A DNA stretch of 64,000 nucleotides from Macrostomum lignano (GCA_002269645.1 NIVC01001453.1:1-64000), one strand, 5' to 3'. Counted from the stretch's first letter, positions 1-64,000 are shown. Notes: generated by a model not told the origin, from the sequence alone. A program made the numbers and translations.

Positions 1-1584
1 GGCCTAGTGCTAGCCTAACCTTGCTTAAAAACTGACATCATTTAGCCTAACTATAAAAATAGGCAAAAAAATCAGTTTACCATCAATTAGTAGCCTAGCA
101 GTTATTACAAATACAATTAATTCAATACTTTTTACTTAGTGACTTTAGGGCCTTTTAAATGCTTTATCAGTGACTTAGTGCCTTTATTATCCTTTGAAAC
201 TATTTAGCTAGGCTAGGCCTAGGGGTCAGAATCAAAAAAGAACAGAAAGAACTTAAAAATGGTAGGATAAAACTCAAAATTCATAACTAGGGCCTAATAA
301 ATAACATTTAAAACTTTTGACAAGTGTATTCTATCTTGTATAATATTCTAGTGTATATAGGACTATCACATATCAGCATATTAAGACATCCAATAAAACT
401 CTTAATTGTCATCATTTCAATTCAGCATTTACTATAAGCTAGGTAGGCTATTCTAGAGGCCCTAATAAAAGGATAAGCTCATTTAGGGTAAAGCTGCCTA
501 GCATGTTTTGTTGGATAGGAAAAAGACCGAAATTCTGTCACAAGCTGACACGGCTGTAGTGACATGGCATAGGGCCTATTTGGATGCATATTCAAATATA
601 ACCTGGACTAGCGGAATGGGCATTCGCGCCTTCCCGCTGTGTCTCCCCGGACAGCCCTGCAGCTAAGGGCTTGCTTTTTTGAATTATTGGTTTTTGTTGG
701 CAGATTGATTAGGCCTAATGCCTCCCACCACGGTGGCACCACCACCACGATAAATGTAATTGACGTTGTCAATATTTTTAAACGAACTTTACTAACAAAA
801 CCGTACAGTCATTTTTTTCATTTATAGGCCTAAATTTCAGAAAACTTGAAGTTTTATGTCTCAATGAGCAAAAATTACCTGTAAAAAATACAAGCGATTC
901 AGAATATAATTCCTAATTGTTAAAACGTTTACAAACAACTGTATTTAAAATTAAAAGTGTGCATTCTTCGAAATATCACTAAAAACAAAAGCAGCCTTGA
1001 TGGCTTTCTCCTTGATTGATTATATGGGTATGTGATTAGCCTAAGCCTAGGGCCTACCTAGAAATTCTAGAATTGTTGTCGTCATTTTGTAACCATAATT
1101 TAAGGCTTCTTTGTTCTAACATGCATGTTAGCATGTAAGATGATTGAAAATAATAAGGGGTTATTAGGCCAAAACCAGAAGGTTCTTTATGGCCTAGTTT
1201 TTTGGCTAGAATTCTATAGTATTTTACAGTATTACCATTATTTTCTTATATACTATTACTATGGCCTACAGGACCAATCTATCTATATGAATATACCTTA
1301 TAGCCTAGGCTACTGGCCCTAAGCCTATGGCTATTAAGCGTGCTATAGCTACAAGTCCCAGTTTTATATATGTCTTGGTCCACTAGCAGTGCTGGGCGTT
1401 AACTAGTTAATTGTTAAACTAGTTAATTTTTTTAATTGGTCAATTTCATTTAATTTTTTATGTATTAACTAGTTAACAAAAATCATTAAATTTTTTCTGT
1501 AAGTTAAAGTTAAATGACAAAAGTTACTTATTTCTTTGTTAAATTATTTATTCTTTCATAGGAGTTTTTCTTTAATTTTTTGTT

Positions 1585-2590
1585 AAAATGAGAAGAAAGA
1601 AAGAGAGTCCTGAGTCAAAAAAGGAAAAGAGAAGAGTACAAGAAGAGAGAGGTAAGATCAAGAACATATATGAATAAAGATGACAGATGAAAGAAGGGAA
1701 TTGAGAGAGCAGAAATGAGAGTGAACAGACAAGAGATGGGAGAGTAGAAAAAAAAGAGAAGAGATAAGAAATAAGAGATAAGAGGTGGAGACAAGGGAGA
1801 GATGAGAAGTGAGTGAGGAGAGAGGAGGGGAGGAGACTAGGATGGAATTCTTGCACAAAAATTGCAACGCGTTTTTGCATTTCGGAAAAAAATTGCAAAA
1901 AATTGCGCACCTGTACAAGCTACAAAAAATGCGACAAAAATTGCCAATTATTTTGCGACTGCTTGCACAGTTTAAATTACTGATTTTACAGTATTAAATG
2001 TAGAATTTACAAAAACGTAACATTTTATAGTTTGTTATTTACGAACTGTTTAAATTTAAATTTTTTTACTTAAAAAACAAAGATAATCAGTGTTCTATTT
2101 ATTGTAACAAGTCGTCTAAAAATGAGAATATGAGACTATTGCAAAACATTATTTTGACAATTGGTAATGCCAAAAATTGCACCACTAAATTTTGTTTAAG
2201 ATTGTAAAAATTGCATTTGGTTCAATATGGAATTGCGCACCGAAAAAAAGTTGCAATTTTCCGTTTTATATGCCAGATGCAAGAATTCCATGCTGGGGAG
2301 GAGAAAGAATCAAGAGGACAGTGAAAATTGGTAAAAAGGAGGGAGGAGAGGAAAGAGGCAAGAGATTAAAGAGAAGAGAAATAGGACAGGAGAGATCAGA
2401 GAGACAAGAGCAGAGAGAGGGAAAGAGGAGAGAGAGCAAAGATAGAAGGGACAGCAGAGAGAAATGAGAAGAGATAAAAAAGGAGAAATGAGATATGAGA
2501 GACAAGAGATGGGAGAGAAGATAAGAAACAGAAGAGAAGATAGAAGTTTCAAAGGATCCAAGGAGTTGAAGGGACATAGGGAGAGGCAGA
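1585..2590 (+). repeat. GA-rich low-complexity tract interrupted by the MITE
   Basis: Almost purely purine sequence at about 1585-1836 and 2297-2590. The F/S/L-rich ORFs here are artefacts. Confidence 0.85.
1837..2296. mobile_element. MITE nested in the hAT element
   Basis: TIR CTAGGATGGAATTCTTGCA versus CCAGCATGGAATTCTTGCA (2 mismatches). 8-bp TSD GGAGGAGA at 1829-1836 and 2297-2304. Repeated AAAATTGC subterminal motifs. Splits a GA-rich tract. Confidence 0.75.
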
Positions 2591-4977
2591 GGTAAAGGCC
2601 AGAGTTTGCCTGACATTCTGCACAGCACCCTAGCCAACAATATCAATGCTTGCTTCAAATCCTAATTTTATAGGAATGTACTTTATTTTGTTTAACTCTA
2701 TCCTAACAATTAATTACAAACTTTTGTTTGAGTTTGAACTCGAACAAAATACATGCAAACTCAAATACATGCAAAAATAATTCTGGGAAATGGAGTTCCC
2801 CAGATTCAAAATCCGCTGGTTTCAACAGCTTGTATGCCATTAAAAAGTAAAATTATTACATACATAAAATAACTTCGCCTTTCTAAGCATTATTTAACAC
2901 GTCACAAACTATTACATGTACATGTATATTATTTCAGTTACAAGTTATAATGTATAGAATATTCCGGAAGATTCTCTGGAATCTTCAACTATTATTGATA
3001 GTCTACCCAAGGACTACTAGAAGTTATCATTGTATACATGTAATGATTCTGCCTTTCCTGCTGCGCTGCTCTGCATCGCACTGCATAGATATTTCCTTGT
3101 TGCGTTGCACCATACTGCGCGACTTCCTGCGCCGCTGTGCAACCTCCAGTGCTGCCATGCAACTTCCTGCGCTGCCGCACGACCTGCGCTGCTTCGCGCC
3201 ACTGCGCACCGTGTCACTGCACGCCACGCCATGCCGCGACCTGGCTGTTGTGTATTTCAAAGGCATGCAATGCATAGGGATAGTTCGTGGACAGGGTTTC
3301 TAGAAACTTCCACAGCAGGACTTGTTTACGCATAGTTCCTGAAGTTTCCTCTCCCAGTCTTTCTAGAACTTTCCTTCCCCGTGTGCATAAATATACGAGC
3401 CGCCCTCCTATTGGCCAAGCCCTCTTTTGGTGCCACTGAGTGCCTGGATAATTATCTATCTTGTTTCTGCATTCATTAATTCAACAACAGAACACTGGCC
3501 ACAGCCATGCCGCGCCAACCTGAAATTTAAAAAATGCGCCAGACACATGTCCAGGAAAATGTCACTTTTTCCATTAGGGAGAAATAGGAATTAACTTTTC
3601 AGAAGTTAAATTTTTGGCAAAAGTTAAATATTTAACTAGTTACAGTTAATTTTTTGGAGCAATTAAATTAACTTTTTAACTTTTAATAAGTTAAAAAATT
3701 GATTAACTTGCCCAGCACTGTCCACTAGATTGACTTAGGGCCTAAATAAATTTAACATATATATTTAATTTGCTTGTTTGAATAGATATAAATGGTATAC
3801 TACATCTTTGAAATAATTTTAGATTTATATTTATTGATAGGCTAACAATAAAACTACATTGGTATGGAATGCAAAGAATAGGCCTAATATTTAATCAAGA
3901 ATCTATATAATTATGTGAAATCATTATATAGTATCTAGGTTTTTTGTATTATAAGCAGGACATGACATGTCAAAGTTAAAAATGGCATAATGATTTTGAT
4001 GCTATTATGCTAAAATGGCATAATAATTTTTTGTTATTATGCCCCTATGCCATTGCCAAATTGCCAATGTTGAATCCCTGTAGTCATTTCTTCAACCCCA
4101 AGTCCTCATGTTGTGTTATACATTGTATAGGCCCTATACCTGCGTGCGTATACATGTCTGTGCATACATGTGCAACCTCCAAAATTTGGTCAGCCATGCG
4201 ACTTAGTTTTAACAAAAATGTGACTTAGTTTTTAGCCAAAAATGCAACTTAGATGTATAAAACCCTAAAGCAAAATTAATGCAACTTTGAAGAAATGGCA
4301 GAAGTAACCTTGACTATCTTATTAAGCCAAAATGCCTCATCAGCTACTTAGTACTACTACTTTGGTGTGTTTTGGGTGGGCATTTTTTGCGACTTTCTTG
4401 GTTGGCTGCCAAATTGGTTGGCCAGATTGGCTGCTTTGGCCAACTATTGTGCATGTATGTGTCTGTACATGTGCACATGTATACACATGAGCTGATAGCC
4501 TATGTGTGCACATAAATATATGTATATAATAGTTTTCAGTTTTACTTAAAGGATTGTTATAGATTTCAGTTTCATAGAAAAGAAATTGCTAGATTGCAGT
4601 TTAACTAAGATGAAATTGAAAGTCCATAGTTTTACCTAGATAATTTTAACTGACTTTAGTTCTTGTGTTCAACTTTCCTATCTCAACTTTGAGGGCTTAA
4701 CTTCTGCAGATTCTTCTCCAATGAAGGAGCTTGACTTTTAAACTATTACTCATTAATAGGTCTTATTTATTGTTAAAAAATAATGGCTTGGATTGCAATT
4801 ATTTTTATTAAGTGTGTACCACCCCTATGTAGGAAACAGTGATCAACAGAGTAATATAATTTATACTTGTTGAAAATAAGGGTTAATATTATAAGAGGAA
4901 ACATCTCCTTATTTGAATCTCCTTTTCATCTAGTTTTGGTTAAGAGTTACACTAGAAAATGTGACGGAAGTTCTATA

Positions 4978-5557
4978 CTAGTGTTACACAACTTCAAATG
5001 TCTATGGTGTCCTTTTTCTAACATCAGTTTTTGCCAAAATTAACTTTGAATTTGTCAGAAAATGTAGAAATGTCTATGGATAAAACCAAAAAAATTGGTT
5101 TCAAATTGGTAAATTAGTAAAATTGCTTATCAGATCTAGTGGTGTCAGTGTTTGCTTAGTTCATACTAAATGCTTTCTTTTGGCTAAAGATTTAAAGATG
5201 AGTTCTCTCCATAGCCTTGGGAGTCAATGGAGTCAAGTTTTTGCCCAGTGGTCTGCAGGACAGAGTAGAGCCAAAATTGCTAATTTTTTCTCAACGTATG
5301 ATGAGAACAGCATTAAGAAAACAGCTATTTATAGATAAATCCAATGGTTCATGGATGGCCAGTTCACTTTGAATGATTCTGAAAAATTTGACTCTGTTGA
5401 CTCTCAAGCCTTTAAAAAGAACTCATCATTAAATCTTTAGCCAAAAGCAAGCATTAAGTATGAAATAGGCCTAAGCAATTTTACTTGTTTCATTCATAGA
5501 TGTTTCCACATATTTCTAACAAATTCGAAGTTAATTTTGGCAAAAAAGTGATGATGG
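4978..5557. mobile_element. Foldback MITE with long imperfect TIRs, TA-flanked (Tc1/mariner-like, inferred)
   Basis: TA|CTAGTGTTACACAACTTCAAATGTCTATGGTGTCCTTTTT at 4976 onward pairs with ...AAAAAGGACACCACAGACATTTGAGGTTGTGTAACACTAG|TA ending at 5559. Inverted similarity continues with indels for about 170-250 bp. Confidence 0.75.
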
Positions 5558-5799
5558 AAAAAGGACACCACAGACATTTGAGGTTGTGTAACACTAGTAC
5601 TGACCTTCTCTCACATTCCCTGGTATTAACTCTTAATTGAAACTAGATAAAAATGGAATTCAATTGACAATTTTTTGTTGCACAATTATCTTTAGTTTGA
5701 TGCATAAAACAAAAATTGGTCAAGGTACTGAGGAGCTAGAGCAAACATTCCTGGAACTTTTGGGATACCCCTTGTAATAAGACTTTCTTTCAATTGAGG

Positions 5800-5990
5800 G
5801 CTCTATCCAGAGCAGACAACCTTAGTGTCTAAAAAAGAAAGTTTCTTTTCTCCACCTTTAGCAATGAACCTGATATTTGAATAGATAAGTAGAATTGACA
5901 GCCTTAAAAAATTCAAAATGGTCCTTCTAATTATCAAAAATGGCAAATGTGTTATCCATGTAGTTCTTGTAAAACTTTGGGGCATAGGGC
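5800..5990 (-). mobile_element. Degenerate Penelope-like element reverse transcriptase fragment
   Basis: Across two minus frames: KFYKNYMDNTFAIFDN*KDHFEFFKAVNS then SNIRFIAKGGEKKLSFLDTKV. This matches the PLE RT pattern FY.RYVDDTFAIF...LNS.HPNIKFT.E.E...LPFLD. Contains a stop and a frameshift. Confidence 0.65.
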
Positions 5991-6293
5991 AGTTTTAACC
6001 ATTTCTCTTCTTTTGTTCTCATTTTCTTTGTGAACTTGGCTTATTTTTATTTGTTAAATTGTTGATATTTTTTTATTTACTGTTGTTGTATTCTGAAAAA
6101 TCTAAAATGAATTTATTTAATTGGTTTACCAAAAATATATGCAAAAACTATTTTGTCCTGTGCTACTAAATAGTTTCAGTTTAATCTTGTACTTTTTTAT
6201 TTGAATGATTTAAAGAATTATAAATAATTTAATGGCCAATTTATATTAAAATTTATTTCTGTTTTTTAGAACAGTCTTTTTATGGCTCTGAAG

Positions 6294-6848
6294 CTACGGC
6301 ATAGCATTTAAAACAGATAAGTAATAAATATTGATAAATACAAACAATGACAGCTTGCGATGGACACGAGTCCACTCTGGGCCAAATGGATTTAGTTCAG
6401 GAAGGCGGCGGTACTGCCATCTCAACCGTTTCCAAACTGGCGTCCGATCCAATTCCTTCGCGACCGGATTCCTGGCTTCGAGACATCTACGCCCCAACGA
6501 CCGCCAGTCACACTGATCTAGCTTCGCCAACTGCCGATCTGCCACGTGTGTCCTCGGTAGCTCCCTTACCGTCCCCAGCCAGTCTACTGTTCCAGCTTGT
6601 TCAGCAGCTCCCGGCATTGACCAGCTGGTGCTCATGCAGTCCGATGAGTCATTCCGGTGCCTGTTCCGTCCATCACCTGTGTCGCCAACCATTCCTGAGG
6701 AGGCCTCGGGTGCTGCTGCTGCTGCTGCTAGCGCTTCTTGGCTAGCTGGTCGGCGCTTTGACGAAGAAGAGTTTGCTAGTGAGCGGTTTTTTGTATTGGC
6801 AGCGATTGTGACAGCTTGATAATGTTGTTGCTTTGATAGAGTAGGTGC
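6294..6848 (-). CDS. Putative terminal coding exon or small gene of unknown function
   Basis: GC-rich island in an AT-rich background. Frame open for 185 codons from a candidate AG acceptor at 6850-6849 to the stop at 6294, with an ATG at 6692. Poly-Ala tract. Adjacent to a minisatellite like the other introns here. No in-frame upstream exon found. Confidence 0.35.
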   Translation of the reverse strand, partial: APTLSKQQHYQAVTIAANTKNRSLANSSSSKRRPASQEALAAAAAAPEASSGMVGDTGDGRNRHRNDSSDCMSTSWSMPGAAEQAGTVDWLGTVRELPRTHVADRQLAKLDQCDWRSLGRRCLEARNPVAKELDRTPVWKRLRWQYRRLPELNPFGPEWTRVHRKLSLFVFINIYYLSVLNAMP

Positions 6849-6859
6849 CTGTTTATCCG

Positions 6860-7090
6860 CTGATGTTGTGGTAAGTTATTGTGTGCTGTATCCCCTGGTG
6901 TTGTGGTAGGTTACTATGTACTTTATCCCCTGATGTTGTGGTAGGTTACTATGTACTTTATCCCCTGATGTTGTGGTAGGTTACTATGTACTTTATCCCC
7001 TGATGTTGTGGTAGGTTATTGTGTATTTTTTCCTCTGGTGTTGTAGTAGGTTATTGTGTACCCTGTCACGTGATATTGCAGTAGGTTATT
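6860..7090 (+). repeat. 35-bp minisatellite, about 7 copies
   Basis: Unit ATCCCCTGATGTTGTGGTAGGTTACTATGTACTTT, degenerate at the ends. Confidence 0.9.
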
Positions 7091-7819
7091 GTGTACCCTC
7101 CCATTTGAAAACGTTACCCTGACAAGAATCGCTAAAGAGTCATTGCAAACTGCTCACTAGTGACTCTAGCGACTCGACTCAAACGACTGCAATGCGACAA
7201 AGAGGCGACTGTTGAGTCATGGGCGCATCACGTGAGCTGCAGAATTATAAAATAGTCATGAAAAATGTCATCCAAGAGTAGTTGTGCTGGCGCTTCACTT
7301 TCTACTAACTCAAGTAGACTAAATAGAGTTGTTATAAATGCAATTTGCGATTCAAATTCATGAAGTGACGCAGATGCGCTTCAGACGCAACTCAGTGATT
7401 CTGCGGCGACTTAGGTGCGTCCCAGATCTGACTCTGCGGCCCCAGAGTCGTTTCAGAGTCGCAGACTCTTATACAGCTTATGTTCACCATTAAGCTGTAT
7501 AATTAGTCAGCACAACATATCGGTAGATAATAAATAAAACGGCACGCATTTATAAACTCGCGCAGATCATCGCCAGCGCGAGTATCCGCACACGCCTCAG
7601 CCACTTCGACCGATTGAACCGCGCGCTCTGCGCAAAATTCGGCGCCGTATAGAGCGCGCCGACGAAGCGCGCCGATTAGCGAAACACGCCGGTACGGGTG
7701 CCAGGGTCAGTCAGGTGATTCGATCGCAGCCGGTCTCGCCAACTGCGACTCATACTACTAATACTAAGCCCGTGACAAATGAAAACGCTGGCCCGTTAGA
7801 TTTCGACGACGTCGTTGAA

Positions 7820-10800
7820 ATGGCCGTGTCGCGTCGGAATCGGCGAAGACGAAGTCGAGGCAGCAGCGGCGACGGCGGAGGCGGCAGTGGCTCCGGCGGC
7901 GGCAGTAAGCGAGGGAAAGTGCACGTGTTGGAGCCGTTTCAACCGACGCTGGACAATTTAAACGAGTGCTGCCAGCTGGAGGAGGCGGCAGCAGAGGAGG
8001 CTGTCGACGAAGAGAAACGGCAGCCTGTTGAGCGATTGGAAGGCGACGCTGAAGACTGCGATGATCGAACTGGGTCGGTTGCTTCTGGCGACTCCGGTGC
8101 AGCGTCTTGGTGAGGGATTTGGGATCTCTGATCCTAATCTCTAGGGGTTCTTGATCCCAACAATTTTATGGATTCCTGATCCCATTCATTTATAGATTCC
8201 TGATCCCATCCCTTTTGGGTTTCCTGATCCCAACCTTTTTGGGCTTCCTGATCCCTATATTTTAAGGGTTCCTGATCCCAACATTTTTGGGCTTCCTGAT
8301 CCCATCCCTTTAGGTATTCCTGATCCCAACAATTGTAGGGACTCCTGGGCCAAACCCTTTAGAGATTCCTGATTTCAAAAATTTTAGGGATTACTGATTC
8401 CAACCCTTTGGGGATTTCTGATCTCAATATTTTTTGGGATTCCTGAATTTCTCACTAATTTCTTTTTTACTACAGATCCCAGTCCTTATTTATCCCTCTG
8501 GGAATAAGGACCGCAGTTTATTAAAGTCTAGGTGAAATTTCCAGCCTAATTATAAAAACTCTCCAAACAAAACTTAACGATGACATTTCAGCTCGCCGAT
8601 GCTGCATCGCGACTCCGTTGCCAGCGAGGATCTGGGATTGGCTGACTTATCAGGGCTTCCTGAGGCTACTAAAAACGGGTCCAGCGCTACCCTGAGTCGC
8701 AAGTCCTCTTCAACGGCCGTGCCGCAACTGCAGGACGAGTCCTTGGCATCCGATGGACCGGAACAGCAGCAGAGCAAAGCCGCCGTCATGGACTCTGATT
8801 GGGAGACGGGGCCGGAGACAATGGAACCAACCGCATCAGCAAGCGTTGTGAAATTCTTTGTTGGCGGTGATGGATTCAGTTCGGGTATGTGAGCTTGCTT
8901 ACTGATGTTTTGATGAGCTAAGCCCTATGATCCCACATCCCAAGCCTATGAGGATTCCCTGATCCCACATCCCAAGCCTATGGGGATTCCCTGATCCCAC
9001 ATCCCAAGCCTATGGAGACTCCCTGATCCCACATCCCAAGCCTATGGGGATTCCCTGATCCCACATCTCAAGCCTATGAGGATTCCCTGATCCCACATCC
9101 CAAGTCCATAATTCATGATTCATGATTCCAAATCTACAGGATTCCCGATCCCCAAATCTACAGAATTTCCAATCCCAAATCTACAGGATTCCCAATCCCA
9201 AATCTACAGGATTCCCGATTCCTCAAATCTACAGGATTTCCAATCCCGAGTCTACAGGATTCCCGATCCCAAATCTACAGGATTCCCAATCCCAAATCTA
9301 CAGGATTTCCAATCCCAAATCTACAGGATTCCCAATCCCAAATCTACAGGATTCCCAATCCCAAATCTACAGGATTTCCAATCCCAAATCTACAGGATTT
9401 CCAATCCCAAATCTACAGGATTCCCAATCCCAAATCTACAGGATTCCTGATCCCAAATCTACAGGATTCCCAATCCCAAATCTACAGGATTTCCAATCCC
9501 AAATCTACAGGATTCCCAATCCCAAATCTACAGGATTCCCAATCCCAAATCTACAGGATTTCCAATCCCAAATCTACAGGATTTCCAATCCCAAATCTAC
9601 AGGATTCCCAATCTCAAATCTACAGGATTCCTGATCCCCAAATCTACAGGATTCCCAATCCCAAATCTACAGGATTTCCAATCCCAAATCTACAGGATTC
9701 CTGATCCCCAAATCTACAGGATTCCCAATCCCAAATCTACAGGATTCCCAATCCCAAATCTACAGGATTCCCAATCCCAAATCTACAGGATTCCTATAGA
9801 TTTATAATTACCCGAATCCTCAGATACTGAATCAGCTTCCGAAGTCCAGCATCAGCAGCATCATCACCGTCGAAGAGCTTCATCCCAGCAGCACCAGCAG
9901 CGGTCAGACTGCTACACACCGCTGGACCTCGCCAGGCGCACATTCTCCGGCAACGAGATTCTAATGGAGGAGTTTTTCTTAGACCCTGAGGAGGCTTCGC
10001 AGCTGGGCGAGCTGGACCAGGACAATGTGAAAAGTCACAGATTTGACGATCTGCACGCAATGCGCCGGCATAAGATCAGCCCGGCATTGGCTTGCTCGGC
10101 CTCCGTGCAGCGCTGCTTCTCGTCTGCTGGCGGCACCAGTAGGCCAGCTGATGCTCACGGATTTGGGTGCCGATCGGAGCCGGCTCTGCTGACGCCAGCG
10201 TCTGCATCTTCGGCCACTGTTGACAGCGTGCAGGACACTGGAGACCTGCGCCAGCAGCTATCGGTTGAGGATGAAGATTTTGATGAGCCTGGGTCGCCTG
10301 CTCCTGCGCTACCTGAGGTTTGTTTGTGCTCGATTATATCTGTGCTGGAGGCAGATTCAGGGACTGAGAGATAGCGGAGAGGCGGATTCGGGGACTGAGG
10401 AAGGGGCGGAGAGGCGGATTCGGGACTGAGGAAGGGGCGGAGAGGCAGATTTAGGGGCTGAGGAAGGGGCGGAGAGGCAGATTCAGGGGCTGAGGAAGGG
10501 GCGGAGAGGCAGATTTAGGGGCTGAGGAAGGGCGGAGAGGCAGATTCAGGGGCTGAGGAAGGGGCGGAGAGGCAGTTTCAGGGACTGAGGAAGGGGCGGA
10601 GAGGCAGATTTAGGGGCTGAGGAAGGGCGGAGAGGCAGATTCGGGGACTGAGGAAGGGCGGAGAGGCAGATTTAGGGGCTGAGGAAGGGCGGAGAGGCAG
10701 ATTCGGGGACTGAGGAAGGGGCGGAGAGGCAGATTTAGGGGCTGAGGAAGGGCGGAGAGGCAGATTCGGGGACTGAGGAAGGGGCGGAGAGGCAGATTTA

Positions 10801-13800
10801 GGGGCTGAGGAAGGTGTCGGAGAGGCAGTTTCAGGGACTGAGGGAGGTGTCGGAGAGGCAGTTTCAGGGGCTGAGGAAGGAGCGGAGAGGCAGATTCAGG
10901 GACTGAGGAAGGAGCGGACAGGCAAGTTATCAGAAGATTTCGCTAAAGAATCCTGAACCCGTGTCTCTCCAGACCCAGGTGCTCACTTACGAGCTCACCC
11001 CAAGCCAGGAGCAGGCAACTCAGCTGACTGATTTCTATTGGCTAGAAACCTCTCGTTGGTCTGGTCAATACGAGAGAAGAATTATATTGAACAAAGACTC
11101 AGATGCTACAGACGACTCAACTGACAACGACAGCGATGAAGATGATGGATGTGAGCAGGACAGCCACTGGTCCAAGCCAATGTCTGCCGTGCTGCAATTT
11201 CACGCTATTGTACAATTCCGTCAGCACTTGGAGGTTGGCTCGCTACGGTTAGGCGTCGATATACCACCAGTTTTAACCACCGATGTCGATGCGGACGTGG
11301 AAGATAACGCCGAATCTAGATTTGTCAATTATCTAGTTAACGTATGCCGTCAGGAGCCGCTTCTGTCATCGGCGCAGGCCACCTTGGATAGTCCAGGCAC
11401 TGTTGCCGAAGCTTTGAAACTGCTTGGCAATAGAAGTTTTGTCAGGCGGGGCCCGGCAACACCAATAACTGCTAGTGAAGCCATTCTAGTGCTGGTGGCA
11501 GAGAACCTGCCGGATCTGACTAGCCAGCAATCTGTGCTGCTGCTCTGCCATCTCCGTTCGCCAATGCCGTGGCCCACACTGACCGGCAGTCTACCAGTCC
11601 GCTGCCTGTTTCTAACCAGCTGTCGCCAAGTCGGTCGCCTGTTTGCCTGCCTATGCGGCGATGCGGAATTCCGGCGTCAGCTGCGCGACATTGATCAACA
11701 AATGCAGCAGCCACAGTTGGCCAGACTGGCTGGCAGAAGGCGGCCGAGGCGCGAACTGGTGCAAAGTTTGCACGCTTTCTTAGACTCGGCCGTGCTGATG
11801 CCTTCGCCTCCGGCTGTGTGGCCTAGCGAAGCGGTAGCGGAGCTGATTGCAGTGGAACAGATGCCAACTGCTGTTGAACTGTTGGATTGTTCTTCATCAA
11901 TGGATAAAGCTAGCCAGACTAAACCTGTTGGACTGCTAACCGATATTCAACGCATCTGTAGGAAATCTACTACTGACAACACTACTGCCGATAGAAGTAT
12001 CCGTCAGCTTGGAAAATGGCAACTTGTAAAATTGTTGAGTCTATTCTCAATTTGCTTATTGGTTTGGTCAGCAGCGGGGGCTTCAGTTTTTGCTCCATTG
12101 GCCGGTTATCGGCGAGGCATTGGGGCTGGGTTGGCGGTGCTTACTGCCGGACTAGCCCAGTTGCTAGTCTCCGTCCTGTTCCCGCCCGGTTGCTATGGCA
12201 ACAGGCTAGCTATTGTACTGGGACCGTCATCTGCGGCGCTAACAATTGAAGCTGCAATTGCATCACTAGCGGTTGGGCTGGGCCAAAACTGGACCACATT
12301 CCGGCCATTGTGCTGCTTTTATTGCGCTATCTGGTCTGCAGGCTGTCTGCTTTTGGCGCCGTCGAATTGCTTGTACAGCATTACAGCTGTTCCCAGCGCG
12401 TTGCTAGGGGGATTCACTGGAATGCTGTTGCTATCGTGGACCATTGGGTCTTTGGATTCTCCCGCCGTTTCTCTGGTCTGCTTCGCAGTGGTCGCCTTGG
12501 CAACTCAATTGCGCCACTCGTGCCGTCAGTTTGATTTGATTGATGCGTCTGTTCGAAAACTTCTCGGCAAACTTGTTGCCTGGACGGTTGCTATGGTAAC
12601 CGTGCTCATCATAGCAACCATTGTCGGCATGCCAGAAACAGATGCTATTGTCGCAGTTAATAATGACACAGGAAATTATTCGTCTTCTCATACTACTAGC
12701 AATCGTAGTAGTAGTCTCGTCTGGCTACCATGGCAACCGTTGCTAACCGGCAGCGGAGCGGTTAGCCACGCCGGAATTGCCGGTCACGCTGGCGCCGTGT
12801 TTGCCGGGGCCGGCGCCGCCGTCCTGCTGCTAGTCGAATCCGCCGTCTGCTGGCTTCGCCGACTCTCGGCTGATTCGGAATCGACCAGCGTCAGAATTGG
12901 CGGTTTGCACCTGGCTTTGTCGCTAACTGGCGTTGCTATGCCGTTGCTATGCGGATTGATTGGCTGGCCGCTAATTGGCTCGGTGGCCGAGTTCACCTTA
13001 GCAGCTAATTTAGTTGCTCAGAAACAACCGCCTCAACCTTCGTGCTTTCTGTCCCTGCTACTTGGCTGCCTGTTAACCTTAGCAGGTGTTGCAGTGCTTG
13101 CGCTGGTCTTCTGCTTTAGCTTAGCAACCACGTCTAGTTTCAATTTTGCTTTGCTGGCCTCGTTGCGCGGACTGGTTGCGCTGGTTGGTTTGGCCGGTCT
13201 GGGATTGTCCGTCCGAGCTCTGCTACAGCCGATCAAAAAGCGAAAAACTATTAGCCGGCATCAAAAGTCCGCTGTAATCATTTATAGCGTTTTGTTATCA
13301 ACTATGTTGGCTGTTTTAGCCGCTGCGGCGATTGCGTCATCGTGTCTGGCGTATTCTCATTCCTCTTGGTCTAACACTCATGTTACTGCCAGTAGTAGCA
13401 GCAGTGAAGGCGCTCTGTTAATTGCTGTCGGCTGTCTGCTGTCTGGCGCGCCGGTTCTTACCGTTTTTGTTTACATTGGCATCAGGAGATTCTGTCAACG
13501 CCAACCGGCCTGCGTTAAATTTAATAAACAGCTGACTAAGGTGGGAAACTGCTAGAATTAGCCTACAGTTTATTGCAATCATTAGCCTACAATTTAGAGC
13601 AATCATTAGCCTACAGTTTAGAGCAATCATTAGCCTACAGTTTATTGCAATCATTAGCCTACAGTTTAGAGCAATCATTAGCCTACAGTTTATTGCAATC
13701 ATTAGCCTACAGTTTAGAGCAATCATTAGCCTACAGTTTAGAGCAATCATTAGCCTACAGTTTAGAGCAATCATTAGCCTACAGTTTAGAGCAATCATTA

Positions 13801-14672
13801 GCCTACAGTTTAGAGCAATCATTAGCCTACAGTTTAGAGCAATCATTAGCCTACAGTTTAGAGCAATCATCAGCCTACAGTTTATTGCAATCATTAGCCT
13901 ACAATTTAGAGCAATCATTAGCCTACAGTTTAGAGCAATCATTAGCCTACAGTTTAGAGCAATCATTAGCCTACAGTTTAGAGCAATCATTAGCCTACAG
14001 TTTAGAGCAATCATTAGCCTACAGTTTAGAGCAATCATTAGCCTACAGTTTAGAGCAATCATCAGCCTACAGTTTATTGCAATCATTAGCCTACAATTTA
14101 GAGCAATCATTAGCCTACAGTTTAGAGCAATCATTAGCCTACAGTTTAGAGCAATCATTAGCCTACAGTTTAGAGCAATCATTAGCCTACAGTTTAGAGC
14201 AATCATTAGCCTACAGTTTAGAGCAATCATCAGCCTACAGTTTATTGCAATCATTAGCCTACAATTTAGAGCAATCATTAGCCTACAGTTTAGAGCAATC
14301 ATTAGCCTACAGTTTAGAGCAATCATTAGCCTACAGTTTAGAGCAATCATTAGCCTACAGTTTAGAGCAATCATTAGCCTACAAACCATATATACTAAGA
14401 ATAGCTTCTCTATCTATTTATCTACCGCGCAGCTGGATCCACTTCTCTGCCGTCATGCGGCCCTTGCTGCCTCGGCGTCCACGACCGAGCCGCCGACAAC
14501 CTCAACTGTCAATCGTCGACAAGCCGACACGGATGACGGCGCCGCTGCCTCTGGTGCGGCAAGCTCCGGTAGTCGATGCCCTCGACAACAAGGTGCACGA
14601 AAGCGACCACGGAGAAAATCTTATAATTCCAAAGTTGACACTGAAGGCGAAGAGGCCGTTGCCTTCCTTTGA
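7820..14672 (+). CDS. Divergent SLC4 (AE2/band 3-like) anion transporter, 5 exons, about 1294 aa
   Basis: join(7820..8109,8592..8884,9824..10317,10973..13540,14433..14672), with GT/AG sites and consistent phases 2,1,0,0. Motifs: KSHRFDDLHAMRRH (AE2/AE3 SHRFED...RRH); WLETSRW and WSKP (cytoplasmic domain WxETARW, WSKPH); hydrophobic membrane domain with LLLVESAV (AE1 E681 region); GAPVLTVFVYIGIRRF...KQLTK|LDP at the end. Exon 5 is less certain; without it the ORF stops at 13555. Confidence 0.85.
8135..8450 (+). repeat. Degenerate ~32-bp minisatellite in SLC4 intron 1
   Basis: Recurring TTCCTGATCCCAA core, about 10 copies. Confidence 0.8.
8925..9797 (+). repeat. Two adjacent minisatellites in SLC4 intron 2 (32-bp, about 6 copies; 23-bp, about 29 copies)
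   Basis: CCCTGATCCCACATCCCAAGCCTATGGGGATT at 8925-9105 and AATCTACAGGATTCCCAATCCCA at 9130-9797. Confidence 0.92.
10345..10920 (+). repeat. 30-31 bp minisatellite in SLC4 intron 3
   Basis: Unit GGGGCGGAGAGGCAGATTCAGGGGCTGAGGA, about 19 copies. Confidence 0.92.
13556..14383 (+). repeat. 24-bp minisatellite (SLC4 intron 4), about 34 copies
   Basis: Unit TTTAGAGCAATCATTAGCCTACAG. A variant block recurs near 13861, 14053 and 14221. Confidence 0.95.
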
Positions 14673-14749
14673 TTCACACTGACAGATGATTGACATGATC
14701 TGGTATCATTTTGTTTCATTTTTTATAGCTGTCTTAAACTTTTGATCCC

Positions 14750-15925
14750 CGTGTGTTTGAGTTTGTGTCCGCCTGACCTCCGTGTGTCTGAGTTTGTGTC
14801 CGCCACTGACCTCCGTGTGTTTGAGTTTGTGTCCGCCACTGACCTCCGTGTGTTTGAGTTTGTGTCCGCCACTGACCTCCGTGTGTCTGAGTTTGTGTCC
14901 GCCACTGACCTCCGTGTGTTTGAGTTTGTGTCCGCCACTGACCTCCGTGTGTCTGAGTTTGTGTCCGCCACTGACCTCCGTGTGTTTGAGTTTGTGTCCG
15001 CCACTGACCTCCGTGTGTTTGAGTTTGTGTCCGCCACTGACCTCCGTGTGTTTGAGTTTGTGTCCGCCACTGACCTCCGTGTGTTTGAGTTTGTGTCCGC
15101 CACTGACCTCCGTGTGTTTGAGTTTGTGTCCGCCACTGACCTCCGTGTGTCTGAGTTTGTGTCCGCCACTGACCTCCGTGTGTCTGAGTTTGTGTCCGCC
15201 ACTGACCTCCGTGTGTTTGAGTTTGTGTCCGCCACTGACCTCCGTGTGTTTGAGTTTGTGTCCGCCACTGACCTCCGTGTGTCTGAGTTTGTGTCCGCCA
15301 CTGACCTCCGTGTGTTTGAGTTTGTGTCCGCCACTGACCTCCGTGTGTCTGAGTTTGTGTCCGCCACTGACCTCCGTGTGTTTGAGTTTGTGTCCGCCAC
15401 TGACCTCCGTGTGTCTGAGTTTGTGTCCGCCACTGACCTCCGTGTGTTTGAGTTTGTGTCCGCCACTGACCTCCGTGTGTCTGAGTTTGTGTCCGCCACT
15501 GACCTCCGTGTGTTTGAGTTTGTGTCCGCCACTGACCTCCGTGTGTTTGAGTTTGTGTCCGCCACTGACCTCCGTGTGTTTGAGTTTGTGTCCACCACTG
15601 ACCTCCGTGTGTTTGAGTTTGTGTCCGCCACTGACCTCCGTGTGTTTGAGTTTGTGTCCGCCACTGACCTCCGTGTGTCTGAGTTTGTGTCCGCCACTGA
15701 CCTCCGTGTGTTTGAGTTTGTGTCCGCCACTGACCTCCGTGTGTCTGAGTTTGTGTCCGCCACTGACCTCCGTGTGTTTGAGTTTGTGTCCGCCACTGAC
15801 CTCCGTGTGTTTGAGTTTGTGTCCGCCACTGACCTCCGTGTGTTTGAGTTTGTGTCCGCCTGACCTCCGTGTGTTTGAGTTTGTGTCCGCCACTGACCTT
15901 CGTGTGTTTGAGTTTGTGTCCGCCA
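14750..15925 (+). repeat. 33-bp minisatellite, about 35 copies
   Basis: Unit CTGACCTCCGTGTGTTTGAGTTTGTGTCCGCCA, nearly homogeneous. Confidence 0.95.
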
Positions 15926-16459
15926 CTTTAAAGAGGAAATGCATGTACATAATATCTATTTCTGTCTCATACGAGTTTTTGTTAAACTGTTGTCTAATAG
16001 TGTACAATACGTCGGTTGGGAATTCAGCAATTCTTCTTCATATCTGCACTCAGCAACACGTTAAAGTTTCCAACCCCGAAATCAGTGGTCAAGTAACTCT
16101 TCTCAGACCTCAGCCCTAGGTGACGCGATTCGGTTCTTATCTTAGGTGATGCAATTTGCGTATGAGGCCCCTGGCTTTAGACTAGAGAACAATGGCTAGA
16201 TTTGGATTATTGCCGCCACTTCTTGACCAGTGGTTTCGGGATGCCAACTTCAACATTTTGGTTGAGTTGATGTTGTAAATTTATTTAGAAGCATGTAGCT
16301 TTTCAGATATGAAATCATTTTCTTCTGTAATTAACTTTTTTCATTTGATAGCTGTTGCTTTTTTCTTATCCAGTTCTGCTTTTTCTGTACCTGCTGAATA
16401 AAGTCTAATATTTGTGAAAGTCAGGCCGCTTTAATATTTGATGTACTCTAAATCCTGCT

Positions 16460-18230
16460 ACCCTCCCTGATCCTTCAGTTATGACACCTGGTACCCCTCC
16501 CTGATCCTTCATTTATGACACCTGGTACCCCTCCCTGATCCTTCAGTTATGACACCTGGTACCCCTCCCTGATCCTTCAGTTATGACACCTACTACCCCT
16601 CCCTGATCCTTCAGTTATGACACCTGGTACCCCTCCCTGATCCTTCAGTTATGACACCTGCTACCCTCCCTGATCCTTCAGTTATGACACCTGCTACCCC
16701 TCCCTGATCCTTCAGTTATGACACCTGCTACCCCTCCCTGATCCTTCAGTTATGACACCTGCTACCCTCCCTGATCCTTCAGTTATGACACCTGCTACCC
16801 CTCCCTGATCCTTCAGTTATGACACCTGCTACCCTCCCTGATCCTTCAGTTATGACACCTGCTACCCCTCCCTGATCCTTCAGTTATGACACCTGGTACC
16901 CCTCCCTGATCCTTCATTTATGACACCTGGTACCCCTCCCTGATCCTTCAGTTATGACACCTGGTACCCCTCCCTGATCCTTCAGTTATGACACCTGGTA
17001 CCCCTCCCTGATCCTTCAGTTATGACACCTGGTACCCCTCCCTGATCCTTCAGTTATGACACCTGGTACCCCCTCCCTGATCCTTCAGTTATGACACCTG
17101 GTACCCCTCCCTGATCCTTCAGTTATGACACCTGGTACCCCCTCCCTGATCCTTCATTTATGACACCTGGTACCCCCTCCCTGATCCTTCATTTATGACA
17201 CCTGGTACCCCTCCCTGATCCTTCAGTTATGACACCTGGTACCCCTCCCTGATCCTTCAGTTATGACACCTGGTACCCCTCCCTGATCCTTCAGTTATGA
17301 CACCTGGTACCCCCTCCCTGATCCTTCAGTTATGACACCTGGTACCCCTCCCTGATCCTTCAGTTATGACACCTGGTACCCCTCCCTGATCCTTTAGTTA
17401 TGACACCTGGTACCCCTCCCTGATCCTTCAGTTATGACACCTGGTACCCCTCCCTGATCCTTCATTTATGACACCTGGTACCCCCCTCCCTGATCCTTCA
17501 TTTATGACACCTGGTACCCCCTCCCTGATCCTTCAGTTATGATACCTGGTACCCCTCCCTGATCCTTCAGTTATGACACCTGGTACCCCCTCCCTGATCC
17601 TTCAGTTATGACACCTGGTACCCCTCCCTGATCCTTCAGTTATGACACCTGGTACCCCTCCCTGATCCTTCAGTTATGACACCTGGTACCCCCTCCCTGA
17701 TCCTTCATTTATGAGTCATAAATGATCCTTCAGTTACGACACCTAGTAGCCCCTCCCTGATCCTTCATTTATGACACCTGGTACCCCTCCCTGATCCTTC
17801 AGTTATGACACCTGGTACCCCTCCCTGATCCTTCAGTTATGACACCTGGTACCCCTCCCTGATCCTTCAGTTATGACACCTGGTACCCCTCCCTGATCCT
17901 TCAGTTATGACACCTGGTACCCCTCCCTGATCCTTCAGTTATGACACCTGGTACCCCTCCCTGATCCTTCAGTTATGACACCTGGTACCCCCTGCCTGAT
18001 CCTTCAGTTACCCTCCCTGATCCTTCAGTTATGACACCCTGGTACCACTCCCTAATCCTTCAGTTACCCTCCCTGATCATTCAGTTATGACACCCTGGTA
18101 CCCTCCCTGATCCTTCAGTTACCCTCCCTGATCCTTCAGTTACCCTCCCTGATCCTTCAGTTACCCTCCCTGATCCTTTAGTTACCCTCCCTGATCCTTC
18201 AGTTACCCTCCCTGATCCTTCAGTTGTGAC
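16460..18230 (+). repeat. 35-36 bp minisatellite decaying to a 21-bp subunit
   Basis: Unit CCCTCCCTGATCCTTCAGTTATGACACCTGGTACC. Shortened CCCTCCCTGATCCTTCAGTTA units after about 18000. Confidence 0.95.
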
Positions 18231-19064
18231 CCCACTCAGTCGCTTGATTCCAATAAAGATCGCATAACAATAAGCAAATCATCTCAACCACACACACAAC
18301 CGCATCACAAGTAAATTTTCTCACATTAATTTGTGTTTAGTCGGTCCCGTGGGTTTGCTTTGACAAAAGAACGAGTTCAGAAAATGTTTTTTACACAGTT
18401 AAAATCTGTTCTTTATTTACACCAATATAAATATTTATAATATTTATTCATTTATATCAAACATACATCTGCAGACAGTATTGCTCTGTAAATAGTTTCT
18501 ATTTGTTATGTACATATTTATGTCAGATTTGTAATTCTACTCGTAGAATGCTAAAATAATTCAAGCAGTTTATTTAGCATTAAAATACACAACAGATAAT
18601 AAAGTCTCAATACTATATATTTTTTGTTAAACGTAGCGCTTTCATTGCAAGCAACGTTGTTTTTATTATACATAATTATTTCACCATTACTATAGTTAGT
18701 AGAATTAGTAAATTTGTAGTTTTTTATTCAATATGTGTCGTGTGAGTGATTTTTTAAACTAAATATAAGTGAAGCTTGGTTTCAGATCATTGGCATTTGC
18801 AGCAGTAGTATATATTGATTAAGATGAGTAATGCTAGGTTGAGCTTTTTAAAAAAGAATTATATCCGTTTTGTATAAATCAAACGATGTCTTTTACTTTA
18901 ATTCTGGTTTTTGCATAAATTTCTTAATTTCTCATTTTCATATACATTTTCTGCTTATGTTATAACAGTGGAAATTTCTAATCGATTTCTGATCATTATT
19001 GTAATACTAAATTTGGCAGTTTCCAAGCCAAATGAGCCGTTCAGCTACCTATTTAATACGGCGA

Positions 19065-19335
19065 TTTTTTTATAGTTGGCATGGCGATTCTTTTATAGTT
19101 GACATAGCGATTCTTTTATGGTTGGCATGGCGATTCTTTTATGGTTGGCATGGCGATTCTTTTATGGTTGGCATGGCGATTCTTTTATGGTTGGCATGGC
19201 GATTCTTTTATGGTTGGCATGGCGATTCTTTTATGGTTGGCATGGCGATTCTTTTATGGTTGACATGGCGATTCTTTTATGGTTGACATGGCGATTCTTT
19301 TATGGTTGGCATGGCGATTCTTTTATGGTTGACAT
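19065..19335 (+). repeat. 22-bp minisatellite, about 12 copies
   Basis: Unit GCATGGCGATTCTTTTATGGTT. Confidence 0.92.
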
Positions 19336-20274
19336 GACGCAACTGTTATGTTTTGTATGGTGATTCTTTTTAAAAGAAGATTTGCTTCTCATTGTCTATG
19401 GTCCAAATGTGGTCCTAAGTTAAGAAATCGGGTGCACAATTAATTAATTCTTTCCACAGTTGTGCAAGCGTAATTGGACCATGGACAATAATATATTTTA
19501 TCATATAAACATAGATATGGCTATGGCTATGCAAATTAACCAATGCATTGCTAGTCTATGCACTCAATCTTGGCATCGAGGTAAAATCTGTTCAAATGTG
19601 CTGATTTGGGACCGTCCAAACGTCATGTAATGGATCTGTCCATTGCATAGGCTTCATGAAGGGGCGCAAAGTAAATTAAAGTAAAACTCAAGACAGCTAG
19701 TAGTCCTTAATACTCGTAGTAAACAATCTGGTTGACGTAGTGGATCTGGTAGAGGCATCACTACGGAAACTGGTTTTGAGAAGACGCGGTCGTTTCTGCA
19801 TTTTCTCCAGAGGAGATTTCAACTTTAAACAACGTAATTAGGCCTTCCAAATTGGTTAAAGCGTGCATTCAACTTTATAGCGAAAGCAAGCAAATCAATC
19901 AGCATCGATATACGCGCGTTAAAAAAATGTTCGCTTGTGTTGACAAATTAAAGCCAATTTTGTCTCAGATACAATATTTTCTTTCGGCATGTATAATATA
20001 GCATCATAGACTGAAGATCAGGGCGTATACAAATGTTCAACAGAAGTCAAGCGCGTGTACCTTCGATATTGTGATGAATTAGGTCATTCAGTTTCAGTTT
20101 TCGCCACTCTCAGGCTATAAAAAAAGCAAGAACGGAAGCAGATCGAAAATATTTTGAGACTTGTTAGATCGAAATTTCTGGTTTGAATTTATTTATGTAG
20201 CAGTGTTGTGCTCATTATCGCCCAATAACTACAGTGTTTAACGGGCTTTTATCGCGGCAGTCATCGCCGCCACC

Positions 20275-20535
20275 TCACATTTGGTGACACTTCAGATAGG
20301 CAGGCGGTTTCCAGTTGTGATGCCTGTAGTAATCGCAGATAAACTTGCGCATTAACATGTTCTCCGGTCCGCGTTTAGCCGGCGCCTGAAAATCCACAGA
20401 CTCTTCTACGTAGTTTGAGTAGCTGTCCTCACTTGGCCCTTGGTTGGGGATCGCACCGCAGCAGAGTACGATGGCCGATGCTAGTAGGAGAAATTTCGAA
20501 TCGATCGCGTTGCTTTTCGCCATAATTGTTGCCAT
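20275..20535 (-). CDS. Secreted prepropeptide 1: signal peptide, acidic propiece, KR site, 31-aa two-Cys mature peptide
   Basis: Hydrophobic FLLLASAIVLCCGA. Propiece SEDSYSNYVEESVDFQAPAKR. Mature GPENMLMRKFICDYYRHHNWKPPAYLKCHQM at 20370-20278. TATA-like TATATACAA at 20602-20594 and AATAAA at 20193-20188. Clear paralogue at 28868-29155. Alternative start ATG at 20523. Confidence 0.85.
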   Translation of the reverse strand: MATIMAKSNAIDSKFLLLASAIVLCCGAIPNQGPSEDSYSNYVEESVDFQAPAKRGPENMLMRKFICDYYRHHNWKPPAYLKCHQM

Positions 20536-20593
20536 TTGTCTTCTCGTGGAAAATTAAGAGGAGAAATGAAATCTAGATACTCGTATTTTGCCT

Positions 20594-20602
20594 TTGTATA
20601 TA
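20594..20602 (-). promoter_or_regulatory. TATA-like box of peptide gene 1
   Basis: TATATACAA on the minus strand, 59 nt upstream of the ATG. Confidence 0.5.
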
Positions 20603-22033
20603 GTGGCTGAAATGCTCAATACACCCCAACTAATTTTTTTCATCCAACAACCAATCGGGATGAATAAGCGAATAATCCCAAATACTTTTTTTCGATAGAT
20701 ATTGAAAGCGTGCAGAAAAAGATTTCACCTAGATGTACGAGATCACGTAAACTAGGTCCTTTTCTTTCATAGCGCATTTGGTTAATAGCGATGCGTTCAA
20801 CAGCACCATTTAGTCGTTTTGCCATCGTGTCTTCTGAGACGACGTTTAGCGAAAGTTGCGCAGGCTGCTATCTCTGACGGCACTGGACGCAAAGAGGAAT
20901 AAGCAGCCCATAGAGGATTACGTCTGTAAGGGGTGACACAGGAGGAATGGCGCTTCATGCTGCTGGAGCGGATCAGGTGGTCACCGCCGAGAAGGCGGCC
21001 CATCGGCAGCTGAGCTGTCAGAGGCACTTGGCAGGTGCCTGCAGCGACAGGATTTACTTTTATTTTTCTTCCAGTAGCAAGCATGCAGACACTTTGCTCA
21101 CTTTTAACCATTCCAGTGGCCCAGAGATATAAAGAATACATGTACATTAAATTGGGTGAATTCCCGTTTTGAATGGCTTTTTTGCTGTTTTGATTGTCCA
21201 AATTCCTATTTAGATCGTGAAAAAGCGATACTTAATTGTCCATTAAGGATCAATGGACTATTACGGAAACTGGTTTTGAGGAGACTGCTACAATTTGAAA
21301 ACTAGAATCTAACATTCCAAATATCTACAATTTCTGTTTCTACAATCAAGAATTTTTGGCGCTACATACAAGATTAAGACGACTATAGTGATTATAATGC
21401 TGCTCAATATAGTCGGTTTTGAGTGCTTAGATGTCTATGACAGAAAAAACCCACTATTCTCATAGCGCTTTGTTGTTGTTTGTTGGTTAATTTGTTGTTG
21501 GTTATAAATATCTAATGATTATGGATTTGTGGATGAACAAAGGACTTACGAAGATTCCAAAGTACCAAAAGTGTACCAAAATTCGCCTTTCTTCTGTCCC
21601 CTCAGTGGGTCTCAGTGGATGGCAGAAACGCATTTCTCTGCCCGCTATAGCCAAAAGTCCATGCATTGTATTGTGAATCTGATGCAATGTCTGTTTCTCG
21701 TCCCGCTCGATGATTTTCAGTCAAGTTGAGAGAAGCGTTGCCAGAAGCTGGCCAGGGCGCACAAACAACTGTACCTTCAACTTCTACTTGAAGTGACACA
21801 CCAACTAACTCATCAAGAACAAGATGCAAAGACATGTCTTCTTTTTAACGTCATTTTTATTCATTGTTAAAGCAGCTTGTTATTACTGTTGTCATTCAAT
21901 TCTACGATTACGTAACATTTAACACGCGTTCTAAAATAACCTTGTATATGGTCCAATATGCTACTATACCTTTCTGCATTTGCATTCGTCATATTTGCTA
22001 CGTAAATTCCGATTGCTTATTTATGTATATAAT

Positions 22034-22162
22034 CTTTGTCTGTTCTTTTGGTTCCTATGGCAGAGAAAGGCCGAGGACGCTGTTCTCAGGCCGAGGCGAA
22101 GCCGAGGCCTTAGAATTGCGTCCGAGGTCTTTCTGCCATAGACACCAAAAGAACAGACGAAG
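22034..22162. repeat. ~130-bp imperfect palindrome with GCGAAGC at its apex
   Basis: Arms CTTTGTCTGTTCTTTTGGTTCCTATGGCAGAG... and ...CTGCCATAGACACCAAAAGAACAGACGAAG. The centre of symmetry (about 22098) coincides with GCGAAGC at 22096-22102. Confidence 0.85.
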
Positions 22163-22262
22163 ATCGTACTTAATCTACAGATATTGGAAACGACTGGGAG
22201 TGGGAGTGAGGTACTCGTCAAAAGCGGGGGTGTGGGGGGCGCAGCCCCCCCCCCACATTTAA

Positions 22263-23246
22263 CCATAGACAAAAATTAAAGTAAAAGATTCGATGCTTAA
22301 ATTAAAAGCGAGAAAGATAAGGTTTGGGCAGCTAGAGGAAATCAGAGAGAACTGAGAATCATGGAACACGACTTGGAACTCGCTTTCGACTGGTTGAATG
22401 ACATTGAATTAATTGAGAGAAAACGAGGCTTCTAGATTTGCTTTACTGTCCGATAACGAGGTTGCTGAAAGGATTGACGCTGCTGTGCCGGAATCGACAC
22501 GCCGGAAGGAACGATGGGCACTAAAGCTATTTGACGACTGGTTTCAGGAGAGGCAAACCAAACTGCTTCATGGAGACGCCTGCGGTCTATCTGTGTCTAC
22601 CTATCGGCCGGCATACTCTTGACTCCAATTGTGGCGAATATCACCAAACCCGTGTCTACGGATGGTAAATTCTCAAACCAGTCTCCAAGGAAGACTTGTG
22701 CCAGCACGTTGCATCGGGCTGGACTGGCTAGGGACGATATAGCCCGCGTCACTGGACATTCGTCCAACGCAATAGAGAGGTACATACGGCTAGACGTCAA
22801 GGACCATTCGCGTATGACCTACGCTCTACACGCCGGAGGAGCCGTGGAGTCCAATGGGCGGACCAATGAGCAAGATGTCGTGTCTGAGGGTACTACCAAG
22901 AAGATGCGCATGACTGTCCATGGTGACACCAACACCGTAGAAATCATGTTCGAGTAAATCGGCAAGAATTAATCGGTCTTTACTGCTGTTGATAGTTTTA
23001 TACTTCTAATGGACGAACTGACAAATTATAGTCGTTCTAAAATGTTCTCAGGCCTTGTTCTTAGGCCTGTTAACCGGTTAACAGGCCTCGTTTTGAGTTC
23101 TCAGGCTTCGTTTTTTAGTGAGGTTTGGCCATAGACTATCGTTCCACTAGAAAAGAAGGAGCCTAGGAATTTAGTGTGAACCGTCATATCTGTAGGTTAA
23201 TGATAGTTATTGGGCTCATCCTAAGCCAGGACCGCATAGTCTATGG
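22263..23246 (+). mobile_element. Internally deleted Crypton-like (tyrosine recombinase) element
   Basis: N-terminal fragment SRFALLSDNEV...AVPESTRRKERWALKLFDDWFQER fused directly to the C-terminal catalytic fragment FSNQSPRKTCASTLHRAGL...IARVTGHSSNAIERY (H-x-x-R...TGH...Y, with H>Q). Frameshifted. Ends are inverted CCATAGAC / GTCTATGG in TTAA-like context. Confidence 0.7.
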
Positions 23247-23744
23247 TTTAAAGTGCTTTAATTTTAGAACCATCGAATCGTTTGATGGGCTCAAAAAGTA
23301 AGACCATCAAATGATTCGATGATCCTGGAAATCGAAGCAGTTTGAATCGTGGACATTGTAAATGTATAAGGAATTCGTGTATACTGAGATCTGTGCTGTG
23401 ACGCAAACCAGTTCACGCAAATTTTCCAACTTGTAGGTGTGAATTTCAATATCCATTGGTGCATGCAATATCTAATCTGGCTTAGAAACTTCTTCGTGTG
23501 AAAAGAATAAAACAATATAATGGGAAAAATTGTTTCCAATGCGAAACTGGAGCAATCTGTCAGAAATGTAAAAAATTCGCTGACAGGATCTGCGAGCCGC
23601 ATATAGCTCGTACGAGCTGCTGATCGTTTTGCATCGGCTTAAACTTTTACTGCAGCTTTATCAACTGGTTTGACGAGCGCATCTTCAATTTCTTACTTTG
23701 TGACGCACTGCTGTTGAAGTTGTATGCAGTATGAGGATTTCAGC

Positions 23745-23751
23745 TCCTTGT

Positions 23752-23784
<33 letters not shown>

Positions 23785-23806
23785 TGTCTGTCTGTCTGTC
23801 TTAGTG

Positions 23807-23851
<45 letters not shown>

Positions 23852-23892
23852 TAGTGTGTCTGTCTGTCTGTCTGTGTGTCTGTCTTCTGTCT

Positions 23893-23927
<35 letters not shown>

Positions 23928-24001
23928 TAGTGTTTCTGTCTGTCTGTCTGTCTGTCTGTCGTCTGTCTGTCTGTCTGTCTATCTGTCTGTCTGTCTGTCT
24001 A

Positions 24002-24040
<39 letters not shown>

Positions 24041-24045
24041 TAGTG

Positions 24046-24094
<49 letters not shown>

Positions 24095-24135
24095 TAGTGT
24101 TTCTGTCTGTCTGTCTGTGTGTCTGTCTTCTGTCT

Positions 24136-24174
<39 letters not shown>

Positions 24175-24211
24175 TAGTGTCTGTCTGCTTGCCTTCCTGC
24201 CTGCCTGCTTG

Positions 24212-24278
<67 letters not shown>

Positions 24279-24295
24279 TAGTGTGTCTGTCCTTG

Positions 24296-24348
<53 letters not shown>

Positions 24349-24353
24349 TAGTG

Positions 24354-24398
<45 letters not shown>

Positions 24399-24439
24399 TA
24401 GTGTGTCTGTCTGTCTGTCTGTGTGTCTGTCTTCTGTCT

Positions 24440-24474
<35 letters not shown>

Positions 24475-24528
24475 TAGTGTTTCTGTCTGTCTGTCTGTCT
24501 GTCTGTCGTCTGTCTGTCTGTCTGTCTA

Positions 24529-24567
<39 letters not shown>

Positions 24568-24572
24568 TAGTG

Positions 24573-24621
<49 letters not shown>

Positions 24622-24662
24622 TAGTGTTTCTGTCTGTCTGTCTGTGTGTCTGTCTTCTGTCT

Positions 24663-24701
<39 letters not shown>

Positions 24702-24738
24702 TAGTGTCTGTCTGCTTGCCTTCCTGCCTGCCTGCTTG

Positions 24739-24805
<67 letters not shown>

Positions 24806-24822
24806 TAGTGTGTCTGTCCTTG

Positions 24823-24859
<37 letters not shown>

Positions 24860-24861
24860 GC

Positions 24862-24895
<34 letters not shown>

Positions 24896-24910
24896 GTCTG
24901 TCTTCTGTCT

Positions 24911-24947
<37 letters not shown>

Positions 24948-24982
24948 GTATCTGTGTATCTGTGTATCTGTGTATCTGTGTA

Positions 24983-25065
<83 letters not shown>

Positions 25066-25095
25066 TTCTGTGTATCTGTCTGTCTGTCTGTCTGT
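23745..25095 (+). repeat. (TGTC)n/(TGCC)n compound microsatellite with ~527-bp higher-order duplication
   Basis: Tetranucleotide array. The variant CTTGCCTTCCTGCC occurs near 24188 and 24715. Confidence 0.95.
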
Positions 25096-25511
25096 TTTAG
25101 CGCTTAATTTATACTACTTAATACAGTCTTCAGTAGCAACATGCAGACAATTTAAAGAGATTCTATTGACTTCTAAGCATTCCCTCAAAGTGTGCTAATT
25201 GAATCTGCCAGTTAATAATGCAAGTTCTGATTAAGATCAGGCAAGCTTAAAAAAGCTATCAGTTGCAATTTGACGGCTGAGAATCAACTGGATAAAATAG
25301 CAATGCAGAATCAGCAATCAAGTAAATTGACACGTTATATTTTATTTAAGCAGTGGGCGATAAGCTTCTTTATTAATTAGCTAATCAGTGTTATTGCTAT
25401 TGTTGGTAACATTAGCTCAGCGTCGAAGCGTCCATTAAATCAATCAGCATATCTGCATTTCAAAGCGCAGCCTCCCATCAGAATCAGTCAGACTAGCGCC
25501 AATCCCTTTCT

Positions 25512-25982
25512 CTAGTCGCTGTCATCTGCCGGCTCGATATTTCCCGTGGCAATGTCCATTGTGGCCACCGGTTTGTTGTAAGCGTTGAAGACGATCTTCT
25601 GGCCGTCCGTCTGGATGTCGGCATCGAGGCCTGCGGCATCCAGAGCAGCGTTGATTCCGCCAATAAAGTCGACGTTGTTATCAGGCTCAGAATCGTCGTC
25701 CATATCAGCCGAGCGCGGCCCCCTTAACGGAGCAGCCGAGCGCGGCCCCCTTAACGGAGCAGCCGAGCGCGGCCCCCTTAACGGAGCAGCCGAGCGCGGC
25801 CCGTATGCAGCAGCCGAGCGCGGCCCCCTTAACGGAGCAGCCGAGCGCGGCCCCCTTAACGGAGCAGCCGAGCGCGGCCCGTATGCAGCAGCCGAGCGCG
25901 GCCGTATCCAAGCAGCCGAGCAGATTAGAGCAGTGGAGATTAGCACCAGAGCGACAATTGGCAATGCGAGTTGGAACTTCAT
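25512..25982 (-). CDS. Secreted repeat-containing precursor (156 aa): signal peptide, Pro/Arg repeats, acidic C-terminal domain
   Basis: MKFQLALPIVALVLISTALICSA signal from ATG 25982. PRSAAPLRG x5 and PRSAAAYG x2 as in-frame 27/24-bp units at about 25707-25906. Acidic tail DMDDDSEPD...ADDSD. TATTTAA at 26090-26084; AATAAA at 25374-25369 and 25346-25341. Confidence 0.75.
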   Translation of the reverse strand: MKFQLALPIVALVLISTALICSAAWIRPRSAAAYGPRSAAPLRGPRSAAPLRGPRSAAAYGPRSAAPLRGPRSAAPLRGPRSAAPLRGPRSADMDDDSEPDNNVDFIGGINAALDAAGLDADIQTDGQKIVFNAYNKPVATMDIATGNIEPADDSD

Positions 25983-26779
25983 AATGCTTGCTATGCTGTA
26001 ATACTCGGTCTGTTTGTTGAATAATGAAAGGTGTTTGGAGTTAACTGGTTGGTTTTGTCTTTTTAGCGCTCTTGGATGCTCGCTTAAATAGTGGAGCCAT
26101 CGAGCGGCACTGTACCGCTCTGGGGTGAAAGCCATGGACTAGTCGGTAAAGTCAGACAGAATCAATAGCTTTGGCCATAGACTATTCATATCGGCTAGTC
26201 AGCAGCAGTCGTTTAGTCCTTCTATCTCTCTCTCATTTGTATGCGATTGAATTAAAAACTTAATGTACTTTTTCGATTCTTTAGGCTTCGCTGCTAAACT
26301 GAGGTTTCATTTCATCATTATAAAAGTCCATTTCTGTCATTCTAGAGACTTTGCTAGCGCAGCTTTGACAAGTTATCAATTGTTAATAATCATAAAACTG
26401 TAGGATCGAGGGTCTATTTTCAGAGCAGTTCATGATTGATTGACTGAAGATCAAACTGTTTGACGACAGCTACAGAAAAAAAATTGGATGAGACAGCAAT
26501 CGCATATGCCTGACCTTTTATTCAAGTGTCAGAAAAATTGTCACGTGTTATATTTGCTTCATTGCTCATCGCCAAGCTTCAGTTTCTATGCACTTGTAGG
26601 CTCGCATATGCACTTGTGTCAGTCCATTCTCGTTCAAAGGACTAAGAAAAATTAATTCTCCATTTTAGCAATCATCCTAAATACCATGTGCTCGCCCACG
26701 CGATCTCGCCCAGTCATGCAGTCACTCAGCTTTAGTGTCATGTTCTATCGCATATATCCATCGCATGAACTCTGTCACC

Positions 26780-28700
26780 AACGCATTCATGGACTCACTC
26801 ACTCACTCACTCATTCATGAAATCACTCATCAACTCACTCACTAATCAACTCACTCATAAACTAATTCATGAACTTATTCATTAAATCACTTATCAACTC
26901 ACTCATGAACTCACTCATTAAATCACTCATGAACTCATTCATTAAATCACTCATGAACTCACTCATGAACTCACTCATTAAATCACTCATGAACTCACTC
27001 ATGAACTCACTCATGAAATCACTTATGAACCCATTTATTAAATCTCTCATGAACTCATTCATTAAATCACTCATGAACTCATTCATTACATCTCTCATGA
27101 ACTCATTCATTAAATCACTCATGAACTCATTCATTAAATCACTCATGAACTCATTCATTAAATCACTCATGAACTCATTCATTAAATCTCTCATGAACTC
27201 ATTCATTAAATCACTCATGAACTCATTCATTAAATCACTCATGAACTCATTCATTAAATCTCTCATGAACCCATTCATTAAATCACTCATGAACTCATTC
27301 ATTAAATCACTCATGAACTCATTCATTAAATCACTCATGAACTCATTCATTAAATCTCTCATGAACTCATTCATTAAATCACTCATGAACTCATTCATTA
27401 AATCTCTCATGAACCCATTCATTAAATCACTCATGAACTCATTCATTAAATCTCTCATGAACCCATTCATTAAATCTCTCATGAACTCATTCATTAAATC
27501 ACTCATGAACTCATTCATTTAATCTCTCATGAACTCATTCATTAAATCTCTCATGAACTCATTCATTAAATCACTCATGAACTCACTCATGAAATCACTT
27601 ATGAACCCATTCATTAAATCTCTCATGAACTCATTCATTAAATCACTCATGAACTCACTCATGAAAACACTAATGAACTCACTCATGAAAACACTAATGA
27701 ACTTATTCATTAAATCACTCATGAACTCACTCATGAAATCACTTATGAACCCATTCATTAAATCTCTCATGAACCCATTCATTAAATCTCTCATGAACTC
27801 ATTCATTAAATCTCTCATGAACTCACTCATGAAATCACTCATGAACCCATTCATTAAATCACTCATGAACCCATTCATTAAATCACTCATGAACTCACTC
27901 ATGAAAACACTAATGAACTCACTCATGAAAACACTAATGAACTCATTCATTAAATCACTCATGAACTCATTCATTAAATCACTCATGAACTCATTCATTA
28001 AATCACTAATGAACTCATTCATTAAATCTCTCATGAACCCATTCATTAAATCACTCATGAACTCATTCATTAAATCTCTCATGAACTCATTCATTAAATC
28101 ACTCATGAACTCACTCATGAAAACACTAATGAACTCATTCATTAAATCACTATGAACTCTTTCATGAAAACACTCATGAACTCATTCATTAAATCTCTTA
28201 TGAACTCACTCATGAACTCACTCATGAACTCACTTATGAACCCATTCATTAAATCTCTCATGAACTCATTGATTAAATCACTATGAACTCTTTCATTAAA
28301 TCACTCATGAACTCATTCATTAAATCACTCATGAACTCACTCATGAAAACACTAATGAACTCATTCATTAAATCACTCATGAACTCATTCATTAAATCAC
28401 TCATGAACTCATTCATTAAATCACTAATGAACTCATTCATTAAATCTCTCATGAACCCATTCATTAAATCACTCATGAACTCATTCATTAAATCTCTCAT
28501 GAACTCATTCATTAAATCACTTATGAACTCACTCATGAACTCACTTATGAACCCATTCATTAAATCTCTCATGAACTCATTCATTAAATCACTATGAACT
28601 CTTTCATGAAAACACTCATGAACTCATTCATTAAATCACTCATGAACTCACTCATGAAAACACTAATGAACTCATTCATTAAATCACTCATGAACCCACT
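26780..28700 (+). repeat. AT-rich 24-bp (2x12) satellite
   Basis: Unit ATGAACTCATTCATTAAATCACTC with 12-bp subunit variants. Confidence 0.95.
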
Positions 28701-28867
28701 CGCTAAGATATAATATATGAATGATAAGAAACAAAGTCACAAAAAACATTTCTCAGTTATAATTCACTATTTTCTGAACTATTTGATGTCGGGTTTATTA
28801 GTTTTTATTTTTCTCGATTTATTTTAGAATCGGTTTCACAAGCCATGAGTTCCACAATTAGATTCAG

Positions 28868-29155
28868 TTAGATAAGCTTAGAGCAGTGCATTTCTTTAGG
28901 GGCAACCCAGTTGTGACTGCGGTACCAACGGCACTGCATCAAGCGCAGCATCATGAGTTCGGGACCGCGTTTGCTTCTCAAATCGAATCCTCCAGCGCCG
29001 GCGTCCAAGAGGTCGGCATAGGAGTCTTCGGTTGCTCGGACAATGGCAGCTTCCGCCGTTTGTGTTGTTGCAATTAGGACAAACAGGCAACCAATGAATG
29101 CCGCTACCATGACAACGCGCGATACAATGGCGGTCTTTCGTGAGTAGACAGGCAT
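28868..29155 (-). CDS. Secreted prepropeptide 2 (paralogue of 20275-20535): 32-aa two-Cys mature peptide
   Basis: Hydrophobic VVMVAAFIGCLFVLIATTQTAEA. Propiece TEDSYADLLDAGAGGFDLRSKR. Mature GPELMMLRLMQCRWYRSHNWVAPKEMHCSKLI at 28966-28871. TATAAAA at 29248-29242; AATAAA at 28809-28804 and 28799-28794. Confidence 0.87.
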   Translation of the reverse strand: MPVYSRKTAIVSRVVMVAAFIGCLFVLIATTQTAEAAIVRATEDSYADLLDAGAGGFDLRSKRGPELMMLRLMQCRWYRSHNWVAPKEMHCSKLI

Positions 29156-29241
29156 GATATGTTCTGTGGCGATGTGGCGGAGTTCTTGTCAGCGGTTAAG
29201 GTTTATATTTCTAGCTGTGAGCACATGCAGTTCTCCGCAGT

Positions 29242-29248
29242 TTTTATA
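29242..29248 (-). promoter_or_regulatory. TATA box of peptide gene 2
   Basis: Consensus TATAAAA on the minus strand, about 87 nt upstream of the ATG. Confidence 0.6.
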
Positions 29249-30013
29249 GCAGCTTTCACAGAGGAAAAAGCTGTCATTGGGCCTGACCCAGATTCCCCAT
29301 CAAATTAATATTCTGAACCGTGCAGTACGCGTTTCTGCGTCTACACGTGTCATTATTGTACTCGAAAATGCTAATTTGACTACTATAAAGTTTGAAATTA
29401 GTTTAGTAGTATATTATGCTTTGAATTAGTTGAGATGAAATCACTCATTTGCTGAATTTGAAGTCGCTTAAAAAGTACTCTAAATTTCATGAATTTTCGA
29501 GTGTAATTTTCGTTACAGGGATAGTTGATTACCTTACAGATAGTGATTTTTCAAGGTAATCTATAAAGCAGTTTAAACTATCAGAATGATTTAAAACATT
29601 ATTCCTTTTTCACAGTGACTTTTCAGAAGCAAGCTTATTCGTTGCTATTATATATTTACCATTCAGTTATGCGAACAAATTGTGGCATACGAGGCAAAAC
29701 CTGTGCTTGTTTTTAAAATTGGCAGACCAAAAGTTCGCCATATATCAGGCGACAACTTGAAATACTTTTCGCAAAATCTTGTCAAATCTGTGAAAGAAAC
29801 TTCAGATCAAAAGTCAGATCGTGTAGCTTTCTTAGCAACAAGAATTATTAAGTAAAAATCCGCTATCTGCCAGCTCATTACTTCCAATGGCAATGTCTAT
29901 TTTCTTGGGTGAAAGCCATGGACTAGTTTCGATGGCTGCTGGCGAGTCGTTAAAGTCAGACAGGATCAACAGCTTTGGCCATAGACTATTCATATCGGCT
30001 AGTCTGTAACCTA

Positions 30014-30311
30014 GGGGTTGTAGCCCAGTGGCTAGAGCGTCGGACTCACGTCTTGAAGGTCGGTGGTTCCTTTCCCGAACAATTTGTGTCCTTGAGCAAG
30101 ACACTTAACTCTGCTTTGCTTCAGTTTACCCAGCTGTAAAATGGGTGCCAGCATTAGCTGGGGTAATTGAGGGTGTGTGGGGACCCCCCCCCAGTCCTTG
30201 GGCTGAACAGCCGTACGCAGCCTTCAGATGCGCCGCGCAATAGCTGCGGCTGAGCTGTCAGTTGCACATCTGGCCCAATAGGGGAAGGTGTAATCAATTA
30301 TTTTTATTATT
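30014..30311 (+). mobile_element. tRNA-derived SINE with CORE(MIR)-like domain
   Basis: A box TAGCCCAGTGG (30021-30031) and degenerate B box GGTTCCTTTCC. Segment 30085-30145 (TGTGTCCTTGAGCAAGACACTTAAC...CAGTTTACCCAGCTGTAAAATGGG) resembles the MIR/CORE consensus. TTA-rich tail. The homologous block at 26123-26200 shows the empty site. Confidence 0.8.
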
Positions 30312-30826
30312 AGCCAGCAGTAGTCTTTCTCTCATACCTTTCTTATACACGGTTGTAAGTTCGCAAGTGTTTCGATGCATTCTGGCCATAGACAGATTAA
30401 ATGATTAATTACAGATTAATGTAGTAACAAACTGATAAATTAATTTGCTAATGCTTTTATGGTCATCCAGCCTGAGCTGTCTGCATTTGTTTGCTCGCAA
30501 ACCTTGGGTAAATAAGGTTTTAATTGACTGTCAATCACACACTGAAATACTAAAATTTACATTATCAGATCAAGCTGTTTAATTGCAGTGTGCTCGCACA
30601 GCAAATAGAAAACCTGCATGGCTACTAAAAACTGTAATGATAAGTCAAACAATTCTGCGTTAATTTTTCGTTTATATTGGGAGACAAAATCAATACTGAG
30701 GTCTAACAGTTACGGATGCCAGTCAGTGTCTCATCTTATTTATTGATGAAGCTGCACTAGTCTGTCACCAATCCACGGCTATACTCCACTCCCATTTGAC
30801 CCGACGGAACTCCATCAGCAGAGAAA

Positions 30827-32569
30827 ATGGCGCCAGAGTCCGGTTCCAGTGACTCCAGGATTTCAAAAATCTTGAAAAAGGACGATTTGGCATCGCTGAA
30901 GAGGCTGCTGAGCAGCAGGGACTCTGCATCTGACCGGCTCAGCTTCCCTCACGCCGCCCACGACTTCATCCCGTGCTCCGCTGACGGAGCCGCATTCGCC
31001 CAGCTCCTGTCGCAGCACACGTCTCTCATCGAGCTGAGCTGCTGCAGCCTGGCTCCCGACTGCTTCCGCTACCTGCTCGAGACGACAAGCCAGCAAGTGA
31101 TGAAGGATGCTGACTGCTGCCCAGTCCACTGCCTCATCGTCAAGCTGTGGATTGTGAATTGTGAGTCTCTCCAACAGCAGGCTGTGAGCTTTCTGCAGCA
31201 GTTGCACAGCAGCGATGAGCAGGTCTCTGAGCAGCTGTGCCAGCTGTTGGACAAGGAAGCGCTGGGACTGAATGCGCTGGAGCTGGCAGTGAACAGGCGG
31301 CAGTTCTCAGTGGCTCACTGGATTCTGCACTGCAGCAGCAGGTACTGCAGCAGCCTGATTGATGCAGGAGCAGTGAGACTGCGCTGTGTGGACCTCAGCG
31401 AGTACAGCTTCCCAAGGGGCGACAGGCGAGACACGAGTCCGCTGACGATGCTGGCCGACATGACGCGGGACGCGGAGCCGCTGGACGACTCGCTGAAGCG
31501 CTTCTGGGACTCCGACGTCATCACGCGCTGGTCGGCTGAGACTCTGTCGCGAAACAAAAAGCTGCTGTGGATAAACGCCGTGTTTTGCATTGCGCTGCTG
31601 TGCGGTATCGGAATTACCACTGCGCCAACATTTTACCGCAAAGTGAAATCCGGGACGGAATGCAATACCAGCTGCGAGTTTAACGATCTGTTACACAGCA
31701 TCGGTGACTCGGAAAATGACAGCGGAGTTGCAGTGCCGGAAATATTTGTTTATACTTTGTGTGCCGTTTTCTCAATTCGTAAAATAGCCATTGTTGTTGC
31801 CAGATTTCACATCCTGAAAGTTGCTGCATCAACGAACAAAAGTACGATTGTCCGACTCTTGCAGACGTTCCTGTCCGATTTCAAATGGTTCTCGCCAGCT
31901 CTATTAATTCCATTGTGGCCAGTTTCTTTTGCTTTTACTCTCTCTATCCAAGCGAATACGTTTTGCACCGGTCAGTTTCATCAACTGCCCAACAGTCTGA
32001 TGGGTGTGCTTGATGCCATGTTCCTCATTGGCATGCTGCTAGGTCTGGTTGCAGTGTTCTTCGAACTTGGCCTGCTAGATCGGATGTTCTTCCAAATGTG
32101 GTGCCTGATGGACATGCTCTGCTGGCTGTTCGTCCTGGTCAGCCTGATGCTTGCCAACGCCTCCTGGATGTTCGCAGCAATGATTCCGTGCGAGCCAATT
32201 TTCCAGCAATCTTTCAATGTGATGCCGACTGGTCTCTGGCTGGGATTCTACCGAGCTGTGATCCTCGGAGAGGGCTTCTCAGCCGACTCTCTGAGACGAC
32301 TCGGCCTTGCGCTCGTCTTCATTCAGGTTGTTCTCGTGCTGTTCTTCTTCAACGTGTTGATCGCTTTTCTGTCTGACCGACTGTCGGTTGTGTCGCCCAA
32401 CACCGACTACCTGATGCGGGCGCGGCAGCTGCAGATGCTGGCGATCTACAGCAAAGTGTTCGCCGGACTGTGCAGCTTGCCACGACGAAAGCTGAGCCAG
32501 TGTCGAAGGCAGACAACGGTGCAGAGCAAGCCTGAAGGAGCACTAGTGCTGCGCTTTGTCCAGGACTGA
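30827..32569 (+). CDS. Intronless divergent TRPV-like cation channel, 580 aa
   Basis: About 3 degenerate ankyrin repeats (PVHCLIV, GLNALELAV...VAHWIL). Linker GAVRLRCVDLS (TRPV GPV...YDLS). Six hydrophobic segments, pore-like FYRAVILGEG, and S6 VLFFFNVLIAFLSD followed by a TRP-helix-like segment. Confidence 0.8.
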   Translation: MAPESGSSDSRISKILKKDDLASLKRLLSSRDSASDRLSFPHAAHDFIPCSADGAAFAQLLSQHTSLIELSCCSLAPDCFRYLLETTSQQVMKDADCCPVHCLIVKLWIVNCESLQQQAVSFLQQLHSSDEQVSEQLCQLLDKEALGLNALELAVNRRQFSVAHWILHCSSRYCSSLIDAGAVRLRCVDLSEYSFPRGDRRDTSPLTMLADMTRDAEPLDDSLKRFWDSDVITRWSAETLSRNKKLLWINAVFCIALLCGIGITTAPTFYRKVKSGTECNTSCEFNDLLHSIGDSENDSGVAVPEIFVYTLCAVFSIRKIAIVVARFHILKVAASTNKSTIVRLLQTFLSDFKWFSPALLIPLWPVSFAFTLSIQANTFCTGQFHQLPNSLMGVLDAMFLIGMLLGLVAVFFELGLLDRMFFQMWCLMDMLCWLFVLVSLMLANASWMFAAMIPCEPIFQQSFNVMPTGLWLGFYRAVILGEGFSADSLRRLGLALVFIQVVLVLFFFNVLIAFLSDRLSVVSPNTDYLMRARQLQMLAIYSKVFAGLCSLPRRKLSQCRRQTTVQSKPEGALVLRFVQD

Positions 32570-32589
32570 GGGAGCCTGAAGGACCGCCA

Positions 32590-35500
32590 GCAGCACCACT
32601 GCATCTGCATCTCTCCTGTCTTCATTTCACACTGCACCTGCATCTACTGTCTCGATCTCACACTGCATCTGCATCTCTTGTCTCGATCTCACACTGCACC
32701 TGCATCTCCTGTCTTCATTTCACACTGCACCTGCATCTCCTGTCTCGATCTCACACTGCACCTGCATCTCCTGTCTTCATTTCACACTGTACCTGCATCT
32801 CCTGTCTCTATCTCACACTGCACCTGCATCTCTTGTCTCGATCTCACACTGCATCTGCATCTCCTGTCTCTATCTTACACTGCACTTGCATCTCCTGTCT
32901 CTATCTCACACTGCATCTGCATCTCCTGTCTCGATCTCACACTGCACTTGCATCTCCTGTCTCTATCTCACACTGCACCTGCATCTCCTGTCTCGATCTC
33001 ACACTGCACTTGCATCTCCTGTCTCTATCTCACACTGCACTTGCATCTCCTGTCTCGATCTCACACTGCACTTGCATCTCCTGTCTCTATCTCACACTGC
33101 ACCTGCATCTCCTGTCTCTGTCTCACACTGTACCTGCATCTCCTGTCTCTATCTCACACTGCACTTGCATCTCCTGTCTCTATCTCACACTGCACCTGCA
33201 TCTCCTGTCTTCATCCCACACTGCACCTGCATCTCCTGTCTCTATCTCACACTGCACTTGCATCTCCTGTCTCTATCTCACACTGCACTTGCATCTCCTG
33301 TCTCTATCTCACACTGCACTTGCATCTCCTGTCTCTATCTCACACTGCACTTGCATCTCCTGTCTCGATCTCACACTGCACTTGCATCTCCTGTCTTCAT
33401 TTCACACTGCACCTGCATCTCCTGTCTTCATCCCACACTGCACCTGCATCTCCTGTCTCGATCTCACACTGCACCTGCATCTCCTGTCTCTATCTCACAC
33501 TGCACTTGCATCTCCTGTCTGGATCTCACACTGCACTTGCATCTCCTGTCTCTATCTCACACTGCACCTGCATCTCCTGTCTCTGTCTCACACTGTACCT
33601 GCATCTCCTGTCTCTATCTCACACTGCACTTGCATCTCCTGTCTCTATCTCACACTGCACCTGCATCTCCTGTCTTCATCCACACTGCACCTGCATCTCC
33701 TGTCTCTATCTCACACTGCACTTGCATCTCCTGTCTCTATCTCACACTGCACTTGCATCTCCTGTCTCTATCTCACACTGCACTTGCATCTCCTGTCTCT
33801 ATCTCACACTGCACTTGCATCTCCTGTCTCGATCTCACACTGCACTTGCATCTCCTGTCTCTATCTCACACTGTACCTGCATCTCCTGTCTCTATCTCAC
33901 ACTGCACTTGCATCTCCTGTCTCTACCTCACACTGCACTTGCATCTCCTGTCTTCATTTCACACTGCACCTGCATCTCCTGTCTCGATCTTACACTGCAC
34001 TTGCATCTCCTGTCTCGATCTCACACTGCACCTGCATCTCCTGTCTCTATCTCACACTGCACCTGCATCTCCTGTCTCTATCTCACACTGCACTTGCATC
34101 TCCTGTCTGTCTCTATCTCACACTGCACCTGCATCTCCTGTCTCTATCTCACACTGCACTTGCATCTCCTGTCTGTCTCTATCTCACACTGCACCTGCAT
34201 CTCCTGTCTTCATCCCACACTGCACCTGCATCTCCTGTCTTCATCCCACACTGCACCTGCATCTCCTGTCTTCATCCCACACTGCACCTGCATCTCCTGT
34301 CTTCATCCCACACTGCACCTGAGTCTCCTGTCTTCATCCCACATTGCACCTGAGTCTCCTGTCTCTATCTCACACTGCACCTGAGTCTCCTGTCTCTATC
34401 TCACACTGCACTTGCATCTCCTGTCTTCATCCCACACTGCACCTGAGTCTCCTGTCTTCATCCCACATTGCACCTGCATCTCCTGTCTTCATCCCACACT
34501 GCACCTGCATCTCCTGTCTCTATCCCACACTGCACCTGCATCTCCTGTCTCTATCCCACACTGCACCTGCATCTCCTGTCTTCATCCCACACTGCACCTG
34601 CATCTCCTGTCTTCATCTCACACTGCACTTGCATCTCCTGTCTTCATTCCACACTGCACCTGCATCTCCTGTCTCTATCTCACACTGCACCTGAGTCTCC
34701 TGTCTTCATCCCACACTGCACCTGCATCTCCTGTCTTCATCCCACACTGCACCTGCATCTCCTGTCTTCATCTCACACTGCACTTGCATCTCCTGTCTTC
34801 ATCCCACACTGCACCTGCATCTACTGTCTCGATCTCACACTGCATCTGCATCTCTTGTCTCGATCTCACACTGCACCTGCATCTCCTGTCTTCATTTCAC
34901 ACTGCACCTGCATCTCCTGTCTCTATCTCACACTGCACTTGCATCTCCTGTCTCTATCTCACACTGCACCTGCATCTCCTGTCTCTATCTCACACTGCAC
35001 TTGCATCTCCTGTCTCTATCTCACACTGCACTTGCATCTCCTGTCTCTATCTCACACTGCACCTGCATCTCCTGTCTTCATCCCACACTGCACCTGCATC
35101 TCCTGTCTCTATCTCACACTGCACTTGCATCTCCTGTCTCTATCTCACACTGCACTTGCATCTCCTGTCTCTATCTCACACTGCACTTGCATCTCCTGTC
35201 TCTATCTCACACTGCACCTGCATCTCCTGTCTCTATCTCACACTGCACTTGCATCTCCTGTCTCTATCTCACACTGCACTTGCATCTCCTGTCTTCATCC
35301 CACACTGCACTTGCATCTCCTGTCTCGATCTCACACTGCACCTGCATCTCCTGTCTCTATCTCACACTGTACCTGCATCTCCTGTCTCTATCTCACACTG
35401 CACTTGCATCTCCTGTCTCTATCTCACACTGCACTTGCATCTCCTGTCTTCATTTCACACTGCACCTGCATCTCCTGTCTCGATCTTACACTGCACTTGC

Positions 35501-36035
35501 ATCTCCTGTCTCGATCTCACACTGCACCTGCATCTCCTGTCTCTATCTCACACTGCACTTGCATCTCCTGTCTGTCTCTATCTCACACTGCACCTGCATC
35601 TCCTGTCTCTATCTCACACTGCACCTGCATCTCCTGTCTTCATCCCACACTGCACCTGCATCTCCTGTCTTCATCCCACACTGCACCTGCATCTCCTGTC
35701 TTCATCCCACACTGCACTTGCATCTCCTGTCTTCATCCCACACTGCACTTGCATCTCCTGTCTTCATCCCACACTGCACCTGCATCTCCTGTCTTCATCT
35801 CACACTGCACTTGCATCTCCTGTCTTCATCCCACACTGCACCTGCATCTCCTGTCTTCATCCCACACTGCACCTGCATCTCCTGTCTTCATCCCACACTG
35901 CACTTGCATCTCCTGTCTTCATCCCACACTGCACCTGCATCTCCTGTCTTCATCTCACACTGCACCTGCATCTCCTGTCTTCATCCCACACTGCACCTGC
36001 ATCTCCTGTCTTCATCCCACACTGCACCTGAGTCT
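32590..36035 (+). repeat. 32-bp minisatellite, over 100 copies, immediately after the TRPV-like stop codon
   Basis: Unit CACACTGCACCTGCATCTCCTGTCTCTATCTC. A diagnostic variant near 32641 recurs near 34820, indicating an internal duplication of about 2.2 kb. Confidence 0.95.
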
Positions 36036-36599
36036 CCTTGCCTTACAAGGACTACTTAAGTAGACTAGGTTTAGAATGTATTGGAAAATTTTAGGAGGAA
36101 TTTTTTTTACTAAAAAACACTTTCATTTTTCATTTTTTCATTTTTCATTTTTTTAGCACAAAAATAGTTATTGCTTTTGATAGGAGGTAAACCAATGTTG
36201 ATCGTTTTATATGTCTTGCCTGCCAAATCGATTTATTGACTATTGATATTCATAATTTTTTTCGTTTATAAAATTAGGATTTTAGTAATTGTATTTTAAT
36301 TTTCTACGTACATGTCCTCTAATATTTATGGATCTATTTTATCATTCTATCATTCTATTACACATTTCGTTACACAGTCAATAAGCTATGAATTATAAAA
36401 CCGAATTTTTCGGTGACCCGGTCAACTGCATCCGTATTTTATTATCGTGTTAACTCTTTGATTCTGTTCATTCCAGGTATTTATGATTTTATCCATAGAT
36501 ACTTTAAATACCAGTTACGTCAGTAAAACAAAATTCTTTCTGTAAAACAAAAAGGATCATTTTAAACTATTGCTGCACACTATCACTAAAATTTTGGCT

Positions 36600-37935
36600 C
36601 CGCAATTTCACACAATTTAGCGCCACAATATCACACGATTTAGCGCAACAATGTCACACAATTTAGCGCCACATTATCACACAATTTAGCGCCCCAATAT
36701 TTCACGATTTAGAGCCACAATATTACACAATTTTGCGCCACAATATCACACAATTTAGCGCTACAATATTTCACGATTTAGCGCCACAATATTTTACGAT
36801 TTAGCGTCACAATATTGCACAATTTAGCGCTACAATATTACACAATTTAGCGCCACACTATCACACAATTTAGCGCTAAAATATTTCACGATTTAGCGCC
36901 ACAATATTTCACGATTTAGCGTCACAATATTGCACAATTTAGCGCTACAATATTACACAATTTAGCGCCACAATATCACACAATTTAGCGCTACAATATT
37001 TCACGATTTAGCGCCACAATATTTCACGATTTAGCGTCACAATATTGCACAATTTAGCGCTACAATATTGCACAATTTAGCGCCACAATATCACACAATT
37101 TAGCGCTACAATATTTCACGATTTAGCGCCACAATATTTCACGATTTAGCGTCACAATATTGCACAATTTAGCGCTACAATATTACACAATTAAGCGCTA
37201 CAATATCACACAATTTAGCGCCAAAATATTTCACGGTTTAGCGCCACAATATTTCACGATTTAGCGTCACAATATTGCACAATTTAGCGCTACAATATTA
37301 CACAATTTAGCGCCACAATATCACACAATTTAGCGCTACAATATTTCACGATTTAGCGCCACAATATTTCACGATTTAGCGTCACAATATTGCACAATTT
37401 AGCGCTACAATATTACACAATTAAGCGCTACAATATCACACAATTTAGCGCCAAAATATTTCACGGTTTAGCGCCACAATATTTCACGATTTAGCGTCAC
37501 AATATTGCACAATTTAGCGCTACAATATTTTACGGTTTAGCGCCACAATATTTGACTATTTAGCGTCACAATATTACACATTTTAGCGCCACAATATCAC
37601 ACAATTTAGCGCCACAATATTACAAATTTTAGCGCCACAATATTACAAAATTTAGCGCCACAATATTACAAATTTTAGCGCCACAATATTACAAAATTTA
37701 GCGCCACAATATTACACAATTTAGCGCCACAATATCACACAATTTAGCGCCACAATATCACACAATTTAGCGCCACAATAGCACACAATTTAGCGCCACA
37801 ATAGCACACAATTTAGCGCCACAATATCACACAATTTAGCGCCACAATAGCACACAATTTAGCGCCACAAAAGCACACAATTTAGCGCCACAATAGCACA
37901 CAATTTAGCGCCACAATACAACACTATTTTGCGAT
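36600..37935 (+). repeat. ~22-23 bp minisatellite with higher-order structure
   Basis: Unit ACAATATCACACAATTTAGCGCC with alternating variants. Confidence 0.93.
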
Positions 37936-38519
37936 ACAATATCATTTAAATGAAATAGTTATCAGTTTAACATCTTTCGGCTTACACTTCTCACTCCAAA
38001 ACTCAGAGGTTCGTATTGTCCATTCAGCTAAGTACAGTGCAAGTACTCGCAATACTCTATTCAACACAATGTACAACAATTGTGTACTCCTTACTTTACA
38101 AGATTCAAGCTGTGAGCGAGGCAAACTTACAGTAGACAATATTGATATAAAGTATCAAGGATATAAATTAATTTAATTAGATCCTGTTTTTAAGCCTTTT
38201 ATAAACTTTATCGTAACTTAACTAACTTTTATTTCTCTGTCTACCATTATACTACTAATGCGGTGATGCATAGCAACAGCTTCATTCCAACTGTTTCTCT
38301 GCTATACTCAATCGCTGACAGTTGTTGGTTTCATGTTGCCACAGTCGAGCTCCAGGCCGTTCCCGAGATGGGCCCTGGCAGGTTTCTACATCGGATTGTA
38401 CGGGATTGCCATCGTTTTCTTAGTTGCGTTCTTCGTTTGGATTGCAAGACAGCCACCTCTGCTGTTGACGCCGCACTGCTGTGAGGCTGCTCAGGACCAA
38501 ACTGGGGTGACTTTAATCC

Positions 38520-39175
38520 AGAGATAGGGATAGGGCGAGAGGGAGAGCGAGAGGGAGAAAGAGAGAAGGAGAGAGGGGAAAGAGAGAGGGAAAGAGATGG
38601 GGGAGAGAGAGGGAGAGAGAGGGGAGAGAAGGAGAGAGAGGGGAGAGAGAAGGAGAGAGAGGGGAGAGAGAGGAGGGAGAGAGGAGAGAGAGAGAGGAGA
38701 GAGAGTGGAGAGAAGAGAGAGGGGAAAGAAAGAGGGAGAGAGGAGAGGGAGGGGAGACAGAGGGGAGAGAGAAGGAGAGAGAGGGAAGAGAGAGGGAGAG
38801 AGAGGAGGGAGAGAGGAGAGAGAGTGGAGAGAAGAGAGAGGGGAAAGAAAGAGGGAGAGAGGAGAGGGAGGGGAGACAGAGGGGAGAGAGAAGGAGAGAG
38901 AGGGAAGAGAGAGGGAGAGAGACGGGAGAGAGAGGAGGGAGAGAGGAGAGAGAGAGAGGAGAGAGAGTGGAGAGGAGAGAGAGGGGGAAGAAAGAGGGAG
39001 AGAGGAGAGGGAGGGGAGACAGAGGGGAGAGAGAGTAGAGAGAGACGGAGAGAGAGGAGGGAGAGTGGAGAGACAGAGGGGAGAGAAAGAGGGAGAGAGA
39101 GGAGAGAGAGAGAGGGGGAAAGAGACGGAGAGGGAGGGGAGACAGAGGGGAGAAATGGAGGACGGAGAGGGAAAA
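38520..39175 (+). repeat. GA-rich simple repeat in otopetrin pseudogene intron 1
   Basis: Purine-only tract with internal duplications. Confidence 0.9.
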
Positions 39176-40141
39176 GAGGGGCGAGTTTGGTGCACCTTTT
39201 TTCACAGAAGCGCGGACACGGTAAAAAGTACAGCCAAAATTAAAAGTACAGCTTGCTGGTACTAGTAACAACTGACATGTATTAAAAGCCGGACGTTAAT
39301 AAATGCAGAAATGTTGAGAGGCAGAGAATATTGAAACCCAGTGTACGCGTAAAGCCGTGAGCACTGAATGTAAATTAAAAATGAGTCACAGGCTTTAAGG
39401 GCTGCAGACGGATGGCTAAAGAGAGCATAAATGTAAACTGTGCAATGGGCCCTGAGACCTCCAAAGCGAAATAAAAAATAGAAAAATAAGTGAAAAACAA
39501 TGAGTAGCTAACAAAAATTCTAGCAGTGCAAATGAACTGATCAAGGCGTCAAAAGACGGTCAAAAAGTCGGGCGTACGAGTACCTGGGGAGCTGGGATCC
39601 CACCATCCAGGAGCAAAGTCGGGCGTACCTGGGGAACGGGGATCTCACGCACTCGGTGTTGGCGGATGGCTTGAAATTGACTGGTGTCCCTGACGAAGCT
39701 TGACAGTTTTATGACGCTGGCACACAGAATTTGCTGTACTCGTCAGACACTGAAGAGCTTAGATTTGCAAATGTATTTCAGAACCCAGCTGCTGCTTCAG
39801 CCGACGTTCCGGAGCCGACCGGAAGCGAGTCGTGGCGCCGCAGACGCAGTGGTCGGGCAGTTCCGGTCGCATCCTGCGCCGAGCTGCCTCCCGAGGAGTC
39901 TCAATCGATTTCATTTTTCGTGCGAATCGCCTGCGGTATTTTCGGCGCGCTGTAGGTCACCGACGAGGCGTTGATGATCATGGACACGCTCATGGACATT
40001 GTCGGCGGGTGCTCTGAAAGCGTGTCCGAGTCGGCCGGCCAGATTAGCCAGTATTCGCTGAGCATCTGCTTTACACTGCTCCAGACTGGCCTGGTGCTGA
40101 AGTATAGCAAGGCCTCGATCAATGTCTGCATGGCTGTGAGT

Positions 40142-40389
<248 letters not shown>

Positions 40390-41014
40390 TCCCTCTAACA
40401 TGCCGCAGAGTTGCTCAATGGGTTTCGCCCATCTCCTGGCCGCGAATCTGTGCGACTGGTTCCAGGCAACCCTCATGGAAACCAGTCACAGTGCCGCCAA
40501 AGCCGCCCAGAAGTTGCTGGCTTCGAGCGGCGCCACCGAGCTGACTCTGGTCAGCGCGGTTCGTCAGTGTCGACTCTCACTTACTCGGCGTCGGGGACAG
40601 CCAATGTCACCAGCTCGGTGACCAGCATCTGCTCCAAGGACGCCTTCTGGAGGATGGCGCCGTACCTGCTGCCGTTTACGATCGAGTACGCTCTGATGGC
40701 TGCCACCAGCGCCTATGCAATGCGCCGAAACATTGGTCGCCTGGCCCACTTCCTCACTAGCGGGCGCCGGCTGTCCAAGATTCAACGGACAATTGAGCCG
40801 TCAAAGCTGGACTGCTGGACTGCGAGTTCTGCTCGCCTTTGGCCTTGCATCCGGGATCTACTTTACCATCTATGTTAATGACATGTCCAGCAAACCCGAC
40901 ACAATTCAGCTGATCTATCAGATCACGGATTTGATCCTGCTATCGGCATGTTTAATTCTGTGCATCATTGCCTTCGTCAGGATGCGCCAGATGACCCAGC
41001 AGGTGCACGGGCTC

Positions 41015-41218
41015 TCCTTCTTTAAAAAAAGTTTTCCACTCACTTTCTACATTTTTAGTTAATGTTTGAAAAGGTTTCGAGTATGAGTTCGACGAATTCT
41101 GATCGAATATTTGAACGAATAAATATTTGAGTGAAATAAAATTGGAAATTAAAATTAACTTAAGCAATTTCAATGTTTCAAAAAAATCTGAGAAAATCTG
41201 CATTCAATGAGTATACGG
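41015..41218 (-). mobile_element. Truncated end of a putative Tc2/pogo-like DNA transposon
   Basis: Minus strand reads TA|CCGTATACTC at the exact point where Gypsy integrase sequence stops (TA at 41219-41220). AT-rich body. The opposite end is not found. Confidence 0.35.
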
Positions 41219-44200
41219 TACACTTCACCAAAAAATTCTGGCGGGGCACGGGCCCTCTCACTACGAAGCAATACAGGCTGTTCTGGATGCGCTTGAACAT
41301 CAGCAGGGGCGCCGACCGGGGCGCCGGCTGGGGCGCCGGCTGGGACGCCGTCAAATCTCAGGTCGTCCTCGTCAGGATTGTGCAGTTGCGCCGCTGGTTG
41401 CAATTGAGGTGCTGCAGCTGGACTGGCCGTGTTGCATGGCTTCAGGCGATTGAAATGCACCACCCTTCGCCGTCGTGCATTGGCCTCGTGCTGAATGCGG
41501 TAGGTGACGTCTGAGATCTGCTTTTTAACGCGCCATGGCCCAGTCCACCATCGATGAAATTTTCGGCTCTCGCCTCGCTTCAGCGCCGGATTGTGCAGCC
41601 AGACCAGATCGTCCTCGCTAAATGCCTCCCCGTGGCACCTCCTGTCGTACGCTGCCTTCTGGTGCAGTTGCGCTGCCTCCAAGTTTTGTCGCGCCCTCTC
41701 GTGCGATGTCTGCAGCCGGCTCCGCAGCTCGGCCACCCATTCACAAGGACGTTGCCTATCCGGCGCCAGACCTCCGTACGCCAAGTCCAGTGGTAGTCGC
41801 AGTTCCCGGCCGAAATGCATCGCCGAAGGTGTCTGACTAGTCGACTTGTGGACTGAAGTGCGGTAGCCCATCAGTGCAATCTGCAGATGAAGATCCCAGT
41901 CTCGCTGATTGTCGTTCCCCCATGCTCGCAGCAGCTGCACCAGTGTCCGGTTCATCCGTTCGCAACCGCCATCTCCTTCAGGGTGGTAGCCTGTCGTCCG
42001 AGTCTTGTCAATTTTCAGCAGCCGCATCGTCTCTTGAAACAGCTGCGGCTCCCAGTTCCGACTCTGGTCGGTGTGCACCGACTGCGGGACTCCAAAGCGA
42101 GCCACCCACTCGTTGAAAAACGTCCGGGCTGTGGTCTCAGCGTCTTGAGACGGCAGTGGAAAGGCCTCAGTCCACTTGCTGAAGTGTCGATGACTACCAG
42201 GATGACTGAATTTCCACGTTCGGTCCTCGGCAGGCCCACCATGAAGTCCATTTCCAGTCGCTGGCCAACGCTGCCGACCGCCATGCTCTGTAGAGGTGCC
42301 CGTCTGTGCTGGCCAGAATCCTTCAGTGTCGCGCATTCGAGGCATGCAGCACATCAGTCAGTCACATCTGCTGTCAATGGTCTTCTGCGGTCCGCAGTGG
42401 CTGCCGCTCGTTCCAGCATGAGCTTCGACAAAAACATAGCGCTGTAGACTCTCTGGCACCAGCAACTGCTGACAAAAGGCGCTGCCGTCTTCGGATTCCC
42501 ATCGGCGGCACAGCAGTCCGTTCACCAGTGTCAGCCGCTTAAACTCGGACAGCAGTTGCCGCTGCCGATTGCTCCAGCCGTCCGTCTCTGCCTTGTCCGG
42601 TGGTTGACCATTTCGCAAGCAGTTCGGCAGCTGCTGCATGCACCGATCCTCTGCCTGTGCTCGTCGAATCGCGTTGTCGTCATTGAACTCGACAGCGAGC
42701 GCCGAGCCACTGCACAGGCAAGGTCCTTTTCGACACGGTCGCCAACTAAGTGCGTCTGCATTTCCATGTTTCTCGCCCTTGCGGTACTCCGTCTGGTAGT
42801 CGAATTCGCTTAGCTTATCCAGCCACCGTGCCAGCTGACCATCGGGATCTCGAAAGCGCAGAAGATGGATCAGCGAGGCGTGATCAGTACGCAGTGTGAA
42901 TCTTTTTCCTAACAAGTAGCTGCGATTGTGACCGACGAAGTGCACAATTGCCAGCAGCTCACGCCTCGTTGTGCAGTAGTTTCTCTCTGCTTTGGACAAA
43001 ATGCGACTGCCGTACGCCACCACCTGCGTCCTGCCACCACGGCGCTCTTGAAGAACTCCGGAGATGGCCACGCCAGAGGCATCGGTATCCAGCACAAACT
43101 CAGCGTCTTCTGCGAATGTCGGCATGATGAGGACTGGGCTGGAAGTAAGGCACTGCTTTAGGCGATTAAATGCTGCTGAGCATTCGAGAGTCCAGCGGAA
43201 GGTCACGTCCTTTTGCGTTAGCTTGTACAGCGGTTCAGCAATCTCACTGTAGTTTTTTTAACAAAACGACGATAGTAGCCACACAATCCCAGGAATTGTC
43301 GCACTTCTGAACGATCTTCGGGCGTTGGCCACTCCTGCACTGCTTTCACCTTGTCCGGGTCAGTGGTCACGCCATCTTTTGAGACTCGAAAGCCTAGAAA
43401 TGAGATTTCCTGATAGCACAGGTGGCACTTGGTTGGCTTCATCTTCAGGTTAGCGGTTCTGAATTTCTGCAACACAAGCTCAAGACGCCGCAGATGCTCT
43501 TCGAATCCTGTCGAAAAGATGACAACGTCGTCAAAAAATGACAGGCACACTTCCCATCGGAGGCCCTTCAGAACGAGTTCCATCAGCCTTGAAAACGTGG
43601 CAGGACCATTGCACACACATTGCGGTAGTCTCTTGTACTGGAATAATCCCTGTGGCGCAGGAAATGCTGTTTTTGTGCGACTCTCTGAGTCCAGCATCAC
43701 CTGGGTGTACCCGCTAGTGAAGTCGAGCGTTGAGAACATTGTGGATCCTGCGAGAGCATCGATCAGATCGCTGGTGTGAGGCAGTGGATGACTGTCTTTG
43801 ACGGTCACGGAGTTGAGCAGTCTGAAGTCGTTCACGAAGCGCAAACTGCCGTCCTTCTTCTTCACCAGAATAACAGGGCTCGACCACGGAAAATTCGAAG
43901 GTTCTACGATGTCGCCTCGCACCATCTGCTCGACCATCTCTGACACAGCTCGCTGGTTCGGCGGCGACAATCGACGAGGAGGCACTCTGATGGGTTTCGC
44001 CGACCCGGTGTCAATTTTGTGGTCAAGGAGTGAAGTGCAGCCCAGGTCGTTTGGACTTTTCGAGAACACATCCTGGTACTGATGCAGATCTTTGATACAC
44101 TGAACTTGATTGGCTGTCAGATTTTTTTCATCAATGTACACATTCGGTGAATTCTCAGCGATTTGACCTTTCATTGTCTCAACTTGCATTGACAACTCTG

Positions 44201-44960
44201 CATCGGCACCATCTGACATCGGCTCAAAAGTCCCCAGTCTTGTTCCGGGGTAAAATGTATGCGGCTTGGTGTCCGTATTGACATAGTGAACGGCGATGAG
44301 TCCTCCTCGCAACAACGAGAGGCTGCGCGCTCCACACATGACCGTGGAGATGTCCTTCGAATTGTCAGGCTCAAAGATGCCGCACTCACCATCAACAGCT
44401 GCATCTGACCCACTTACCAATCTCGCTGGGAAAACGATTTCGTGACCAGCGGGCACGGTTGTCCTGTCTGCTACCTCAACGGCGAATACACAGCTACTGG
44501 CTGCCGATGACTCCATTTTTACTTGCTGACCGCACACAGTAAGCGTTTGGCGATGGCAGTCGATGACGCAGCCACAGTTTGCCAGGAAATCTGCACCCAG
44601 CAAAAAATCCTTGGCCAGATTGTCCACAACTAAAACTCTTTGTCGAACCGTTGCCACACCGAAACTTAGCTTCACTTCCTGCCAACCACAGGCAGCCAAA
44701 TAGTTACCGTCTGCCAGCTTTAACTGCACCGGAGTCGTCAAAGGCAGGAGCCTCTCATTCAGCTTGCGAAATAGGGAGCTTGACATCAAAGACTGGGAAC
44801 ACCCAGTGTCAACTAGACAGCTGGCAGGGACACACATTGGCAGGATGCGACAGTTTACCAGCATGTTGGCACCAGTGGCTGAGCAGGACACCTCCACGAC
44901 TGGTTGCGCCGGGATTCTCGCTTGCGGAACGGCACCCCAGCGGTCGCCGCTCCATCGAAG
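41219..44960 (-). pseudogene. pol: Gypsy pol (protease, RT, RNase H, integrase) broken by at least 3 frameshifts
   Basis: CLVDTGCSQSL (protease); LRFVNDFRLLN and FFDDVVIFS (RT); FVLDTDASG and RELLAIV (RNase H); HAGTSGSHCG, DFMVGLP, HTDQ, YHPEGDGGCERMNRTL and WTGPW (integrase). Frameshifts near 43255 (A7 run), 42365 and 42188. Confidence 0.92.
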
Positions 44961-45760
44961 TTTCCCGACTTCTGAGTGCAAAATCTTTGAACATGGCCCG
45001 GCTTACCGCACTTCCAGCATGTCACGACTCTGCGTCTGTCGCCGCTCTGACGATGATCCTGGTCCTTTGACTCCCAGCGGCTGAGCTTGTTGGACCGCTC
45101 CTTCAGAGACCGTTGAATTCCGACTGCAAAGGCTTCGGGAATCTCAGCAGCTAGAGCCGTAGCGGTGCCTCCTTGCGACTGGATCGATTCCACGAATCGC
45201 GCTGTTTCCACTGTATCAGCGAATGTCGCCTTTGGCTGCATCTGCGTCTGCATTCGCACAGCTGGGTCCCTCAATCCGGATAGAAACCGACCTTTGAGCA
45301 GCTCGTCCTTCGCTGTCACCGACTTCTCCTGCTCGGCACCTGCTTTCGTGTCCATCAGACTCGGGAAAGCGCGTTTTGCCGCAACGATCAGGGCATCGGA
45401 ATAGTCTGCAACCGACTGACCGTCCTTTTGAGTCAGATTGAAGAACTGCGCCTGCAGCTCAGCAGAGGATTTTGATGGCCGAAATCGATTTTTCAGAGCC
45501 TTCTCAAAATCGTCGTAGGACAGGGCAGCATCCAAATTGCTGGCCGCTTGATATGATTTGTCGTCGAGGAATGACAGCAGAGCATTCTTGCGCTGATCCA
45601 CAGGAAGAGATGATGCGAAATTGTTGAATCGCGCCAGCCAAAGTTCAAAGTCTTGTCCATGCTGGTATTGAGGCGGCCGCAAAAACATGTTGACAAAACT
45701 AGCTTGGGGCTGAGTCACCGCCACTGCAGGGCTCTCTGCACTACCTTCATTTTCAGTCAT
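44855..45760 (-). CDS. gag: Gypsy gag with CCHC zinc knuckle
   Basis: ATG at 45760. Capsid-like FELWLARF...ALKNRF and the knuckle CWKCGKPGHVQRFC. Confidence 0.9.
   Translation of the reverse strand: MTENEGSAESPAVAVTQPQASFVNMFLRPPQYQHGQDFELWLARFNNFASSLPVDQRKNALLSFLDDKSYQAASNLDAALSYDDFEKALKNRFRPSKSSAELQAQFFNLTQKDGQSVADYSDALIVAAKRAFPSLMDTKAGAEQEKSVTAKDELLKGRFLSGLRDPAVRMQTQMQPKATFADTVETARFVESIQSQGGTATALAAEIPEAFAVGIQRSLKERSNKLSRWESKDQDHRQSGDRRRVVTCWKCGKPGHVQRFCTQKSGNFDGAATAGVPFRKRESRRNQSWRCPAQPLVPTCW
44926..44966 (-). promoter_or_regulatory. Programmed -1 ribosomal frameshift signal (gag-pol)
   Basis: Slippery heptamer G_GGA_AAC at 44966-44960 in the gag frame, 6-nt spacer, 8-bp stem GGAGCGGC/GCCGTTCC. 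pol is in the -1 frame. Confidence 0.8.
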
Positions 45761-45765
45761 AGCCG

Positions 45766-45777
45766 CCGCTGCCACCA
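45766..45777 (-). promoter_or_regulatory. Primer-binding site TGGTGGCAGCGG (tRNA-Leu type)
   Basis: Complementary to the 3' end ...CCGCTGCCA-CCA of tRNA-Leu(TAG/AAG), recalled from vertebrate tRNA sequence. Lies directly after the LTR. Confidence 0.7.
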
Positions 45778-45778
45778 A

Positions 45779-45941
45779 TGTAAGAACAAGCCAAGACGAA
45801 AATAGGCTTAAGGCGTAGACCGACTCTTGGCTGCCCAGGGCGCCAAGCACTCACTTATATATTATGATTGTACAGCTAGCAAATGTACATACGGGCTAGT
45901 AAACTTGCGTACATGCAATCAACTAAACAAATCATCTTACA
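45779..45941 (-). repeat. Gypsy 5' LTR (163 bp)
   Basis: 7-bp terminal inverted repeat TGTAAGA...TCTTACA, internal TATATAAG, and the PBS follows 1 nt after the terminal CA. Confidence 0.85.
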
Positions 45942-46689
45942 TTTCTAATATTCGAACTCGAGCACAGGCGCTGTCTAACATCAAAAGCGATGAAATTAAA
46001 ACCCGGTCGCGACTCCATCGCAGCTCTGTTGCTAGGCAACGCCGCCCTGTGGATTGTGTACACGCTGGAGACTCGCGAGATCGCCGCACTGCCCAGCTAC
46101 AATCAGGCCTATTCGCCCATAGCAACCAACATAGTCGCCTACTCATGCTCGCCTCTGCTAATCTTCTTTCGATTTCATTCTGCCTGCTGTTTCATAGAAA
46201 TTTGGCGCAACGCTTACAAGTCTGCGACTGTCGCTGTGACGTCCGCTTGCAACGGAAGCGTTTGCGTTGCAATGGAGACTGACTAGAAGAAGCTGACCTT
46301 TCAGATTTATCTTGCGTAACATTTTGAAAAGTATTTTAGATTGACTACCTATAGTAAAAATTACAATACCATTCCATTAAAATCGCCAGGAGGCTTGGGC
46401 CATCCAGGCGCAACGCCACCGCCTGTGTGTCCCTGTGTGTCTGTGTGTGTATGCTGTCAGTTCAAGCAGAAACGTCTTTGAATGAGCGGCCACTAGAGCC
46501 TGCAGCTCTCAAAATATATTGCAAACCAAAGCAATAAATTATATTTAATTCTCACACAGATTGTTCTTGTATTGCTTCTCAAATGTGAGCCATGCTTTAA
46601 GGTGCGATGAAGAGTCAGCATGAAAGTGCAGTGAGGGATCGCACTCGGAGCATTTAGGCGTCCTGTCTGAGGCGCTGTGCTGTGGATGC

Positions 46690-47285
46690 CACTGTGTTCT
46701 GCGTGTGCCTCCACCAGGTGTCACTGAGTGTTCTGCGTGTGCCTCCACCAGGTGTCACTGAGTGTTCTGCGTGTGCCTCCACCAGGTGTCACTGAGTGTT
46801 CTGCGTGTGCCTCCACCAGGTGTCACTGAGTGTTCTGCGTGTGCCTCCACCAGGTGTCACTGAGTGTTCTGCGTGTGCCTCCACCAGGTGTCACTGAGTG
46901 TTCTGCGTGTGCCTCCACCAGGTGTCACTGAGTGTTCTGCGTGTGCCTCCACCAGGTGTCACTGAGTGTTCTGCGTGTGCCTCCACCAGGTGTCACTGAG
47001 TGTTCTGCGTGTGCCTCCACCAGATGTCACTGAGTGGTCTGCATGTGCCTCCACCAGGTGTCACTGAGTGGTCTGCATGTGCCTCCACCAGGTGTCACTG
47101 AGTGGTCTGCATGTGCCTCCACCAGGTGTCACTGAGTGGTCTGCATGTGCGTCCACCAGGTGTCACTGAGTGGTCTGCATGTGCCTCCACCAGGTGTCAC
47201 TGAGTGGTCTGCATGTGCCTCCACCAGGTGTCACTGAGTGGTCTGCATGTGCCTCCACCAGGTGTCACTGAGTGGTCTGCGTGTG
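46690..47285 (+). repeat. 34-bp minisatellite, about 17 copies
   Basis: Unit CTGAGTGTTCTGCGTGTGCCTCCACCAGGTGTCA. Two variant blocks in sequence. Confidence 0.95.
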
Positions 47286-47559
47286 CCGTCATGCCTAGAA
47301 AATACAATGATTCTTGGACTTTTATGTGTATATATTTAAGGAAAATCGATTTTAAAGCAGTTGCAACGTGACTCATTCTTTTAGAACTCTGTATGAAACG
47401 AGCTTAATATAAACCGAAATGGTCTAACCATTTTTCTCTACAATCGTCTTTCGCCAGGTCTCTCAATCTCTCTCTTAAGGCCTGTCTTTTCCTACTGGTT
47501 GAGGAAGGGAGGTTGGTGACTGGCTATTTAGATAGCTAGAAGTTTAGCTCTCGCGATTT

Positions 47560-47830
47560 TATATAAGCATGAGCTAAATATGCAACAACTGCAGGTGTGC
47601 ATTGCACTGTACTGTGCTGTCAGAGCTTGAGACTTAAAGAGGTACGTACAGACTGAGCTGCAGTTTGAATACTCCTGTTTTAAGACACAACAGTAGCCAG
47701 TTAATTGAAATAATATCTTCGTCTTTGGTGTTTAATTTTGAACAGCTTTTACGGACCGATTATATAATTTAGACTGCTTTTCTCAGCTTTGCCTTGAGTT
47801 CCGTTGGCTTGTACGAGTACAATACTGCAG
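47560..47830 (+). promoter_or_regulatory. Candidate TATA promoter and short 5'-UTR exons, possibly of the downstream coiled-coil gene
   Basis: TATATAA at 47560-47566, donor GTACGT at 47642, acceptor TTTTCTCAG ending at 47786, strong donor CAG|GTGAGT at 47830/47831. The link to the gene at 55487 is inference. Confidence 0.35.
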
Positions 47831-47889
47831 GTGAGTTTTACTAATCAATGAAGCTCAGCTCATGTGCGCATTGAGACAGCTCACGACCC

Positions 47890-50800
47890 TCTCTGAGTTT
47901 CTGAGTCTCTGAGTCTCTGACTCTCTGAGTCTCTGACTCTCTGAGTCTCAGAATCTCTGACTCTCTGAGTCTCTGAGTCTCTGAGTCTCTGACTCTCTGA
48001 GTCTCTGAGTCTCTGAGTCTCTGACTCTCTGACTCTGAATCTCTGAGTCTCTGACTCTCTGAGTCTCTGACTCTCTGAGTCTCTGAGTCTCTGGCTCTCT
48101 GAATCTCTGAGTCTCTGAGTCTCTGACTCTCTGAGTCTCTGAGTCTCTGAGTCTCTGAGTCTCTGACTCTCTGAGTCTCTGAGTTTCTGACTCTCTGACT
48201 CTCTGAGTCTCTGGCTCTCTGACTCTCTGAGTCTCTGAGTCTCTGACTCTCTGACTCTCTGAGTCTCTGACTCTCTGAGTCTCTGACTCTCTGACTCTCT
48301 GACTCTCTGACTCTCTGAGTCTCTGAGTCTCTGACTCTCTGAGTCTCTGAGTCTCTGGCTCTCTGAATCTCTGAGTCTCTGTGTCTCTGACTCTCTGAGT
48401 CTCTGACTCTCTGAGTCTCTGAGTCTCTGAGTCTCTGACTCTCTGACTCTGAATCTCTGAGTCTCTGACTCTCTGAGTCTCTGACTCTCTGAGTCTCTGA
48501 GTCTCTGGCTCTCTGAATCTCTGAGTCTCTGAGTCTCTGACTCTCTGAGTCTCTGAGTCTCTGAGTCTCTGAGTCTCTGACTCTCTGAGTCTCTGAGTTT
48601 CTGACTCTCTGACTCTCTGAGTCTCTGGCTCTCTGACTCTCTGAGTCTCTGAGTCTCTGACTCTCTGACTCTCTGAGTCTCTGACTCTCTGAGTCTCTGA
48701 CTCTCTGACTCTCTGACTCTCTGACTCTCTGAGTCTCTGAGTCTCTGACTCTCTGAGTCTCTGAGTCTCTGGCTCTCTGAATCTCTGAGTCTCTGAGTCT
48801 CTGACTCTCTGAGTCTCTGAGTCTATGAGTCTCTGAGTCTCTGACTCTCTGACTCTCTGACTCTCTGACTCTCTGACTCTCTGAGTCTCTGACTCTCTGA
48901 CTCTCTGAGTCTCTGAGTCTCTAACTCTCTGAGTCTCTGAGTCTCTGACTCTCTGAGTCTCTGAGTCTCTGGCTCTCTGAATCTCTGACTCTCTGACTCT
49001 CTGACTCTCTGACTCTCTGACTCTCTGACTCTCTGACTCTCTGAGTCTCTGACTCTCTGACTCTCTGACTCTCTGACTCTGACTCTCTGAGTCTCTGACT
49101 CTCTGACTCTCTGACCCTTTACCGAGACGAAGTCAGCCAAACCAGGCAACTCTTGTTTTGGGCCTTCAGCCACTCCACAGAAATCTACATGGGTCACACA
49201 CATCCCTCTGAACTTCCAAAGTAATAAATAATTGATTCGCAAATAAATAATTTAAAGCCGCTCACGATTCGATGTTAACTGATTCGTTGATTAATTGAAT
49301 TATAAGCTGCTCCTTTTAATTATTTATCTGACTCTGCCCCGAAGTTGTGTGTCCTTGTCTTGAACCCGGTCACATGACAGTTCACAATATCTGGACTTAG
49401 TTCACCTTTCACTCACTAGAAACAGTTAAACGGATAGACCCTGTCCCCCTGTGACTGTCTGACCCTCTCCCTGTGACTGTCTGACCCTCTCCCCTGTGAC
49501 TGTCTGACCCTCTCCCCTGTGACTGTTTGACCCTCTCCCCTGTGACTGTCTGACCCTCTCCCCTGTGACTGTCTGACCCTGTCCCCCTGTGACTGTCTGA
49601 CCCTCTCCCCTGTGACTGTCTGACCCTCTCCCTGTGACTGTCTGACCCTGTCCCCCTGTGACTGTCTGACCCTGTCCCCCTGTGACTGTCTGACCCTGTC
49701 CCCCTGTGACTGTCTGACCCTCTCCCCTGTGACTGTCTGACCCTCTCCCCTGTGACTGTCTGACCCTCTCCCCTGTGACTGTCTGACCCTCTCCCCTGTG
49801 ACTGTCTGACCCTGTCCCCCTGTGACTGTCTGACCCTCTCCCCTGTGACTGTCTGACCCTCTCCCCTGTGACTGTCTGACCCTGTCCCCCTGTGACTGTC
49901 TGACCCTCTCCCCTGTGACTGTCTGACCCTGTCCCCCTGTGACTGTCTGACCCTCTCCTCTGTGACTGTCTAACCCTCTCCCCTGTGACTGTCTAACCCT
50001 CTCCCCTGTGACTGTCTGACCCTCTCCCCTGTGACTGTCTGACCCTCTCCCCTGTGACTGTCTGACCCTCTCCCCCTGTGACTGTCTGACCCTCTCCCCT
50101 GTGACTGTCTGACCCTCTCCCCTGTGACTGTTTGACCCTCTCCCCTGTGACTGTCTGACCCTCTCCCCTGTGACTGTCTGACCCTGTCCCCCTGTGACTG
50201 TCTGACCCTCTCCCCTGTGACTGTCTGACCCTCTCCCCTGTGACTGTCTGACCCTGTCCCCCTGTGACTGTCTGACCCTGTCCCCCTGTGACTGTCTGAC
50301 CCTGTCCCCCTGTGACTGTCTGACCCTCTCCCCTGTGACTGTCTGACCCTCTCCCCTGTGACTGTCTGACCCTCTCCCCTGTGACTGTCTGACCCTCTCC
50401 CCTGTGACTGTCTGACCCTGTCCCCCTGTGACTGTCTGACCCTCTCCCCTGTGACTGTCTGACCCTGTCCCCTGTGACTGTCTGACCCTGTCCCCTGTGA
50501 CTGTCTGACCCTCTCCCCTGTGACTGTCTGACCCTCTCCCTGTGACTGTCTGACCCTCTCCCCTGTGACTGTCTAACCCTCTCCCCTGTGACTGTCTGAC
50601 CCTCTCCCCTGTGACTGTCTGACCCTCTCCCCTGTGACTGTCTGACCCTCTCCCCTGTGACTGTCTGACCCTCTCCCCCTGTGACTGTCTGACCCTCTCC
50701 CCTGTGACTGTCTGACCCTCTCCCCTGTGACTGTCTGACCCTCTCCCCTGTGACTGTCTAACCCTCTCCCCTGTGACTGTCTGACCCTCTCTCCTGTGAC

Positions 50801-53800
50801 TGTCTAACCCTCTCCCTGTGACTGTCTAACTCTCTCCCTGTGACTGTCTAACTCTCTCCCTGTGACTGTCTAACTCTCTCCCTGTGACTGTCTAACTCTC
50901 TCCCTGTGACTGTCTAACTCTCTCCCTGTGACTGTCTAACTCTCTCCCTGTGACTGTCTAACTCTCTCCCTGTGACTGTCTAACTCTCTCCCTGTGAGTG
51001 TCTGACTCTCTCCCCAGTGAGTGTCTGACTCTCTCCCCAGTGACTGTCTAACTCTCTCCCTGTGACTGTCTAACCCTCTCCCTGTGACTGTCTAACCCTC
51101 TCCCCTGTGACTGTCTAACCCTCTCCCCTGTGACTGTCTAACCTCTCCCTGTGACTGTCTAACTCTCTCCCTGTGACTGTCTAACCCTCTCCCTGTGACT
51201 TTCTAACTCTCTCCCTGTGACTGCTAACTCTCTCCCCTGTGACTGTCGGACCCTCTCCCCAGTGAGTTTCTGACTCTCTCCCCTGTGACTGTATGGCTCT
51301 CTCCCTAGTGAGTGTCTGACCCTCTCTCCTGTGACTGTCTAACCCTCTCCCCTGTGACTGTCTAACTCTCTCCCTGCGACTGTCTAACCCTCTCCCCTGT
51401 GACTGTTTAACTCTCTCCCTGTGACTGCTAACTCTCTCCCTGTGACTGTCTAACTCTCTCCCTGTGACTGTCTAACTCTCTCCCTGTGACTGCTAACTCT
51501 CTCCCCAGTGAGTGTCTGACTCTCTCCCCAGTGACTGTCTAACTCTCTCCCTGTGACTGTCTAACTCTCTCCCCTGTGACTGTCGGACCCTTTCTGACTC
51601 TCTGACTCTCTGAGTCTCTGGCTCTCTGACTCTCTGAGTCTCTGAGTCTCTGACTCTCTGACTCTCTGACTCTCTGACTCTCTGACTCTCTGAGTCTCTG
51701 ACTCTCTGACTCTCTGAGTCTCTGAGTCTCTAACTCTCTGAGTCTCTGAGTCTCTGACTCTCTGAGTCTCTGAGTCTCTGGCTCTCTGAATCTCTGACTC
51801 TCTGACTCTCTGACTCTCTGACTCTCTGACTCTCTGACTCTCTGACTCTCTGAGTCTCTGACTCTCTGACTCTCTGACTCTCTGACTCTGACTCTCTGAG
51901 TCTCTGACTCTGACTCTCTGAGTCTCTGAGTCTCTGAGTCTCTGACTCTCTGAGTCTCTGAGTCTCTGGCTCTCTGAATCTCTGAGTCTCTGAGTCTCTG
52001 GCTCTCTGAATCTCTGACTCTCTGACTCTCTGACTCTCTGACTCTCTGACTCTCTGACTCTCTGACTCTCTGAGTCTCTGACTCTCTGACTCTCTGACTC
52101 TCTGACTCTGACTCTCTGAGTCTCTGACTCTGACTCTCTGAGTCTCTGACTCTCTGACTCTCTGAGTATCTGACTCTCTAACTCTCTGAGTCTCTGACTC
52201 TCTGAGTCTCTGACTCTCTGACTCTCTGACTCTGACTCTCTGAGTCTCTGACTCTCTAACTCTCTGAGTCTCTGACTCTCTAACTCTCTGAGTCTCTGAG
52301 TCTCTGACTCTCTGAGTCTCTGAGTCTCTGGCTCTCTGAATCTCTGAGTCTCTGAGTCTCTGACTCTCTGAGTCTCTGAGTCTCTGGCTCTCTGAATCTC
52401 TGAGTCTCTGAGTCTCTGACTCTCTGAGTCTCTGAGTCTATGAGTCTCTGAGTCTCTGACTCTCTGACTCTCTGACTCTCTGACTCTCTTACTCTCTGAC
52501 TCTCTGACTCTCTGAGTCTCTGAGTCTCTGAGTCTCTGACTCTCTGAGTCTCTGAGTCTCTGAGTCTCTGACTCTCTGACTCTGAATCTCTGAGTCTCTG
52601 ACTCTCTGAGTCTCTGACTCTCTGAGTCTCTGAGTCTCTGGCTCTCTGAATCTCTGAGTCTCTGAGTCTCTGACTCTCTGAGTCTCTGAGTCTCTGAGTC
52701 TCTGAGTCTCTGACTCTCTGAGTCTCTGAGTTTCTGACTCTCTGACTCTCTGAGTCTCTGGCTCTCTGACTCTCTGAGTCTCTGAGTCTCTGACTCTCTG
52801 ACTCTCTGAGTCTCTGACTCTCTGAGTCTCTGACTCTCTGACTCTCTGACTCTCTGACTCTCTGAGTCTCTGAGTCTCTGACTCTCTGAGTCTCTGAGTC
52901 TCTGGCTCTCTGAATCTCTGAGTCTCTGTGTCTCTGACTCTCTGAGTCTCTGACTCTCTGAGTCTCTGACTCTCTGAGTCTCTGAGTCTCTGAGTCTCTG
53001 ACTCTCTGACTCTGAATCTCTGAGTCTCTGACTCTCTGAGTCTCTGACTCTCTGAGTCTCTGAGTCTCTGGCTCTCTGAATCTCTGAGTCTCTGAGTCTC
53101 TGACTCTCTGAGTCTCTGAGTCTCTGAGTCTCTGAGTCTCTGACTCTCTGAGTCTCTGAGTTTCTGACTCTCTGACTCTCTGAGTCTCTGGCTCTCTGAC
53201 TCTCTGAGTCTCTGAGTCTCTGACTCTCTGACTCTCTGAGTCTCTGACTCTCTGAGTCTCTGACTCTCTGACTCTCTGACTCTCTGACTCTCTGAGTCTC
53301 TGAGTCTCTGACTCTCTGAGTCTCTGAGTCTCTGGCTCTCTGAATCTCTGAGTCTCTGAGTCTCTGACTCTCTGAGTCTCTGAGTCTATGAGTCTCTGAG
53401 TCTCTGACTCTCTGACTCTCTGACTCTCTGACTCTCTGACTCTCTGACTCTCTGACTCTCTGACTCTCTGAGTCTCTGAGTCTCTAACTCTCTGAGTCTC
53501 TGAGTCTCTGACTCTCTGAGTCTCTGAGTCTCTGGCTCTCTGAATCTCTGACTCTCTGACTCTCTGACTCTCTGACTCTCTGACTCTCTGACTCTCTGAC
53601 TCTCTGACTCTGACTCTCTGACTCTCTGACTCTGACTCTCTGAGTCTCTGACTCTGACTCTCTGAGTCTCTGACTCTCTGACTCTCTGAGTATCTGACTC
53701 TCTAACTCTCTGAGTCTCTGACTCTCTGAGTCTCTGACTCTCTGACTCTCTGACTCTGACTCTCTGAGTCTCTGACTCTCTAACTCTCTGAGTCTCTGAC

Positions 53801-54225
53801 TCTCTAACTCTCTGAGTCTCTGACTCTCTGAGTCTCTGACTCTCTGAGTCTCTGACTCTCTGACTCTCTGACTCTGACTCTCTGAGTCTCTGACTCTCTG
53901 ACTCTCTGAGTCTCTGACTCTCTAACTCTCTGAGTCTCTGAGTCTCTGACTCTCTGAGTCTCTGACTCTCTAACTCTCTGAGTCTCTGAGTCTGTGACTC
54001 TCTGACTCTGACTCTCTGAGTCTCTGACTCTCTGAGTCTCTGACTCTCTGACTCTCTGAGTCTCTGACTCTCTAACTCTCTGAGTCTCTGAGTCTCTGAC
54101 TCTCTGACTCTGACTCTCTGAGTCTCTGACTCTCTGAGTCTCTGACTCTCTGAGTCTCTGACTCTCTGACTCTCTGACTCTCTGACTCTCTGACTCTCTG
54201 AGTCTCTGGCTCTCTGACTCTCTGA
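47890..54225 (+). repeat. Compound satellite: 8-bp (TCTCTGAG/TCTCTGAC)n at 47890-49112 and 51590-54225, plus a 23-25 bp unit at 49440-51590
   Basis: Second unit CCCTCTCCCCTGTGACTGTCTGA. Variant patterns show nested block duplications. Confidence 0.95.
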
Positions 54226-54600
54226 CCCTTTACCGAGACGAAGTCAGCCAAACCAGGCAACTCTTGTTTTGGGCCTTCAGCCACTCCACAGAAATCTACA
54301 TGGGTCACACACATCCCTCTGAACTTCCAAAGTAATAAATAATTGATTCGCAAATAAATAATTTAAAGCCGCTCACGATTCGATGTTAACTGATTCGTTG
54401 ATTAATTGAATTATAAGCTGCTCCTTTTAATTATTTATCTGACTCTGCCCCGAAGTTGTGTGTCCTTGTCTTGAACCCGGTCACATGACAGTTCACAATA
54501 TCTGGACTTAGTTCACCTTTCACTCACTAGAAACAGTTAAACGGATAGACCCTGTCCCCCTGTGACTGTCTGACCCTCTCCCCTGTGACTGTGACTGTCT
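49113..54600 (+). repeat. Duplicated ~350-bp unique block (49113-49465 and 54225-54580), offset 5111 bp
   Basis: The two copies appear identical apart from one T in a homopolymer (CCCTTTTACC versus CCCTTTACC). Each has the same satellite types on its flanks. Confidence 0.93.
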
Positions 54601-55289
54601 GACCCTCTCTCCTCTCCCCTGGGACTATCTGACTCTCCCATGACGAGAATGAGTGGTTTTGTATAAACAGCTCCCCCCATTCTGGGTCAACCCCATCAAC
54701 ACACGTTTGCCGCAGCGCAGAGTAAAATGAACAATAAAATATTTTCTAGAGAAAGCAGCAGCAGCTAAATCCTTAAAAGACAGTTTTTCTTGAGTTCTTT
54801 TGTCTCTGTGTTTCGGCCAGAGCAAGCAGAGAGTGGGGGCTGCTACGACCATCATTCTGCTTAAGCGACCCACTATAGCCATCCATTATTAGTTATCTTT
54901 GCGCTTATCTCATCTCTCCATGCTAAACTCTTACACCGAGCACACACAGAGAAGCGCAGGCCAACACTGTGCTGCTTGTGCCTTGGGCGCGGCCGAAACA
55001 GGTTTGAAAAGGTTTTTTTACACAGAGTTTGCATATGAAAGACAGGCGATTCGGACTGCGCGCAAGTCTTTTTTGTACTTTTAGCCAACGCTGAATGCTA
55101 GTACAAGCATATACTCTTATTTAATCAGACTTGTCAGGCATTGTGTGCGCTTAGTTCGGACTTGTAAATTAGTCAGATTTTGTTGGATATCTGTAAATAT
55201 CTGTTTATAAAAGCCTGTATTAAAGCTGTGTTGTTGAATTTCTTACTGTCTGCCACTTGATCTCCTTTGAGTCATTCACCTTGGGTACT

Positions 55290-55405
55290 TGAATATCCTT
55301 TGGCTCACACACCTCAAGTCACCTGAGATCACCTTGACTCACACACCTCAAGTCACCTGAGATCACCTTGACTCACACACCTCAAGTCATCTGAGATCAC
55401 CTTGA
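55290..55405 (+). repeat. ~34-bp tandem repeat, 3 copies
   Basis: CTCACACACCTCAAGTCACCTGAGATCACCTTGA. Confidence 0.85.
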
Positions 55406-55492
55406 TTATTCACTCACGACCCGTTCTGAGTTTATGGTGAAGCTACTCCGACTAACAATTTTCGCATTCTTTCCAACCAATTTCAGCGCTGA

Positions 55493-58400
55493 ATGGCGCA
55501 CCAGCCAATGTTCCACGCAATCGAATTGGACGGTGAAGACTCGGGCATCTCAAACGAGTCGCTAACGTCGCACAACACTTTTCTCAAACGAGCACATCAT
55601 CAAGGCTATTCAATGAGCCAGCCAGAGCGAGATTCGGTGTTGCAGCAGCAGCAGCAGCAGCAGCAGCAGCCCACAGGAGCCGAGCTGTACAACCACCCCA
55701 TGGCGATGTCAGCCATCAGCGAGGTCCCGTCGCCGACATCAACGAAACCGCCAAATTTCGGCCAGCTGCAGACTCAGCAGTCGCAGCCGCACAGTCTGCC
55801 TAGTCATCGACAGCAGGCCAACGGAGAGGATGGCGGCGGCGAAGTTGTTGACGAAGAAGGAAATTCCGCGGATTTTCCGCGGAACGGACGCATGACTCAG
55901 AGCCTGACTTACGGCCGCGGCGTGTCGGTTCAGACTAGGAGGCAGATGCTGGCGCACAGTCTGGCGATGCTGGGACACGAAACCAGGGCCAAGCAGAAAG
56001 ATCTCGATAGAAGGGAGCGGGAAGTGCAAGTGGCCACGAATAAGGCGACAGAACAGGTGATAGCTCGTGTGACTCAGGTTGAAGATCTTGTTGAAGGTCT
56101 GGCTGAGGTGTGAATGCACTACTGACACAGTGAACAGAGAACACTGACACTAGAACACTGACACTAGAACACTGACACTAGAACACTGACACTAGAACAC
56201 TGACACTAGAACACTGACACCAACTGACACTAGAACACTGACACCAACTGACACTAGAACACTGACACCAACTGACACTAGAACACTGACACTAACTGAC
56301 ACTATAACACTGACACCAACTGACACTAGAACACTGACACCAACTGACACTAGAACACTGACACCAACTGATACTAGAACACTGACACTAACTGACACTA
56401 GAACACTGACACTAACTGATACTAGAACACTGACACCAACTGACACTAGAACACTGACACCAACTGACACTAGAACACTGACACCAACTGATACTAGAAC
56501 ACTGACACTAACTGACACTAGAACACTGACACCAACTGACACTAGAACACTGACACCAACTAATACTAGAACACTGACACTAGAACACTGACACCAACTG
56601 ACACTAGAACACTGACACTAGAACACTGACACCAACTGACACTAGAACACTGACACTAACTGACACTAGAACACTGACACCAACTGACACTAGAACACTG
56701 ACACCAACTGACACTAGAACACTGACACCAACTGACACTAGAACACTGACACCAACTAATACTAGAACACTGACACTAGAACACTGACACCAACTGACAC
56801 TAGAACACTGACACCAACTGACACTAGAACACTGACACCAACTGACACTAGAACACTGTCACCAACTGACACTAGAACACTGTCACCAACTGACACTAGA
56901 ACACTGACACCAACTGACACTAGAACACTGACACCAACTAATACTAGAACACTGACACTAGAACACTGACACCAACTGACACTAGAACACTGACACCAAC
57001 TGACACTAGAACACTGACACCAACTGACACTAGAACACTGTCACCAACTGACACTAGAACACTGACACCAACTGACACTAGAACACTGACACCAACTGAC
57101 ACTAGAACACTGACACCAACTGACACTAGAACACTGACACTAACTGACACTAGAACACTGACACCAACTGACACTAGAACACTGACACTAACTGACACTA
57201 GAACACTGACACCAACTAATACTAGAACACTGACACTAGAACACTGTCACCAACTGACACTAGAACACTGACACCAACTGACACTAGAACACTGACACCA
57301 ACTGACACTAGAACACTGACACTAGAACACTGACACCAACTGGCACTAGAACACTGTCACCAACTGACACTAGAACACTGTCACCAACTGACACTAGAAC
57401 ACTGACACTAGAACACTAACACCAACTGACACTAGAACACTGTCACCAAGTGACATTAGAACACTGTCACCAACTGACACTAGAACACTGTCACCAACTG
57501 ACACTAGAACACTGACACCAACTAATACTAGAACACTGACACCAACTGACACTAGAACACTGACACTAGAACACTGTCACCAACTGACACTAGAACACTG
57601 ACACCAACTAATACTAGAACACTGACACCAACTGACACTAGAACACTGACACTAGAACACTGTCACCAACTGACACTAAAATACTGACACACTGAACAGA
57701 GAATGCTGACATCACAGCAGACTTGGCTTTCGTCCTGATCATCGCCCTCAGAGTGCAAACTAATTAACTAACTTAATAAGCACTCCACCATCAAATCAAG
57801 GTTGAGTACATGCTCAAACTAACCGACAAGCTGCACAGATACGAAGACGAGAACAGCCGACTTCGACAGCAGGTAGAATTATTCGAAGCCGAGACCAGCA
57901 AACTGCTGGACGATCTGCAGGAGAAAGACGCCGAGCTGGACGAGAAGGAAGACGAACTGGCCCGGTGCAACGCTTACTGCGACGAACTGCTAGAAGAGCT
58001 GGGCAGATCGCGCCAGGACATCGCCCAAATCCGCGCCAAAGCTGACGAGCTTCGCGTTGAGAAAGTTGTGCTCAGTAAGAATCGCGCTGACGGTCAGAAG
58101 AGCCTCAGCGAGTGGGAGGAAATGAAGAGGGCCAATTTGAAGTTGCAACGGCAGGCGGCGCACGCTGAAAAAGAGGCGAAACGGGCGCAGCGGGAGGCGC
58201 TGGCGATGCGTGAGAGTCTCGAGGAGCTGCAGGTGAGCGACGGTTCAGAGAACCAAGAATTGTGCATTCTAAATGAGACTAACGTAACATTGAGCAGTGT
58301 TAGTGAGTGGAGAAATAGGTGGGCATGCAATGTTACTAGGTGTGGGTACTAGCGTAATGGAGTAGAGGGGCAGTGTTACCAAGGTGTGATGTGAGTAAAG

Positions 58401-59578
58401 GAGTAGATGAGCAGTGTTACCTGGTGTGAGTAGGAGTAGATGAGCAGTACTACCAGGTGTGAGTAGGAGTAGATGAGCAGTACTACCAGGTGTGAGTAGG
58501 AGTAGATGAGCAGTACTACCAGGTGTGAGTAGGAGTAGATGAGCAGTACTACCAGGTGTGAGTAGGAGTAGATGAGCAGTACTACCAGGTGTGAGTAGGA
58601 GTAGATGAGCATGCCTACCAGGTGTGAGTAGGAATAGATGAGCATGCCTACCAGGTGTGAGTAGGAATAGATGAGCATGCCTACCAGGTGTGAGTAGGAA
58701 TAGATGAGCAGTGCCTACCAGGTGTGAGTAGGAATAGATGAGCAGTGCCTACCAGGTGTGAGTAGGAATAGATGAGCAGTGCCTACCAGGTGTGAGTAGG
58801 AGTAGATGAGCAGTGCTATCAGGTGTGAGTAGGAGTAGATGAGCAGTGCTATCAGGTGTGAGTAGTAGTAGATGAGCAGTGCCTACCAGGTGTGAGTAGG
58901 AGTAGATGAGCAGTGCTATCAGGTGTGAGTAGTAGTAGATGAGCAGTGCCTACCAGGTGTGAGTAGGAGTAGATGAGCAGTCCCTACCAGGTGTGAGTGG
59001 TTGTAGGTAGTACTCATCTGATAGCATGTAGATGAGTACTGCTATCAGATGTGAGTAAAGGAGTAGATGCATGAGCAGTTCTACCAGATGTGCGTAAAGA
59101 AAATGAGAAGTGCTACCAGGTCAAACAACAATGATAACTCTCAAACAAAACTTAGGCCGAGCACCAACGCCTAGTTGATGACTTCGGAGACGATTCACGC
59201 AGCAAGAAAGAGCTGCTGCAAATTATTCGCCGCCTGGCTGAGGACAAAATCGTGTGGGAGTCCTACTGCGCTCGCCTATTGAATAAGGCCGTGACAGCGG
59301 CGCCGCAGATGCTCTGCTTGGACAGGAAACCAGCGAGCGCGGAAGCAGGGACAGCAGCAGCAGCAGCAGATCCTGAAGCCGGTGTTACTTCCGACAGCGA
59401 CGAACACAGCAGCGACAGTCGCTGGGAGTCGCTGTTCAACAGACTACTCAGGTCAGTGATGCAGAATGATCCGAAATTAGCTGATTGCGTCATCGAAGCC
59501 GACTCGGCAGCTGCCGCAGCTGCTGCGGCATTGACAGCCGAAAATAAAAAAGCAAAGCCCGAACTAGCAAGCCATTGA
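55493..59578 (+). CDS. Coiled-coil protein with C-terminal FIP-RBD-like motifs (Rab11-FIP3/4, Nuf-like), 3 coding exons, 489 aa
   Basis: join(55493..56107,57801..58232,59156..59578), all phase 0 with GT/AG. Poly-Gln disordered N-terminus and a long heptad-rich exon 2. SKKELLQIIRRLAEDKIVWESYCARLLNKAVTAAPQML resembles FIP3 SRDELMEAIQKQEEINFRLQDYIDRIIVAIMETNPSIL. Confidence 0.75.
56130..57700 (+). repeat. 14/24-bp minisatellite in intron
   Basis: Units CTGACACTAGAACA and CTGACACCAA. Confidence 0.95.
58375..59120 (+). repeat. 33-bp minisatellite in intron
   Basis: Unit GAGTAGGAGTAGATGAGCAGTACTACCAGGTGT. Confidence 0.93.
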
Positions 59579-62209
59579 ACTGCTTTTATCATTGCATGAC
59601 GGAGTATTATGTTTGACTTCAAAAGAATGCTCAACTTATTTTTAATCAATCGCAAAATGATTGCTGAATGACGTTCTACATTACATGTACTCCTAGAATA
59701 CTTGTATTGACGGTTTTAGGGGTGGCTCTAATTGTTTTTGCTTCGTGATTGGTTCTTTTTTATCTAAAACGAAGCACGTGACCTGGACCCGGCTTCTGGA
59801 GTGTATATGTTGATGCATTACTTTACTTTCCTATTTTTAAACTAGCAGACTTTCGAATGTACAAATTTACTTACACAGCTAGAAGGAAATGGCTTAATGT
59901 CTGCTTGACGGTGGAGTACGAGTATCTATTTTAGTAGAAGATTACTGAAACGTTATCGAGAAGATAAGCATTCTAGCCTATGGTTTTCAACCCTATAATA
60001 GGTTTTTAGCCTATTTGAATGGCAATTACTACATAAAAGTACATTGCCGGTTTGTACGCTTTAAGATTTTATCTAACCCCAAGACTGCTGCTGATAGCTC
60101 GGGAATTCGGGAATGTACATTGTTTTGTAAAGATAAGCTTTCCCCCTCTCAGGCGTTCCAATGTACATTAGCCAATCGCCAGTATTCACGTCTTTCCTAG
60201 CTCCCAGCAGGGCCCTTTTTCGCGGGACAGATAATGATTCATCGACCATTATTTTTGCGCACTGTAAATACATGGTGCACTTATTTTCTGTTTATAACCA
60301 CTTCTATATGTCAATATACATTCAGAAGCTACATTTAATCTTTAAAGCTGTTATTTTCGTGTGTAAACAATAACAAAATCTTAAAAAACAAAGGCAAGCA
60401 GCTATGCTAATCAAGCAGATCAATCGCATGTCCAATTGTTGCCGAAATCTAATTTGCTTTTTATACTAAATTTAGCTATGCAACGTATCAGATTTTTTGG
60501 CACGGAGTTTCTTATGAAAGTACTCCTAATTTAAACAAAACATACGCCTTTTTGCTCATAAAAGTAATTAATAATAACAATATTATTTGAATTAAGCTTA
60601 ATATTTATTATAGTACTCAACAACATTAAAAATTCGCCACCTTTAAGAGTGCGCAGTAAATTCTAGCTCAGAATTGACTTTTGAGTGAGGTACGCAACTC
60701 GGTGAGGAGGGATTGGGAAGAGCGGCGCGGGGCGAAGATTGGATGGATTGAAGCTTCCGCCCGGTTTTCATTGTGTTTTTTCAATAATTTTTTATATCAA
60801 AATGGTTGGCTAGGTGATAGACGCTGGTCGAAAGGTCAGTAATAGACACACTGCTCATGCTGAGGCAAATGGTGGCGACTTTTCAATGTTGCTGAGTAGA
60901 TACATGTACATGTACTTCTTGAACTTTTTACAGTTTCTAACTAAAAATTATTTTAAACGCGACGATAGTTCGTCAATATTAATTTTCGGCCTGCACATAT
61001 TTGCATGTACATGCTAATGAAGATTGATTACTATTGTATTAAGATTGCATGTTGTACAGCTTGTAGTTCAATATTGTAGTTGCATGCCTGTTGCTAACGC
61101 AGACTCTTAACACAGATCACGTGCCGAAGCCTAAAAATTAAGGTGGCTATCATGCGACTAATTAAATGTAGTTATGTTACAAAATCGTCCGATATATTTA
61201 ACTATATCAATTACGCTTGATCAGTAACTGCTTTATATGAGCACTTACCAATCAAAGAAAATCATTTTCATAAAAATCCATGCATTTTTAGTCAACCACA
61301 TTATTCTTGTAAATCAAAGTCGACAAATTTTATGAATTCTCATGCGTATCTTACAATTTTACTGCTTACTAATCGTTTCAGTTTATTAGATTTTATAATT
61401 TCGAGAACTTCTAAAAACTTATTTTGTTTAAATAGAACCACTTGCAGACATGTCCGTGTCGTAGTAAAAAACATCGTCAGTCAAATGTACGCTCGTAGCA
61501 ACAAAACAACAAAAAATTAAATTATTATGCCAAGTATAGGGTTTGTGCGCGCGTTTAGACAGTGACTTTTTGAGCTGTCAATTATTTTTTTATTTTCCAC
61601 AAAAAAAGTTATTGGCTAAAATTTACATGCAGCAGCTCACAATATCTGTTCTCTTACACACGTTACATGTATATGAATGCAGGAAATGATATCAAAATAA
61701 TCTCAGTAACTAGTTTGAAAAAATAGAGAACCCGATACATGTATAAGGATTAACAGACGGATAAAAAAACAGGCTGGTGTAAAATGTAAAACTTTCATAG
61801 GTTTGAGCTTTGCAGTAAAATACACATTCTGAATTTTGAACATCTTTGCATGCTTATGAGAAACAACACTATTCATAACTACGTGCAGTCAATGAGTTTT
61901 AATTAGCAGGAAAAACGACCCGGTGTTTCGATATTTTTTGATGAGATGGTTACACTGATTACATCATCGTTTGGCGCTTTTCATTTCGGGGGCTAAATTT
62001 GAAGCATAATTAATTGATGTCTATGAAGCGATCGAAATCCAGTTGTCATTTTGTGCACTCTCAAGCATCTATGTGGAGGATGCCACACTGCTTGAAATTT
62101 CCGCACTTGTCAGTATCACCTTTGTCACTTGTCAGAGTTTATCATTTGTGAAGTTGCTTATAAAACAGCAGCCTTATTAAAGGCCCACGGATCCTTCGGT
62201 ACACAGTAC

Positions 62210-63981
62210 TCAAGCCTGACTGTTCGACTTAGTCGAAGAATCCTGCAGAGCGCTCACACTGCCTGGAACAGTTGAGCACACGGTCAGGTCCGGATGACTC
62301 TGACATCGACGCTTTCTTCCTTTGTAAGCTGTTCGCCAAATTTCCACGAAACAGCAGGCCGAATGGAACCGGAAGAAGATGATCAGCGGCGAGCACACGT
62401 AGGCAAAGATGTTCGACGCGACTGGTACGTAGGCGTGACTGTAGTTTGGCAGATTGTTGATCTCGCGTATCTCCAACGTGTACACAATCCACTGGGCGAT
62501 GTTGCCCAGCAGTAAGGCGGCGATCATTTCTCGGCCGGGCTTCTCCTCGATGACTTCGTCACTTTTAGAGCGACGCTTTTCACCGTCGAGAACCAGGTAG
62601 ACCTACGAGCGTAGAAGGATTGCAGTGAGCGCATTATTAGTGAGATTTGCGATCGCGGTGCTAGCAGGAGCGTAGCCAGGATTTTTATTGATGGGGCATG
62701 TTGGGACAGCGTCAGCAACAGGAAATTTTTGATATAGCGCCCCAAAAAAAGATACAGCGTCCCCAACCAAGATACAGCGTCCCCAACCAAGATACAGCGT
62801 CCCCAACCAAGATACAGCGTCCCCAACCAAGATACAGCGTCCCCAACCAAGATACAGCGTCCCCAACCAAGATACGGCGTCCCCAACCAAGATACAGCGT
62901 CCCCAACCAAGATACAGCGTCCCCAACCAAGATACAGCGTCCACAACCATGAGACAGCGTCTCTAACCAAGAGACTGCGTCCCAAACAAGAGACTGAGTA
63001 CACTGCCGAACAAGAAATGCTCAATGAGAACAAGGCCGCTGTAACACCCTGTGTGAGTGTGTGCCAGCCCAGGGATTCACAAGTAAAAGGGCATCAACTG
63101 TCGCCAATTGAATTTCGGCAGTGCCTGAAGCCCTAATAAATATAAGTAGCATAGTGCTACTAACTAACATATATAGTATTAATTTTTTATCTGACTCTCA
63201 CCTGGAAAACGCTCTGCCCAATCGAGAGCAGGCCCTCGATGATTCGCAGTGCCATAAAAACGCCTTGCTCAGCGGACGCGCCAAACAATTGAAACATCTG
63301 ATAGGCCAGCACTCCGATCAGGGTGATGCCGAGCAGCCAGGAGTCTGGTCCCGTACCAGCCCGGTGTAGCAGAGTCAACTTGCGCATTTTGGCATTCGCA
63401 ATGGCGCACAGCACCAGATTAACTGTCAGCAGGATCAGGTCTGTGATCTGATAGATTAATTGACTTGTAACGGCGTCGTCTGGCTTGTCGTTGACGTACA
63501 CGGTGAAGTAGATCCCCGACACGATGCCCAAAATGAGCAGAAAAGCGCCAAGAAAAAAACCTTTGTCAGTTTTGTAGCAGCTGGCGGAGAAGCTGGTCTG
63601 CGATCGTTTGCGATTTCTCAGACACTTCTTGGCCACGTTGAAGCCTTTGGATTGAATGACGTCCAGAAATTTGCTAACGTTTCGATACAGAGTGAAACAG
63701 GTGAACGCCGCCATCAGCGCGTACTCGATAGTGAATGGAAACAGGTAGGGCGCCATCCTCCAGAAGACGTCTTTTGAGCAAGTGCTTCCGACACTGTGTG
63801 CAGTTGTGCTGGCATTCGAGTATGTATCATTGCTGCTGTAACTGCTACTGCCGTGGTCTCCGTCGCCGTGGTCGTTGCCGCCAGAGTGATTCTTTGTACT
63901 ATGACTCGTTTCCAGCAGGATCGCTTGGAACCAAACGCACATGTTGGTAGCTAACAGGTGCATGAAGCCCAGCACAGAGAA
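62210..63981 (-). CDS. Otopetrin (OTOP family), last two exons of an apparently intact gene; 5' part lies outside the window
   Basis: join(63981..63202, 62602..62210), both phase 0. Motifs GFMHLLATNMCVWFQ, FWRMAPYLFPFTIEYALM, KGFFLG, KPGREMIAALLLGN and PLIIFFRFHSACCFVEIW. No stops or frameshifts. Confidence 0.92.
62745..62965 (+). repeat. 20-bp minisatellite in the last otopetrin intron, about 11 copies
   Basis: Unit CCCCAACCAAGATACAGCGT. Confidence 0.93.
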
Positions 63982-64000
63982 CTGTGTGTGGCAGAGTTTG

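Follow-up and report, generated by a model that had tools for sequence, protein, structure and literature searches.

Do two short ORFs on one strand of a Macrostomum lignano contig encode secreted peptides of a family not described before, and what might such peptides do? The window (the whole stretch of DNA that was analyzed, 64 kb) is M. lignano contig NIVC01001453.1. A first-pass annotation had described in it two intronless minus-strand genes, p1 and p2, lying 8.3 kb apart and sharing a prepropeptide architecture. Both ORFs are present, p1 at 20275–20535 (86 aa) and p2 at 28868–29155 (95 aa), with 8,333 bp between them. The absence of introns holds for the coding parts (the statement leaves the UTRs aside), because the CDSs have the same extent as the products of the called genes, 86 and 95 aa. 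The two genes are true paralogues: a BLASTP comparison of the pair yields E = 1e-14, and when each protein is compared with the whole window by tblastn, the sole match is the other paralogue (E ~4e-10), the next best having E > 1. As had been claimed, both precursors open with a signal-like N-terminus, continue through a propiece containing the tetrapeptide EDSY and a KR site, and end in a GPE...C-x15-C peptide; both genes have a TATA box and an AATAAA. The mature peptides align without gaps, with 13 identical positions and C-x15-C in both, and each has a net charge of +3 and lacks a C-terminal Gly. A crude six-frame scan for ORFs of 40–250 aa with a signal-like N-terminus returns four candidates in the 64 kb, two of which are p1 and p2. 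Signal peptides were judged by a heuristic (charged n-region, length of the uncharged core, small residues at −3/−1), according to which the N-termini of p1, p2, and the third paralogue p3 (see below) have a positive start, an uncharged core of 16–18 residues, and small residues at −3/−1.

The p1 CDS (20275..20535, minus strand, stop included, from the ORF list) is a single coding exon for an 86-aa prepropeptide, and two M. lignano contigs carry it as a called gene of 86 aa. Its predicted signal peptide (20452..20535, minus) covers residues 1–28 or so, with cleavage predicted between residues 25 and 28; it has a K-containing n-region, a 16-residue uncharged core (FLLLASAIVLCCGAIP), and small residues at −3/−1. 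The acidic propiece that follows (20377..20451, minus; IPNQGPSEDSYSNYVEESVDFQAPA) has a net charge of −5 and contains the EDSY common to p2. The dibasic KR site (20371..20376, minus), where cleavage is predicted as PAKR/G, precedes the predicted mature peptide (20278..20370, minus; GPENMLMRKFICDYYRHHNWKPPAYLKCHQM) of 31 aa, with a Cys12–Cys28 loop and a predicted monoisotopic mass of 3903.82 with one S-S. The TATA box (TATATA, 20597..20602, minus) is at −67 from the ATG, and the poly(A) signal (AATAAA, 20188..20193, minus) is 82 nt past the stop.

The p2 CDS (28868..29155, minus, from the ORF list) encodes a 95-aa prepropeptide that is 99% identical to BOX15_Mlig033203g2 on the other genome copy. 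The predicted signal peptide (29048..29155, minus) covers residues 1–36, the best −3/−1 site being AEA/AIV, and is followed by a propiece (28973..29047, minus; AIVRATEDSYADLLDAGAGGFDLRS) with a net charge of −3. The KR site (28967..28972, minus) lies, by sequence, within a furin-type R-S-K-R motif and precedes a predicted mature peptide of 32 aa (28871..28966, minus; GPELMMLRLMQCRWYRSHNWVAPKEMHCSKLI), with a predicted monoisotopic mass of 3940.91 with one S-S. A TATA box (TATAAA, 29243..29248, minus) is found at −93 from the ATG, with a second TATAAA at −52, and the poly(A) signal (AATAAA, 28818..28823, minus) is 45 nt past the stop, with two more within 30 nt.

Between p1 and p2 lies a further ORF, rep (25512..25982, minus, 156 aa), called as a gene on all copies of the locus; rep, p1, and p2 make up a three-gene cluster. 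The rep protein begins with a signal-like N-terminus, carries GPRSAAPLR/GPRSAAAY repeats, is acidic toward its C-terminus, and has no match in Pfam. Locus structure and copy number vary between genome copies: p2 is duplicated, and on NIVC01002271.1, another genome copy, rep is fused in frame to p1. Variation of this kind would sooner be expected of effector or reproductive genes that evolve fast, and it counts against the regulatory reading favored below. The p1/p2 region is repeat-rich and structurally unstable.

A third paralogue emerges when 1.84e9 proteins are scanned with an HMM (E = 6.6e-4). This protein, p3 (Mlig013743), is encoded on another contig, unlinked to the cluster and adjoining a Delta/Jagged-like gene, and the annotated 5′ end of its model lies ~37–42 nt downstream of its TATAAA. 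Its layout matches that of p1 and p2: the C-terminus is RKRR followed by GPENVLMRAYQCNLYRKQGKKPPPSLKC, with the stop directly after the second Cys and a predicted monoisotopic mass of 3215.65 for the mature peptide. The propiece is not acidic (net charge 0). GPE, R8, C12, Y15-R16, P23, C28, and the identical 15-residue spacing are retained, and HNW is missing. HNW, which had been part of the consensus, is thus not family-wide and is dropped from it; as aligned across the three paralogues, the revised consensus is GPE-x-h-h-h-R-x3-C-x2-YR-x6-P-x4-C, where h is hydrophobic. The R-G-P-E junction is invariant in all three (PAKR/GPE, RSKR/GPE, RKRR/GPE). The family proposed from p1 and p2 therefore stands in its paralogy and not in its size, since it has at least three divergent members.

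The third paralogue also carries the argument for selection. Over the 28 mature residues, aligned without gaps, 13, 16, and 10 positions are identical in the three pairs (shuffle p ≤ 0.0005 each). In the signal and propiece, p1 and p2 are weakly similar (p = 0.0065), and no significant similarity is found for p1–p3 (p = 0.10) or p2–p3 (p = 0.44). The first-pass annotation had argued for selection on the peptide from the excess conservation of the mature part, which is modest for p1 and p2 alone, because weak similarity extends to their N-terminal parts, and becomes clear once p3 is added. With the mature part similar in all pairs and the signal and propiece dissimilar in two of three, the constraint lies on the mature peptide. 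The flanks of the three genes have no DNA similarity left and dS between paralogues is ~1–2; hence, the duplications that gave rise to the paralogues are ancient, and the mature peptide alone has been conserved since. The suggested dN/dS comparison gives values only moderately below 1 and not low for two of three pairs (mature part ~0.67, 0.23, and 0.58, that is ~0.2–0.7), which are weak estimates with ~15 synonymous sites and saturated dS. By analogy, the mature-conserved pattern is that of receptor ligands.

The claim that the motif matches no known family is borne out within the databases searched. A profile search of 1.84 billion protein representatives retrieved M. lignano matches only, with no planarian, schistosome, or cestode proteins among them, and a word-indexed search of 5.8 billion proteins matched no described family; such searches cover protein sequences that have been annotated, and a peptide of ~30 residues at 40% identity lies at their detection limit. 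Pfam gives no match for the family even at E ≤ 10, and neither PDB sequences, Foldseek against PDB, nor literal literature searches matched a described family. The supplements of Collins et al. 2010 (PMC2953531) do not contain the cleavage-junction motifs as literal strings. The best reading of these comparisons is that the family is probably undescribed and, so far, species-restricted. The GenBank annotation, which derives from genome-guided RNA-seq assembly and TransDecoder (PMC5730564), includes gene models for p2, p3, and the rep::p1 fusion; the family's gene identifiers were not found in the portions of the paper supplements that were searched.

With no more than the three sequences as input, AlphaFold reaches confident values in the mature domain and nowhere else. 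For both p1 and p2 it predicts the same helix-loop topology, with a helix over mature residues 2–17 (pLDDT ~89–90 for p1, in the mature region only, and ~75–80 for p2) and a Pro-containing loop after it. The three mature peptides are 28–32 residues long, with net charges of +3 to +5 and pI of 9.2–9.8. The hydrophobic moment (muH) of the helix is low (0.16–0.35), contrary to what an amphipathic peptide that lyses membranes would be expected to show.

Three points are established: the genes are present with this layout, the paralogues share a common origin, and the conservation falls on the mature peptide. The favored reading, with a probability of about 0.5, is that p1, p2, and Mlig013743 are real, transcribed genes for a lineage-restricted set of small regulatory peptides that are secreted, as neuropeptides, peptide hormones, or allohormones; the family is in any case a credible new candidate for signaling peptides. 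We infer the biochemical steps of processing as follows. A TATA-driven, probably cell-type-specific promoter would drive a short mRNA whose coding part is one exon. The signal peptide would direct the precursor into the ER, where the Cys12–Cys28 disulfide would form and fasten the Pro-containing loop to the helix of 16 residues. A subtilisin-like proprotein convertase would cleave after KR (PAKR in p1, RSKR in p2, RKRR in p3), the p2 and p3 sites fitting the furin-type RxK/RR pattern. As the last part of the precursor, the peptide would be released in non-amidated, cationic form, 28–32 residues long (pI 9.2–9.8), with a Gly-Pro N-terminus that would resist aminopeptidases. A receptor would read the invariant GPE-x-h-h-h-R, C12, and Y15-R16, and the more variable loop may tune specificity among paralogues. 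M. lignano has a PC2 homologue, the knock-down of which is severe (PMC4490696). Furin-type sites, lack of amidation, and one peptide per precursor do not discriminate between neuronal and non-neuronal secretion.

The closest known systems resemble the family in some features and differ from it in others. Pro-MCH, prepro-somatostatin, and prepro-urotensin II also consist of a signal, a spacer, a dibasic site, and one non-amidated cyclic peptide near the stop, with conservation likewise concentrated in the mature peptide. No sequence relationship to them was found (Pfam; MCH alignment), their rings have 4–8 internal residues instead of 15, and the conserved "message" of the M. lignano peptides, unlike theirs, would lie mainly in the helix N-terminal to and overlapping the first Cys and not within the ring. 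ANP, BNP, and CNP have the same 17-membered ring (C-x15-C) at the C-terminal end and a precursor processed by a protease of the furin or corin type, but their CFGxxxDRIxxxSGLGC signature is absent here, where the predicted fold is helix plus loop. Many described flatworm prohormone genes encode orphan, lineage-specific peptides, and flatworm npp families were reportedly covered by McVeigh et al. in 2009. The prohormones of Schmidtea mediterranea (spp/npp; PMC2953531), from the same phylum, share the general precursor logic.

Could the peptides act outside the body or on a mating partner? As exocrine products (seminal-fluid allohormones, adhesive, or other gland secretions), they would join the many lineage-specific, rapidly evolving secreted proteins of M. 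lignano prostate glands (PMC5977470, PMC7336406). The clustering of p1 and p2 with the repeat-containing, secreted-type rep, the duplication and fusion between genome copies, and the dN/dS values that are not low in two of three pairs are consistent with this. However, for arms-race proteins one would not expect an N-terminal motif strongly conserved across old paralogues, and p3 is unlinked, beside the Delta/Jagged-like gene and not in a gland-gene cluster. A gland secretion is an unlikely, though not far-fetched, explanation.

Host-defense (antimicrobial) or toxin-like effectors, cationic disulfide peptides kept inactive with an anionic propiece, released by a furin-type protease, and secreted in gut, epidermis, or glands, are rather improbable. 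The charges would suit them: mature peptides of +3 to +5 (pI 9.2–9.8) follow propieces of −5 and −3 in p1 and p2, the anionic-propiece layout of many defense peptides, but the p3 propiece is not acidic. The succession of signal, acidic propiece, KR, and C-terminal peptide equals that of amphibian antimicrobial-peptide precursors. Among these, the Rana-box precursors (brevinin, esculentin, ranalexin) share with the family a cationic peptide that is helical at its N-terminus and closes in a C-terminal disulfide loop; yet their loop has 5 internal residues and not 15, their helix is strongly amphipathic whereas the moment predicted here is low, and there is no homology. RSKR and RKRR would be fitting cleavage sites for constitutive secretion, and the family is species-restricted, with a tandem cluster and a copy number that varies between genome copies. 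Conservation is also reversed: in the precursors of frog antimicrobial peptides and of conotoxins, signal and propiece are the conserved parts and the mature peptide varies (it is hypervariable in Rana-box precursors), whereas in the M. lignano family it is the mature peptide that is conserved, with divergence in signal and propiece. The alignment to arenicin, with a comparable ring size, is not significant.

There is little to recommend non-functional sequence, that is, chance ORFs or decaying duplicates with no peptide product. Although the small size of the ORFs and the repeats and structural instability around them would fit such a view, ORFs, equivalent stop positions, both Cys, and the cleavage junction are intact in all three old paralogues while the flanks have lost similarity, members are gene models in an RNA-seq-based annotation, and the copies on the other genome contigs are 99–100% identical at the protein level. 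A diverged protostome member of the MCH or natriuretic peptides is scarcely credible, such an identity being effectively refuted at the level of sequence: p2 has 7/11 identities to human MCH in one ungapped block (MLR.M..R.YR, shuffle p = 0.04), and pro-MCH also places a non-amidated cyclic C-terminal peptide after a dibasic site, as ANP and CNP have the C-x15-C ring size, but p1 (p = 0.43) and p3 (p = 0.36) are not similar to MCH, salmon MCH is similar to no member, the Cys are unaligned in the p2 block and the MCH ring is C-x8-C, the ANP and CNP alignments are not significant with CFGxxxDRI absent, and no Pfam family appears at E ≤ 10.

Regulatory peptides remain the favored reading, and a bolder form of it, at somewhat less than even odds, is that the three genes make up a new hormone or neuropeptide system with its own receptor, present in macrostomorph flatworms and perhaps in the whole phylum. 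Each paralogue would then be a ligand in its own right, a helical GPE-x-h-h-h-R "message" joined by the disulfide to a loop of 15 residues, and new precursor architectures would still be arising, as in the fusion of rep to p1 and the duplication of p2. In flatworm peptide signaling, mostly amidated, cysteine-free peptides are known, and many receptors are orphan. If the family is restricted to one species, its wider significance is small; if the peptides are defense or seminal-fluid effectors, they would still be a first example of that chemistry in M. lignano. According to PMC5730564 and PMC8717057, M. lignano is the sole flatworm with routine stable transgenesis and RNAi, and because of these tools the cyclic candidate ligands, a small family with compact TATA promoters, are directly testable.

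The two minus-strand ORFs p1 (20275-20535, 86 aa) and p2 (28868-29155, 95 aa) are as the first-pass annotation had claimed, and their paralogy is clear (BLASTP E = 1e-14). When the 64 kb are searched by tblastn, either protein recovers just its partner (E about 4e-10), the remaining matches having E > 1. Both products consist of a predicted signal peptide, a propiece, a KR site, and a C-terminal mature peptide, whose residues are numbered here from G1 of GPE, with C12 and C28 delimiting the C-x15-C loop. Aligned over propiece and mature peptide, p1 and p2 have EDSY, F, KR, GPE, M, R, C, YR, HNW, P, and C in common, and the TATA box and AATAAA signal of each gene are confirmed. By exact look-up, both genes are carried by contigs of GCA_002269645.1; the coordinates of the window are those of NIVC01001453.1, and the product of p2 is 99% identical to the hypothetical protein BOX15_Mlig033203g2 of Macrostomum lignano. 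A crude six-frame scan of the 64 kb gives four candidate ORFs with a signal-like N-terminus, p1 and p2 among them. By heuristic assignment, all the predicted signal N-termini have a charged n-region, an uncharged core of 16-18 residues, and small residues at -3/-1. The precursor architecture of the family is entirely conventional.

An HMM of the propiece and mature alignment, scanned against 1.84 billion representative proteins, returns five proteins: p1, p2, Mlig026277g1 (178 aa), Mlig013743g1 (126 aa), and a repeat protein of 1,540 aa. Mlig013743g1 (E = 6.6e-4), hereafter p3, is a model of an unlinked M. lignano paralogue, and Mlig013743 g3 is a near-identical copy of g1, present on two further contigs. 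The p3 DNA (NIVC01001700.1) encodes MQRLNGSLLIALVFTMALCIATLDA... SRKRR/GPENVLMRAYQCNLYRKQGKKPPPSLKC, with the stop immediately after, and TATAAA precedes the annotated 5' end of this model by ~37-42 nt. p3 keeps G1, P2, E3, R8, C12, Y15, R16, P23, and C28, with the exact 15-residue spacing, and has KQGK at the place of the HHNW/SHNW of p1 and p2. GPE, R, C-x15-C, YR, and P of the consensus originally proposed from p1 and p2 thus hold in p3, but HNW is absent from it and is therefore left out of the family consensus, GPE-x-h-h-h-R-x3-C-x2-YR-x6-P-x4-C (h = hydrophobic). Translated in all six frames and searched with a three-sequence HMM, the window and six related loci yield no further paralogue. 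Mature residues 18-22 of p3 (10340-10352 in L005, a p3-bearing locus) read Q-G-K-K-P within the loop, which resembles an amidation and cleavage signal; its use would give a two-chain, disulfide-linked peptide. Convertases are normally blocked by Pro at P1', and this, together with the nonconservation of the site, argues against cleavage or amidation there.

The 1,540-aa protein (E = 2.7e-20) is an artefact, a translated tandem repeat. Its ORF (2001-6623 of L007, the ENA metagenome contig ERZ25072724) is made of ~58-residue tandem repeats, and the match is spurious because the score sums 23-25 stretches, each worth ~3.8 bits and matching 'RPELMLLR' alone. It exemplifies repeat-inflated HMMER scores.

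Between p1 and p2 lies rep (25512-25982, minus strand, with a longer ORF to 26135), a gene of 156 aa with a signal-like N-terminus (MKFQLALPIVALVLISTALICSA/A), seven tandem units of 8-9 residues (GPRSAAPLR / GPRSAAAY), an acidic C-terminal part, and no Pfam match. Co-regulation with p1 and p2 is possible; beyond short A-rich words, no promoter motif is common to p1, p2, p3, and rep. The assembly carries three copies of the locus, and the repeat number of rep varies between genome copies. The gene order is p2 - rep - p1 in the window and p2 - rep - p2 - rep - p1 in NIVC01001454.1 (L003/L004), where an 8.5-kb segmental duplication joins the equivalents of window positions 20636 and 31967. The two p2 copies of the latter contig are identical and depart from the p2 of the window at a single position of the signal peptide (G to S). 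NIVC01002271.1 matches the window collinearly as far down as 25672 and resumes at 20473, a 5.2-kb deletion at whose junction the two alignments overlap by 6 nt. The deletion fuses rep in frame to p1 from '...V-LCCGAIPNQ' onward, giving a precursor in which the signal peptide and repeats of rep, with the beginning of its acidic region, precede the propiece, KR, and mature peptide of p1. This fusion (10113-10615 of L006, from NIVC01002271.1, equivalent to window 25982-25672 plus 20473-20275) is annotated as BOX15_Mlig026277g1, and may be either a genuine chimera or a product of misassembly. More generally, the variants of the locus could reflect true structural variation in the polyploid DV1 genome or errors of assembly.

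RNA-seq-derived gene models exist for p2, p3, and the rep::p1 fusion gene. The GenBank proteins of this assembly come from a genome-guided RNA-seq assembly (StringTie/TACO) with ORFs called by TransDecoder, and the boundaries from trans-splicing and poly(A) reads (PMC5730564). For the genes examined in that paper, up to 2 kb of upstream DNA was enough for reporter lines. The identifiers Mlig033203, Mlig013743, and Mlig026277 were not found in the full texts and supplements searched, an absence that is uninformative on expression.

Most of the space between p1, rep, and p2 is occupied by large microsatellite and minisatellite arrays (23749-25095 and 26797-28701), with ~334 copies of (TGTC)n and ~77 copies of a 24-bp unit. 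Other microsatellite or minisatellite arrays lie at 13.4-16.1 kb, 32.7-36.1 kb, and 38.5-39.3 kb, and such arrays yield long spurious ORFs on both strands. A segment of 1.17 kb (22024-23197) is absent from NIVC01001454.1 and contains two adjoining plus-strand ORFs (22413-22622 and 22619-22957). These have no significant Pfam match; they recall the C-terminus of a tyrosine recombinase (Crypton-like), and may be a mobile-element remnant. The interior of a Ty3/gypsy-type LTR retrotransposon occupies 41170-45850 on the minus strand, with gag-like, aspartyl protease plus reverse transcriptase, RNase H-like, and integrase ORFs. An otopetrin-family exon is found at 63190-63975 (minus strand; Pfam Otopetrin, E = 8.6e-40). 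Because a plus-strand ORF at 40411-40878 shares with it the motif SKDxFWRMAPYLxPFTIEYALMAA, the window is suggested to hold two otopetrin-like genes or fragments.

Conservation within the peptide family had been described as concentrated in the mature part, and the mature parts are significantly similar in all three pairs. Over the first 28 mature residues, aligned without gaps, p1 and p2 share 13 identities, p1 and p3 share 16, and p2 and p3 share 10 (shuffle p <= 0.0005 each). The contrast is not absolute, as global alignment of signal peptide plus propiece is also significant for p1-p2 (p = 0.0065), the only such pair (p1-p3, p = 0.10; p2-p3, p = 0.44). No DNA similarity is found by blastn between the flanks of p1 and p2, and dS between paralogues is ~0.9-1.8. 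Given these dissimilar flanks, the high dS, and the confinement of similarity to the mature part, the sequences indicate that p1, p2, and p3 are old duplicates, with conservation limited to the mature peptide and the cleavage junction. The dN/dS of the mature part (Nei-Gojobori; ~0.67, 0.23, and 0.58) lends weak support to constraint and is given little weight, because dS is saturated and there are only ~15 synonymous sites.

AlphaFold2, run on the three-sequence alignment, is confident in the mature part only, with pLDDT of ~89-90 for residues 61-80 of the p1 precursor and ~75-80 for residues 71-90 of that of p2. The topology predicted for both is a helix over mature residues 2-17, including Cys12, followed by a loop that contains Pro and by a short turn leading to Cys28. 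The mature peptides of p1, p2, and p3 have net charges of +3, +3, and +5 (pI 9.2-9.8), the propieces have charges of -5, -3, and 0, and the hydrophobic moment of the helix is low (0.35, 0.23, and 0.16). With one disulfide, the mature peptides have predicted monoisotopic masses of 3903.82, 3940.91, and 3215.65 Da, and reduction would add 2 Da to each. The cleavage contexts are PAKR in p1 and, in keeping with the furin-type RxK/RR rule, RSKR in p2 and RKRR in p3; a C-terminal Gly is absent from all three mature peptides. Among convertases, M. lignano has a PC2 homologue (RNA815_2403.2; PMC4490696).

We infer that these peptides are secreted, cleaved, closed by a disulfide, and functional, and we put at roughly one half the probability that they are regulatory peptides read by a receptor. 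This reading is favored because of the precursor layout, the age of the duplicates, the conservation of the mature part only, the invariant cleavage junction, a fold predicted with confidence only there, and the poor amphipathicity of the helix. Set against the same features, an exocrine or reproductive secretion is a less favored possibility, and so, slightly below it, is a defense peptide, cationic as the mature parts are. That the three genes are nonfunctional is quite improbable given what has been conserved between such old duplicates.

The family has the ring size of the natriuretic peptides ANP and CNP but lacks the natriuretic signature, and shuffling gives the alignments no significance; the ring of the defense peptide arenicin is comparable in size, and the similarity is likewise not significant. 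p2 shares MLR.M..R.YR with human MCH; under shuffling this likeness reaches marginal significance for p2 (p = 0.04) and none for p1 (p = 0.43) or p3 (p = 0.36), the Cys residues of the two peptides are out of register, and their rings are of different size. All these resemblances are rejected, and membership in a known cyclic-peptide family is the least probable of the alternatives. Queried with p2, p1, and the three-sequence profile, a word index of 5.8 billion proteins gives only the M. lignano proteins themselves. Pfam has no match at E <= 10 for precursors or mature peptides, PDB sequences give nothing relevant (a chance match at E = 1.4, then none, with two- and three-sequence profiles), and Foldseek finds nothing in PDB below E = 5. 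Back-translated motifs have 51 pattern matches in JGI metagenome contigs, none of them confirmed. Literature searches for the exact peptide strings found no occurrence, and the literal junction motifs do not occur in the supplements to the catalogue of planarian prohormones (PMC2953531). Within these searches, the sequence comparisons define an undescribed family seen in M. lignano only; the restriction to this species is provisional because a 30-residue peptide at ~40% identity is at the limit of what searches among billions of sequences can detect, and because unannotated Macrostomum genomes and transcriptomes lie outside them. Genome assemblies exist for M. hystrix and M. cliftonense (PMC10468722). 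The interest of these putative regulatory peptides is moderate, and its main source is that M. lignano permits a direct test of them.
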